Shown: piece after piece, positions 1 through 64,000 of the stretch
Position numbering within the stretch: the first letter of the stretch is position 1
How the letters are laid out: every line of letters begins with the position of its first letter
Origin: Tubulanus polymorphus
Taxonomy: Eukaryota > Animalia > Nemertea
DNA length: 64,000 nucleotides
Direction: 5' to 3'
Assembly (NCBI RefSeq): GCF_964204645.1
Contig: NC_134027.1
Location: forward strand, 12,618,485 to 12,682,484
Program-made: the position numbers and the translations under genes
Notes under the pieces: model-generated
Databases searched by the model: none
What the model was told of the DNA's origin: nothing
Seen by the model: the letters and a program-made list of their open reading frames with translations, nothing else

Positions 1-264
1 TGACTATCAGGTGAACAATTTTAAGTTATGTTTGGTATTTAACCGAAAGTGTCAGCAAAACTATTAACGGTCAGATTAACCTTGTTGAATAATCTAATGA
101 AATCCACAGAACATAGATAGACCATATATTTTCATTTTCTATATAATCAGTATAGCCAGTCAGACTGTGCTGGTACATGTATAACAATGTGTCATTTCAT
201 CAACACATAATTTTAAGAAACATATTTCTACATGTTCTATTATTTGTTACTCAAGATTTGTAAA

Positions 265-696
265 TCAGTTTGAATTTTCTACTCCAGGAGCCGTGCCACT
301 AAAGGCTGCAATGAACACATTCAATGCAGTGATCAATAAAACAAATGCGGTTGCTAAATCATTCCACAAATATAATCTCCTGCGGTTTTTCATTTTGTTG
401 ATGTTGTTATCTTCTTGTTCGATATCTCCTTCGGTGTGTCTAAAAACATCTGATCTTCCTATGAGCAAAAATAACACAGCTGTTACGATTTGCAGCAGGA
501 TTGATATACATATCAGAGTTATGATCAGAGAACTGAATTTGAATTTATCATGATTGTTTAAACTATGTCGCAATTGTGTGGCATTTGCAGAAAACAGTGC
601 TAAATCAAGCAGACCACTCGTAAATGTTTTTTTAGTGGCGTACATCCCAAAATTTACTCGTGATGCATCAATGCTTCCATCAATTTCAGAACCAGC
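265..696 (-). CDS. Ninjurin family protein, coding exon 2 (ninjurin domain with two hydrophobic helices)
   Basis: Acceptor TTTTGCAG|GCT at 697/696. YATKKTFTSGLLDLALFSANATQL resembles the ninjurin motif YANKKSAAESMLDIALLMANASQL; SILLQIVTAVL and WNDLATAFVLLITALNVFIAAF match the two ninjurin TM segments. Stop at 265-267; about 187 aa in total. Confidence 0.9.
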   Translation of the reverse strand, partial: AGSEIDGSIDASRVNFGMYATKKTFTSGLLDLALFSANATQLRHSLNNHDKFKFSSLIITLICISILLQIVTAVLFLLIGRSDVFRHTEGDIEQEDNNINKMKNRRRLYLWNDLATAFVLLITALNVFIAAFSGTAPGVENSN

Positions 697-817
697 CTGC
701 AAAAGCAAATGATGCATTTAGTAATCATGTCGCGTTGAGTTCATGCATATATATTACATGCATTGTCGCCCTGATCACACACAACCTATAAATACACTAA
801 AGTTTAATGATAAGTAC

Positions 818-1118
818 CCGGGGCGGATCTAGCCTATCGTTGTACCGCCTGAGCGGTACTCACGATGGTAGAAGTGCCCTTTTATTTTTCTAGTTCGGGC
901 TAGAAATAATATAGAACGGCCAATTTGAATAATCGAAGGGTAAACTTACTCTTTATGAATGATTTTTCTTTAACATGTCACTGTCATATTTTGTGGGTGC
1001 AGAGAAGGATTTGATGCCCCAAAGGGACTCGGAGCCCTAAAAATTCAATCTTTTCAATGGCATTGGTGCCCTTCCACAGCTGAACAGTACTCAAAAACCT
1101 AGGCTAGATCCGTCCCTG
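818..1118. mobile_element. MITE with CAGGG(G/A)CGGATCTAG-type TIRs (hAT-like)
   Basis: TIRs CCGGGGCGGATCTAGCCTA / TAGGCTAGATCCGTCCCTG. Apparent 5-bp TSD AGTAC, with the right copy read as AGTA[GGCCTA]C. Confidence 0.7.
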
Positions 1119-1217
1119 AGTAGGCCTACTTTATCTCGATAATCATTATGCAAAAATGACTCTGTCAGTACGGTAGCCATATACCGTTCGTCGCCCTTAC
1201 TCTCTCGTGACAAGTAT

Positions 1218-2354
1218 AACAAGAAAATTAATTTTAATGAATTATTTGACGCCTGCGAAAAAATGTAGAATTTCTGGGATAAGCTAATGTGGAATTGCAA
1301 ATTTGAAATCGAGGTTTTTAAGAAATTTGGGGAATTATGAGATTTGGCGATTGGGTAGATGATACAGGTCTTCGACTGGCCTTATTAAAAAAAAAAAATT
1401 GTCAACTCGCGACCGACTTCGATTCACTTTTGCCTCTAAGCTGGTCTGCAACTTCATTTCCTCCATGGTTGAAGAAATAGCTCTTCTGATGTCTGCTTCA
1501 TCATGACTTCGAGCATATCGTGTAGCCAGCCGGCCCGGTCGCCGGGGCCCGGTTTGGCTGTCACTCGATATCCTAGACTTGAGTCTGGGTTGAAAGTAGA
1601 CATTGTCATTTAAATAACTTATTCATGCTATTCTGTATGAATTACCCGTGTGACTTGTATTTTATATTTTCTTATTTTAAAATTTGTACCATTATTGAAT
1701 TTGGGAATTTCAATGTAATGAGGATCAATAATAAATTGAATTGAATTGTCATCTAATACACACGCCATCAGGGGATGCGGAGCCGTATATGACAGCTATG
1801 CTATTATAAATTGCTAATCTCATGAAACCTGCATACCCCTAATATCAAACATATTTTATAAATTATTTGAATATTGAAATTATATGTTTACACGTTTTTA
1901 TATAGACCGCTTGTAGCCGCCGATGAAATTCACGCTGGCCATACACAGATCGTAGATAGCTTCGTCATCCCACCAGCATCCCCATGTCAGGGTCTGACTT
2001 TTATATCAGACTTCCAAATCGTGTATACATCCGCCATTTAACCGATTAATCCGATTTACTTATCATTTCTACATATGCCTGCCGCTCCTGATATAATCAT
2101 ACATCCTTTACTATTATAATAAGTCTTCTAATGATATTCAATGCAATATAACATTACGACGTTCAAATAGAGGTCATATCACAGGAAGCCATTCTACATC
2201 TTTGTCAGTAATATTTTGCCAAATAGCTTGTATGTGTACGCATAGACCTGCGACGTTTTGCACATCGATTTACGGTTGTCGTTTGTAAAATGACGCTGAA
2301 TGGTTAACATTGTTTAGGTTTCATAATGGTAACGTTTTATAAGGCGTCAAAAAA
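1218..2354 (-). mobile_element. Helentron-associated non-autonomous element (HINE/DINE-like), family E, copy 1 (ninjurin intron)
   Basis: Highly similar to 43883-45007 (same orientation) and 9920-10803 (inverted). Sub-TIR TTTGACGCC / GGCGTCAAA; T-run at the 5' end and CTTGTT at the 3' end; no TSD. Confidence 0.7.
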
Positions 2355-3446
2355 CAATTACGAAAACTTGCGCTGGGGAGAGTTAGAGCAAGAACTACGC
2401 TCTTGATCGAAAGGAAAAATCTTCACAACAGAAGAGAAGAATGGAGGAGCCAATTGTATTCTAGACAAGACAATGAACAATATTTATTCAAGCTATGAAA
2501 ATTCTCAACTCTAAAAAAAGAAACAGGAACATTGATTAAAATTGAAACAAATTATTTGATGCCTCGTTCGAAAATTGTATTTCGTATTCAAGATGGTATC
2601 ATTTTATTCAAAAATAGGATTTTTTTGTCAATTTCCCAGGACGCTTTGTAGATTTTGTATTGGTGACTGAATATCAAAAACATGGAATAGAAAATAATGG
2701 CATGACTTGATGGTGATTAAATAAATGTCAGTCGATTACCTTAGAGGTGACTCGAGGAACTGATAAATAAATACACAGTCTAAAATAATGACTTAAACAA
2801 ACTGATAAAACACGGTTCACGAATATTTCAAAGTTAAAGGAACGCGTGCTGATATAGATAAGAAAAGCTCTTTGTGGGTACATTTGTAGTCTAGTCGCAA
2901 TATTGTCGATAATTCGCTGACGATTTGATTCCAAGTAATACACTCCTCGTAACGATCAAAGTTGCTAATAATTCGTGCACGAATTAGAACTTATTTGTTT
3001 ACGAATATGGCCCCTCGCTAAAAGAGTCATTGTACATAACAGCCTTATATCATGGAATACAAAGAAAAATCTAGAACAAGCCAATTATCTGACGTGTATT
3101 ATAGACGTGTATATCGGCACTGAGCCCTCAATCCAATATCACTGAGCCGTTGTTTTTATGTTTCAATAATCACTTATTTGCACATATTCAAATTGACCAG
3201 AGGGCATACTGTAGACTAATGCCAATTCAAGCAACCAAAAAAAAACAGATTATAAACGAGTACGGTACGTCCAAGGATTTTCGCTAGTCAAATGGTGTAT
3301 TCATGCGGTACGGTATCAGGTAGTAAGCAAAGCCAATTGAAGATTGATTCTGCGTTGAAGATATGGAAGTCTTTCCAAAAGGTTTTTTCTACATATCGAG
3401 TCAAACATGAAGCACTAGTTTTTTGAAAACACATTTGCCAACGTAC

Positions 3447-3578
3447 CGTCGAAGTCGATTTATCTTTAAATGTATCCCTAGCTATAGAGGAAAGTGGCGC
3501 CTCTTCATCTTTAGGATCAGCAGTTTCGTTCACAACTTTCTCCGTTGAATCTCGTCTGGTCATCTCAGTCTCATCCAT
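3447..3578 (-). CDS. Ninjurin family protein, coding exon 1 (MDETEM...KSTST, 44 codons)
   Basis: ATG at 3578; donor ACG|GTACGT at 3447/3446; 132 nt, phase 0, which matches the phase-0 acceptor of exon 2. The exon linkage is inferred from phase and proximity. Confidence 0.7.
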
Positions 3579-4398
3579 GATAAGTTGTGGTTTATCTGCA
3601 CTATGTATGTGATCTGGCGTAGTGCCGAAGCAGAGGTTTAAAGCTCGCTAGCAGTTCTAATGCATAAATCTCGACCTAATATCGAACGCCATCCTAGCAA
3701 GAGCTCTATACGGTTTTTTTTATTTGGTTGGTAAATTTTATTTGATTCCTTTTTGATTGAGTGTCCCTTACAACCCCACCACATCTGCCGGGAGCGAAAC
3801 AGGGGGTTTAATTTTGAAATCGGTAATCGAAGTACAGATATATTTGTGTGATCGGCGGTCGAATTTACAGAATTTTTCGTTTAAATCGAAGTACATACGT
3901 AATTGGGAAATTCGGTTCCGGTTCATTCAAACAATCTTCCAACCAGTCTGAACCGACAAGCGGCTGATTGGGGTTAATATTTTGGCTGCCTAATTTAATA
4001 CAACGAAATTTTGGAAATAACTATATATACTACAAGGTTGAAGATCATTTTGTCCATTTTTGTTGTAGTTTTGTTCGTGTAAATAGTCCGATAGTTTATT
4101 GTAGTTTTTTCTCGGGTAGATGTTGGTGTAGAAGTCCTCTAAGTTGAGTATAATACCAATAATCTTAATTTTTCAAAGAAATTGAAACAATTTATAACAT
4201 GATATCCATACATGAATATAAATACAAATATAAAATGTGCCGATATCAAATTTAAGGAACCCAGTGAAGCAAATGCTTGTAGGTCTGGGCACCCTCTACA
4301 CACACTCATTCTTCATAAGCATGCAAACATTCACAGATTCACACACAACATACTAGTACAGTAAACATGGCTCAGATAAATAATTGTTAGAAATTCAG

Positions 4399-4507
4399 GG
4401 CTCGGTTTTATAGACTGGTATTAACTTTAGCCTGGGGGCTAACTCATTTGGAAATGAATTGAGTTAACCCCCGGGTTAAAGTTAATACCAGTCAATAAAA
4501 CTGGCCC
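4399..4507. mobile_element. 109-bp palindromic MITE (PIF/Harbinger-like)
   Basis: Almost fully self-complementary (GGCTCGGTTTTATAGACTGGTATTAACTTTA ... TAAAGTTAATACCAGTCAATAAAACTGGCCC), flanked by 3-bp CAG on both sides. Confidence 0.75.
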
Positions 4508-4509
4508 CA

Positions 4510-5640
4510 GTGTCTTAAGAGTTTATTTCTTTTAAATGACTGTTTGAGGGAATTAAGTGATTCTTTTCATTTAAGGTTGTTATTGGAGTTTTGCAACATT
4601 ATCGGAATTAGAAATGTTAACAGTTGAATTATTAGCTGTAAACCAATCTTGTAGTCAAGTCATTTTCGATGGTTTGTTTTAGATAATCAATTGAGCTTCC
4701 ACTAATCTATATTCAGTCGTGTCATCGGCGAATAAGATAGGTTTACAATTTTTAAGACATATGTGCATATCGTTAATGTATACTAAAAATAGTAATGGTC
4801 CTAATACGGAACCTTGAGGTATACCATATACATATAATTTATAAATTAGATATTCAACATGTAGGCTTTGCTTGAATCAATAATTGTGGCTAATGTAAAA
4901 CAGTTAGATTCAAATGATTTTATTATAGTTCCATGCTAGCATGGCTGGTAGCATGGCCAGTTGTAAAACCATATTGACTTTTATACAAGATAGAGTAACC
5001 AAATAGCCATAATCGCTTGTATATTACCTGTGTGCCATATTAAAATTTTTTAGAGATGGTTGGCAAGAGTGAGATGGGTCGATCGTTTTCAAAGCTCCTT
5101 TTATCGTCTCTTTTATAGATAGGTGTAACACTGGCTATTTTGGCCCAAGTGTAGAATCTGGCTAAATAGTTCCAGTACAAATGTTATATTGATATTCCTC
5201 CGCATAAACGATTATTCGCGCATAGTATGGCTGGTAGGTTACAGGGTGTTATGTTTATCTTTAAAATTAGTTGATGCACCCGTATTGATGCTAACTAAAC
5301 ACGGAAGATGATCTGACAAATCAGCCAGTAGGATGGCAGAACTCGCACCTCCGTATACGTTGTCAATGAGCCGTGTTGCGGGTAATGCGTGTCGGCCGAA
5401 CGATCGTTGGATAAAGTCTATTTGTTAAGTTTAGATAAAGAATTTTACAGTATTTACATGGGTGTCCATTTTTAACAAATATTTACAATAACGATTAATC
5501 AATTTAAAAATATTTTTAACGAATAAGGAAATTTCTTCGGTCAGCTGACTCAAACCGATTTTTCGTTCTGTCGCATTTGTTCACTCAACAGCAAACCGTT
5601 ATGACGCAATTAACCGATATCAACCGGTTTGATCTAGTGG
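4510..5640 (-). pseudogene. Degraded CR1/L2-group LINE ORF2 fragments (APE endonuclease + RT)
   Basis: Minus-strand remnants: PTRITRNT...IDNV...LADLSDHLP (EN); KIASVTPIYKRDD...RPISLLPTISK; [19 protein letters not shown]...LFADDT (RT). Large internal deletions; boundaries approximate. Confidence 0.8.
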
Positions 5641-5920
5641 CCCACTCCAAAACTTAATTTAATGACTGATATCTCGGAATTTAAAGCAACTTTTTAGCCG
5701 GCTCTTCTATAATCAATTGATAAAATAGGTCCACGTTTATCGGCGTTAATATCTGATATCAAAACACCCAAATCCGACCCCATGTTTCACAGAAACCTTC
5801 GAAGCAGGGAAGAAATCAAACTGCAATGGGAAAAATAACCCTCCGACTTTTGGTGAGTGATTTTAACTCATTTTTTTCTATTTAGTGACCGAGGAAAACA
5901 AGATAGACGAAATCCTTAAT

Positions 5921-6380
5921 AGAAGTAATTAGATGTATGTCGTTTCATACCAGAGGTCGAAAGATCGAGCTCATAAAAAATAAAAAATAAATTCTCGCAT
6001 GCTCTAATTTACTTTTTATTTTTTACTCGCTCAACCTTTCAACCTCTGACATGAAACGACATATATCTTATTACTCTAATATTTATATATGTGATATTCA
6101 TATATATATATATATATGAATATTCTATATATATTATACAATGAAATCAATTTTATTAAAAAAATTATATAATAAATGGAGAGTAAACAAGTACACGGTG
6201 AGAGCAACAAATCATTCTTAAATAGGATTAAAGTTACTACAAATGCTAAATCAGTAGATTATAAATTTAAAACGCGATCTGAGTTTACAATTCATAAGAA
6301 ATATTTAATTACTTATATTGAAACAACTACTAATAAATATGGAGATAAATCAGTAATTCATCTAGAATATGAAGGATTGA
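5921..6380 (+). repeat. Polinton left terminal inverted repeat, including a ~155-bp hairpin (5921-6077) and the start of the TIR ORF
   Basis: Reverse complement matches 22244-22644 (e.g. CTCGCATGCTC, CAACCTTTCAACCTCTGA, ATGGAGAGTAAACAAGTACAC). Confidence 0.85.
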
Positions 6381-6385
6381 AAGGG
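6176..6385 (+). pseudogene. Polinton TIR-encoded small protein (MESKQVH...), truncated by an internal deletion
   Basis: Same protein at 22254-22448 (minus) and 22657-22939 (plus; that copy retains the C-terminus ...FRTYLPDRF...FIYKG...IYFE*). Confidence 0.7.
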
Positions 6386-6389
6386 GAAC

Positions 6390-7150
6390 GGTTGGTTATA
6401 CAATTTTATTAAAGAAAGTATTTAAAATGGGAAATATTAATGTTGATAGATTTGATATAAATGATATTTTGAAATAAACATTAGCAGTTACTTTATCTAA
6501 TGTAACAATTGGTTATTTGGAAAAACAAAAAAATATTCCTCCTTTAAAAGCATAGTTCATGTTAAATAAATGGCATCTGCAATTATAACTATTATAGGAT
6601 CGGCAATTGTTAACGCATTAGAATTTACTGGTGGTGGATATTTATAGAAGGCACAGAAGATTATGAAATGCACGACATGGGAGATAATGATGTCAATATT
6701 AATAATGATGATTATTTGACTGCTGATACAAATATTGATAATGAACCAAATTCTAAAGTATCATTGAAAGATAGAATAAAATTATTATTTAAGTTAGATG
6801 GTATCACAATTCTTTCAATTCTAACAGCTGTAACTATGATATTTACAACGATAGGTTTAGCTATATCAAATTCATTAAAATCTACACCTACCCCTAATAA
6901 ACCAGTTAAACCTCGAAGCAATAATTCTATAAAAGATAAAGTTAAGGATGGTTAAGAAAAATCAGCAAAATATCTATGGGAACTATCTAAAAAATCTGCT
7001 GCAGCTCTACCTGGAGTTATAGCATCAATTATTAGCTTTGTTTCAAAGTCTGTTGGAAATCTCATTAGTTTTGCTGCTGAACATATAATATTATTTTTAA
7101 CTACAGCGGTAAGTCCAATTATTTTTGGACTAGTGAATATGATAAAATAA
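6390..7150 (+). pseudogene. Cluster of small Polinton/adintovirus genes with hydrophobic/amphipathic helices (fragments joined by deletions)
   Basis: VGYTILLKKVFKM...YLEKQKNIPP; MASAIITIIGSAIVNALEFTGGGYL (ATG 6570); SLKDRIKLLFKLDGITILSILTAV...AAALPGVIASIISFVSKSVGNLISFAAEHIILF. These resemble, from recall, the small genes upstream of the capsid gene in animal Polintons. Confidence 0.65.
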
Positions 7151-7178
7151 AGATAAGTAATTTTTTTCTCTTAAATAA

Positions 7179-8419
7179 ATGAGTGGGAGTTATATAAATC
7201 CATCTAAGAATTCTAGAATATCTAATGCAATTAAAGCAGAAAGATCTCATCATATAATTACTCATAATCCTTCTAATATTGATCCAAATGAAACTTAATA
7301 TGTTAGAATTCCGAGATTAAATCAAAATACTTTTTATCTTCCAAATACTATTTATTTATCAGCTGTTATAGAAGTAACTGGCAATAATAATAATCATGTT
7401 GTAGATAATGTTGGAAGATATTTGATTAAAAAATTAACTATAAAGATTGGACCAGATACAGTTTTTTCATTAGATGATTATAATTTATTTATGCATTATA
7501 AAGATTTATGGCTAACTAAAGAAAATAGAAATAATTTGATTTTCCAAGGCATTCAATCAGAAAATCAAAATAAATTAAGATCAGAAGCTAATAACGTAGT
7601 AGTAACTAATGACGTAGACAATTTAATAAAAAAGGTTTATGGTATTAAATATAAAATTCCATAAGACTTTGAATTGATAAATAATAATGCGCCTTTATAT
7701 AAATATGCAATACAAGAAGATATTATATTCGAAATAACATTTGCTCCTGTTAATGAAATTGTGCTATCTAGCGTTGTTAAAGATATGGGTTATAAATTAT
7801 CAAATATATGTTTAGAATATGACACAGTAACTGATGAAAATATCGCTAGCGCAATTCAAACTCAATACAATCAAGGTTATTCCTTATGATATGATTATAT
7901 AGATAAATTTAAAACTGTAACTATTAACGCAGCTGATGAAATGATTAATGAAAATATTAACTTTCCTAGAAGATCTATTAAAGGAATATTAATTTTCTTT
8001 AACACAATACATTCTAATGGTGCAATAAAGGTTGATAAGTATTATAACCCCGAAATATCAAAAGTAGAAATAGCTATTGAAGGTATAGCAAATGAAATAT
8101 TTTGTCAAGGAATGAGAATGATAGATCAATGGGTAGAAATAAAAAAAACATTTTATGACTGAAAAAATAAACTATCTGAAGATTGTGATATTAATCAAAT
8201 ATATTATTATACTGGTGATAAATTTGCATTATGATTAGATTTAGAACAACCGAAGATAACTTATTACATGGCTCTGGGAAGCGACTGCAGAACACTAAAG
8301 ATGGTATTCAATTATTCATGAGAAAGAAGAAAGGAGGTTTAAATTATAAAATGCATATGTATATTATATCTGACGCGCAATTAAACATTACAAATTCTCA
8401 ATTACATAGTGTTATGTAA
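7179..8419 (+). pseudogene. Polinton major capsid protein (double jelly-roll, hexon-like)
   Basis: ITHNPSNID, DNVGRYLIKKL, YKDLW, YKLSNICLEYDTV, PRRSIKGILIFF, YYNPEISKVEIAIEG, TEDNLLHGSGKRLQNTKDGIQL, ISDAQLNI are typical of animal Polinton MCPs. Several in-frame stops and frameshifts. Confidence 0.9.
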
Positions 8420-8457
8420 TGATAAAATCATCTTTAATAAAAATCTTTTTATAATAA

Positions 8458-9110
8458 ATGGAGAGAGGAATATAAGAAATAGAAACTTCAAGTGAAACAA
8501 TATCGGATATATATTATATAATACCTTATGAATATAGTAAGTATTTTGGAGAATTCTATAATCAATTCAAATACAGAATAAGTAAAATTGAAAGAATATT
8601 GAAACTAGAATAGAAGATACTAATAAGATTGAAATAAAATAGAGGATGTAACAGCATCTACTTCTAATTATAATATAGAACAATATAATGTTAAACCAAA
8701 AGATGTTAAACCAAAAGTTGTTAAACCAAAAGCAAAAGATAACATTAGATGTGTATTTTGTGAAGAAGATTTTAATGATAATGATTATTTATTGCATATT
8801 AAAACAGAAAGACATATTAAACAAAAGGTGAAAACATATGCTAAGATACATAAAATAAAGAAGATAAAAATTATTGTGCCTTCTGTAATGAATGTATATC
8901 AAAAGCAAATTGGGTAAAGCATTATAAATTAACAACGAAAGGTGGTAAAGATACAATCCATGCAATACATGTATATAAATCTTGGTGTGAAAAATGTAAA
9001 GATTATATAAAATATTATAAACAATTGAATCATAAAAACACAATTACACATGTAGGTATAGATAATGTATTAGAAAATCCATTAATTATAAATCCAAAAT
9101 TTAATAAAAT
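8458..9110 (+). pseudogene. Polinton multi-zinc-finger protein (C2H2/matrin-like)
   Basis: CVFCEEDFNDNDYLLHIKTERH; YCAFCNECISKANWVKH; WCEKC...H; disrupted by stops and frameshifts. Confidence 0.6.
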
Positions 9111-9223
9111 GAATATAACAGATTACCGGTGGTATAGAAAAATATTTATAGATTATTTTCGGGTGATGATATAGTTACCATATTAAAATTTTAGATAACT
9201 TTAAACCAAATATAACTTATGCA

Positions 9224-9487
9224 ATGGAATTTTTTGAACTTAAAGATGATGATTTTAGAGAATTTTCAAATAAACATCCATCTAAAAATGAAATCAAAAA
9301 TTATATTCCAAAAATATTTTCAAGAGCAGCATTTATTAATTATAAACTCAGGCATAGTGGAATTTATTCAGTAGCGATGAAAAGTAATGTAGATAAAGAA
9401 TATATCGATCTTGTCAAAAAATTGAAAATGAAAAAGAATGATTGTTCTATAGAAATATTATATAAATTAAATGGTATGATAAGATAG
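9224..9487 (+). CDS. Polinton hypothetical protein (probably the 3' part of a decayed gene)
   Basis: 87-aa ORF with the same AT-rich codon style as its neighbours; no motif recognised. Confidence 0.35.
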   Translation: MEFFELKDDDFREFSNKHPSKNEIKNYIPKIFSRAAFINYKLRHSGIYSVAMKSNVDKEYIDLVKKLKMKKNDCSIEILYKLNGMIR

Positions 9488-9919
9488 ATTGAATAGAATA
9501 AATAAAATGAATGGTTGAATTGGATGAGTTTTTTATTTACTTGATTTAGGTTATTTTATCAATTCTATACTATATTTGAATATTATTTAAATATATTATA
9601 ATATTATATTTATATTTTATTAGAAAAATATTTTAACATAGTATAAAATAATCTAAAATCATACTCATACCATTTGTAATGAAAAAAAAAAACAAATTAT
9701 GAAGTAAATATAAAACTAATCCTATTCAACTATTCATTAAATCCATTTTTATTCAATCTATTCGTCTTATCATACCATTTAAATTGTGAATTTGTAATCA
9801 AATGGAAATTTAAGCCTCAGCAATAATTTTGAACCTTTATTATTTTTTAATTGTTCTATAGATTCACTATGTAGTTCAGTAGGTATAATTTGATTTCCTT
9901 CTAAAGCCTGTTGCATAGA

Positions 9920-10803
9920 TTTTTGACGCTTTATAAAATGTTACCATTATGAACCTAAACAATGTTAACCATTCAGCGTCATTTTACAAACGACAACCGT
10001 AAATCGATGTGAAAAACATCACAGGTCTATGTGTACACATACAAGCTATTTGGTAAACATTCCACCAGCAACCCTGACATGGGGTTGCTGGTGGAATGAC
10101 GAAGCTATCTACGATCTGTGTAGGGTCGGCGTGAATTTCATCGGCGGCTACAAGCGGTCAATATAAAAATGTGTAAATATATAATTTCAATATTCAATTT
10201 CAATATTTTTTTTAGAAAATATATCCGATATTAGGGGTATGCGGGTTTCATGAGCAATTTATAATAGCATAGCTGCCATATACGGCTCCGCGTCCTCGGA
10301 TGGCATGTGTACGAGGTGACAATTCAATTCAATTCTTTATTGATCCATAAAATTCCCAAATTCAATAAAGTTACAAATTTTAAAATAAGAAAATACAACA
10401 TACAAAACACATGCGTATTTCATACAGAATAACATAAACAAGTTATTTTAAATGGCATTAAGGATATCGAGTGACAGCCAAACAGGCTAGGCCACACGAT
10501 CAGTCATCAGACGAGCTCTTTCCTCAACCATGGAGGCAATGAAGTTGCAGACCAGCTTAGAGGCAAAAGTGAATGAAGTCGGTTGCAAGGTATAAATTAT
10601 TGACAATTTTCAGTAAGAAAATTAAACCACTACTCCAGTCGAAGACCTAGGCTCGTATCACCTACCCAATAGCCAAATCTCATAATTCCCCAAATTTCTT
10701 AAAACCTCAATTTCAAATTTGCAATTCCACATTAGCTTATCCCAAAAATTCTACATTTTTTTCACAGGCGTCAAATAATTTATTAGAATACATTTCATTG
10801 TTT
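9920..10803 (+). mobile_element. HINE family E, copy 2 (internally deleted), inserted in the ATPase gene
   Basis: TTTTTGACGC...CAGGCGTCAAATAAT...TTGTTT; inverted homologue of 1218-2354; inserted in a T-run. Confidence 0.75.
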
Positions 10804-11008
10804 ATCTTTGTTATGAAATTATATTAAAAATCTTATATTCTCTCTTAAGTCGAATTATATTTTTGATTCAAAACCCAAGTTGTAATTCCAAAATGTCTAC
10901 CAGAGAACGCTAGATAACATAACTCACTTTCTCTAACATTTGAATCATGTAAATTGGCACAATCTTAAATCGTAAATTGGCACAATATTATGGATAATGT
11001 ATTTGTTC

Positions 11009-11011
<3 letters not shown>

Positions 11012-11092
<81 letters not shown>
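11012..11092. repeat. (TA)n microsatellite
   Basis: About 40 TA units. Confidence 0.95.
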
Positions 11093-11096
<4 letters not shown>

Positions 11097-11540
11097 ATTT
11101 TAATACAATTATCTAAATTATTCAGTACAGATTTAGGATCTAATGTAATACATTTTTTATTTTTTTAAACTATATCGCTATTATATATTTTATTCATTTC
11201 ATAAGTAGGACAGAATAATATTATATTATCAAAATGATTCTTATAAACAGTTTCTAATAAATCTAATATGAAATGTGTCTAACCGCAATTTGTTACTCCA
11301 GTTACTAACATATTATGTGGTTCAAATATAAATAAATCTTTATTATTCATTTATTTTTTTTATTTTATTTGATAAGATCCATTCATTAAATTTGTCATCA
11401 TACCCTTTATATTTCACCAAAGAATATTTCTTACCACGCAACGTTTTTGTTTTCAATACCTTTTCAATTTCATATTCTATATCAACTGGATTTGGTACAA
11501 GTGATAATTAGGTTATTTTTATGAACAAGAATTATTCTTG

Positions 11541-14500
11541 TGTAGATGGATGTAGATGTATTATACTCGTGTAGATGGCGTTGGGGGAGCGCTGAAGTGC
11601 TGCTCCTCAGCTCTTCCCAAAGTTACAATTTCAAGGCCTCTCCAGGGCCCTTGACTCGGATGGATGTGTTTAACTGTGTTGTGAATACTCCAAGACTGTG
11701 CTGGCTGAAAGACTTTACTGTTCTCATCACTGGAGAGTGTTTAAACTGATTTGGACTTTTTGGATTTTCAACATTCAGATAATTTTACTACCACCATATT
11801 GGATTACATAGCCTTGTGATAATGGCCAAGTTACGCTCGATCACGCGATTACTTGACTATAGTCGACTTAATATATCAAACCAACTGGAACATAAACTTC
11901 GTTCATTTAATATCTACAGACGCATGTCAACGAGGCGGAAAGTCAGAGGTTTAGGCTCTAAACCTTTTCATGGGACATTACCTGGACATTCAGTGGATAG
12001 TAAACAAACTTTGAGTGGATTCAAACTGGGTGTCTTCAATGCTCAATCTGTCAGGAATAAACATGATCAGATCCGCCTTGCTGTGACTGAATATGACATT
12101 GATCTTTTGTGTCTGACTGAAACCTGGTTATCTACATCTGACAAGGATGCCTTTTTTGCCAGATCACTTACACCCCCGGATATAACTTCGTGAATTTCCC
12201 ATATTCTGGAAATACTGGATATGGCGGTGTGGGTCTCCTTCTCAAACAAGGACTCACCATTCAGAGAAAGGAACTCTGCCTACCAGGCAACTCATTCCAA
12301 GCCTGTAGTATCAAGCTGTCAGCTGGATCTAGAGTTCTCCACATTGTCAATTTCTATCGACCACCACCCTCGCTTAAGAACAAATTTACTGTTACTGGAT
12401 TTATCGACGAAGTATCACCACTTATGATTGAACTCAGTTCTAGCCCAGGAGAACTTGTACTTGTTGGAGATCTGAACTTTCACTTTGACGTACCAAATTC
12501 ACCTGATACCATTAAGTTTATGGAGTTGATCCAGTCCCTTGATCTCAAGCAACATGTAGATTTCCCTCACACAGGTCGGGTCATACATTGGATGCTGTCA
12601 TCACAGCCCAGACCAGTAACGTCGTTCAGGCTTTGTCTCAGTGTGATATGTTATCTGATCATCTTTTGTTTGTCTGCGACATTGCATTTCCAAGAGCTCC
12701 ACCAACCAGAAAGGTTATTTTGACCAGGAATATGCGCGCCATAAATTCCTTATCTCTAGGTATGGAGATTGCTTCATTAGCACCACCTACTGAAGGCATA
12801 GGGTTGTCTGAAGTGTGCCACTATTATCACAAAGCCCTTGAAAACATACTGGACAGCCATGCCCCTCTCAAGAAGAAGGTCATCAATGTTAAGCCTTCTT
12901 ATCCATGGTTCAACGATGAACTGCGTCATGCTCGTTCCACTAAAAGGGCAGCCGAACGGAGGTGGAAGGATACTCGACTTACGGTACATTTTCAAATGTT
13001 TCATAGCGTGCGCAACCACTACAACATACTTATTGCCAAGGCTAAGCGTGACTACCTGAACAATAGAATAACTGATGCTGGTTCAGACACAAAAGCCATG
13101 CAACGCGTGTTCAATGAAATTCGTGTAAAGGACCGTACTTGTAGACTGCCAACGCATACTGACGATAAGGCCAAACTAACTGATGAATTTTCCGACTTCT
13201 TCATTGGCAAAGTCAAAGACATTCAGAATCGTTTTGATCAAATGCGCCCAGCTAGAGATGATCCACTATCATCCTGCCATCTTAATACACTTGATGAAGC
13301 TTCTGAAAGTGAAGTACGCAAAATCATAGTTTCTTCACCATCAAAGTCATGTGGTTTGGACATACTGCCTACGTGGCTAATTAAATATCCGGATGTCATA
13401 CCTTCAATTGTAACAGTGTTTACCTCTATAATCAACCACTCACTGTCTGATGGCTCTGTTCCAAAGTCATTAAAACTGGCTCTGATTACACCCATTCTCA
13501 AACAGCCAACATTGGATGCTGATGTCTTTAAAAACTATCGTCCAGTAAGCAATCTTACGTTTTTGTCTAAAGTTATTGAGCGAGTGGTGGCTGCTAGATT
13601 ATCTAGATACATGGAGGTGAACAACTTGCACGACCCCCTACAGTCAGCCTATAAGCGTAATCATAGCACCGAAACTGCAATACTCAGGGTTCAGAATGAT
13701 CTCAGGTGAATGGTGGACAGTCATGGCTGTGCTCTACTTGTGCTCCTCGACTTAAGTGCTGCTTTCGACACTGTGGATCATGACATTCTCCTCACTCGCA
13801 TGGAGAGTCGTCTTGGAATATCTGGTAGTGCACTTAGTTGGTTTCGATCCTATTTGAGTGAGCGCACACAAGCGGTGGTTATTGATGGTTGTCGATCAAA
13901 CCCAAAGGTGCTGGACTGTGGTGTACCCCAGGGCTTGGTCCTTGGCCCCCTTCTGTTCCTTGTCTATGCATTGCCGCTTATGCATCTGTTTACTAGTGAT
14001 ATTGTAAAGCGACATGGCTTTGCAGATGACAAACAAACGTATGTTGCCTTGTCTTGCAAATTTGATGCGGATCTATCCCAGCAGCTTAAAGAACTCCAGG
14101 ACACATTGAACAGGGTTCATTCATGGCTCTTTGAAAATAAACTCACGTGTAATCCGGATAAGTTCGAGGCCCTTCTCGTTGGAACTAAGCAGAGTTTGTT
14201 AATTCACATACCACCTCTAAATGTCGGCGGCGCCTTTATCCCAGTGCAGAAAGTACCGGTGAGAAACTTAGGTGTGATGTTTGATTCGTCCCTCTCCATG
14301 GACAGCCAAGTCAAAAGTGTGGCTCGTTCCGCCTCGTTTCATCTTAGGATTATTGGTTCTGCTCGTCGCTTCCTCACGCAGAACTCAGCAAAAATGTTAA
14401 CGCAGTCTTTAGTTCTGTCGCGATTAGACTATTGCAATAGCTGCTTGTATGATATCAGTGATTATCTTCTTCATAGACTCCAACTTGTGCAAAATAGAGC

Positions 14501-14952
14501 TGCTAGGATTATTGCACTCACTAAGTCACATGATCACATCTCTCCGATTCTCCGTTCACTTCATTAGCTACCAGTACGCAAACGGATCTTATTTAAAGTT
14601 GCTTTGCTGGTTTTTAAGTGCCTCCATAACTTGGCACCCTCTTACCTCTCCAGCCTGTTAACAGTTTACAGACCAGTCCGAACACTTCGTTCCGGGTCGC
14701 AGAATCTTTTGTTAGTCAGATCATGTCGTCTTAAGTCATTCGGCGGACACGCATTTGAGACATTTGCACCTACAGTGTGGAACTCCCTTCCGCAACCTCT
14801 CCGTGATATTGACTCTCTGCCAGCATTCAAAGCACAGCTCAAGACATTTCTGTTCAAGTCACCATCTTTGTCTGTAGAGCGCCTTTGATAATAGCACTGC
14901 TATTTACAAGGCGCTATAGAAATTTACAATCCTATCCTATCCTACAATCCTA
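11541..14952 (+). mobile_element. Near full-length single-ORF L2-clade (CR1 group) LINE
   Basis: Short 5' region starting GTAGATGG. 3' end GAGCGCCTTTG...AAGGCGCTATAGAAAT followed by an (ATCCT)n-like tail, typical of L2 3' ends. Possible short TSD TCTTG(T). Confidence 0.88.
11816..14888 (+). pseudogene. LINE ORF2: APE endonuclease + reverse transcriptase
   Basis: EN: FNAQSVRNK, LCLTETWL, FYRPP, VGDLNFH, SDH. RT: NYRPVSNLTFLSKVIE, LLDLSAAFDTVDH, GVPQG.VLGPLLF, FADD. Two frameshifts (~12190, ~12575) and two stops (13707, 14565). Confidence 0.92.
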
Positions 14953-15865
14953 TCTTGTTCATAATATTTCTTCATCATTTAGATCTAATAATTTGTATAC
15001 AAATGGCTTAGTTAATATTATCTTTATAATCTTAAATATTTCTTCGGTAAAATTAGGAGTATAACCTTTATAGAATGTATTTCGATTTACATATTCTAAC
15101 TTGTTGACCAATTTTAAACTTAGGTTCTCCGAAATCATGTGCAACAAACGCACCATCTAAATTGTTTCAAACAACTTCTGAATTATCTTCTTTTCTAGCT
15201 TGTATAGGTTTCATACCAATACTTGAATGTTTAAATTATTATAACCTTGCATCATCATATTATAACCTAAATCATCTGATACATCAATATATCTATATGT
15301 TTCATTAGCAGTAAAATATTTCCACATTCTAGTTTTCAATGCTTCATTAAATCTTTCTATAATAGATGCTTTTTCACTGAGTGTGTTGAAAAATACTCTA
15401 CATTGTTATCAGATAATAATCTTTTTAAATGTTTATTATAAAATTCTTTACCTTCATCAAATTGTATCTTACCTGGAATAGCTTCTTGAAATATTAATTT
15501 GAACGCATTAGTAACTTTTATACCTGTTTTATTTTGGTATACTCTATGCGTATCTACTGAATATATCTATAACATTTAATATCCAGAAATATCCTTTCTT
15601 ATATTGTTCTAAGTTCTTCATATCAATTAAATAAGCTTGCCACTTTTGGTCAATATATGACACCATCTTGTTAAAAAGTTTTTATCCATGTTTCTATGTA
15701 TTTGATATGTAGGCTGTTCTTGTAACCATGATTTTCATTCACTATATTTATTTTTATCTTTATCAAATTTAATTTTATCCCATAATTCTTCCACACTAGA
15801 ATATGATACTTCACTTTCAGGATTATGATATAAATCTATTAAATATTGTTCTTTTTTCATTATAT

Positions 15866-16813
15866 TCTAATCCATTGATAATAATTTAGATTTATTTTCA
15901 ATATTTTATTTCTTTTTTTATTTCTTATTTTATATCTTTATTTGATTTCTTTTCTGGTATAATAGGTTTATCATCATTATCATCATTATTAAATTTATAT
16001 TTATATTAAATTTATATTACACCAGAAAATAAAATAACTGTGATTAATCCAATTGAAATATGCAAGTAATTAATCAGAAGAATTAGATTATTATTAGATC
16101 ATTATTTGAATTAATATCAGATAATTTCAGTGATTCATTTATATCAGTTAATTTCGTTCCTTTGCTCTTTTTAACTGGGTAGATCTTTTTCCAAACTCCT
16201 TTGCCCACGCAATTTGTTTCTCAGATCTAGGCTTTTTTAAATATCATCACTCATTTATTTTAGTTAATTTTTGTTCTGTTTCATTATTATCTGATTTATC
16301 ATTATCTTTATATTCTATAGGTCAAATATTAGAAAATGTTATACTCCAGTAGAAATTAATGTCATTATTCCATCTAATTGGAATGATGTATACCCAACCA
16401 ATTTCTGTAATTCTGTCGTAACTATCTAATTATTTTTTAAATCACTATATAATTTATTTTCATCATTGATCGGCATTACCCGAATACATTACTTAGAGTA
16501 ACATTTTACTATTCCATCACTAATGGAATCATTTATTCTAGCTAATCTAGCTTCTTCATATATTTTAAAGTATTTGCTTACTTTATCTGGTTTCATAGCA
16601 TCTAGCTCTTGATATGTTATAATTTTACTTAAGAATTCTTTGCATTTACCACTAGCAATTAATAACTCAAGATGGTGCTAACATGTTGAATAGTACTCGT
16701 AATCAATACTATTATTAACTTGAGCCTAATTAGTTACAACTGTATCTCTATTATCTGTAATGCCCAATTCATTTAATGTCTTTTGTAACATTATCCTTTA
16801 ATTCCTTAGACAT
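15866..16813 (-). pseudogene. Two small conserved Polinton genes (ATG at 16813 and 16254)
   Basis: ...LELLIASGKCKEFLSKIITYQELDAM...YFKIYEEARL... and MSDDI...KPRSEKQIAWAKEFG followed by a hydrophobic stretch. Resemblance to Polinton accessory genes is from recall. Confidence 0.55.
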
Positions 16814-17018
16814 TTATTATGAGAAAAAAAGAAAAAAATAAATATTAAAATATTTTAGTTAAAGTTAAAGTATTCTAGTATTCTATATATGTTCATAATA
16901 CTATTTGTAATATTCATAGTATGTGGTTGTTCTACCTCGATTTATTGTGCAAATTTTTTCATCAAAATTCAATAACATGTTAAAATCCTGTTCATAATCT
17001 GATTTTCTTTATCTTCTT

Positions 17019-17366
17019 CTCTTTTGAACTTCAGATATTCATCTGAATTTCAACCATAAGCGACTGTTTGAATTCCGTCGTTTAATATATATCTCTTATC
17101 ATCGAAAGGGTTCAAACTAACTTTTTCTATCGCTTCAATAAACATCTCATGATCCACAGATCTTAAACATCTCATCTTATTTTTTCTAACGTCTCTTTTG
17201 AACTTCAGATATTCATCTGAATTTCAACCATAAGCGACTGTTTGAATTTCTTCGTTTAATATATATCTCTTATCATCGAAAGGGTTCAAACTAACATTTT
17301 CTATCGCTTCAATAAACATCTCATGATCCACAGATCTTAAACATCTCATTTTATTTTTTCTAACTT
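17019..17366. repeat. 174-bp tandem duplication of the PolB C-terminus
   Basis: Unit starting CTCTTTTGAACTTCAGATATTC at 17019 and 17193; the copies differ at a few positions. Confidence 0.9.
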
Positions 17367-18148
17367 CTTCATTAAATATGCTATTGATATAATCTTGGAA
17401 ATGAATATTTTTTTCTACTACACTTTTGGTAATTCCTTTCAATTTTTTAGCTTCATTTTCCTTAGTTTAATATGAATACATTTTAGATCTAATACCTATG
17501 AACTCTATCATTTCTTCACCACCTAATTCATCTTTAAATTTACCTGGAACTTTTTTATCATCATTACTAAATAATTGATTTTTAGGATAGTTACTGAAAT
17601 GAAATAAAAATGATGTTTTAATATTTTCAAATCATTTGTTAGATTATTAGTTTTTATCTTTAATATGTAACTCTCAGTATCAAAATATAAGATTTCTATA
17701 TGCTTTTCACCAAAATGTGGTTGCAAAACATTATAACAAAATTCATACATCAATAATTTTGATATTTCTAAAACTGATGCTCCAACATAATAGGTTTATT
17801 GAACTTCATTGATGTTCTTCTCATTTTAACTGTAGCTAAACTTTCATCAGATATTATGTTACCTATGAACGGATATGATTGTAAATACCTAATTCTTTTT
17901 CCATTGCTCACCAACTCAATATAATTTCTATTTCTAATATTCTCACAAGTCTTTCCATAGAATGCATTATTCATTAAGTTGAAGAAATCTTTCTCAAAAT
18001 CAGTTTTAGCTTTAGTTCTCTGTTTGGTTTTAAAATTAATATATTTTTCTAACCATTTAGATTGACTGAATGAAATATATCTATGTACTTTTTTAATATG
18101 ATTCCTTGTTTCAAATAGAATTTTAACATTCTATAATGTACTACATAA

Positions 18149-19412
18149 TTAGGGTTTCTGCTGCCTCGGCAGAAACCCTATTGGATTCCTGCTGATTATC
18201 ATTTTAACATATTCTCCACTGGTTTCGTCACAAAAAAATTCATCTTCTATTAGATTTGACTACTAACAACTTTGAAACGAAATGTTAAACTCTGATGATA
18301 ATATAACAGTCTCTTGCTGCGCGTAGTTTCTATGGATGTACTGTGCTTCCTATTTTAAACTTGAAGTTACTTAAAGATAACACCGGTGGAAATAGCAATC
18401 ATCAATCATGGCGCGCACACTGGCGCGAATCTGAAAGTTTGTGACGTCATTTCATAAATAAATAAAGAAGGGAGGCTCCGAGAATATCCAAATCACAGGT
18501 CACTGTGAATAACTGGGGTTCGACCATTCACAAGTTAAAAATGTACTACTTCCTTGTTTGTGAAGTAAGTTCATTCATACTGTTATTAAAAGCATTTTAA
18601 CCTTTTAAACATTTTAAACATTCTATAATAGTATAGTTTTGTTCGTGGATATCAATACTTCGAAACATCAACAGCGGTTTATTCATTTATTGTACCGGTA
18701 CGCGTTTTCTTAATTAAATTGAATTGGTCCGGTCCAAAAGGCGGGTCATACTAGTTAGCGTCAGAAAATGTCAGCGTCGGTGATACCTTGTTATCGTCGA
18801 TATTAAACGGTCTAAAGTCAGTTTATACATCACATACATAACAAATTGGATGTCCCTTGTACATGTACATCACATCGTGACGCAGCGGTGATGTGAATGT
18901 CATAGAAGAACAAAGTCAGTTAAAAATACCTACCCACTGCACCGATAAAGAATGATTGCAAGCCAGAGGTCAGTGACAGACAGTCAGTAATGGGGAGTGA
19001 TGGTACCGTTCGTGATTATGTTTTTATAATGGTTATTGGACGTCAATTTCATATGTGAATTGTAGTCCCCATCTGATCGCTTGACTTGTCAGACTGACTT
19101 GTCACTCCTCTACTAATAGTAACACTATAAGGCCTTCCCTCCTGCATAGTTTACCCTATAGGCCAAATTTGTGTTTTCTCATCTTTTTTCGGAACCAGTA
19201 ATAACCGAATATGCGCTTAAACTGTCACTAGCGAATGGTAAAAACACCGTAGCTTCGTTCTTCTCGATGTTATTTCCCCCAAAACCTGGTACATTAGTAC
19301 TTCGCGCGTAGTAGCACATGCGCGTAGTAGCACATGTGGGTCAACATATCCATGTTGTGAGTTGACCCCTAGGTGGCACTCTTTCAAAAAACGGAATGTG
19401 ACGAACTGATTT
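18149..19412 (+). mobile_element. HINE family D insertion (3'-truncated) within PolB
   Basis: 5' hairpin TAGGGTTTCTGC...GCAGAAACCCTA; shares an internal segment (TTTGTGACGTCATTT...GGGAGGCTCCGAGAAT.TCCAAATCAC) with 38455-38965. PolB residues between GYFFE and NYVVHY are missing. Confidence 0.6.
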
Positions 19413-22243
19413 CGAAAAAGTACCCAGTATCAGCATCATCCGCTATATCTAGAGTTCTTTTCTTACAATCAAATTTATCAACATTTTCATGTTGTAAAAC
19501 TTCACTTATTTCAAATACTCCATAAGTTTGTGGTTCCATCATTACCCAACCATATAGATTATTTGCGTCTATATATAATAATTCATATACAGGATTATCA
19601 TTTACATTGAAATATCTATCACCTAATACACCTGAAACACCTCCTCTTATAGAATTTTCAAATAATACTAATTGATCTATATTTGTTAATAAGTCCCTTT
19701 TTAAATCTGTAGATTTTAAAAGACATCCCCAAGTTAAACCTGGACTAGAATAACAGTGGCAAGGATCGATATTAAAATATCTTAGATTTACATCTCTAAA
19801 CCTTTCGAATACATCAGTTAATAATAATATATCTGATCTTAAATATAAATCTACTAATTCACCATGATCTTTCAGTCCAAAATGATTCCAAATATTCAAT
19901 GTTCTATTATAAACTTCATCTTTAACACATTCGGATCTTAATTTATCATAAAATTGTTCTTTTAAAAATTCAGTTATATTAAAATCATTATGATCTTTAT
20001 AAAAACTATATGGTATAGCACCTATATATCTCATTAATTGAAAATCATCATTATTTGGATAGTGTTGCTTTAATATTTTTAGTTCATCATCAACCAATGA
20101 TTTTGATAAATTATCTAATAAACTATTTAGAAATCTATATGAGTCTATAAATCTTAAACATCCAAATTGGAAACATATATGATTTTCAGATGTTTTAGCT
20201 AACATTTTGAATTTATAAGTTGGTATTTTGTCTACATCTTTTGATCTATTAGAATTCAATATTTCTATTTCATTATTGATTTCTTCTATTTTATGACATA
20301 GTTGTTTAATGAATTAATGAGCACCATACTCTGATAAATTATGAAATATTACTGGAACAAAATTGATTTTTTTTAGCGTGCAAGTTTCAATTCTCATGTG
20401 CTGCACCTCTAAACTTTCCATTCAAATGATCATGATCTCTAACTTTTTCATCTTTGAAATTAAATAGTTTTTCACAATAAAAACATTTATCAGCAAACTC
20501 AAATTCCTCTGTATCTTGTTCTGTCATTATAATTTCTTTATTTGCATCTTATAATTCATTAAATTTCATTTCATATTGAATTAATAAGTCACTAAAATGA
20601 TTAATAACATTTTCATTTCCATAATAATAATATTCACTTTTAATTAATTCTGGATAGTCGGATTTCACAAATAAACCAAAGGCTGCAGCTGATTGTTGAA
20701 TATTTTTAATAGTATTTGTTTTTGGTGATCCTGGATAATCAATTACACCAGAATTTAATTTCGTTTTCTTATAATATATTTCTGTTCTATCTTGGTCAGT
20801 TAGTTCTTTATACTAAATAACAAATGGTACTTTATTTTTGTAATCATATTTTTTGAATTCTAATGTATTATCTTTTCTGTTGATAGAATTAATTTACAAT
20901 AATCATGATTATCACATAGTTGTTTATGATCTAATAATGCATTTTCAGTTCTAACTTTATGTAAACATTTTCTACATAGATATATTTTATGAGCATTATC
21001 AGAATCTGATTTAAAAAATAAATCAATTTTTTTATCCACATATAATGATTATCATAATATGATATATCTATAACATCAATTGAATCATAATCTTTTGATA
21101 GGTATAGAGGTTCTAATGTGTAATGTCTTATATTATCTCCTTTTGTATTTGGTAATTTAATCAAATCAAATACATTTATTTTTATATTATTATCTCTTTC
21201 TATTTTTGGAATATTTTCAATTCTAATAGGGTACCTATCTATCTAATAATTATTTTCAAATGGTAAATAATTTGATAATCTAGATCTATGTGTAATATCT
21301 TCTGTTGGATGTAAACAATTAATCATTGACCATACAAAACATTTATTATCTTCATTTTGTACATTTATAACAGCATTAGTTTTAAATGGTAATTTGATAT
21401 AACTTGATGTATTTATATCATTATCGTTATAATATGATGAATTATTTTCATCAATTGGTTTTTATTTAGTCAATTTATTATATTTTGTATTGTACACATG
21501 TAACGTCATAAATATTATTTCATCGAATTTCAAACCCGATCCTTCAAAATATTTCTCTTCTATTTTACTTTTTATTTCATTATAACATCTATCTAATCTA
21601 TCATATATATGTTGTTTTGAAATAGTATGTTGTGAATGAGAATTTATATTATATATTGGTTTATCTTCGGATTTTGTAAATTTAACTTTAGCAGATATAC
21701 TAATTTTAGGATATTCTACGTCTGTGATTATTTTTATAATATTTTTCATATTTTCTAAATGTTTCTTATTTTCTTCTAATGTTTTGCCTTTATAAAATTT
21801 AAATTCAATAGCAGCTGGTCCAATATCACTTTTAAATGCTTCGGTTATTTCAATATTTTTTTATCATCTAATGAATAAATATAAATTCTAACATCTTCAA
21901 TGTATGGTCTTTTATTGTTTAATTTATTCTTTATTCTTTTAATCATGCTTTTTGTTTCTTATTATCTTTATCAAAATAATCTTCACCTAACATATCATTA
22001 TTGATATTTCTAATATGACTTTTAGATTTTAAATGTTGTTCATAATATCTTTTGTTACTGAATGATTGATTACATGTAACACATTTATATAGTTCTTTTT
22101 CATTCTTAAATTCTTCTAATTTAGTTTCTAATATATCATCTTTATATTCTAATTTCAATCTATTCTCTAAGTGTGTTTTAGTTTTATTATTTCTTGCTTT
22201 TTGAGATTTATCTATGTTAATTTTACATGTTGGACAGTAGTAA

Positions 22244-22644
22244 TCAATCCTTCTTATTCTAAATGAATTATTAATTTATTACCATATCTATTAGTAATTG
22301 TTTCAGTATTAGTAATTAAATATTTCTTATGAATTGTTAATTCTGTTAACTTCTTAAATTTATAATCCACTGATTTAGCATTTGTAGTAACTTTAATTCT
22401 ATCTAAGAATGATTTGTTGTTCTCACTGTGTACTTGTTTACTCTCCATTTATCATATATAAATTCTTTTATCAAAATTGATTTCATTATATGATATTTAT
22501 AAAATATTCATATATATAAATATCACATATATAAATATCAGAGTAATTAGACGTCGTTTCATATCAGAGGTTGAAAGGTTGAATGAGTAAAAAATAAAAA
22601 AAAATTCGAGCATGCGAGAATTTATTTCTTATTTTTTATGAGCT
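22244..22644 (-). repeat. Polinton right terminal inverted repeat (outer ~47 bp missing)
   Basis: Inverted match to 5968-6380, including ORF 22254-22448. Confidence 0.85.
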
Positions 22645-22656
22645 AAATACATGTAA

Positions 22657-22939
22657 GTAGATTATAAATTTTAGAAGTTAACAGAATTAACAATTCATAA
22701 GAAATATTTAATTAGGGCCTACTAATATTGAAACAATTGCTAATAGATATGGTAATAAATTGATAATTCATTTAGAATATGAAGGATTGAAAGGAAACAA
22801 ATATAAATTCAGAACATATCTACCAGATAGATTTCATAGATTATCTAGTAAAGATATTGAAGAATTATGTTCTGGTGATTTCTATTTCATATATAAAGGT
22901 AAGAATGAAAAAGGGCGCCATGAAATATATTTCGAATAG
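22657..22939 (+). pseudogene. Third, inverted copy of the Polinton TIR ORF (C-terminal two-thirds)
   Basis: VDYKF*KLTELTIHKKYLI..TNIETIANRYGNKLIIHLEYEGLKGNKYKFRTYLPDRFHRLSSKDIEELCSGDFYFIYKGKNEKGRHEIYFE*. Confidence 0.8.
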
Positions 22940-23971
22940 TAAAAAATTTAGACTTTAGCCGTTGGAATATAGATTTCTTTGAAAAAGAGAAGGAAAAATC
23001 GGGACCATTAATATTCAACCGTTGTTTTTGATTCAGTCAAAGAGGCTATGATTCATTGGAAGCTGTGATTTGGGAATAAGTGATAATTTTTGAAGTTGGG
23101 CTGTTCCTCAGAAATTGATTTCTGATGCAAATTTCTCTATTCATCTGACTCATCAACAAGATCTTTTGACAGTTTTGACCATTTTAAAGTTCACCAGACG
23201 CGAGGTTTTTGGTGGCGGGGAGGTTTTCCATTTGATAACCACCATTAAAGTTAAATCAAAGTATTAAATCACTCCCAACGCACGTATTTTATGAGTTGTA
23301 TAATCAACACTGTGTAATTTATCATTTAATCGTCTAACTTTGTCGAAGTTGAAAAATAGGCCCTCAGATGCGCCGAAAAAGCACAAAACCCTCACCGGGC
23401 TTCGCGCGTGCTCGAACTGAATGCGCTCGTTTGAATGTGCGCACCGTCGGCGCTCCAGATTGTCGCACCATTGACTAATTTTAGGTGGCTACGTATCGGA
23501 GTTGTAGGTAATGTAAAAACGTTAATCTGTTAATCCTATGTCTATAGTAGTTATTTTATATAGACAGGATTAACAGATAATCGTTTTTACATTACTTAAG
23601 ACCCTGTGATCCCGCACCGTTTTTTTTATAGATTTTTAACGTATAAATGCTGGATGTATCTTAGCTTTAAAAAACAAAGAATGGATGCTTCCAAATATTT
23701 TCAGCAAAAATAGAAATGCTGCCTACCTGGCAGCGCGGGAGTACTGCAACTCCTTAAGTGAATCGTTTTGGAGCGGAACACACGCGCGTATTACATCCCA
23801 CACGCAAGCCCGCTAGCTAGAATCAACGTTTCGTACGAGCAGTTAGTTCTCTAGTCGACACCGCCGACGATCAATGTATGTGACGATCAATGTATGTACA
23901 ACGTACAGACAAGACACGACCCGGACTACTTGCTGCCTGCCAGCATTGCATTCAGAATATTAAACATCATC

Positions 23972-24172
23972 ATGGATGTCGCTGTCAACACCAGAGCGTA
24001 TTGCAAAATGCTGCTCCATGCAGCTAAATATCCGCATTGCTCAGTCAACGGTCTTCTTTTGTCACAGAAGTCGAAAGAAAAAGAAACGAAGCACTTGAAT
24101 TTCGTAGATTGCATTCCACTGTTTCATCTTTCTTTAACCCTAGCTCCCATGTTAGAGGTGGCACTAGCTCAG
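23972..24172 (+). CDS. EMC8/9: ER membrane protein complex subunit 8/9, exon 1
   Basis: [30 protein letters not shown]...DCIPLFH...[11 protein letters not shown] (EMC8/9 MPN-like signature); donor CAG|GTGAGT, phase 0. Confidence 0.93.
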
Positions 24173-24728
24173 GTGAGTTTTGTAGCAGCAGGTACCGACA
24201 CGTAGTAAACAGAAGTAACCTGCCTGATTTCACCTGCCTGTGGTCACAGGCACTTTTGAATATGGGCTTTGATACTGAAAAGAATTAGGCCTATTGATAA
24301 TCCAGATAAGTAGGCCTATTGTTGTTCTCCATCTATCTCCAATGAATTAAGTATCAACCAAGATCCAAAATCTTGTAGGCCTATCCACCCACAGGGCTCG
24401 TATTTGAAGTGTGGGGCACAGGGACTTGACACAAAGGGATTTTGACCCCAGTATCCTAGGTACTATGTATAAAAAGACATGGGAATATTAAGAATATTCT
24501 TAAAGATTTCTGCGTTAGACAGAGTGGTTTGAGAAAGTCGGCTCAGGATACGACCAGAAACATGACAAACCATGCTGGAATCTGAGCATCGTATACGAAG
24601 TGGATATTTAACGCATATTGAAGTCCGCATGCGCGGCGTAAATCGGCCGGTAAAATAGCGGAAATAAATGCTCAGCCATATATGGTAAAATATCCACTGC
24701 CTCGTATAGGCCTATATCCTTTTTTCAT

Positions 24729-25486
24729 CACGGATGAATATCTTCCGCGAATTTCCGCCGTTGGAGGTCCATTTTTATCATTATTGAGATCGATGTAGAT
24801 CCGTTGAGGAAATGATAGGGTCGGGGGGTTAGGGTCTTGGGGAAAAGTTGATGTTAGATCGTAGCGTACTTAAAGAACAGACTGTAAAAGCGTCTCATAA
24901 AACCAGTGCTACGATCTCTGATATCTTTTTTTACAACATCATTCCGAAACACCGCTGTTGTCTACAACCACTGTGCAGATCAATAATATATATACATGCA
25001 ATAGCGCTGCGCGGGAAATCTATATTTAGAATCTGCGGTGGCACGCTTCAATTCATCCAACAAAGCATAGCCTACGTGCTCAATAAAAGAAGTCATTGTT
25101 TTAATACAGGCGCAATACGCTTAGCCTGAGTGATAGATAGGAAAGTTATAGATTGGGGCTCCTCTTGGGACTGTTTTTTATTGACAAGTTCATTTAAGTA
25201 TGAAAATGTTCTAGTGATTCGGATATCGTCGGGGCCATCCTTTTCGTGTACTCGAGACATTAACAACGAACGATCAACCGCGTGGCAGTAGTTTTATTTT
25301 GTCATTGGAAAATGGGCCTCAGGTGCGCCATAAACTCCTTGAAATTTCAAAATTTTCTTGGGAGGCTCCCATTCCCTCCCCCTTTTAGGGGCCTTGCACC
25401 TTCCGTGCTCGCAGCTGCTAGTTAGCCTCTAATACTTTATTTCATATTTTTTCGCGTTTTTTTTAACGCCTCTGTTTTCATCCCTG
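24729..25486. mobile_element. Non-autonomous DNA transposon with CAGGGATGAAAA-type TIRs, copy 1
   Basis: TIRs CACGGATGAATA / TTTTCATCCCTG, flanked by TTTCAT on both sides; inverted homologue at 60015-60750 plus 63448-63495. Confidence 0.7.
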
Positions 25487-26632
25487 TTTCATACGTTATT
25501 CGCGGAATTTGTATACAAGCATGACTTATAGATAACTATAAAAAATACGACTTAGGCCTACCCGTGACTCCTACATGATGTAGCCTAAGTCGTAGAAAAA
25601 TCATCGGTCCAAGTGCTACGACTTATGCGGGGTTGACTAGTAATGGGCGAAGTAGCAGTGAAAAGTCACATGAAAGGCTAGTCAGTAGCCTGTCTGTGGT
25701 TTAGTTTCACGATCGGATATTTTCACAAACCACAGTCAGGAATGGGAAGGTCATTTTTAGCCCACTTGGGACTTAAGTCCCAGCGGGCTATTGCGTTCAC
25801 TTTTCGTCCTTCGTCCGTCCACGGAATCCAGTTATTTGGGAAGTTTTGAAGACGCTTCAATGTAATGTCTTGATATTTGGGTTACACGTGTATCTACCCT
25901 AGACACATCTTCAGCCCGAAAACTGGCCCTGTCAGAATCAAGATGGCCGACTGTCAGCCATTGTTGTTTGCTAAAATCAGCACTTTTTACACATTTTTGA
26001 ACTTTTTGAGGGAAACTTTGAAGAGGCTTTGATCAATAACCTTGATCTTTCGTATATATTTGAATCATCCCAGAGCCCATTACCAAAAATTGGTTGATCG
26101 GACTCTAGATGGCTGTCCTATGACCTTTTTAGTGCCCAAAAATGTCAATTTTGGCCCGAATTCTGAGTCCTGTAGCTTCCTACTGGTTAGCCATTTCTCA
26201 TTGCAATTGCTGATGGGTATTCTTTGGAAAGGGATGTTTTATACCTGAGACAGGTATTTTTGATCAGCCAATGTTGGTGTTATCAGTACTCATTCGTAGG
26301 TGGGAAAATGTTTTTCGACATTATATTGATACTTAAGCATATTTTGTCACCGCAATGAATTAGACAGTTGTAGCTTATAACGTGTTCTATGATTGTGGTG
26401 AGTTTCAAGGTCATTGGTTTATGTATATGGCCACCAGGGCGCGTTGAATAATACAATATCTTAGTATTTCTATATTATATTTGTACCAATGCATATTTTG
26501 TTACCACAATCAATTGCAAAGTTTTAGCTCATGACATTGACTATGGTTGTGGTGAGTTTTAAGGACATTAGTTATTCTATATGGTCACCAAAAAATACTC
26601 TAATCTTATTAATGCAGAGTGTGAAATTTCGC

Positions 26633-27336
26633 TTTTTAGCCCACTTGGGACTTTAGTCCCAGCGGGCTATTGCGTTCACTTTTCGTCCGTCCGTAGACGG
26701 AATCCAGTTATTTTGGGAAGTTTTGAAGACGCTTCAATGTAATGTCTTGATATTTGGGTTACATATGTATCTACCCTAGACACATCTTCAGCCCAAAAAC
26801 TGGCCCTGTCAGAATAGAGATGGCCAACTGGCAGCCATTGTTGTTCGCCAAAATCAACACTTTTTGAGGGAAATTTTGAAGACGCTTTGATCAATTACCT
26901 TGATCTTTCGGATGTATGTGAATCCCCCCAGGGCCCATCAGCATAACAAAAATTGGGTCGACCGGACTCAAGATGACCTATGACCTTTTTTAGTGCCCAA
27001 AAATGTCAATTTTGGCCCGAATTCCGAGTCCTGTAGCTCCCTACTGGTTTGCCATTTCTCATTGCAATTTGTGATGGGTATTCTTTGAAAAGGGATGTTT
27101 TATACCTGAGACATGTATTTTTGATCAGCCAATTATGACGCAATTGGCGGCCATCTTGGTGTCATCAGTACTCATTTGTTGGTGGGAAAAAGTTTTTCCA
27201 CATTATATTGATACCTAACCACAATCAATTAGTAACTTGTAGCTCATAACGTGTTCTATGATTGTGGTGAGTTTCAAGGTCATTGGTTTTTGATGGGTTT
27301 CGTCGTCAGACGAACCCATCTATGGCATTGTCGTCA

Positions 27337-27376
<40 letters not shown>

Positions 27377-29993
27377 GATGTTTCTTTATGACACGATTTA
27401 AGCTGTTTGTGTGGACCGACAATTCTGTAATTTCACACAGGTATTCTCTACTTGATGTAGATGGTGCAGCTTGGTTTATATTTGATTCCGATGGTTATAA
27501 GTGCTCTAATTTGGTTAAAAGATAATTAACGTTACTCGCTAGTTCAAGCCGCTGTATGGCGCGTTGCTACGACGACGCTCGATCAACATACTGGTACTCG
27601 CTGTGTAATACTGAACACTTATATACCTGTAGATATTGATCGTACTAGCACCGGTTTTAGATAGCGCGCGCGCTGATCGGTCTTAACACTTCTCGGAACT
27701 GCTGTGCTAAATGCTGAGAGGCCGAATCTATGCGCAAGCATTTATTGGGCTCGTCACATTTGATAGTGAATGGATAAATAACCGGTGTCAATGACGGTCG
27801 CTACTCCCCATCAGTATAACTCATAAGTATAAGAAATAATTCTTTCGAGTTTTTTTTTTCAATCCCCGAAGTTGTTGTTACTATGTTGACCTCGCCGTTT
27901 TATAAGCTTACCGATGATTCTTCTAGTATTTTCAGGGTCACAAGACATGACGAAGTCGCAAAGTTTTGTACAAATTTCACGAAACAAACAATTATTTAGG
28001 CGGCACCTGATCTATTGATTAATTATGATAAATAATGTTTATTTCATTAAAAATTTGTTTTATTCAAACACTACTTTCATCGCACATAGCGTGATCGGTA
28101 GGCCCTACTATTCTACGGTAGGCCATGAACTCTTTCATGTGGTAGGCCTATTACAAATGATACAATCCGCGTGTCCGTGAATAAGTGACACGTGGTGGGG
28201 CGGGTTGTGAGGAGCATCGAAACTAATCCGTCACAAATAATAGATAGAAAACAATACCTTAAGAGGTTAACTTTTATTAACATCATTACCAAATCAAAAC
28301 CTGCACATCCTATCATAAATAGAAATTCTAAGAATTTATTTCAAAGAATAATAAATTACGTCTAAATATTGGGATTCGAACTCATAGCATCGATTCAGGT
28401 GCCTTTCCCAAAGCAAGTATCCCGCGGGGAAAACCCATTACTATTTATATCGAGAATCGCCTTTTTGCGACAGCGCCACGGCGCTGGAGCATATTAAGTT
28501 GATCGAACCACCTGGTGTCTTCCAATACCACCACCTAGTGGGCTCAAATTCAAGTTCAAATATACTTTATTGATACTCATCAAATATACTTAATTGTTAC
28601 TTTATTCAATACTTTATTGTTCCCAGTACTGCAAATACATCGGATTTCCGCAATTAAGTAGACAGAACACAAATAAAATCAAGAATCTTTTAGTATTCAG
28701 AAAACAACGTACATGTTATTTTTCAACTTTAATTAGCAATGAGATAATTTTTTGCGACACTCACGGATGATGCGCATTCCCTTTCTGGAAGGCTGATCGG
28801 CTCTTCCCTGAAAAATTAATTTCTGAATCGACGTCCCGTAATGATGAATACTATTTTTAGATCCCCTGATTTCAAAATTCAAAAATATAGATTTATATGA
28901 ACCTTAGGTCTACCCTTGTAATTAACAAATTATTCGAAAGCAAAGATCTTGCATTCGAGTTTATTCATTTTTTAAGCAGTTTCTTTATTTCAAGCCGCCG
29001 AATTGATTGTCTAAATCTCTTTGCTCTTCTCGGAACTTGTATTCAATTAAATTTTCTATTCTCATTCTACAATTTGTACGTGAATACTATCAACGGTAGC
29101 ATTTGTTTCTTTTCATTTCGTTTTTCATAATGATTTTGTAATATTTAAATCTTCATTTTATCGCGACGGGTGCTTCCGCTTTTAAACTGTTCGTTTGTTA
29201 CTTCCGATTTTGTAATCTTCATTAATTTATTCATTCTTTATGACTTCTCTCTCTCCAAAATCGGAATAATTGTATCCTTAGATACAATAGGATCTTGATT
29301 TTTAATGACTTTGCAAAACCACCTGTCGCAGTATATTTCCTTTTAGAAATATACCTTGTTGACAGCGAGTTCGGTGAATGAAACAGAAACAATTACACAG
29401 AAACCCATCATGGAAAGTTTCTTTCTGGTTGTATATGGCCACCAGGGGGCGTTGAATAATACAATATCTTAGTATTTCTATATCATATTCCTATCAATGC
29501 ATATTTTGTAACCGCAATCAATTGCAAAGTTGTAGCTCATGACATCATCTATGATTGTGGCAAGTTTTAAGGCCATTAGTTATTCTATATGGTCACCAGG
29601 GGGCGTTGAATAGTAGAATAACTTAGTATTTCCTTATTATATTGGTACCTAGGCATATTTTGTTAACATGATCAATTACAAAGTTATACTTCGTTACATG
29701 TTCTATGATTGTGGTGAGTTTCAAGGTCATTGGGTTTTGAATATGGTCACCAGGGGGCGTTGAATAGTAGAATAACTTAGTATTTCCATATTAAATTGGT
29801 AACGAGGCATATTTTGTAATCACAATCAATTACAAAATCATAGCTGCTGACATGTTCTATGATTGTGGTGAGTTTCAAGGTCATTGGTTTTTGTATATGG
29901 TCACCAGGGGGCGTTGAATATTGAAATTGTTAGATTGTTGCGCATTTGAAACCACTTCCCAAGTGGGCATGGTGTCCCTGGACCCCTAGTTTT
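26633..29993 (+). mobile_element. HINE family A, inner copy, carrying ~154-bp tandem repeats
   Basis: Sub-TIR GCCCACTTGGG / CCCAAGTGGGC; ends CCCCTAGTTTT; inserted in a T-run; tandem units (GGTCACCAGGGGGCGTTGAATA) at ~29437, 29591, 29745 and 29899. Confidence 0.8.
27287..29430 (+). mobile_element. HINE family B inserted in family A
   Basis: 5' TTTTTGATGGGTTTCGTC...GACGAACCCATC hairpin plus (TGTC)n; 3' GAAACCCATCA...CTGGTT; splits the family-A motif CATTGGTT|GTATATGG. Confidence 0.75.
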
Positions 29994-32900
29994 TAATATT
30001 TCCCTAAATTATTAGAAAATGCCGATAGTAAGACCGAGGGAATGTTTTTATCGTTGTATGGGCTAATCATGGCGGCAGAGTGCACCTGTGATAAGGCGGA
30101 AATAGTTCCATGTGAAGGCAAAGCTTTTAAATGATTAGACAGTCGGAGGTGGTTTATCAACTTTTTTCAACTAAAGTGCTGCTATTTTCCCAACCGTATT
30201 GCTAGATTTAGATCGTTTCCCATAAGTCAACACTTGTAATTCAAGTGTGATTTTGATGTGTGTAGAGATACATCGTGACTAGCGTATTGAATGGTGGTGC
30301 CAGGTTTAAGCTGCGCATCGATCGTTGATTAGTGGAAATATAGGGTGGAATTATCTTGATTGTATCCATACGAAGTTTACTAAAGGTGAGTGTCAACAAA
30401 TGGTCCCTTACAGTCCCTCTAATTTGTGTGGAGAGACGCTCTTAACTGGCAAAACCGTTGTCTGTTTCGTGTTATCGTTGGCCTACCCGTTACGTGACTG
30501 ACCTTGCTTGAGCGTTCGCCGTCGGCGCGCCGCGTCAAAGTTATGAATAAAGTATTATATAACTGATTGTTAATGACATACAATAAATAAACCTTTAAAG
30601 AAAGGTACCTAGTGTCTGACATTCTACTGAAAAATTCCGGATTGATTCACCGCATAGTTTTTTCATAGTGAACATTTTAGTATACTGGGTATGAATCAAT
30701 TAAGATGATTGACAGACGCGGGTGCGGTTGTATCAGCTGTTGAAGACGTTCGATGTAAATAAACTATAGTTTTAACCACGTGTGCGATGAAAACAGGGAC
30801 ATCAAACTAAGAAGCACTGAATTTTTTAATTACATGTGATTTAAATAGGCATCTGTGCTGGTTTTTCAATAAGGCCAGGCCCTCTGGAATTGAATTGAAT
30901 TCGCCTGTAATTTGCAATGAATCTTTTTGAAAATTAGCTTGAAGATTGGGTCTGGCAAGATGTCCACCCCTATTGTAAAAAAATTTCATTGGTGATCAAA
31001 TATGGCTGCCATTGGGGTGGCCATTTTGAATTTCTTGTTTGCACGATGCAGCCCGCAATTCTTGATGGATTTCCACAAAATTTGGTGTGAGGATCAGGAT
31101 AGGTAAGCTGTCCATGCCTTTTGTATATGGAGGTCATCGGCTTTGAAATATGGCCGCCAGGTCAGCCATCTCAAATCTCGAAGGAATTTTGGTAGGTTTA
31201 ATGTCTACCCCTTATTGAAAATTGAGTTAAAGTATGGCCACCAGGGTTGCCATCCATCTGATTTCTTTTCAGCACGATGCCTACACCAATTCTTGATGCA
31301 TTTTTTTGCAATTTTTCGAATCTTTGTGGGGCAGCTAAAATGGGCTTGTCTTGTAAGGATATATTAACAGAAAATGAACATAACCGCCACATAGCCTATA
31401 CCATCTTAAATATTTTAAAACTTGTTACATCATTACAATGTAAATCTTTCTGTAAAACTTTGAATACTGAATCATTCTTCTTCTACTGCGTCATGAAGGT
31501 ACAAGGCCCATGGGCCTCTTGTTGTTTAAATTTCTATTATTCATATGAAAAAGCGAAAGTTTAAAGCTATCATGACTATTGAGATTTAGTGTATTCGCAT
31601 CCAAATAATAGGTGATTGGCAGTAAAACAGAGTCATCCATTGTAAAATAGGGATTTAACTGGTGTTAGTAACTTACAATCCTCATTCTGTTAAGAACCGC
31701 GTGAGCAAAAAATTTAGCAAACCAACTAGACTACAATAACAAAATAGAAGCATAATGGTTATCATTCCTACAGCATCGGAAAAGGATAACAAGAAACATA
31801 GGCAGACAAGGTTATCCTATATTGTTTAAGATTCTATCGAAATCCGCCGAGCCATTCACATTGTATTTGGTCCCTTTAATGATCGCGGTAATCCTTCCAT
31901 CGTATGACCACGACGCACTGACGCTATCGTGGTTGTACAGGAATTTGAGGAAATCCGCTCGTCCTTTGGACGCTAAATAAATATCGCTAATAAAAACTTG
32001 AAGCGCAAGATTTTTATTGCAAATGAACTAGCCTAGAACATGGCGGATTTAGGTTCCAATTAAGGTTTAAGGTTTATTTATTTCGCTCTAACCAAACATT
32101 GGTATATAGAGGTTACAAGAATTTGTACAATAAAATTTATAATTTACAAAACTTAAAAACAAGAAAACAGAGATACACATAGAATTAGGACCATAGTTTA
32201 TATGTACCTTTATACCAATTGAAAATCAGCTTTCTGGCTATCCCAAAATGGCTGCCAAGGCATTATAGGCCTATATTACCCCGATAGGTCCATGGATTAG
32301 ACTTTTCCATCATATTTAAGCTTTTTATTCTTTCAAAATTGTCTCAATGGTGGACATCTTGAATTATTCTTGTTTCGGAGTCTACACTACAGGGGAGTGG
32401 CAACCAAATAATTATTTGTCAGACATATAGTATAAATAAATCATTGCCTGTGCATTGCTATGCGCTTAGGGTTCGGAGCGTGCATCAATTGGCAGCCGAA
32501 GGAATCGATGAAAGCGTAGAACCGGGGGAAGAGTGCAAGAGGGGGCGGTTAATGCAAATTTGAACGAATCAGAAGAACCACCTTGGTAATTACTGGTGCG
32601 ACATACGTCGAACCAACTGCACCGGTAGCTACGCCGCTGCACTACAGATGACATAGAATTTCTTTTTGGATATTGGTAGGTGTGATAAGTTAGGTCAACG
32701 GATCACGCCTATCAAAAATAAGTTTCTCACTGCTCCGGCTTGATTTTCCAAGATGGAACGTTGCTGTATTATTAATATTGCGCAATATTTAGGAAACTGT
32801 TAGTATATTTTACTTGTCCACTTTTCAATAGGTATGTAAAAACTTAACTTTTAACATACTGAGGTGAATCATGATTAAACCACTTTCTGGTTGGTAGTTA

Positions 32901-33060
32901 CTTGTTCATCAGGGGGATTGAATATTGATTGAAAATGTCGCATTTTCAAGCATTTCTTCACCGAGCAGGCATGGTGTCCCTGGACCCCTAGTTTTTACAT
33001 AGAAAATAAATGGTGGCAATGCTAGGATAGATCATTATCTTTTCTTTCAATTCAATTTAG

Positions 33061-33137
33061 ATTGATTCATATTGCAAATCAAAAGGATTATGTATATCTG
33101 GTTACTATCAAGCGAATGAGTACCTTGGAGATGCAAG
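33061..33137 (+). CDS. EMC8/9: EMC8/9 exon 2
   Basis: TTTAG|IDSYCKSKGLCISGYYQANEYLGDA|GTGAGT; conserved GYYQANE; 77 nt. Confidence 0.92.
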
Positions 33138-33655
33138 GTGAGTAATACATATGCAGCAAACTCTGTTATACATATATCATGGGATAAGCCTAATGCAGCA
33201 ATTCGCCGTTACTCGCCTAGTGTGTGGATACTAGCGACAAATTCTGTTACTATCAGCCAATCAATGAGATAAAAATCATGTGCAATTCACAAAATGGCGG
33301 CCAGAACTTTATCCACACAATTCGTCTAAGCATACATGTGGTCGTGGGTGAACAGGCGGGAAAGTTGCCAATGAGAAGCTTAGTATTTGTGGCTAAAAAT
33401 CGCCTAGTGAGCGCTGAGCTTAACACGTCACAGAAATATGGCGGTAGATTTGAATCCATGATTGTTCAAAGTTATTTTTCAGGAGCACATGATACTTTGA
33501 CGTAGTGCACGGTGCTAGTCATATCAGCTTTAAATGTCAAGCAATGAAAATTTTTAATGATTTCTATAATAACCTTCAGTTTATGTGAGGAGGCCAGCTT
33601 TACAGAAACCCTATTATTGCTGCTTTGCAGCTATATTTACTTTTTTTTTTTTCAG

Positions 33656-33731
33656 TCCAACTATTGTATCTTATAAAGTGGCGGATCGTATATCTGAAAA
33701 TAGTGGAAGTGGTGAATCACTTATAGTTATG
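33656..33731 (+). CDS. EMC8/9: EMC8/9 exon 3
   Basis: T-run CAG|(S)PTIVSYKVADRISENSGSGESLIVM|GTATGT; 76 nt, phases consistent. Confidence 0.9.
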
Positions 33732-33823
33732 GTATGTGCGTTTTTTGTGACATTAACATCAAGATGTATTTTACACAAATACTTTATAGGAACACTGATT
33801 GAAATTTTCATTAATCTTCTCAG

Positions 33824-33921
33824 CTTGACAATAGAAAATTAAGTTTTGAATGTGAAGAACCAGCACACAGAATACACAGGTATCATGATGGAAAATGGAA
33901 ACAATTACCACATGAGAGTAG
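33824..33921 (+). CDS. EMC8/9: EMC8/9 exon 4
   Basis: CTCAG|LDNRKLSFECEEPAHRIHRYHDGKWKQLPHES|GTAAGT; 98 nt. Confidence 0.88.
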
Positions 33922-34539
33922 GTAAGTAAGTAGGTAATGGTTTTTCATGTTGTACCAGCAATAAATAGGCTGAAGCATATATTTTGAGAGGTAACTGCTT
34001 ATACAGTGGAACCTCGTTTCTAACGAACCGCGTGGGGAAAAATAAAAAGATCGTAATATCCAATAGTTCGTTAGATCCGTTTCACATCGTTTATGTATGA
34101 AAAGAACACCCCCTGGTGTGATGAAACACAAACCAAGTGGTTTCATTGGACCAGGGCTACTATCTTATATAATATTACCGAATTGTCGTACCGACTGCTC
34201 TGTCGTTACTGGACATATCGCCCTGAAAATTTCCCCAGTGGTAGATCTCGGCGTGTTTTATCGCTTGGTCGTGGTTTCCGATGGAAATGTATTCTGGAAT
34301 TTATGTGGTGGGCCATTTACCAAATTTTTGTAGTCTCTCCTACTGTTCACAGAGGGCATATGGGTGTACTGGCATAGCCACTGACTTGAGTTGTCAGTTG
34401 ATACAGTACGAGTTATTGCTGCCTTTATGACCCGGCTGCTGGGTCACGAAACAGTTTTTTAAATGTTACAGTAAATAAAAAAGCAATTAACCCACTTAGT
34501 GTAACCTACGAGGCACTGCAACAAACTCACTACTCAAGT

Positions 34540-35945
34540 CAGCAGAGTGATTGTATTACGCTGAGGCGTTAGCGTACGTGCGACTGAACATTTTTATTGT
34601 TTATCTGTTATCTGCTGTACCCACGGGTTCGGATCTTCAGTACCGTGTATGATTCATACATAATGAAATGATCATATCGGTACTTTACACATTTCTTTGC
34701 AGTCTATAGTTCTGTTTTCGGGCTTCCATGGGAAGATGACATTTTCAGTAAGTGATTAAGGGATCGAGTATCCTCGGCTACAGGTCAAGTCGGTCCGAGA
34801 TCCCATGGTCTGAATGGGCATGAGTGATCACAAAATACTTCTACTCAATTCACAAGAAAGTCGGAAGTGGTAGGCCCTATATGTTCAAAAATCACCCTTG
34901 GTTTCCACGGGTTTTTCATATATTATGAAATGATCATACCGGTACTTAACACATTTGTCTGCTATCTATAGTTCTGTTTCGGATGGGTTCAAATCTTCAG
35001 TACTGCGTGCAATTCATACATTATGAAATGATCATATGGGTACTTCACATAGGCCTATTTTTTTCTATCTATGGTTCTATTACCTTGGGCCTCCATGGGA
35101 AGAAGAAATTTTCAGTATGTGATTAGGGGCCCCAGTATCCTCGGGCACTGACCTCGAGAGGGGTAGGTCCGACCGGTAAGCAGAGAGAGATAGAGAACGA
35201 ACAACGGAACGACTACGTGGTTTTCTGTTAATGTGACACATACTATAGAATTCTATTCCGTATTTATAGAGGAATGCACAGATACAGTTGAATAGTTACA
35301 GTTACAGTTAAAGGCTCAGTACAGTCTAATAGTTCACGCAGTTCGACAATTGTGTGAAGTTCTACAATTTAATATAACAATATAATACACTATAACTGAT
35401 AATCTTATTCACGACAGGCACAGGTCAAGTTGGTCCCGAGATCCCATATGGTCTCTATGGGCACGGGTGATCACACCACGTAATAGGCCACTTTAAAATG
35501 CTCCTACTCAATTCGTATGCAATGGACTAATAAGTACGAAGTTCTACGTTTAAAAATTCCGTGGTTTCTTCACTTACTGAAATCAGCAGAGTGAGGCTGG
35601 AGCGTGTGTGACTGAACATTTTTGTTTTTTACCTGTTACCTGCTGCACCCGCGGGTTCAAATCTTCAGTACTGCGTAGAATTCATACATTATGAAATGAT
35701 CATATCGGTACTTTACATATTTGTTTCTATCTATATTTCTATTACCTCGGGCCTCCATGGGAAGACGAAATTTTCAATATGTGATTAAGGGCCCCAGTTT
35801 CCTCTGGCACGGGTCAAGTTAGTCCCGAGATTCCATATGGTATCCTTATCTAGGTAATCATACCACATGATAGACCACTTTATGCTCCTACTCAATTCAC
35901 GTGCAATGAACTAATAAGTCGGAAGATCTACGTTTAAAAATCACC
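34540..35945. repeat. Diverged complex tandem repeat (3-4 partial units)
   Basis: GGGTTC..ATCTTCAGTAC...ATTCATACAT.ATGAAATGATCATAT.GGTACTT recurs at ~34625, ~34985 and ~35653, with a partial unit at ~34915. Confidence 0.75.
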
Positions 35946-36554
35946 ATTTCCACTAGTAAGTATAAATACTGTCGGCTAATAAATCACTAATTGACAGCAG
36001 TAAACTATGAAAAAAATTTAAACCAAATTCAGATATGCTCTCTGTTAACTTTGAGTGGTTAATACATGTGTTGCACACATGAGTCCCTCCCAGGGAATGC
36101 GATGGAACGAGATCAAGGAAATGAATGTAACAACGAGATGCCGGTTAAAACGTCAGAACAATTTTAAAACTTCAGTCAGAGCGTTTAATCCCTTTTTCGA
36201 TTTCTCTGATGGTCTCAATTATTTTGTGAAGTACGTATTCATAAGCGCATGTGCATATTACTGTAAACAGGCTGAAACAATGACCTACTACCGTTCTACA
36301 AATTGTAGCAGCCAGCAACACATCGTTAATCTGTATTGCTAATCTAAGATGAATAAAGCAACACTGCCTCTCGTTTTGAAACTGACAATAAATAAACAAG
36401 TGTGATTATTGGCTTAGCGATGGATCGTTAGAACCAATGAAAATATATAATAGGACTCACGAGAAACTAAGGTCATTATAACCGAAAGTTCGTTAGAAAA
36501 GGGGCCCTTCTTTCCGATGAAATTTAACTGTAAATGAGAAGGATTTAGCCGGGG

Positions 36555-38161
36555 ATTTTTTCACCTTCATGACTACATTCACCTTCATGAAGGTTATAAG
36601 ATGGTAGTGAGTCGATGACGTCATTTTCGTGTCGCCACTTATAACTTGGTGGGAGTTCAGAGGAAGATTTGTCAAACGAATAAATACTCTAATCTTATTG
36701 ATGCAGAGTGTGAAATTTCGCTTTTTTTAAATATTTCCCTAAATTATTAGAAAATGCCGATAGTAAAACCGTGGGAAAGTTTTTATCGTTGAGTGGGCGA
36801 ATCACGGTGGCAGAGTGCACCTGTGATAAGGCGGAAATAGTTCCATGGGAAGGCAAAGCTTTTAAATGATTAGACTGTCGGAGGTGGTTTATCAACTTTT
36901 TTCAACTATAGTGCTGCTATTTTCCCAACCAAATTACTAGATTTCGATCGTTTCCCATAAGTCAACACTTGTAATTCAAGTGTGATTTTGATGTGTGTCA
37001 AGCTACATCGTGACTAGCGTATTGAATGGCGGCGCCATGTTTAAGCTGCGCATCGATCGTTGAATAGTGGGAATGTAGGGTGGAATTATCTTGATTGTAT
37101 CCATACGAAGTTTATTAAAGGTGAGTGTCAACAAATAGTCCATTAAAGTCCCTCTTAATTGTGTGGAGATACGCTCTTAACCGGCAAAACGATGGTCTGT
37201 TTCGTGTTATTGTTGGCCTACCCGTTACGTGACTGACCTTGCTTGAGCGTTTGCCGTCGGCGCGCCGCTTCAAAGTTATGAATAAATTATTATATAACTG
37301 ATTGTTAATGACATACAACAAATAAACCTTTAAAAAATGGTACCTAGTGTCTGACATTCTACTGTAAAATTCCGGGTTGATTCACCGCATAGTTTTTTCA
37401 TAGTGAGCATTTTAGTATACCGGTATGAATCAATTACGATGATTGACAGACGCGGGTGCGGTTGTATCAGCTGTTGAAAACGTTCGATGTAAACAATAAT
37501 TTAAACCACATGCGCGATGAAAACAGGGACATCAAACTAAGAAGCACTGAATTTTTAATTAGGCCTACATGTGATTTAAATAGGCATCTGTGCTGGTTTT
37601 TCAAAAAGGCCAGGCCCTCTGGAATTGAATTTGACACAGTAATTCGCCTGTAATTTGCGATGAATCTTTTTGAAAATTAGCTTGAAGATTGGGTCTGGCG
37701 AGATTTCCACCCCTATTGTAAAAAAATGTCATTGGCGATCAAATATGGCTGCCATTGGGGTGCCCATTTTGAATTTCTTGTTTGCACGATGCAGCCCGCA
37801 ATTCTTGATGGATTTCCACAAAATTTGGTGTGAGGATCAGGGTAGGTAAGCTGTCCATGCCTTTTGTATATTGAGGTCATCGGCATTAAAATATGGCCGC
37901 CAGGTCAGCCATCTCGAATCTCGAAGGTGTAAGAATTTTGGTAGGTGAAATGTCTACCCCTTATTGGAAGTTGAGTTCTCTGCAGCTAAAATGGGCTAGT
38001 CTTTTCATGTAAGGATATATTAACAGAAAATGAACATTATCGCCACATAGCCTATACCATCTTAACTATTTTAAAACTTGTAAATCTTTCTGTAAAACTT
38101 TGAATACTGAATCATTCTTCTACTGAGTCATGAAGGTACAAGGCCTGTGGGCCTCTTGTTT
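36555..38161 (+). mobile_element. HINE family C, full copy
   Basis: 5' T-run + ACCTTCATGA...TCATGAAGGT hairpin; 3' TCATGAAGGTACAAGGCCTGTGGGCCTCTTGTTTT; homologous to 26592-31523. Confidence 0.75.
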
Positions 38162-38454
38162 TGTACGTAACAAGCAATGGTTTGTTAGTTCCGAGGTCGT
38201 TAGATCGAGGTTCCACTGTATCAATGATTTTATACTTTTATATCAAAATTATCGCAGATATAGTGTTTCAAGTTAGATACTGTCTTTTTCTTGCACTGTC
38301 CTTTCATCTTAAAATCTTGTACAATAAACCTTGCGCAAGTTGGATAGGCGAAAGTGTATATGAAAAATCATAGAAAATGAATATTGATATGAAAAGTTTT
38401 TAGGAATCCATGTGAAAAAAATGGGATTAGCCTACCGGGTATGTCTTCCAGAAT

Positions 38455-38965
38455 ATTTAGGGTTTTCTGACTTTCGTCGAAAACCCTCTTGAAATTCTGT
38501 TGATTATTAATATTATATATTTTCCGCCGATTTCGTCAAATAAAATTCATCTTCATTCAGATTCGGCAACTGACAGCTTCGAAACAAAATGTATAAATTG
38601 ATACTGTAATAACGGTCTCTCTGAACCAACAGATTGTCTGAATGTACTTTCCATCCTATTTGAAACTTAAAATTACTTATTAGGTCACTGTAAATAAAGA
38701 ATTGAATTGAATTGTTAGACAACAAGCACCGGCGAAATAACAGTTTGTGACGTCATTTAGTAAGTAAATAAAGGAGGGCTCCGAGAATTTCCAAATCACG
38801 GGGACTATACTGGGGTTAGACCATTCAACCAAAAAGAGGATTGCTCCGATAATATCCAAATCCTCTCATATTATTTTTTCCATCGAATACCCGGTAATTA
38901 ATTTTTCCTTTCGATCACATGCATCCAGAAAACCCGTTATCGCTGCTTTGCAGCTATACTTTACA
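38455..38965 (+). mobile_element. HINE family D-related short element
   Basis: 5' TAGGGTTTTCTGAC...GTCGAAAACCCT; 3' GAAAACCC...GCTGCTTTGCAGCTATA. A similar 3' end occurs alone at 33603-33640. Confidence 0.6.
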
Positions 38966-39691
38966 TTGTTTTTCCTGGTGAATATCAAGTTTTAAGGCAT
39001 AAACAGGCCCGTAGACTGGGGGTTTGACAAGCAAATGCTTAACATTACGGCTTTGAGTTCCACTCACGATGAGTGACTTGAAAAATTCACTACTATATTT
39101 GAGCACTTGCAAGTGCTGCAACTAGGAAATGCTGCACTTAAACCTTAATATTTTGATCAAGTTGATCTTGGTGAATCCAGCTTATACAGTACATGTCTCA
39201 AATAAATATGAAACAAATAGCTGAATATATTTACTTTGTTCTAATAGAATGTCTAGTGTGTTCATAATCATTATTAGCCCACTTGGGACTTAAGCCCCAG
39301 CGACTATTGCGTTCACTATTCATCCGGCGGTCGTCCGTGCGTAGACGGAATCAAGTTATTTTGGGAAGTTTTGAAGACGCTTCCTTCTCTTTTCCAGAGA
39401 AATTTATATTCCATAGTCGGATTTTATAAGTTGGGAATTCGCCAATCTCGTAGTACTTTTCTTGGTTTCAAAAAATCCCATTGCAGTTTGATTTCTTCCC
39501 AGGTTTACTGTAGATCCAATCCAAAAACTAAATTGTAATCAAGCATTAGTTGCTTTCAGACCCTTTCATACTTGCTAGCTAGCTACTTTGCAAATCAAAT
39601 CAAAGAATTAAAACCACGAGTAATGAGTTTCCATAATAGAAGACATTTTGAATGTTTGTGTCATATGCCTATTAATGTTTGTATGTTTTAG

Positions 39692-39845
39692 CCAAAATAT
39701 GGAAACTGGGTGTCTTGCAGCAGCATCAGCGCTGATACAGTCGAAAACATATGAACAACTAACTGACTTCGATAACTATTTAGACGACATTACTCAGGAT
39801 TGGCAGAATCTGTGGATAAATGAACAGTTAAAAAATCTTGCATGA
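39692..39845 (+). CDS. EMC8/9: EMC8/9 exon 5 (terminal)
   Basis: TTTTAG|...LTDFDNYLDDITQDWQN...* (conserved DFDNHLDD..DW.N). The five exons sum to 606 nt = 201 aa plus stop. Candidate AATAAA at 40431. Confidence 0.92.
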
Positions 39846-40466
39846 AGGCTACTGACTAAGGATTCCCAAGGGGGTAGTATTTATTATGTCCATTGTATAA
39901 GCTTTTTGTATTTCGTGAAGTTTTTAAGGTAACCTATGGGATAGGCCTATATAATCATATGTCTTTGTGAAATGCCTTCTAGTGTGTTCGAGTGTTACTT
40001 GGAATTATATAGAAATTGAGCTGTTCGAAGTGGTATGGTACCATTTTAATTGTACGTATGGAAATCCTCCAACTCCCCCCTCTATGTACAAAACTTTTAG
40101 CATAATGTACTTAGAGAAAAGTAGCCAATTTTTGCCTTTCTGTGGATACATATGTACTATTTGACAGGTGCCTAAGGATATCGGTTATCCTTGCTTGTAC
40201 ACACATACACGTGAAGAGAATTTCTATTAGATAATTAGAATTGAATTTCAAATTGGTTATTGATAGAAAGGTTATAAGTTATTCAGGCATAAAATTCTAA
40301 CCCACTGCAGTTCATTTTGATCATTCCTGAGATTACTGTAAATCCTTGAAAAATATTTGGCAGTGTGAGAAATAATGGAGGAGGTATCATAGAAATTTCT
40401 TGAGTGAAGACTGGTAGGCCTACTGGATCAAATAAAAGTGTTATCCTAAATATTTAAAAATTCAAT

Positions 40467-40470
<4 letters not shown>

Positions 40471-40544
<74 letters not shown>
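40471..40544. repeat. (AT)n microsatellite
   Basis: About 37 AT units. Confidence 0.95.
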
Positions 40545-40547
<3 letters not shown>

Positions 40548-41683
40548 GTATGTACACTGTATGACATTTTCGCTATCTCCCTTAGTGGAGATGACAGTGG
40601 AGGATATTCATTGAAATGTTTTTGCTGGTCGTCACAGATTTTTTTATCATCCTGTCACCCTCACTAGCATTACATGTATTTTACAGGGTTTCTCGAAAGA
40701 TGTGTTACGGAAGCTGCATGATTGATTATTCATTAGCTATCATTTCAATAAATTTTTTGTGGGGGTAAGGTTGGTGAGGATTGAATATTAAATGCAATAA
40801 TGAGCCATACATGGCTGAGTAACTGTGATTTGAATGGCCATGAAAATCGAGGCGAACCAAAACAAGAAATAAGGATTGTTTCATTTTGTACATTTATTAC
40901 ATGAACAGCTACCATTTGAGATATTGATCACTGGATCTCCCTCCATGTGATATTTTCCTGGAGGAAATTTTTTAAATCAAGGTATCCAAAACACCACCAG
41001 CGTGAATCCAGGACTTAAGTGTTCAGCTAGTAACATATTTGTAAAATACTGAATCTGATGCGTTAAAATTATGTTTGAAAAATGAGATGTCACTTTCTTT
41101 CCACCTTTCCTGTACAATAAAAGTATAGAATTATCACTCCACTTCCATTTTGTAGTTCTTGATAAAATATCATTATGGGAAAGTCACTGTAGCCCCAAAC
41201 TTGGCAACACGTGTTGATAATGTCAGAATAAAACATCAAATTTACCCGTCAAACTTTTGTATTTGATTGTCACACTTTCATATTTAAACTTTAATTTTTC
41301 ACCTGTTAACTCCAAATTGATCTGTCAATTTTACGTGAAATGTCTGTCATAACATTGTTTTTGACGCGTCAAATCTGACCATAGATATACAGTCAAAATT
41401 TTGATGCGAATATGTTATTTGACGAGTTCAGTAAATGCCCAGTCCAAGTACATCTTTTGACAGGTGAACTATGTTTGAACTACCGTTATATTTAATATGC
41501 TGTTTATATGGGTAAAATCGATGGTTATGATGGTTTGACAAACGTCTGACATATGTTAGTTTTATCAAAATTATATCTAAGCGAGTTTGACGGTGCAATG
41601 AACATTTGGTTTTGACATAATATCTACAATAGCAATTTTGATGTGTCAAATGAATGTTGGGTTTTGACAGTAAATCCAACCAT

Positions 41684-41847
41684 GGGGTCATTCATTTATT
41701 ACGTACGCATTAGGGGAGGGGGAGGGATAAGTGCAATTGCGTACTGTAATGCTTAATGTATATGAAAAAATGGCCAATTTTGCGTACAGAGGGGGAGGGG
41801 GGTTGAAAAATTCAAATTTAATGCGTACGTAATAAATGAATGATCCC
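41684..41847. mobile_element. MITE with GGG-terminal TIRs and a 3-bp TSD (Zator/Harbinger-like)
   Basis: GGGGTCATTCATTTATTACGTACGCATT / AATGCGTACGTAATAAATGAATGATCCC, flanked by CAT. Confidence 0.75.
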
Positions 41848-42055
41848 CATGTGGTAACTACACTCGAGGAATATGCCATTAGCTTTGCAGTTACGCAATA
41901 TGCATCATCAACATCAATACCGTAGACAAAATTTGTTTATGATTCAACTTCGTCCCCTGATGGTGAACACAAAAATTGGGTATTCCATTTGTGGAGACTC
42001 CTATGACAGTTCTAAGAATTGTCAAATATCAAGACTACAGTTGAAACTTGAGATA

Positions 42056-42862
42056 CAGTCAACCTCCGTTAATCCGTATCATTGGGGACTGACCTTTTTA
42101 GTATGGATAAGTGCGTATGGGTAACAGATAATTCGTAATTGATACGGATTAACTATTATCCATTTGAACTGTAAGTGCACAATTCGTATCGTAGCCGGTT
42201 TAGTAATCTCTCAAACCGTGGACCACTACAGTATAACGATCCAACGAACCGTTGGGGGAATAAAAATAAAAAGGGGAATATCTTAACATCTGATGGTTCA
42301 TTAAATCCATTTGGCATCATTTGTACATGAAAAGAAAACATCCCCCTGATGAAATGCAAACAAACTGGCTTCAGTAGAGTAGTTCACTCTCCATTCACTC
42401 ATCATGCATCTAGTACTGATAACTAACATAGACTTAATACATAGGCCTATGAACTTGAGGGTGATTCAAAGGATTTTCGCTAATTGACAAATCTAGCAAC
42501 TGGACAAAAATTAACTCTACCTCACTACTGAAGTCAATGGATTATGAAGCTTGAGACTATGACATTGATGGATTAATTTGAGTTTCTTATATTTCCTACT
42601 GACCACATTAACCTCATCAGATAACGGATGTTTATACTTTTTTTTTACTTCAAGTGTATGTTCCCAACAGCTGATACGTATGCATAAGGATTTACATATA
42701 AATTGGACAACCGGACCATGCATTTGTCTATGGGATAAGTGAAAATACAGATTATGGAGAATGAAGAATTTTAAAGGTTCTACTGAAAAACGGGACCAAT
42801 TTATTTATACGGAATTAGCACTTATACGGTTTAACCGGAGATGGATTAACCGGGGTCGACTG
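42056..42862. mobile_element. pogo/Tigger-type MITE
   Basis: TA|CAGTCAACCTCCGTTAATCC ... GGATTAACCGGGGTCGACTG|TA. Confidence 0.7.
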
Positions 42863-43176
42863 TATTTTTTTCTCAAAAAACCTTTTCAATCTACAAACAA
42901 GCACTGATGACACTAAGATGATTCATTGCGCATGAAAATTGACTGACAAAAAACATGTCGGAAATACATGTATAAGATAAATACCGGTATCAAGATAAAC
43001 CCTTAGCATCTTCAAAGCTTCCTAAAATACTGGCTGGCTTGTTCTACCTGCGATAGGGCGCCTACTGACGGAACTGGAGAACTGCGATCATAGCCAAGCT
43101 TATGTCTTTCCAGCAACTAAGCCTGACTAGTGGGACATGAGGTGCAGCCACTGGTAACTGAACAGATTGCAGATGG

Positions 43177-43425
43177 TCATGCTTTAGGTAATACGACATT
43201 ACACTTTTCACATACATTTCTTTCTATATTATCCAAATGTATTTGAGTAAATTTATGTTTTAAAAAATTACTACGACTTACATATTTATCACATTCTTCA
43301 CAATATTTATCATTATTATTATCTTCGGTATTATAATTATCAATTTCACTATTATTGTTCAATTCATCATTATTTTCATGTTTACCATCATATGGAATAT
43401 GTTTATATACTTTACCTTCATCCAT
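43177..43425 (-). pseudogene. Polinton zinc-finger gene fragment downstream of the second capsid relic
   Basis: MDEGK...YCEECDKYVSRSNFLKHKFTQIH...CEKC; same position relative to the MCP gene as 8458-9110. Confidence 0.65.
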
Positions 43426-43457
43426 TTCATATATAAAAATTATCAAAGATGATTTTA

Positions 43458-45560
43458 TTAATACATAACACTATCTAATTGAGAATTTATAATATTCAAT
43501 TGCGAGTCAGATATAATATAAATATGCATTTTATAATTAATTTTTCCTTTCTTCTTTTTCATGGATAATTGTATTCCATCTTTTGTATTTTGTAATTTTT
43601 CCCAGAACCATGAACAAAGTTATCCTCTGTCATTCTAAAATCTAACCATAATGCATATTTATTGCCGGTATAATAATCAATTTGATTAATATTACTATCT
43701 TCAGATAGTTATTTTTTTCAATCATAAGATGTTTTTTAATTTAAACCCATTGATCAATCATTCTCATTCCTTTACAAAATATTTTATTTGCTTTACCTTC
43801 GATAGTTATTTCTACTTTTGATATTTCAGGATTATAATAATTATCAACTTTTATTGCACCATTAGAATATGTTGCAATGGTAAACAAGAAAATTAACTTT
43901 AATAAATTATTTAACGCCTGCGAAAAAATGTAGAATTTCTGGGAGAAGCTAATGTGGAATTGCAAATTTGAAATCGAAGTTTTAAGAAATTTGGGGAATT
44001 ATGAAATTTGGCGATTGGGTAGATGATACAGTCTTCAACTGGTCTAATTTTAAAAAAATTGTCAACTTGTGACCGACTTCGATTCACTTTTGCCTCTAAG
44101 CTGGTCTGCAACTTCATTGCCTCCATGGTTGAAGAAAGAGTTCTTTGGACGTTTGCTTCATCTTGACGTTGAGCATATCGTGTAGCCAGCCGGCCCGGTC
44201 CTGGGGCCCGGTTTGGCTGTCACTCGATATCCTAGACTTGAGTCTGGGTTGAAGTAGACATTGTCATTTAAAGAACTTATTCATGTTATTCTGTATGAAT
44301 TAACCGTGTGTCTTGTATTTTGTATTTTCTTATTTTAAGATTTGTAAGTTTTTTAAATTTTATCCCGGAATTTCAATGTAATAAGGATCAATAAAGTATT
44401 GAATTGAATTGTCACCTTATACACATGCCATCAATGGACGCGGAGCCGTATATGACAGCTATGCTATTATAAATTGCTAATCTCATGAAACTTGCATACC
44501 CCTTATATCGAACATATTTTCTAAAACATTTGAATATTGAAATTATATGTTAACACGTTTTTATATAGACCGCTTGTAGCCGCCGATGAAATTCACGCCG
44601 GCCCTACTCAGATCGTAGATAGCTTCGTCATTCCACTAGCATCCCCATGTCAGGGTCTGACTTTTATATCAGACTTCCAAATCGTGTATAATAATAATCC
44701 GATTTACTTATCATTTCTATTTATGCCTGCCGCTCCTGATATAATCATACATCCTTTACTATTACAATACGTCTTCTCATGATATTCAATGCAATATAAC
44801 ATTTCGACGTTCAAATAGACGTCATTATATAATCACAGGGAGCCATTCTACATCTTTATCAATAATATTTTGCCAAATAGCTTGTATGTGTACACATAAA
44901 CCTGTGACGTTTTGCACATCGATTTACGGTTGTCGTTTGTAAAATGACGCTGAATGGTTAACATTGTTTAGGTTTCATAATGGTAACGTTTTATAAGGCG
45001 TCAAAAAATATTAATATACCTTTAATAGATCTTCTTGGGAAGTAAATATTCTCATTAATTATTTCATCATTTGCATTAATAGTTACAGTTTTAAATTTAT
45101 CAATATAATCATATAATAATGAAAATTCTTGATTGTATTTAGTTTGAATTGTGTTAGCAATATTTCATCAGTTACTGTGTCATATTCTAAACATATATTT
45201 TATAATTTATAACCCATATCTTTAACAACGCTAGATAATACAATTTAATTAACAGGAGCAAATGTTATTTCGAATATAATATCTTCTTGTATAGAATCTT
45301 TATTTAAAGGCGCATTATTATTTATCTATTCAAAGTCTAATGGAATTTTATATTTGCTTCCATAAATCTTTTTTTATCAAATTATCTACGTCATTAGTTA
45401 CTAATGCATTATGTGCTTCAGATCTTAATTTATTTTGGTTTTCTGATTGGATGCCTTGAAATATCATATTATTTTCTTTTGTTAACCATAAATCTTTGTA
45501 ATGCGTAAATAAATTATAATCATCTAATGAAAAAATTCTTTCTGGTCCAATCTTTATAAT
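43458..45560 (-). pseudogene. Second Polinton major capsid relic (5'-truncated, split by HINE E)
   Basis: IKIGPERIFSLDDYNLFTHYKDLW...PRRSIKGILIF|insertion|TIATYSNGAIKVDNYYNPEISKVEITIEG...SQLDSVMY*; clearly homologous to 7440-8419. Confidence 0.88.
43883..45007 (-). mobile_element. HINE family E, copy 3
   Basis: Collinear with 1218-2354; inserted in a T-run of the capsid gene with no TSD. Confidence 0.78.
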
Positions 45561-48173
45561 GCTGTCGAACCAAATGAAAGTCAATTCGACTAGTCAAATC
45601 AATTCGACACCATTAAAATGCTGTCGAACCAAATTTGCGGATTGTTCCATTGTGTACGTCTATTGTTAAATGACCACCTGCCTCTAAGAAAATTGATTTA
45701 AAATCACAAAATCATTGAATTTCACTCCTTGTGATATTTTTCCTGTCGGGAAATGTGTAAAAACTAAGTAATTCAAAAGACCATCAGCAGGAATCAAGGA
45801 CTTGGTGTCCGGAAAGTAACAGATTTTGAGAAATACTGAATCAGATGTATTAAAATTCAACGTTGAGCTTAACTGTGCTTTGGTAAAATAGTGATGATAT
45901 TGAAAAAGTCCCAGAGAAGCTTAATTAGTCATGATTACCAACAATTTTATCAAGTAGAAATCTGCTTCAGTTGATTTAACTGTCTGGTCTCAAATTATGT
46001 GAAGTGAAAGCGGAACATTTATCAATAAACGTATAAAATGCAATAATCCATATTCCTTGTATTGGTTCGACTCCATTTTAGGGACCATTCAAAAACATGG
46101 TATGCTCAGCTATGCATGACGTATTTCTTTCATTTAAACATTCCATCCTCGAGTAAACGTCCAGGTCTACCAACCTACCCCCCCCCCCCCCCAAAAAAAA
46201 AAAAATCTTATTTCAATTATAGTAAATGAATGATTAATCTTTAAGCTATGGTAACACATTTTTTAGACATCCTGTAGTTCCGTTCCAGTTTCAATCTCTT
46301 GGTTATCCATTGTTGGTCGTGTCATGGACATATTAACTCAGACGCGGATCCAGAGGGGGTTTAAGGGGTCGTGACCCCCCGGCCTGCTCAGCTTGAAAAA
46401 AAAATTTTAATCGTTTTCTTGAAGGAATGTACTCAAGACAAAGCGGGCGAACAGTAGCATATAATCTGTACCATATCATCTTATTTTCGCCAAAACAATA
46501 TGCCGTATAGGCCCCCTATTGGAGATCTTAGTCGGTGGTTTAACATTAACATTCTTTATGAACTCCCTCCTGTATCCGTGCCTGCTAAAGATCAAAAGTG
46601 AATGCAATAAAGTCCAAAGTGGGCTAAAAAGATTTCGGAAACAATTACTGAATGAAACTATACATTTAAGACAAAAATTAATTGATTAGACATAAGACTT
46701 TTATTCCATACAAAATGGTTATATGTGTGGGACTGTTCACCCATTACATTGCTCAATACAAACTGTACATAAGCTAAGACAAGAAAAAATAAATGCATAC
46801 AATGCTCACTTGACTTTCACCTTTATCGTCGGCCCATATGACATTCGGTACATCAACATCAGTAAGAAGTTGTCCTCGATTTGTGTGATTGATAACTTCT
46901 TTCCTTCAATTTATGTCTACTGTGTACGTCTATGTTGTTTGTTTGTATCAATTAGGCCAACACTACATGATGCATGTAATATCATGGCTACAGCGTTTAA
47001 CAGTACTGGAAGTCTACAATAATATTACAGTAGACCCGTTCAAGTCAGATCCCTTCAGCTCACTTTCCCAATAGTTGGGATGACTCAAGACATATTTTTC
47101 TGACCCTACATATGTGCCTCATATAACATCCAACCTGGATATCGAGTTGGACAATCATTTTTCTTGGCACCAAACCTGGTCTGACCTGGGTGGACTATTA
47201 TTTAGCGATACGAGGTAAGGTTAGTCACAATGAGTTTTAATATACTATAATACTTGGAATTACACATTTATTGAGTAGATAAAATTCTTAAATAACACTG
47301 AATAATTGCAGCTGTACCCATCTACAATGGAACGTAGTAGTACCTCATTGGAGAATGGTTGTGATAAATGGACATACTGAATCTAATTTGAGTTAGGTGA
47401 TTGCTAGAGATACTACTGACAGCTTATACTGACTGCCAATGTGCACCGACAAAATGAGTGATAACTTAATTGTACCAATAGCATGACAGTTTCAGAATGG
47501 TCATATAAATCGTTGTCTAAAAGCAGCTCAACAGGAAGGTGAACACTACCTGCAGTGATGAGATCATTGCTGCCCAAGATGATGCTTAGGTCGACCAGGG
47601 TCAAGACAACCCCTTTTACAAATATATGCTGACATTACCAAATTGATGAAATTTATGATCTATGTCTGATTGGATCAAAAGCAATGGCCAATTACGAAAA
47701 AAGATTTACATTGTGTGTACTCAGCAAAACATTTTCATTCACCTTTGAATATCATAGCACTCAACGTTTTACGTTCACTTTCCAGGTCACAAAAATTTTA
47801 AAATCTTAATTACACACAAAAGATTTTTCAAAAAATGAGAAGAGTAATAAATATATTGACAAAAAACATAATTTTCCAGTTTATGATTCACTGATTGTGC
47901 TGTATATTTATTCTCAGGAAGACGGTCCCTTAACAAGTAATTTGCTCATTCAATATATGTACTCTATGTCTGCTGAATTCTGTTTTCTTTAAATACTTGA
48001 AACATCCATATGTTAAGCAGGACAAAATCCACACCTAGGTTATTAAAATTAGGCCCACATCGTGGACTCAAAGAACCCACAATCACCGTTGAATCTATAA
48101 CTGCAATACACATGCAGGATTATAATTAATATAACCAAAAGATAATGATTAATATTACCAAAAATAGATATAT

Positions 48174-48564
48174 CAGGGGGGACAATAGGGGGTATGAATT
48201 CACGTTTTCATAAGAAATTCACAATTTCACAGCCAAATTTAGGATAATTCATAATTCATGCATATTCATGAACAGCGATAGTTTTTTTTTTGAAAAAATT
48301 ATGCATTTCAGTTTTAAGAACCCAACTATGGTATTTGAAATCTTAAGACAGGCGAATGAATGTTTTCTACGTATTGTCATTTGCTACATGTCAAACTATT
48401 CAATTCTGACCAAATGACGTTTCGAATCCCCATCCCATTGTTCGCCGAGAAATTCACGCTCACAAGTACATGTACTTCTCAAATTCACGTTTTCCTTTAC
48501 TTCATGAAATCATGCATGAAGTTCGTCAAACTAATGGTTCACAAAAGACCTTTTGTCAACCCTG
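48174..48564. mobile_element. MITE with CAGGG termini
   Basis: CAGGGGGGACAATAGG / CCTTTTGTCAACCCTG, flanked by ATATAT on both sides. Confidence 0.6.
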
Positions 48565-51500
48565 ATATATTTCTGCTACATTTACAGCATTTGAGTATAA
48601 CTGTACTTGAAAAAGCCCATCTCAATAACTTTCAAAACATGCAAGTAATTAAAATGATCTACGCTATCAACTCTATATTTTTTCTCAAGTTAAATAATAG
48701 CCACAAATATTTACACAAGCATTCATTTAATATGAAGACGTATTTATTGAAGTTTGGGTTAAATGCCACAAAATAGTTGCGCTGTATAAGATTTTCTAAC
48801 CAAACAATAAAATCACACGCAGACGATTTGGCCTGGGCCAAATTTACACGGATCTCTTTCACTTGATACTAAACAATGCTCAGACAAAGCGAAGTGGATC
48901 ATTTACTGTGCCAGTTGCAATTCAAATGCAATCATTTGTCTCGTGCTAAAATTTGGCTCGGGCCTGGTCCGACGTCTTTGGTCGAGCCAAATTTGGTCCG
49001 GGCCATACAGGCTCGGGCCCATTTGGCGCCCATGTGAACAGTTGTTCGGGACCAAAAATGCTTGTGTGATCGCGGATTTAGTTCTAGTAGGCCTGTCGGT
49101 AATTTTCAGTACCGTATTTAATGAGGAGTCAAATCGAAGTTGAATCATAAGTACAGTTAAACCCCGCATACAGATCAGCATAATCCGCATTTTAAGACAT
49201 TATTCTACAGTCCTACAGTTCTAATATATGTAAAGTGTAAGGTTTAGTTCAGATTTCTCATAAACCGGATCGATTTCTTCGGTGCCAAATGATCGGAATA
49301 ATGTAAGGTGTAACGATTTCAGGTTTGTCGTGATGTCTAGGGCTTCATATTAACTAATGTTTTATGAGTACAGATGCTAATTTGATTTGACTGTATAATT
49401 CTTAAGATCAAAGAGCAATTAATTTGTGAAAATGCTTCATACAGTGGAACCTCGTTATGATGACCTTAGATAGAACGATTGGTTATATTGGTTATTACAA
49501 CCTAGAATTTCATTGTTAATAGGACAATTTTAGTGAATTGATACTGGATACAATGAATGATGGGTTAGTATGAACATACTTTTGGGTCCCCTGACATTGT
49601 GATTTTAACACAATACACTCGGGTCTCATTTAAAAGTATCCCTAATATTGGTACAAAACATTACTTTATTCAATTAACGCTGAACATGAATAAATATCAG
49701 TTTCAGCAATAATCAACAACTGTGCAGCCTAGATGAAACATTGTTTGTGTTTGATTTTATATCGTTCATATCGTGCTCTGTAATTCATTTTCATTTAGTT
49801 CCGAACGCATTCGTCATTTGTGGAGGGGACAATACCCATTTCAGAATCACTGTTAATTTCGCTGCACGCATATGGGGTGCAACATAACTTCGAATTAGGC
49901 GTCTGTAATGTTACAGCATATACTTTAAGTATGTATTCATCCAAATACCAGAATCAAAAAAAGGGAACTGTTATTGATTAGTGTGCATTTGATGTGCGCG
50001 AGCAAAACTCTCGTAGAATTCGAACCGTGATAGTAACTATAGTTTGATAAGCATTTTCATTTCGTTTTATCAAAAATGCAACGATCTTCAACAAACGCCA
50101 GACGCGTTATGAGTTAACTTACTCCTAGGCTGTACCATATAAAAGGATAATGGTATATTCATTCATCAGTACTGGGTAATAGTTTTCAGGAGCTTATAGT
50201 TAGTTACCTAATTATTGGTGGTAAGCTTTTATTTTTGCATGGGCTTCTACCAATATGCGGTTTGTGAGAATATACAACCGTGAAATGAAACCACAGACAG
50301 GGTATGACTAGGGTGGTTCCAGCCTCTGATCCTGAATAACGCTTTAAGGCATTATCACAGCACCATAAGGGGGTGTGGGGTTCCCTCCAGAAAATCGTAA
50401 GCAATCGGAGTGTTAGTAGGGATGTCAAATTCACTTTTCCATATATCAATCTAAAATAGGGATATGCTATTATATTCTAGCTTTTGTTCATCCAAATATG
50501 GTTTATTCTGTATGAAATTCGGATAGATTGAAACATGTATATATAATATATTGGGGAAACTGTAATTTATTCATTTGCGGTAAAGTGAATTTCATAATGA
50601 CTAGAGGGATTTTTTTCAATGCAAGCAAAGCCTTTCATAAACATATACTGCATACTACTATATGAAGAGTAGGTCATTCAAAATAGAATAGCGTAAACTA
50701 AAACTTCAGGTATCATACGGGGTTGCTCATTGGTGTATATAGACCCTTTCTACTTCTTCATCAGCACCATGTACATGTGTGTCAGCAGGACTACGTGAAG
50801 TTAAATTCCATCGAATTACCATTTGAATCTTCAATATTTCAGTAATCATTAAGTCATTAGTGAACAGATTTTCAAAATTGATTGCTATGTATTCATACAA
50901 TGTCACCTATCGTCAAAAACAAATAAAATATTCATTTTTAAAACTTAGTGATTGGCCCAATGAGTCAGTGTCCGATTGCGAAAGGACCTCCCACATACCA
51001 TCCTGCCTTTACAGGTATTCAAACCTGATGGCATCACTAGACACGGCACCAAACCATGCCTGATTAGTCCCAGTGGTACTTGCAAAATTGAGCAAATGAA
51101 AACGCGCAGCACCAATCAGATTTCGTGTTGTATTATCGGTGTGTCTGAGCTATAAAGAAACATGATCTGTGATTGCCTAAGGCAGGTTTCATGCCGTGCC
51201 ATGGCGATGCTATCAAGTTAAAGGACACCTACCAATAGAGGATACCAACATACTTGACAACTAGATTAGTATTAACTCAAGACATGTTGAAGAGAATATA
51301 GATAGTGAAGGACAACACAAAACTTGCTAATGCTTGCTGCACACATTCATTGAATACAAACATCAATCTTTTTTCATAAGGCAACCAGAAAATATCAATT
51401 CAACATTCCATCATTAATTTGACAAGATATAACTATAGATATTACAAATCCACATATACGCTACATATAGGCCTACAGATAAATGAGATATATCACGAAA

Positions 51501-52732
51501 GTACTTATATAGTTATTTGCTCTCAAACGATATGCCAGTAAGTCAACGCGAAAATACAATCAGGTAGGGCAAAGACGTTGAAATATATCACCTATTGCAA
51601 ATGATGGCCCAAGATCAGAATATTGCTGCCTGGGGATGTTTAATTATCTTAATTATGACAGTGACTATATACGCGTATCAGTTAACCGCAGAATCTTGGT
51701 TATATGGCCATATCGAGATTGCAAATACATTGACATTACCTCAAATAATTACATCTATCACTAATAATGACTTCTATAAACTTAGTTGATGGGTTTCCAA
51801 TTTTAAGATATTCTTTCAGTTACACCCATAGGCGCCCCATGGAGGTGTCCTTTTGAAAGAATGAAATTTTTTACTTCATAGATTATGCAGTCCACACCAA
51901 ACTTCTAGCGCCGGGATTTAGCAGTCAAGTTTTTTCACGCTAAAAGCCCTAACAGAAGTGTGCGGAAGAATGTAGTGGAGGTCGCCCTTATAAAGAGAAA
52001 TTCAATCTCTCCTTGAAAAATCCTGGGGATTCCCATAATACCCTCCAGATGCAGTCAAACTCCTTTTAAGTCATCATTGTGCATTGCTTAACTCATCACT
52101 ATTTCTGAGTCCCTATTTCTGTATCATTTCCAATACAATGTACTAAGTGTAAATAGTTATTTGGATATTGGTCAATTAATCTCAGCTATAACGACTTATG
52201 TGAGTTTAACTGTACCATAGGTTATGTGTTGATTAATGGTTAGCAATTCCCTTGTTGATCCCTATTCATTGTTAGTTATTGCACTTCTCTGTTATGTGAT
52301 GATACGTATTCGAATCAATTTAAGCTACTTTTAAATTCAATCAAGCCGCCCCACCTAAATAGAAGCGGAAAGGAGTTTTTCCACAGACCCTCTACCAGTA
52401 GGGTATATTCAGACGTACAAAGTATTTTGATTTTCTATCTGCATGCAATGTTTATAATGATAAAGTGTCCTGAGGAAAAATGGTCCTATTAGTACACCTA
52501 AATTTAAGTGTCGTATCTCATAAGTTTCTTAATAATCACTTAATAAAACCCAATTAGATTGAGGGAATGACATGATGACGATCCATGGACAATCTTATTT
52601 TCTGGTGAGTTGCATGAATCAATGAAGTAATAAGATTGTGGCCTACGGCCAGCTGATCTGTGATGCATATCTTCCTCGAGTACAAATTCACATGAATCGT
52701 CCATTCTTAATTTTTGAGTAACAGGTATAGAT

Positions 52733-52778
52733 CTAGAAGATTCCCTTCTTTTTCTTCTGCTTATCTTTATCAATGGAA
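52733..52778 (-). CDS. SEPT7: Septin-7/peanut, terminal coding exon
   Basis: TTCTTTCAG|(D)SIDKDKQKKKKGIF*; phase fits the upstream exon; the KKKGxF C-terminus is typical of SEPT7/peanut. Confidence 0.82.
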
Positions 52779-53949
52779 CTGAAAGAATTAAAAAATAATG
52801 TTTCACGAATTAAAAATCTTTTAAAAAATGACTCGCATGGAAGATGCAAGGTTATGCAACAGTCAATCTGCTGTTTTTACTGAAAATCAACCTGGCAAAA
52901 AACTGACCATCAATCTCTTGTCTGGATCTAAATCTGATTGCAGTGTTTTTGTCAGACATTATATGTATAGCATAATATTTTATCACCATGCATGGAAATT
53001 CAGAACGTTCAGCAAAGGTGATTGATTGAGGTAAGTTGGTATAGGGAGCATATTGAAAGCCGAAGTGGTTAACAGTGGTTTATCGTCAAATGATGTCACG
53101 TGGGTATGATTCAGACAAAAACAAAAACCTATGAAACCCATGGGTTGCAAAAACTTCAGAGTTTAGAATTCCAATGTGCTACTCACTATACATGAACAAA
53201 ACAGATGTCATGCTTAAAATGGCTTCAGTATATAGATGTGTTACTAACTGTTTTACCATAACAAAAATATATGTCAAGTTCATCATCAGTCCCTGTGCTA
53301 TTTTCAGCATCTCTGTACATCAACATCTGAACTAAGTTACTAATTTGTAGTAAATGCATGTTGTAAGACATACATAATGATTAGAGCATGCAAATCACAG
53401 AATATGTGTATGTCATGAGAAGTTATAATGAAAGATTGAAATGATTTATGAAACAGTATCGAAAGACAGTTTGAGCGTATATCTGGAAAAAAGATGCTTA
53501 TTGATGCTGTATTTATCCGTGAACTAGAGAAGACACTATCTGATATAAAGAATAATTTCGAGTTAATATCAAATATGTTACTCGCTGCACCAGGGCTCCC
53601 AGTTGATAATATTAAGTCAAACTTGACAATACATAGATACATAGATGTAAAATAACATTTTCATTAAGTGAATGAAGGGACCACAGAGCAGGGGGACTAG
53701 GGAGCCCACCAATATTTTGCTACCTCAAAATTTTCAAAGGGCTCATAGAAAACTCCTGCATGCTTTCAGTGCTAGTGATCCAAAAACCACTTCTATTACT
53801 CGTACTTCACATATTAGCCACCCCTATCTCAAGGTCACTCCGCGGCCTCTGGAATGGTACTTTGGGCTACTATCAGAAAATTCCATTGCACTGACGAAAA
53901 CTCAATGAAAGTTTTAATACACAGTGAGTCTAGTCGCTACATTATTCAA

Positions 53950-54382
53950 TTAACACTCATTAGCACTCAGGAATTTCACTGTGTAGTGTCCATTACTCCT
54001 CAGAAGATTCAAGGGAAAATGCAAGTTTACCATGATACCAAATTGCTCATTATCCGGATATTTTCATGCCTTACAAGTTTGTGTTATTTTGTAGTAAAAG
54101 TCACGGCTTTCATATGACATAAGATTTGATGAGGTGGGCTACCAACATTGTGTCCTTTTGGCCCCCCGAAATTCATCAAATTATACTTGGATTTGAAGCT
54201 CAGATCTGTCAATGTTCTTACTCCAAATACTTTAGAATGTTGATTTCTGAACAGCATTTCAAAGACTTGGGTGTCTAGTTTATCATACGCTATTGGGTTT
54301 GAATCCCACTATAACCGTTTTTGTGCAGCATACGAAAAAAGTGTCCGGGTGGATTTGGGCTGCTTGAGTGCTAATGGGTTAA
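53950..54382. mobile_element. piggyBac-type MITE
   Basis: TTAA|CACTCATTAGCACTCA ... TGAGTGCTAATGGG|TTAA. Confidence 0.65.
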
Positions 54383-55199
54383 CATAATCATACATTGATA
54401 ACACCATGAGAATTTATAGTCATCTTATCATTCCACAAAATGTTGTGCTCTGTTCAATGATTTGACAGCGTAATCATACAACTTGGGTTCAATTTATAGA
54501 CGCAAATTTGCTAAACCACAGAATAATGCAACAATAAGTGGACTGAATTCCTGTATCATTGGTGTTCTGTGTTACTAGCAAATCAACACATATGAGAAGT
54601 AGGGCTTTACCATCGCTTGAACATTTTTGAAGCAAAATTGTATTCAAAGAAAATGTAAGCAATGCGTGAGTATTGTCAAAGTGTTAATCAATAGCTCAAA
54701 ATGGTTCTTAATTTTCGCATACCTTTTCTTTTGCAATATAGGACATCACTGAAAACGATTAACTACGAGTGCAGATGATATCATGTGCTATAATCATTTT
54801 AACCACTGGAAGCCCTGTGATTACAGTTAATAATATTTACTTACAAAATAGACTACTAGTACTACTTGTACGCTTTGATTTGCGAAGCTTTTGTCCCTCA
54901 TCACTAGAGTGGAAACAGAAGTTGGCAATGGTGAAAAGAGGATGTTATCATTGAGTGAAATGTTATTTACTGTGAGGGCATACCTTAAAATTGCAAAATA
55001 CAGTAAACTACACTGTGCTCATGTTTAATACACAAATATATTCAACCACTTCAAGTCTTTAAGACATAAAAAGAAGCTATTTAGCAAATAGTCTAGGATT
55101 CAGACACACAGAACGTGCAAAAAATGCACTTTTGATGTGACACCCCTGCTGTACTTTTTAGCACTTTTTGTTGATCCTCTTAGAATGGTTATGAAGGTA

Positions 55200-55810
55200 A
55201 CTTTCTGTTAGCACTAGGTGGCACAAATTGTAACCACTGGATATACAGCTGATATTTTGTCATAGGTGAATTTTGAAATAGGTGTTGCCATTTATATGGA
55301 AAGTTTCACCAAATTCTATGGGCTTTTTAGGCATATACTGCATGAGTTACAGTCTACCTTTGAATATGACATATACTCTCATCAACAGACAGGTCCTGTG
55401 TTGGGCTTTGTACCTAAGAGTACAGGTATCCAGGTTTCGTACTTATAACAATGGATCATAGCCTGACTGACAATTCAGCATTCTTACAGCATTGTGAATG
55501 AAGTGAAGACAAGATGAAATTGATTGGAATCTATGTTTATGCCATACTAAAATATGACATATTTGGGGTATCAGTAAGCTAAAAGCCCCTAAAAAATCTG
55601 CAAGTTTTGGCTTACGGCAAATTCCCATAGCTATGGTCATGGCCATATAAATTTTGAGATCATTCTCGTTGATGTCTTTCCATTGATGAATCCTGGAGGA
55701 TCGTGGTAATTCAGCAGGAGAGTCTAAGATCTCTGCATACCAATTGGTTTCAGTAACTAACGCATAAAATGCAAAAACCAAATAGGGGTCAAGGGACACC
55801 ACGCCCATTT
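55200..55810 (-). pseudogene. piggyBac (PGBD) transposase fragment in a septin intron
   Basis: LVTETNWYA...WKDINENDLKIYMAMTIAMGICRKPKLADF...RFQSISSCLHF...YDPL is the piggyBac N-terminal signature; frameshifts and stops follow. Confidence 0.8.
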
Positions 55811-57009
55811 GGGAAGTGGTTTCGGATGCTCAACAATCTAACAATTTCAATATTCAACGCCTCATTCAATGATCTTGAAAAATACAATGACCTTGAAACT
55901 CACCACAATCATAGAACATGTCAGCAGCTACAATTTTATAATTCAGACCTGCCAACCGTGTCTGACTAAATCAGAACAATATCATAAATTTTCAGTTAAA
56001 TCTGAGGTTTTCCAGTAACAAGCGTGTAATGTATAATAAGGCGCTGGATAGAAAACAAACAGTTGATTTTTCTTGATTTTGCATTGTGTTTTTTCATTTC
56101 AATTGTCAATATGATATTTTACGTTTGTAATACTGGCACGAGACATGTAGATTATAATTGTCAACTCCTAACACTACTAATACTTAACTCGTCACTAGTC
56201 AGTACAAAGAAAAAATGAGTGTGACGCTCTACGAAACATTCGTGCAAGGAAACTTAACAGAATATCATCTTCAAAATGGTGGGCTTCCTTCTCTTTGTTG
56301 CCGGTTCGTTATTGATTAGGTTCATCACTTTTATCAGATAATATGACGTCTAAATCTATTCAATCATCGCAATCCTGGTTGCGGTAGCCGCCATGTACAG
56401 ACACACTGATTACAGCAGACAACCGATGCGACTGGTTGGCGGTGAGAGGTCATTGTTAAGAAATACTTTTTTTCTAATATATTTTTCATTTTGACCAAAT
56501 AAATAACGCAGAATCATTGATTGATATACAAATAAATTAACTTAGTCAGGTTACTTCCAAAAAATAATTCAATGCCTGCAAGCAATCGTTATTTCTACAG
56601 CAGTGTGTGCTGTATCTCTATGAGGCACGGGAGAGAGTATATACAATAGATCAATAGTAGTAGGTTGCCCCAGTGACAGCCAGCTGATAGATGTACTGTA
56701 TTGAGCGCGTGCAGGAAGACACGTGTATGCCAGCGGTCTGTGTAACACAGTGATATTGATTGGATGCTTGGCGCGCATATCAACTAGCACAATGCGCGGC
56801 GTATGCTAAGAACTCCTATTTTAGTTTCCAATGATAAAATCAACATGTTTAAACATCTTTCGCGAAATATTTTTTAAGAAACGTAACATAGCTTGAGTTT
56901 TTCGTAAAACGCAATGAAAATAGACTAAAATCGTATTTTTGCACACCCACTCGTAACACCGTAATTTGTGCTGTCAATCAGTAATGATCATGGGAAAATC
57001 TTAACAGTT

Positions 57010-58111
57010 GGCAGGTCTGGTAATTGATTGTGGTAACAAAATATGCCTAGTTACCAATATGGTATGGAAAAAGTTATTCTACTATTCAACGCCCCCTGGT
57101 GACCATTTGCGAAGCCCAATCACCTTGAAACTCACCATAATCATAGAACATGTCATGAGCTACAACTTTGCAATCGATCATGGTAACAAAATATGCCTAG
57201 GACCAATATAATATGGAAATACTAAGTTATTCTACTATTCAACGCCCCCTAGTGACCATATAGAATAACTTATGTCCTTGAAACTCACCACAATCATAGA
57301 CATGTCATGAGCTACAACTTTCCAATTGATTGTGGTAACAAAATATGCTTAGGTACGAATATAATATAGAAATACTAAGTTACTGTATTGTTCAATGTCC
57401 CCTGGTGGCCTTATGCAAAAACCAATGACTATGAAACTCACCACGATTATAAACCATGAGCTACAACTTTCCAATTGATTGTGGTAACAAAATATGCTTA
57501 CGTATCAATATAATGTGGAAAAGCTTTTTTCCACCCACGAATGAGTACTGATGACACCAAGATGGCTGCCAATTGGGTCATAATTGCCTGATCAAAAATA
57601 CCTAATCTCGGGTATAAAAGATCCCTTTCCAAAGAATACCCATCACAAATTGCAATGAGAAATGGCAAACCATTAGGAAGCTACAGGGCTCAGAAATCAG
57701 ACCAAAATTGACATTTTTGGGCACAAAAAAGGTATCAGGACAGCCATCTTGAGTCTGATCGACCCAATTTTTCTCATGCTGATGGGCCCTTGGGGGATAC
57801 AAATATATATGAATGATCAAGGTAATTGATAAAAGTGTCTTCAAAATTTCCCTCGAAAACTTCGAAAATGTGTAAAAAGTGCAGATTTCGGCGAACAACA
57901 ATGGCTGTGTCAGCCATCTTGAATCTGACGGGGCCAGTTTTTGGGCTGAAGATGTGTCTAGGGTAGATACATGTATAAACCAAATATCAAGACATAACCT
58001 TGAAGCGTCTTCAAAACTTCCCAAAATAACTGGATTCCATTTACAGACGGCGGACGGACGAACGAAAAGTGAACGCAATAGCCCGCTGGAACTTAAGTCC
58101 CAAGTGGACTA
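57010..58111 (-). mobile_element. HINE family A, inverted copy with ~153-bp tandem repeats
   Basis: Reverse complement of 25755-26590 / 26633-27285; tandem units at ~57091, 57244 and 57397. Confidence 0.8.
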
Positions 58112-58780
58112 GGTGTGTAATTGAACTACGGCACATCAATTATTAATCACAGACCTTTCATCAAAGAATTTTTCCATAGACCCTCCAATAGTTCAAATTA
58201 TAAGTTGTTCATGCTTTTAAAATATGTCTGCTTCAGAGTAATAATTTGAGTTGAAGTAAATGAACCTTGGATCAAAAACTTTTGTCCGTTTCAAGCATAA
58301 TACCATAAAACATGAAGACATGAATGCAGAGGCCAGGTACATAGCTGATGACACAAGTTGACATGTCAGGTGAGAAAAGACTTTCTAATCCATAGTGCTA
58401 TTACGTAGGGTGTCAGGAATAGCAATAACAGCGACATGTGCATACACCTTAATTGTGTGTGGAAAAATTTAAAAAAAATAGCACAAAGAGTTAGTACAGC
58501 ATCTTTGACAGGCCAAAGACCATGAGAAACCTAATAAGACACAAAAAGTTTTTGTGTGAACATGTTAATTCTTCTATTAATATTATATTCCCTTACGCAA
58601 AATATGGAATCTCACCATCTTTAGGCCAGTTATGTCAAAGAGAAGCAAATAATATACTGGCAATGTTTTTTCTATATGAATAAAATCATAATCCTCCAAT
58701 AGGTCAAATGATTTGCGGGGCCAATAGTCAGATACTTAAGGAAGTTTACTTAGAATCCAGGAATACGGTTAACTATAGTA

Positions 58781-59420
58781 GAGTAGACTTCGCCTAAACC
58801 AATACCAGTCTATCCGTTGGTTAAATTGGTTCAATTGGTTAAAATAAACATACGATTTTCGTTTGCTTATCTTCGTCAAAACATAAATACTGCCTACCAG
58901 TAGAACAGTATCGGTCTATTCGGTAATTCACCATATCCGGTAAAATTGTTACTTTCATTTCCGTTCATTCTGTACCAAAACTGGTAAACTATAACGGCTC
59001 TTCACTTACAATATGAGATGCTATCGATCTTCTACCTCAGATGATTCATGTAAGGCCCTATGTTGCGACTACTGCCTACACTCATTGACCTAAATTATCT
59101 GTAGTTCTCATTCATACACAAGTGCATCATGAGTGAACTGAAACGGGTGAGTATCACAGAATTTCAGGGAAACTTGAAATGTCAAGACTATTGAGGCCTT
59201 GTGTATGAAATTTCATACAAGGAAGCTAACCGTTAGCACAATTCACTACGGTCTGATTGTATGAAATACAAATAGACTAGTTATGCCATCAAAACTGATG
59301 TTAATTTTAAAAATTGCATATCTTTATCCATTTATTTTCATACGTCTTCAAATCGGTAACCGCCTAATTCGGTAACAGAATTTGGGCAGAGTCTCGTACC
59401 GGTTTAGGCAAAGTCTACTG
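58781..59420. mobile_element. MITE
   Basis: TIR AGTAGACTTCGCCTAAACC / GGTTTAGGCAAAGTCTACT. Confidence 0.6.
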
Positions 59421-59805
59421 AGTAAGCTGTAATACTATTTAAGATCTAAAGATTGAAGTTACAGCAAATGCATAAATTATTACAAAAGGGCGTTGGCTAC
59501 AATTTAACCATCACCAATAAATCTGAAAGCTATACTACCACTACAGACAATTTTTCATTCTGCAGCCAAATCTTTCGATTTATAAATACACTAGTGATTC
59601 AATTTCATGGTTATGTAGCAGTGATATTTGCCACAAAGCAAACATGTTATGTTAAATGAACAATAGAAGTGTCAGGCAAAAAATATGATCAAAATACCAT
59701 GAAGGATATTATTTTCTGACTGGGATAGGATATGATGAAAGATGAAAATGGGGGTTTCAAGGAAGACATTGCCATGCATTGAAATGTGCTTCTAGCCATA
59801 CATAC

Positions 59806-59960
59806 TCTTTCGAATTTTCTAATGAACGTCTTCGCTGATCATCTAACCTTTGTGTTTCATCCCACATTTGTTTTTCTTTCTCAAATTGCTGGCGCTTCTC
59901 TTCAAGCTCCTTTTCTTGCTGCTCGAGACTCTTTTTCATTTGTTCTGCCCTACGTTGTAA
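59806..59960 (-). CDS. SEPT7: Septin-7/peanut coiled-coil exon
   Basis: TTTCAG|LQRRAEQMKKSLEQQEKELEEKRQQFEKEKQMWDETQR...ENSK GA|GTATGT; 155 nt. Confidence 0.9.
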
Positions 59961-60014
59961 CTGAAATTGCAAAAGATAGTGTTAACTAATTGTCTTAAAC
60001 CTCAATGCAAGCTA

Positions 60015-63000
60015 CAGGGATGAAAACCGAGGCGTTTAAAAAGCGCGGAAAATTTTAAATAAAAGTATTAGGCTAACTACTGCTGGCCAAGCCAGCAGTC
60101 GCGAGCACCAAGGGTGCAAACTCCCTAAAGGGGGGTTTGGGGGACCTCGCCCAACAAAATTTTGAAATTTCAAGTTTTTGGCATATCTGAGGCCCATTTT
60201 CCAATGACAAAATAAGACTGCTGCCACGCGGTTGATCGTTCATTGTTTATGTTTTGAGTTCATGAAAAGGATGGCTCCGACGATATCCAAATCACTACAA
60301 CATGTTAATACTTAAATGAACTTGTCAATAGATAGTAGAGTCCCAAGAGGAGCCCCTATCTATAGTCTTCCAATCTTTCACTCAAGACAAGCATATTTGC
60401 CTGAATTAAAACAATGCCTGAATTTTGCCTGAATTAAAACGATGAGTACTTTTATTGGGCACGTAGGCTAAGCTTTGTTGGATGAATTGAAGCGCGCGAC
60501 CGCAGATTCTAAATATAGATTTCCCGCGCAGCGCTATTACATGTATATATATTATCGATCTGTACAGTGGTTCTAGACAACAGCGGTGTTTCGCAATGGT
60601 GTTATAAAAAAAGATTTCAGAGATCGTAGCAACAGTCTTATGAGACGCCTTACGGTCTATTCTTTAAGTATGCTACGATCTAACTCTCATATTTTCCCCA
60701 AGACCCTAACATCATTATCTCAACGGATCTACATCAATCTCAAGAATGATAACAAGAGCCCCAAGGGGCACTATGGCCAGCCTGTCAGCTTTTCATACTA
60801 GAGGACCAACGGTCCTGTGCTCTCGAGGCAAAGTTTTTTTTATAATATCAATGAATACATATTACATTGATCATTCTTACTCTTTTAATTATGCAGATCT
60901 GTTCCCTTCACAACTGCCCTGGACACTACGGTGGAACTGGGCGCCTCAAGACAGTGGTAGGCAGGAACAAATACGTCAGATCGATTTGTTATGGCCGGTT
61001 ATAGTACAAAAAGATCGACAGACCAATGTATATCACTTTTTTAGTAATAATGTGACCAATAACCTAAATGAAAATCTATGATAAAGTTAAATTCATCAAA
61101 AAAACTTATTTCACTGTATGAAAAACGCGCGTATTCATAACGCGCGCATCAATATGAGCCTATGCCACTATAGTGTGTGCAGTGTGAGATACTAGTTATC
61201 TGCCAGCGCACGCTTGCCTCGCGTAGTATGGCTAGACGCCAACAACTGCTACGCAATACGTCTGCAGTAAATGAATAAACACACGCCACACTGTCATACA
61301 ACTCGGTGATAATTTCGGTCTGACTGTAAAAATTAGGACTTTCAAGGACATTGTCTGCCAACCTTTCGAACTTTAAGACTCCCACTGATTTTCCCAGCAA
61401 AAAACAAGGAATTTAAGACTGCTACGGTACCGACCCTTGGTGCAAGGTGCCCGTTCACGCCCGAGTGATGTAGTCATCCGCATATTAATTCACCTTGTAA
61501 AATAAATCTATCCGAATGAATTATTAATAAAACATTATTCAAAAATCTTTTCAATATCAACTTCTATCACCATTCAACCCAATATAATCTGAAATAATCT
61601 TGAATACAAATTGCCGGATCTATTTTTGCAGCGGATTTAACCCCATTTATCGGATCTTTCGATAATTCAATGACTGTAAAAATGGTGTGCTTTGGTTCGC
61701 GGTAAACATAGACAACACGATACCGACACGCTCGTAATAGCTCTCTCGTTCCTCGAGAGCTAAAATGGCAAATGATGATGATGCATTCTGCGGGTTAAAT
61801 TTGTCAAAATACACTCCCAGCTCAGAGTCAATACCTAATAATTTATACAATACAATCGTAGAATACAAAAGTAGCACAGACAGTAGTTAGTTACCTAATC
61901 GTTGGTGGTAAGCTTTTTATAATCGGATGGGCTTATACCAACGTTAGGGATGACAAGGACCAAAACAAGGTTGAAAAAAGTAACACTTCAAAAATATACT
62001 TTCTATTCATATCAGTCCACAATAATTAATGGCTTAATTCACAAACTAACACAGGTACCTTTCGAAATAATCCAATTCTATGTATGTTTCGAACGATAAA
62101 TCAACATCATTTTGAGAAATTAATTAATTTCTCCACAAATTTCGCCATTGGCCGCCATTTCTGTGTATTGCATACATGTGGTATGATAGACAAGGTGACC
62201 TACAAGGATTTATATAAAACTTCCAAGACGAAACGACAATTTTTATTTTTGATGGTTTTCAAACATCTATTTCAAATCTTCGTGCTTTCCATGATAAATA
62301 ATGAAATAATAAATTCTGGATGAAGAAAAATGTGAATTATTAGTGTTGATTTCTAAATTTTTTCAATTTCGTCGTTTCGCTTCGTTAGTTTGTGCTGTTG
62401 TCCTGGCCTCAGTCCACAGGTGCCAGCACCCTCCAGTAATTTTCAAAATGGCAGCTGTTGACTCGACGGAAATTTACTCTCACTTTACGGCCGATTTGCA
62501 CATGGATTAAGATCGTCAGGTGAGGTGTTATAGGTATCAGACAAACTACGAATCGGTTGTGCGTCGATTACAACAAAAATTAGACGGATATCATAAGAGA
62601 CAATGAAATGCCAGGCAAATTACTCGTCAGTCAAATTGGCTGACGAAGATTGCATACAAAAATGACCTTCCCATTCCTGACTGGTTCGTGAAACTAAACC
62701 ACAGACAGGTTACTGACTACACAGACAGCGACTGGATCTGACAGAACAAATACCTCAGAGAAATCTTTTCCCTTGGTCTTATTGATTTGAATGCGGAATA
62801 GAATTGAATTTTCTGAAATTTGCTCAATAAAACAAAATTGAATTGGATTTGATGTTTTTATTTGCTCAATAAAGTAAAATTGAATTGGATTTGTTTTTTC
62901 TTAGAGAATAAAATTTGATTGAATTGGTAGTTCGAGCACATGGCTAATTAGCATATCAAGGTCATCTATCCGATTTAAGAAAAAGCTATTTTTCCCGGTA

Positions 63001-63495
63001 TTTGCACAATGGTCAATGATATTTTCTGTAGTGCTGATAAAAATATTTCTCCCAAAAACCAAATCAAATAAAGCTTTCACAGAAATCGATCTTGAAATAC
63101 AATTTTAGATCTGAAAATAAAACCCGGAAGTAAAACGGTAGACGATACCGCCGGTTCACGTGAACACCTGCTGATTTCTGTGGCTAAGCAAATCATAGAG
63201 GAGTCTGCTTTCTGATTGGCTTTTCAAAATCAATATTTTTGCGATCAGATATTCGCGAAAAAGCTCATATGAATTTTAACGAGGCCCTCTTTCAAAATTC
63301 AGCTAGTTTGGAGAATGGATAATGCTTAAATGAATAATTTGTATGAATCTATGCTCAGTTGCACAGTAAAAGAGCCTTTACTCTGGAAACCATGTCATTT
63401 AAATTCGCTCCATTTGTATAGTAATAGGCTCAGCCTACGGCTGCCCTAAAAATGGACCTCCAACCGCTGAAATCCACATTAGATTTTCATCCCTG
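60015..63495. mobile_element. CAGGGATGAAAA-TIR element, copy 2, interrupted by a HINE
   Basis: Perfect 12-bp TIR CAGGGATGAAAA / TTTTCATCCCTG; inverted homologue of 24729-25486; flanks AAGCTA / GATCTA. Confidence 0.7.
60751..63447 (-). mobile_element. HINE-type element (family F) with further nested repeats
   Basis: Minus-strand 5' TTTTTAGGGCAGCCGTAGGCTGAGCCTA and 3' GCCCCTTGGGGCTCTTGTT; splits the host element at GAT|AAAAATGG. Confidence 0.6.
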
Positions 63496-63678
63496 GATCT
63501 AACACGTAAATTAAAGTACTAGAAAAAACTTTTCAAAATTACTTTTCATAGTTTTGGTTTTGATTGAATACTTTTCAAAAATACTTTTAATGGTTCTGCT
63601 TTTGATTCTTGTTTCTAGTTTGGTATTCTAGTACATAGTGAAGTTTATCTACTCGGTGTCAAGAATAACAGATCTTAC

Positions 63679-63814
63679 ATCAGCCTCAGAATCTTTGAGT
63701 TTCTGTTGTTTTTCTTTGACCTTCATTTCGAATACTTGTTCCATTTCAGCTTCCATCTTTTTAAGTTTAGCATCATGCTCCTTCTTTTCTTCTTCCATTT
63801 GTAATATCGGTGAC
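63679..63814 (-). CDS. SEPT7: Septin-7/peanut coiled-coil exon (gene continues beyond the window)
   Basis: [45 protein letters not shown] matches SEPT7 [45 protein letters not shown]; AG/GT boundaries; 136 nt. Confidence 0.93.
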
Positions 63815-64000
63815 CTGAAAATAAAGAAAATGTTATACATTTTCTACAGAAATACATACCATGTACGTGTTACTATCTGAACCTTTCATTTTACTAGAGG
63901 CTCTAAAGCCTTGTAAGGTAAAAGCATTAAATATCCAATTAAAATCTCGGTATCTATTCTACATAAATAATTGAGGAATAGATTATTCCTTTTGAAAAAT

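Follow-up and report, generated by a model that had tools for sequence, protein, structure and literature searches.

We asked why a Polinton, an element that encodes its own protein-primed DNA polymerase (pPolB), should carry a DNA hairpin at the very start of its terminal inverted repeat (TIR), and what such a structure may do. The case comes from the nemertean Tubulanus polymorphus, in a stretch of 64,000 nucleotides of contig NC_134027.1 (positions 12,618,485 to 12,682,484) that was analysed whole and is called the window here. A sequence-only reading of this DNA had claimed an imperfect fold-back of ~155 bp at the start of the TIR, and this is present: the quoted arms and the left loop were found, and the hairpin occupies exactly 5924-6075 (152 nt), with arms that are 81.6% complementary. 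The segment 5915-6085 folds at -41.6 kcal/mol (z -12.4), and 0 of 200 shuffles folded as well. The parts of the element are as follows.

5918..5923, no strand: left flank hexamer, the expected position of the target-site duplication (TSD), immediately before AGT
5924..5993, plus strand: outer arm of the terminal hairpin, opening with an end/origin motif of ~46 nt that hairpin-less sister Polintons also have
5994..6005, minus strand: hairpin loop; on the 3'-terminal (minus) strand a tandem G·A/A·G step plus a short mini-stem can close it
6006..6075, plus strand: inner arm, an inverted copy of the end motif; read on the minus strand, its fixed differences form G·T and tandem G·A pairs
6076..6384, plus strand: remaining left repeat, an AT-rich stretch followed by the beginning of a small TIR-adjacent gene
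6176..6385, plus strand: 5' part of this 117-aa TIR-adjacent gene (tblastn, 71%)
7179..8416, plus strand: major capsid gene with stops and a frameshift; a family copy matches it at 83%, and its Capsid_N match (E 0.0014) stays below cut-off
9788..11338, minus strand: packaging ATPase gene in pieces with host repeats between them (family copy matches Pox_A32, E 1.5e-11)
11346..15866, minus strand: integrase gene, split by a LINE into 11346-11507 and 14962-15866 (family copy matches rve, E 4e-9)
11783..14900 (approximate), plus strand: the inserted LINE retrotransposon, with endonuclease and reverse transcriptase
17176..22242, minus strand: protein-primed DNA polymerase gene in pieces
22244..22644, minus strand: truncated right terminal repeat, with the inner arm at 22542-22606, the loop at 22607-22618 and what is left of the outer arm at 22619-22644
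22645..22940, plus strand: inverted copy of the element's own interior, joined to the truncated outer arm and encoding the remaining part of the small gene

The Polinton copy in the window is decayed. Its left repeat (5968-6380) matches the right end (22644-22244) over 416 bp at 86%. The hairpin had been described as conserved at both ends, and this holds in part: the inner arm and the loop, which reads CTCGCATGCTCG at 22607-22618, recur on the right, but just 26 nt of the right outer arm (to 22644) remain, the outer 44 nt having been replaced by the inverted interior copy. The last T of the left loop is private to the window copy. The polymerase gene retains parts for zinc fingers, a terminal-protein domain, a vOTU domain, an exonuclease with an endonuclease VII insert, and the palm. 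For the 117-aa gene, the nearest Pfam-bearing cluster is phi29 SSB (score 0.86) and OB-fold matches are weak (Z up to 4.8); as a lead, the gene beside the repeat may encode a single-stranded DNA-binding protein.

Several other features were seen in the window. An AT-rich palindrome of 332 bp (72%) lies at 9464-9785, between the converging capsid-side and ATPase-side genes, and two full-length family copies likewise have internal palindromes. A 177-bp tandem duplication (97%) spans 17018-17368, where the polymerase 3' end meets the following gene. A second, inverted fragment of the family's capsid region occupies 43360-45558 and is interrupted by the same host repeat that is found at 9920-10810 and 1218-2353. 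The flank holds a 94-bp palindrome (81%) at 23505-23598, probably a small host repeat, and further sequence includes a host Ninjurin gene (265-717, minus strand), a UPF0172 exon (23855-24202, plus strand) and a DDE_Tnp_1_7 transposase fragment (55443-55808, minus strand). The Ninjurin gene is a sign that the host is an animal.

Three full-length relatives in the same genome have TIRs of 345-351 bp that are 97-99% identical, and the ORFs of two of them match PF03175, endonuclease VII, rve and Pox_A32. PF03175 was above cut-off in both a window piece and a family copy, and the best PDB fold match of the family polymerase is phi29 polymerase (Z 14.4, rmsd 3.4, 224 residues aligned). As in Polintons/Mavericks, a pPolB that carries a terminal-protein domain, a vOTU domain and an HNH/endonuclease VII insert is combined with a retroviral-type integrase, an A32-type packaging ATPase, a capsid (the weaker match), TIRs, 5'-AG ends and a 6-bp TSD. 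By this insert the polymerase is reminiscent of the HNH-bearing pPolB2 group of Jeong et al. (10.1101/2023.08.22.554363), of which it may be a member. Among 15 family ORFs scanned, part of the ORF set, there was no match to a maturation protease (adenain/Ulp1) and no Pfam match to an HUH Rep/NS1 nickase. A single-protein scan of IMG/VR returned no relative, the origin-box DNA pattern matched 0 stretches there, and no Rfam family reached cut-off for the hairpin. The family is large, with 1646 and 723 first-look candidates, of which the best 40 were scored in each case. The genome labelled G000 is rich in Polintons of several families (1344 first-look PF03175 candidates, of which the best 91 were scored), and the first ~45 nt of the ends follow one layout across these families.

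The hairpin begins at the first base of the element, which upholds its assignment to the Polinton TIR. The true terminus could be located from TSDs: in 7/7 end pairs with readable flanks a 6-bp duplication directly adjoins AGT, exactly in six and with one mismatch in the seventh, and the hairpin therefore starts at the terminal base. A start a few bases outside the terminus was ruled out, as copies share sequence from AGT on and their flanks are unrelated. No TSD is confirmed for the window copy itself because its right terminus is lost; a matching hexamer is absent at that damaged end. An independent MITE was also rejected: in all 56 ends with both terminal motifs, judged by eye, the inner arm is followed by the AT-rich TIR interior and not by host flank. 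One solo hairpin was seen, L238 (G000:C6 ~2342000), whose two arms are both of the outer type and which is flanked by a duplication; recombination between the left and right hairpins, themselves direct repeats of each other, could have produced it in the manner of a solo LTR.

We then compared the two arms across the family. Of 83 loop-bearing ends, 56 have both terminal motifs and 41 of these are in register (15 dropped), giving 35 distinct ends. At positions 7-20, the outer arm is identical to the copy expected from its own inner arm at 0.947 and from another copy's inner arm at 0.639; 0 of 5000 permutations did as well, a value that is not a probability, the copies being related. At least two Watson-Crick states, each in at least 3 of the 35 ends, occur at 18/51 positions, and each such position implies at least one two-sided change. 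The arms thus covary, as had been proposed as a check of the hairpin (own arm 95%, cross-copy 64%). Pairing is near perfect across the terminal 26 nt, and the fixed arm differences sit deeper.

The mismatches that remain are not shared equally by the two strands. Counted on the strand that carries the 3' end, there are 162 G·T against 19 C·A and 91 G·A against 7 C·T. Each of the 12 recurrent classes (at least four copies) turns out as G·T or G·A when read on that strand, tandem G·A included; with linked positions merged, the 12 classes and the loop make about seven independent sites, or 1 in 128 by coin toss. Sporadic mismatches are unbiased (A·C 19, G·T 13, G·A 11, C·T 7). The arm difference that the sequence-only reading had noticed, CTCAT against GAGT, becomes T·G, tandem G·A/A·G and G·T on the 3'-end strand. 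The tandem GA/AG of that strand at positions 48-49 is found in 30/35 ends and recurs at the loop, where both GA steps are intact in 81/83 family loops, a set chosen by loop likeness, around four variable central nucleotides. According to the accessible part of PMC8163305, tandem GA/AG steps in DNA are unusually stable and C-containing mismatches the least stable. The 3'-terminal strand is the more stable fold in 35/35 ends, which bears out the suggestion that it is the 3' terminus that folds. Since both strands fold strongly (means -45.1 and -51.4 kcal/mol), the bias is a matter of degree.

A subfamily of 30 loci (L212-L241, e.g. G000:C8 5789553-5790043) has the same end motif but a terminal hairpin of ~410 nt with a different centre. 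Seven of the 30 loci lack exact ends; the other 23 ends were used, 14 of them distinct. Among the distinct ends, all 6 recurrent classes are G·T, partly at the same positions as in the 152-nt hairpin, and distal identity is 0.97 to the own arm and 0.74 across copies. The 3' strand is the stabler fold in 23/23.

Terminal hairpins of the AAV or poxvirus type occur as flip/flop isomers, and these are absent here. The normal loop-to-interior order was matched at 56 places and the reversed order at five, none of which is a clean whole-hairpin inversion: the first has a locally inverted loop, the second is a head-to-head junction, the third is ambiguous, and in the remaining two the end is normal and its flank gave the match. 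One truncated end, L203, is in reversed order. A reversed loop was not found among the 100 listed of the 114 outer-to-inner matches. The likeness to parvovirus and poxvirus ends drawn in the sequence-only reading breaks down at this point. As far as the available text of PMC1185569 goes, asymmetric resolution in autonomous parvoviruses also keeps one form, and this mode would be compatible with the single orientation seen here.

Relatives without a hairpin serve as controls. Ten other Polinton regions were fetched from the same genome; two (A2 and D2) had no usable TIR, and a terminal hairpin was present in 0 of the 8 with a TIR, so the hairpin is dispensable for this polymerase lineage. Five of these sisters have a polymerase 61-62% identical to that of the family, the endonuclease VII motif, exact TSDs and the layout of the outer arm's first ~45 nt. 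They led us to drop the notion that endonuclease VII accompanies the hairpin. At position 35, C is found in the sisters and in the outer arm (33/35) and T in the inner arm (32/35). Because the sisters share the outer-arm state, we take the outer arm as the ancestral end motif and the inner arm as an altered inverted copy; the change would disable the inner arm as an origin. With five sisters that have the same motif and no hairpin, the hairpin looks like an add-on that is unlikely to replace protein priming.

Outside this genome, 128 loci were examined, most of them without ends. The hairpins found were those of L102 (71%, 257 nt), L103 (72%, inner arm only) and L243 (33% polymerase identity), whose 129-nt AGTAGT...ACTACT hairpin has a perfect distal 19 bp; L102 and L243 alone have BLAST support. 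In L243 the same (3') strand is favoured (-42.2 against -33.3 kcal/mol), whereas L102 has no strand bias (-70.5 against -70.0). L178 has a weak Y-shaped end fold of 55 nt (z -2.35). In L106 the origin motif is present and the inner arm missing; L199, with both its TIRs, lacks a palindrome. Scanning the 128 loci loosely for AGTA...TACT was uninformative (16 matches, against 39 in reversed controls). A further idea, in which the two bases that follow the inner arm make good the dinucleotide removed by the integrase, fits this family, L243 and L178 but fails for L102 and L103. Other palindromes were noted in this set. A nearly perfect one of 249 nt, with an internal tandem repeat as loop, ends ~14.8-kb contigs (L136:3-251, L135:1-106) that encode a 33%-identical polymerase; those of L136 (249 nt) and L181 (184 nt) lie upstream of the polymerase in contigs whose element termini are putative. 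A metagenome contig (L173:1789-1933) has a 145-nt hairpin in which four mismatches of tandem G·A type and the GAA loop all fall on one strand; it interrupts a polymerase gene and was left uncounted. In addition, 29 contigs (L242-L270) filed in bacterial/archaeal MAGs, probably mis-binned, encode relatives of the polymerase.

Does the family still prime with protein? We modelled the N-terminal 910 residues of the family polymerase (mean pLDDT 80) and compared 61 sequences. An alpha/beta domain (144-275) matches the Y-family little-finger domain (2r8j, Z 8.3, rmsd 2.9, 104 residues aligned; 4ir1, Z 7.9, rmsd 2.7, 94 aligned). In the part of PMC11161782 available to us, Polinton terminal proteins are compared with that same little-finger structure, and the linking Ser/Tyr is placed in the loop between helix 2 and strand 4. 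The predicted linking residue, Ser255, is kept in 59/61 sequences, and the vOTU residues Cys317 and His415 in 61/61 and 60/61. The model thus suggests that the family polymerase keeps its terminal-protein domain and the predicted priming serine. The whole-model search, dominated by the exonuclease domain, listed no PDB match for the vOTU or endonuclease domains.

Self-priming from a folded 3' end should leave inverted copies of the interior, and a few ends carry them. Inverted interior sequence was found in the outer flank of 8/111 ends; six are neighbouring ends or short elements, and two are attached to a hairpin. In the copy at G000:C2 11.448 Mb, the outer arm runs on into 281 nt that are 100% identical to the copy's own interior and finish in 16 nt of terminus against host DNA, the sequence expected of an extended folded 3' end that regained an end. 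No far end was found within about 25 kb of this junction, and the inverted duplication could possibly be a host-side rearrangement or an assembly artefact. The second is the right end of the window copy, where the extension matches the adjacent right-end interior at 90% and the left end at 81%, with a 3-nt microhomology at the joint; it is a probable trace of fold-back extension. Raw reads and contigs aligned to a young family end contained many copies, and among the joints listed no terminal strand-switch joint was seen, an indecisive result with short reads and a high-copy palindrome. The proposal that each 3' terminus self-primes is supported in part, by rare traces (2/111 ends), and not as an obligatory mode, which is unlikely because the predicted priming apparatus is kept and same-motif sisters lack the hairpin.

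We favour the reading that the hairpin serves as a telomere on the single-stranded 3' end, where it restores and repairs the origin, with protein priming kept and self-priming occasional, and give it a probability of about 0.5. We infer every step in free DNA from integrated copies. The hairpin would have arisen as an inverted duplicate of this Polinton's end motif. Copying primed by the terminal protein would displace one strand, whose 3' end would fold back on the inner arm, hiding the end and re-creating a duplex origin locally, with no need of a long-range panhandle. The polymerase could then trim and refill the last bases with the inner arm as template, after which protein priming would start the second strand; on this proposal, the hairpin keeps one orientation because it does so. 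Occasional run-on of the polymerase from the folded 3' end into the interior would give a long inverted duplication. The telomere reading draws on the TSDs, the covariation, the strand bias, the single orientation, the retained priming domain and the rare inverted copies, and on the precedent of Streptomyces, with its 3' overhangs, sheared G·A pairs and fold-back repair. Against it, the 12 mismatch classes come to ~7 independent sites, the strands of L102 are equal, 8/8 other Polintons are without a hairpin, and arm conversions run both ways, unlike the inner-to-outer direction alone of pure end repair.

If the folded 3' end were instead extended in each cycle to a hairpin-closed duplex and then reopened or asymmetrically resolved, by a nick at the outer-arm boundary (perhaps by endonuclease VII) with a short terminal-protein patch or by junction resolution like that of the MVM left end, the pairing of the 3' end to its last base and the head-to-head junctions at G000:C2 11.448 Mb and the window right end would be accounted for. 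The accessible literature also has asymmetric resolution keeping one orientation in parvoviruses, whose bubble the fixed arm differences resemble, and hairpin priming proposed for protist virophages and PLVs. Such routine self-priming nevertheless seems rather unlikely to us, with junction traces as rare as 2/111, a conserved priming domain, no HUH nuclease among the 15 family proteins scanned, and endonuclease VII also in the five hairpin-less sisters. A combination is similarly doubtful: the displaced strand would self-prime at its 3' hairpin and be nicked at the arm boundary, the terminal protein would do no more than patch the 152-nt end, and across the group such hairpins would have been gained or lost several times. 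Less likely again is a structure for recognition, in which the folded end, or a cruciform in the integrated copy, would be bound by the integrase, the packaging motor or a helper virus protein during excision, integration or packaging and act as neither primer nor template. Its exact coincidence with the integrase end, conserved non-canonical pairs that could form a binding surface, the direct repeats that a hairpin makes of the termini and the one solo hairpin with a flanking duplication would suit such a role; yet a cruciform needs both strands folded while the mismatches suit one of them better, the distal stem varies freely in sequence but pairs strictly, as templated copying would leave it, and the sisters integrate with exact TSDs without any hairpin.

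The hairpin may also do nothing, a single fold-back accident having duplicated the end and mismatch repair or gene conversion having kept the arms alike. Its absence from the sister families and conversion tracts in both directions would be expected, and accidental annealing is raised in the available text of a preprint on Halocafeteria; we hold this very unlikely, since the fixed mismatches persist across subfamilies and favour one strand, which new mutations do not, and hairpins of 152, ~410, 257 and 129 nt all open with the AGT motif and are paired to the last base. Slimmer still is the chance that the structure is an RNA hairpin in an outward transcript, a small-RNA precursor or terminator, with the bias marking the transcribed strand. 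A G·U/G·A bias is also found in RNA hairpins, which counts against the telomere reading, and the minus strand scores against miRNA precursor models, though below cut-offs (49 against 95 bits); but pairing stops exactly at the last DNA base in every length class, and the genes beside both repeats point inward.

Terminal palindromes inside the TIR and beside TSDs are described, in the accessible part of bioRxiv 10.64898/2026.07.28.741278, for Halocafeteria virophages and PLVs that mainly lack pPolB, with hairpin priming as an untested model. The position in the TIR next to the TSD is the same here; those elements are from protists and mostly without pPolB, whereas this is an animal Polinton that encodes pPolB and keeps protein priming, and the palindrome section of the preprint has no analysis of covariation, strand or orientation such as that given here. 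Streptomyces telomeres, as far as the accessible sources go, combine terminal-protein priming with 3' folds that contain sheared G·A pairs (PMC4513846), and truncated ends are repaired on the fold-back (PMC5449611). The family is like them a protein-primed linear replicon with a folding 3' strand and G·A pairs, whose sheared geometry is deduced from PMC8163305; Streptomyces is bacterial, has an internal origin, Tap/Tpg and several short palindromes, and the relation is one of functional analogy, with no homology. The left end of autonomous parvoviruses (MVM, LuIII; available text of PMC1185569) likewise has a 3'-terminal hairpin, a conserved asymmetric mismatch and a single orientation. In our family the 3' end is paired to its last base and its use as a primer is putative; it differs from parvoviruses in having its own protein-primed polymerase and integrase-mediated integration, and NS1/Rep was not found in 15 ORFs. 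Poxvirus telomeres, like the ends described here, are AT-rich, imperfect terminal palindromes of the hairpin type; in contrast to them, the family has no flip/flop pair, and its integrated ends are open. From other Polintons/Mavericks it is set apart by a TIR that opens with a covarying, strand-biased fold-back of the end motif, which same-genome sisters lack.

In the text available of Jeong et al. (10.1101/2023.08.22.554363), the words 'hairpin' and 'palindrom' are absent and no such Polinton ends are described; nor are they in the available text of PMC11296320. The full-text literature, that is, outside subscription journals, Repbase and preprint supplements, returned no report of a terminal hairpin in an animal pPolB Polinton and none of covariation, strand or orientation evidence on Polinton hairpins.

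Taken together, the hairpin is real and probably functional. What is known of Polinton replication and excision comes almost entirely from models, and the available part of PMC11161782 calls the handling of the terminal protein and the ends around integration unclear. Were the doubtful combined origin true, parvovirus-like and Streptomyces-like end handling would be joined in one integrating virus. The family partly answers the survey called for in the accessible text of the 2026 preprint, in an animal element that keeps pPolB. It offers a cis-element with evolutionary evidence on the folding strand, a fixed orientation, hairpin-less sisters as controls and traces of run-on, and with it the question of hairpin versus protein priming becomes one of oligonucleotide-scale biochemistry.

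Follow-up and report, generated by a model that had tools for sequence, protein, structure and literature searches.

TAAATG at the gene starts of an animal Polinton lineage: a likely poxvirus-type promoter element

Nearly all genes of a Polinton lineage in the genome of Tubulanus polymorphus start at a TAAATG motif, mostly with a T- or A-rich tract at a set spacing upstream. The motif is a real, lineage-wide regulatory signature and probably represents virophage-type promoter sharing in a new form, with TAAATG likely forming the initiator half of a two-part promoter of the poxvirus post-replicative type. Since the two-part signal is present at nearly all genes, the lineage has likely spread with the transcription apparatus of a virus resembling poxviruses. 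In the manner of virophages, its genes would probably be transcribed by the RNA polymerase that such a helper supplies during co-infection (probability about 0.6).

At stake are the expression of animal Polintons and their status as autonomous viruses or as parasites on larger ones, and a lineage-wide promoter of poxvirus type offers a sequence test for Polinton lifestyle. In a listing-level literature search, reaching few subscription papers, TAAATG promoters of animal Polintons were not the subject of any paper, and promoters are not mentioned in the available main text of PMC8502044, bioRxiv 2026.06.19.733378 or bioRxiv 2024.03.23.586382.

The element and its copy in the window

The window (the whole stretch of 64,000 nucleotides that was analysed) carries a broken and rearranged copy of the element (Table 1). 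The element is a Polinton, with a protein-primed DNA polymerase (pPolB), an rve integrase, an A32 ATPase, a double jelly-roll (DJR) capsid, terminal repeats and target duplications. Mavericks/Polintons are marked by terminal inverted repeats that end in AG..CT and by a 6-bp target duplication; AGT..ACT ends were found in 6/15 copies examined, all six with a 6-bp target duplication. The terminal ends of the window copy are obscured by rearrangement, and the segment 5968-6380 recurs inverted at 22244-22644.

The window copy consists of colinear pieces showing 74–89% identity to one copy of the same subfamily, and is disrupted by stop codons and deletions as well as by a LINE and two further insertions. 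A deletion has fused its MASAII-family gene with the 3′ portion of a different gene. Pfam searches with its own broken genes returned only the LINE reverse transcriptase and a weak chromodomain (2/21 frames), and gene identities were taken from the ORFs of other copies. These gave PF04665 for the A32 ATPase (E 1.9e-12), PF00665 plus a chromodomain for the integrase (E 7.9e-9) and, in a copy of the sister subfamily, PF03175 for the protein-primed polymerase (E 3.1e-19); PF03175 was not among the Pfam matches of one copy from the window's subfamily. The polymerase remnant of the window is 72–86% identical to other copies. The capsid of a natural copy was modelled as a double jelly roll (pLDDT 84). 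Its fold matches are to capsids of NCLDVs and virophages, those of mavirus and Sputnik ranking below NCLDV capsids.

The element is present in hundreds of copies in the host genome and forms two subfamilies, which have a structural block in common and differ in the polymerase, integrase and terminal genes. Wnt genes mark the host genome as that of an animal; a search in it for arthropod cuticle genes found none, with the search control silent too. For comparison, 40 stretches of the genome were taken, which hold 25 further copies or part-copies; the choice was biased, in that ten were selected by long open polymerase frames and fifteen by a VLTF3 match. No adenovirus-type protease was detected, either by a genome-wide PF00770 search, in which the search control was silent too, or among 17 ORFs. 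Repeated scans of a viral contig collection found no relatives.

Table 1. Features of the Polinton copy, in window coordinates
Feature	Position	Strand	Basis or remark
Broken, rearranged Polinton copy with 3 later insertions	5924..22650 (limits approximate)		Low GC; homology to other copies
Left terminal region, AGTAAT at its start	5924..6175	+	Imperfect hairpin 5924-5993 / 6006-6075
A-tract and AATAAATG, start of small repeat-borne ORF (MESKQ family)	6150..6178	+	No upstream gene in the window copy
AATAAATG, start of MASAII-family ORF	6550..6572	+	Upstream T-tract eroded in the window copy
T-tract and AATAAATG, predicted late-type promoter of capsid gene	7155..7181	+	Vaccinia late architecture (PMC11980589)
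Double jelly-roll major capsid gene, with stops and frameshift	7179..8420	+	Homology; fold of natural copy
A-tract and AATAAATG, start of zinc-finger ORF (MEGG family)	8433..8460	+	Homology-anchored
A-tract and AATAAATG, start of A32-like packaging ATPase	11348..11375	-	Remnants to about 9790, interrupted
LINE retrotransposon inserted in, and splitting, the integrase gene	11530..14960	+	RVT_1 E 3.4e-26
Integrase (rve and chromodomain) start, TATAATG, exception without TAAAT	15858..15864	-	Homology-anchored
A-tract and AATAAATG, start of MSDGV-family ORF	16252..16275	-	Homology-anchored
T-tract and AATAAATG, start of MSKKS-family ORF	16811..16840	-	Homology-anchored
Protein-primed DNA polymerase remnant	16937..22242	-	Insertion at about 18152-19414
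GATAAATG, repeat-mate of the 6176 start	22446..22475	-	Repeat comparison

The two-part signal and its restriction to one lineage

Every gene of the window copy is broken, so gene starts were anchored by N-terminal homology to the ORFs of other copies. The preliminary description had placed AATAAATG at 6171, 6565, 7174 and 8453 on the plus strand and at 11355, 16259 and 16818 on the minus strand, GATAAATG at 22453 (minus strand) and TATAATG at the integrase start (15864, minus strand); all of these positions are correct. TAAATG is present at 8/9 homology-anchored starts of the window compared with 23/477 non-start ATGs in its native parts (Fisher p 9e-10), or at 7/8 starts if the repeat-mates 6176 and 22448 are counted once (p 5e-9), and the longer AATAAATG is found at 7/9. 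The 22448 start belongs to a small repeat-borne ORF, which is joined to the polymerase in the rearranged window copy; other copies of the window's subfamily start the polymerase with TAAAATG (4/4). The integrase start of this subfamily has TAAATG in 0/7 cases.

Across the genome, gene families were defined by their N-terminal peptide. In 20/22 families most of the distinct contexts have TAAATG, against 780/12,799 (6.1%) of AT-matched other ATGs, an enrichment over an AT-matched background of the kind by which the preliminary description had proposed to check the motif. Three families share one repeat-derived promoter, and merging them gives 18/20. The exceptions among the 22 families are one polymerase (TAAAATG) and one integrase. 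The earlier claim that AATAAATG is nearly universal at gene starts holds for its TAAATG core, which is constant, but the full AATAAATG occurs in just 11/22 families and at 19/45 starts of the deduplicated metagenomic relatives described below, 18/45 of which have TATAAATG. Coding DNA shows no depletion of internal TAAATG. A TATA-box reading of the motif was rejected, as the start site would fall inside the gene.

The frequency of AATAAATG in the window and in half of the families would also suit a motif that is the AATAAA poly(A) signal, or the TAA stop, of an upstream gene overlapping the next start in a compact genome. One gene pair has an exact TAA-ATG junction (gap 0), and AATAAA occurs 10–15 bases past some polymerase and capsid stops. 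This origin is nevertheless decidedly unlikely. The other half of the families lack AATAAA but have TAAATG, most upstream stops are 16–32 bases away, and the motif with a T-tract is also found at repeat-proximal genes and at the divergent VLTF3-like gene described below, which have no gene upstream. Internal AATAAA is not avoided, occurring in the coding strands of AT-rich members at 4.6–4.9 per kb (0.92–1.06 of the shuffled expectation); in far relatives, among the matches listed, it is likewise undepleted, at 0.4 per kb. The preliminary description had dismissed the poly(A) alternative from the outermost repeat ORF, which carries the motif without an upstream gene; this is so at the MESKQ-family start of the window copy, and the dismissal now has the wider grounds given above.

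The window copy and its relatives in the same genome were compared with metagenomic loci. A scan with the capsid gave at least 80 loci, of which 53 matched near the N-terminus and 45 of those had a start. Among the matches listed, TAAATG is found at 13/14 anchored capsid starts at 51–75% identity versus 4/31 at 30–42%. When every ORF of at least 120 aa is counted, it is found at 54/63 in 16 near loci versus 11/211 in 64 far loci, again among the matches listed. A quickly built capsid tree with 41 rows and a midpoint root, drawn from the matches listed and omitting 5 short rows (2 of them TAAATG), has 18 rows on one side, which include all 16 with TAAATG, and 23 without it on the other. The signal is thus lineage-specific, near capsid relatives having TAAATG and distant ones mostly lacking it. 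The motif also sets T at position -3, contrary to the Kozak rule: among the matches listed, T is found there in 55/63 near ORFs, while 133/211 far ORFs have a purine, as do 3/3 host histone starts.

These counts, together with those in the window and in the gene families, refute pure chance and leave almost no probability for the motif being a side effect of an AT content of 75% and of taking as start the first ATG that follows a stop. The slight excess of TAAATG in far relatives (11/211 against 1.3%, among the matches listed) would fit such a side effect. Against it, AT-matched backgrounds are 4–8%, the capsid starts are set by homology, and a far relative of 26% GC (L059, among the matches listed) reads AAAATG. 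Far relatives among the matches listed are mostly about 50% GC, and hence do not provide an AT-matched comparison; the motif is kept at 36–44% GC in 7/9 ORFs of the metagenomic contigs L046-L048 (among the matches listed).

Upstream of TAAATG, 12/22 families, the capsid included, carry a T-tract at -16 to -10 (mean T>=5.3), and 11 of these 12 have T at -13 in most copies. Another 7/22, including the ATPase, the zinc-finger ORF and one polymerase, carry an A-tract at -19 to -13 (mean A>=4.5), which in these three is followed by T, so that a tract at set spacing is present in 19/22; the remaining 3/22 are mixed or have neither. Both classes share (G/T)TAA at about -20 to -17, a point of difference from vaccinia. 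The near relatives were deduplicated by dropping 3 near-duplicate loci, leaving 13, and in these (among the matches listed) T at -12 precedes 39/45 start TAAATGs versus 25/78 non-start ones, and either tract precedes 37/45 versus 19/78, the controls being mostly coding DNA. Across the gene families of the genome, the strongest upstream position is T at -12 (0.85).

Vaccinia late promoters likewise have TAAAT(G) over the start codon with T at the 10th base upstream (PMC11980589), and a T-containing core 5–7 bases before TAAAT (PMC5294985). The A-tract class resembles vaccinia intermediate promoters, with TAAA, sometimes without TG after it, and an AT-rich stretch 15–19 bases upstream followed by T (PMC11980589). 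ASFV late promoters have TATA instead (PMC7163114). The likeness to the poxvirus late promoter, first proposed from TAAATG, is borne out and extended by the T- and A-tracts in fixed register, by T at -3, by the restriction to one lineage and by the VLTF3-like gene. The match of tract class to gene function is imperfect, as in the sister subfamily both the polymerase and the VLTF3-like gene have T-tract promoters.

The polymerase that would read the signal

The VLTF3-like gene was recovered by a profile search of the genome for helper traces with PF04947, which scored 150 places, 63 of them above the cut-off. The 14 loci listed correspond to a zinc-finger gene of 430–440 aa inside the sister subfamily. 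The C-terminal domain of its product matches PF04947 (E 1.8e-6, 28.2 bits against a cut-off of 25); whole-protein Pfam scans missed PF04947 in 3/3 cases, and a homolog search with the whole protein gave no match. Four relatives were found among 1.8 billion proteins. One of them is a VLTF3 of 226 aa that carries an A2L zinc ribbon, and the N-terminus of another is matched at 96% on the metagenomic contig L041. The best BFVD fold match of the model is cowpox VLTF-3 (E 3e-6), and poxviral proteins make up 3/9 of fold matches at E<=0.001, a pox-like VLTF3 having been in the model's alignment. With its zinc ribbon and PF04947 helical domain, the protein belongs to the VLTF3 / A2L family. The gene was not found in the window copy nor among the ORFs of 10 copies of its subfamily. 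VLTF3 has been reported previously in some polintons (PMC11131425), and Mriyaviruses have VLTF2/3 in small genomes (bioRxiv 2026.06.19.733378).

If the helper reading is correct, transcription would, by analogy with vaccinia, start inside AAA and slippage would add a 5′ poly(A) leader. Such a leader would put A in place of the unfavourable T at -3 and would allow genes to be packed 16–32 bases apart. The T-tract class may correspond to late and the A-tract class to intermediate timing. The VLTF3-like protein may recruit the helper's polymerase to TAAATG promoters, acting in trans for copies that lack the gene. The poxvirus early terminator is TTTTTNT; among the matches listed, it occurs in near coding strands at 0.40 of expected and in far ones at 0.77. 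This depletion is suggestive at most, because homopolymers are generally depleted in the same comparison (A6 0.60, T6 0.34).

No match to PF04441 or PF04451 (NCLDV early factor and capsid) was found in the host genome, in searches whose controls were silent too, and a listing-level literature search found no poxvirus of a comparable host. A helper other than a true poxvirus would also suit the signal, because yeast virus-like elements use a TAAAN initiator (PMC6211774); they show that an initiator of this type would mark the type of polymerase, not Poxviridae as such. No poxvirus RNA polymerase subunit was recognisable in scans of 44 relatives' ORFs and 26 of the element's own ORFs, or in 42 clusters inspected by eye.

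The main rival to a helper is that host RNA polymerase in the nucleus reads promoters of poxvirus ancestry through the element's own TFIIB-like VLTF3, supplied in trans where absent. In its favour, the element integrates and has reached hundreds of copies, the VLTF3-like domain is a zinc ribbon with a helical fold that has weak cyclin/TFIIB matches (Z 5-6.6, within background), Mriyaviruses are a precedent for VLTF2/3 in small genomes and, according to the title of a paper, host TBP targets vaccinia post-replicative promoters. The rival is rather unlikely, as many copies lack VLTF3, T at -3 and gaps of 16–32 bases are better suited to slippage leaders, and the AATAAA of the coding strands would be likely to truncate Pol II transcripts. 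On this last point only the density of AATAAA discriminates, because far relatives have the same ratio to expectation.

Transcription by a poxvirus-like helper thus remains preferred. In its widest form, to which even odds are given, this widespread lineage of animal Polintons would represent endogenous virophages of poxvirus-like viruses, with two-stage promoters and, in some, a captured late factor; the copies would be a record of repeated germ-line infection by such a virus, and the promoter signature would sort Polintons by helper. The signature would then predict an undiscovered poxvirus-like virus in a probably non-arthropod invertebrate host and, if this is true, virophage biology, possibly including a mavirus-like antiviral defence, would extend to the integrated elements of animals.

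Comparison with known systems

Vaccinia promoters share both classes of signal with the Polinton, whose promoters differ in sitting on an integrated element of ~11–15 kb, in which no gene for an RNA polymerase was recognised among the ORFs scanned. Mavericks/Polintons (adintoviruses) have the same pPolB, rve-chromo integrase, A32 ATPase, DJR capsid and terminal repeats (PMC8502044, PMC11131425). They differ in that the lineage of the window lacks a detected adenain protease (with a search control silent too) and carries TAAATG promoters throughout, while its distant capsid relatives, among the matches listed, have mostly Kozak-like starts.

The entomopoxvirus-associated PLVs are elements of about 12 kb in animals that Barth et al. 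2024 proposed to be poxvirus hyperparasites, in the available text without promoter analysis (PMC11296320). Unlike the Polinton, they come from occlusion bodies; all four encode an adenovirus-type protease, and no rve integrase is present in any of them (PMC11296320). No likeness of the Polinton capsid to their capsids was seen among the matches listed in the supplement of that study. The yeast virus-like elements pGKL1/2 also have a TAAAN initiator, which gives rise to poly(A) leaders via slippage of a poxvirus-related polymerase; they differ in encoding their own polymerase and in an upstream element that resembles the poxvirus early promoter (PMC6211774).

Parallels in lifestyle would be the virophages Sputnik and mavirus and the PLV Gezel-14T, small capsid-encoding elements whose gene starts carry the promoter of a large virus (bioRxiv 2022.07.28.501842). 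These have protist hosts, mimivirus-type motifs and a known helper, whereas the Polinton has an animal host, a pox-type motif and a helper postulated from that motif. Mavirus, like the Polinton, combines a pPolB with an rve integrase (PMC11296320), and it too integrates.

Polinton copies in the source genome

The Polinton copy number in the genome of the source animal (G000) is very high, with 1,153 candidates for the capsid and 1,625 for the protein-primed DNA polymerase recovered at first look. The T-tract promoter pattern (an upstream T-run with TAAATG) has 3,916 matches there, against 11 for the reversed control. Among the matches listed, copies cluster in the mid-regions of large contigs.

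The polymerase of the sister subfamily, which has a VLTF3-like gene, contains an intein-like region; in the Pfam scan its LAGLIDADG domain matched PF14528 (E 3e-6) and PF14890 (E 3e-8, slightly below the cut-off).

Structure of the window copy

Several internal genes have been deleted from the window copy, including the probable penton gene, which in other copies gives a weak match to DUF5901. Of two copies of an interspersed repeat, inverted relative to each other, one has inserted in the ATPase gene. The left-end hairpin may represent a terminal structure, or two ends lying back to back, and inverted pieces of the small MESKQ-family gene are found at both sides of the copy.

Coordinates of features in the window and in related loci
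Feature	Position	Remarks
Imperfect hairpin, 150 bases	window 5924-6075	left end; flanked by AGTAAT and ATTACT
Rearranged ends	window 22244-22950 and 6145-6645	
Interspersed repeat, two copies	window 1258-2320 and 9952-10761	inverted orientation
Tandem duplication, 174 bases	window 17018-17365	near polymerase 3′ end
Intein-like region, sister-subfamily polymerase	L038:5528-9964 (G000 C8)	LAGLIDADG domain
Deoxynucleoside kinase genes	L041:10343-10981; L046:2898-3377	PF01712, E ~1e-31

Relatives in other assemblies

A capsid relative with 54% identity (cluster P0045) occurs in several Bartonella assemblies, on contigs of 0.5-1.6 kb, and is likely to derive from contaminating host or vector DNA. 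Metagenomic relatives that belong to the TAAATG lineage encode a deoxynucleoside kinase. Three further metagenomic loci with distant capsids (~34%), L063, L064 and L073, have TAAATG starts too; in a quick, midpoint-rooted capsid tree L063 and L073 form long branches adjoining the main TAAATG lineage.
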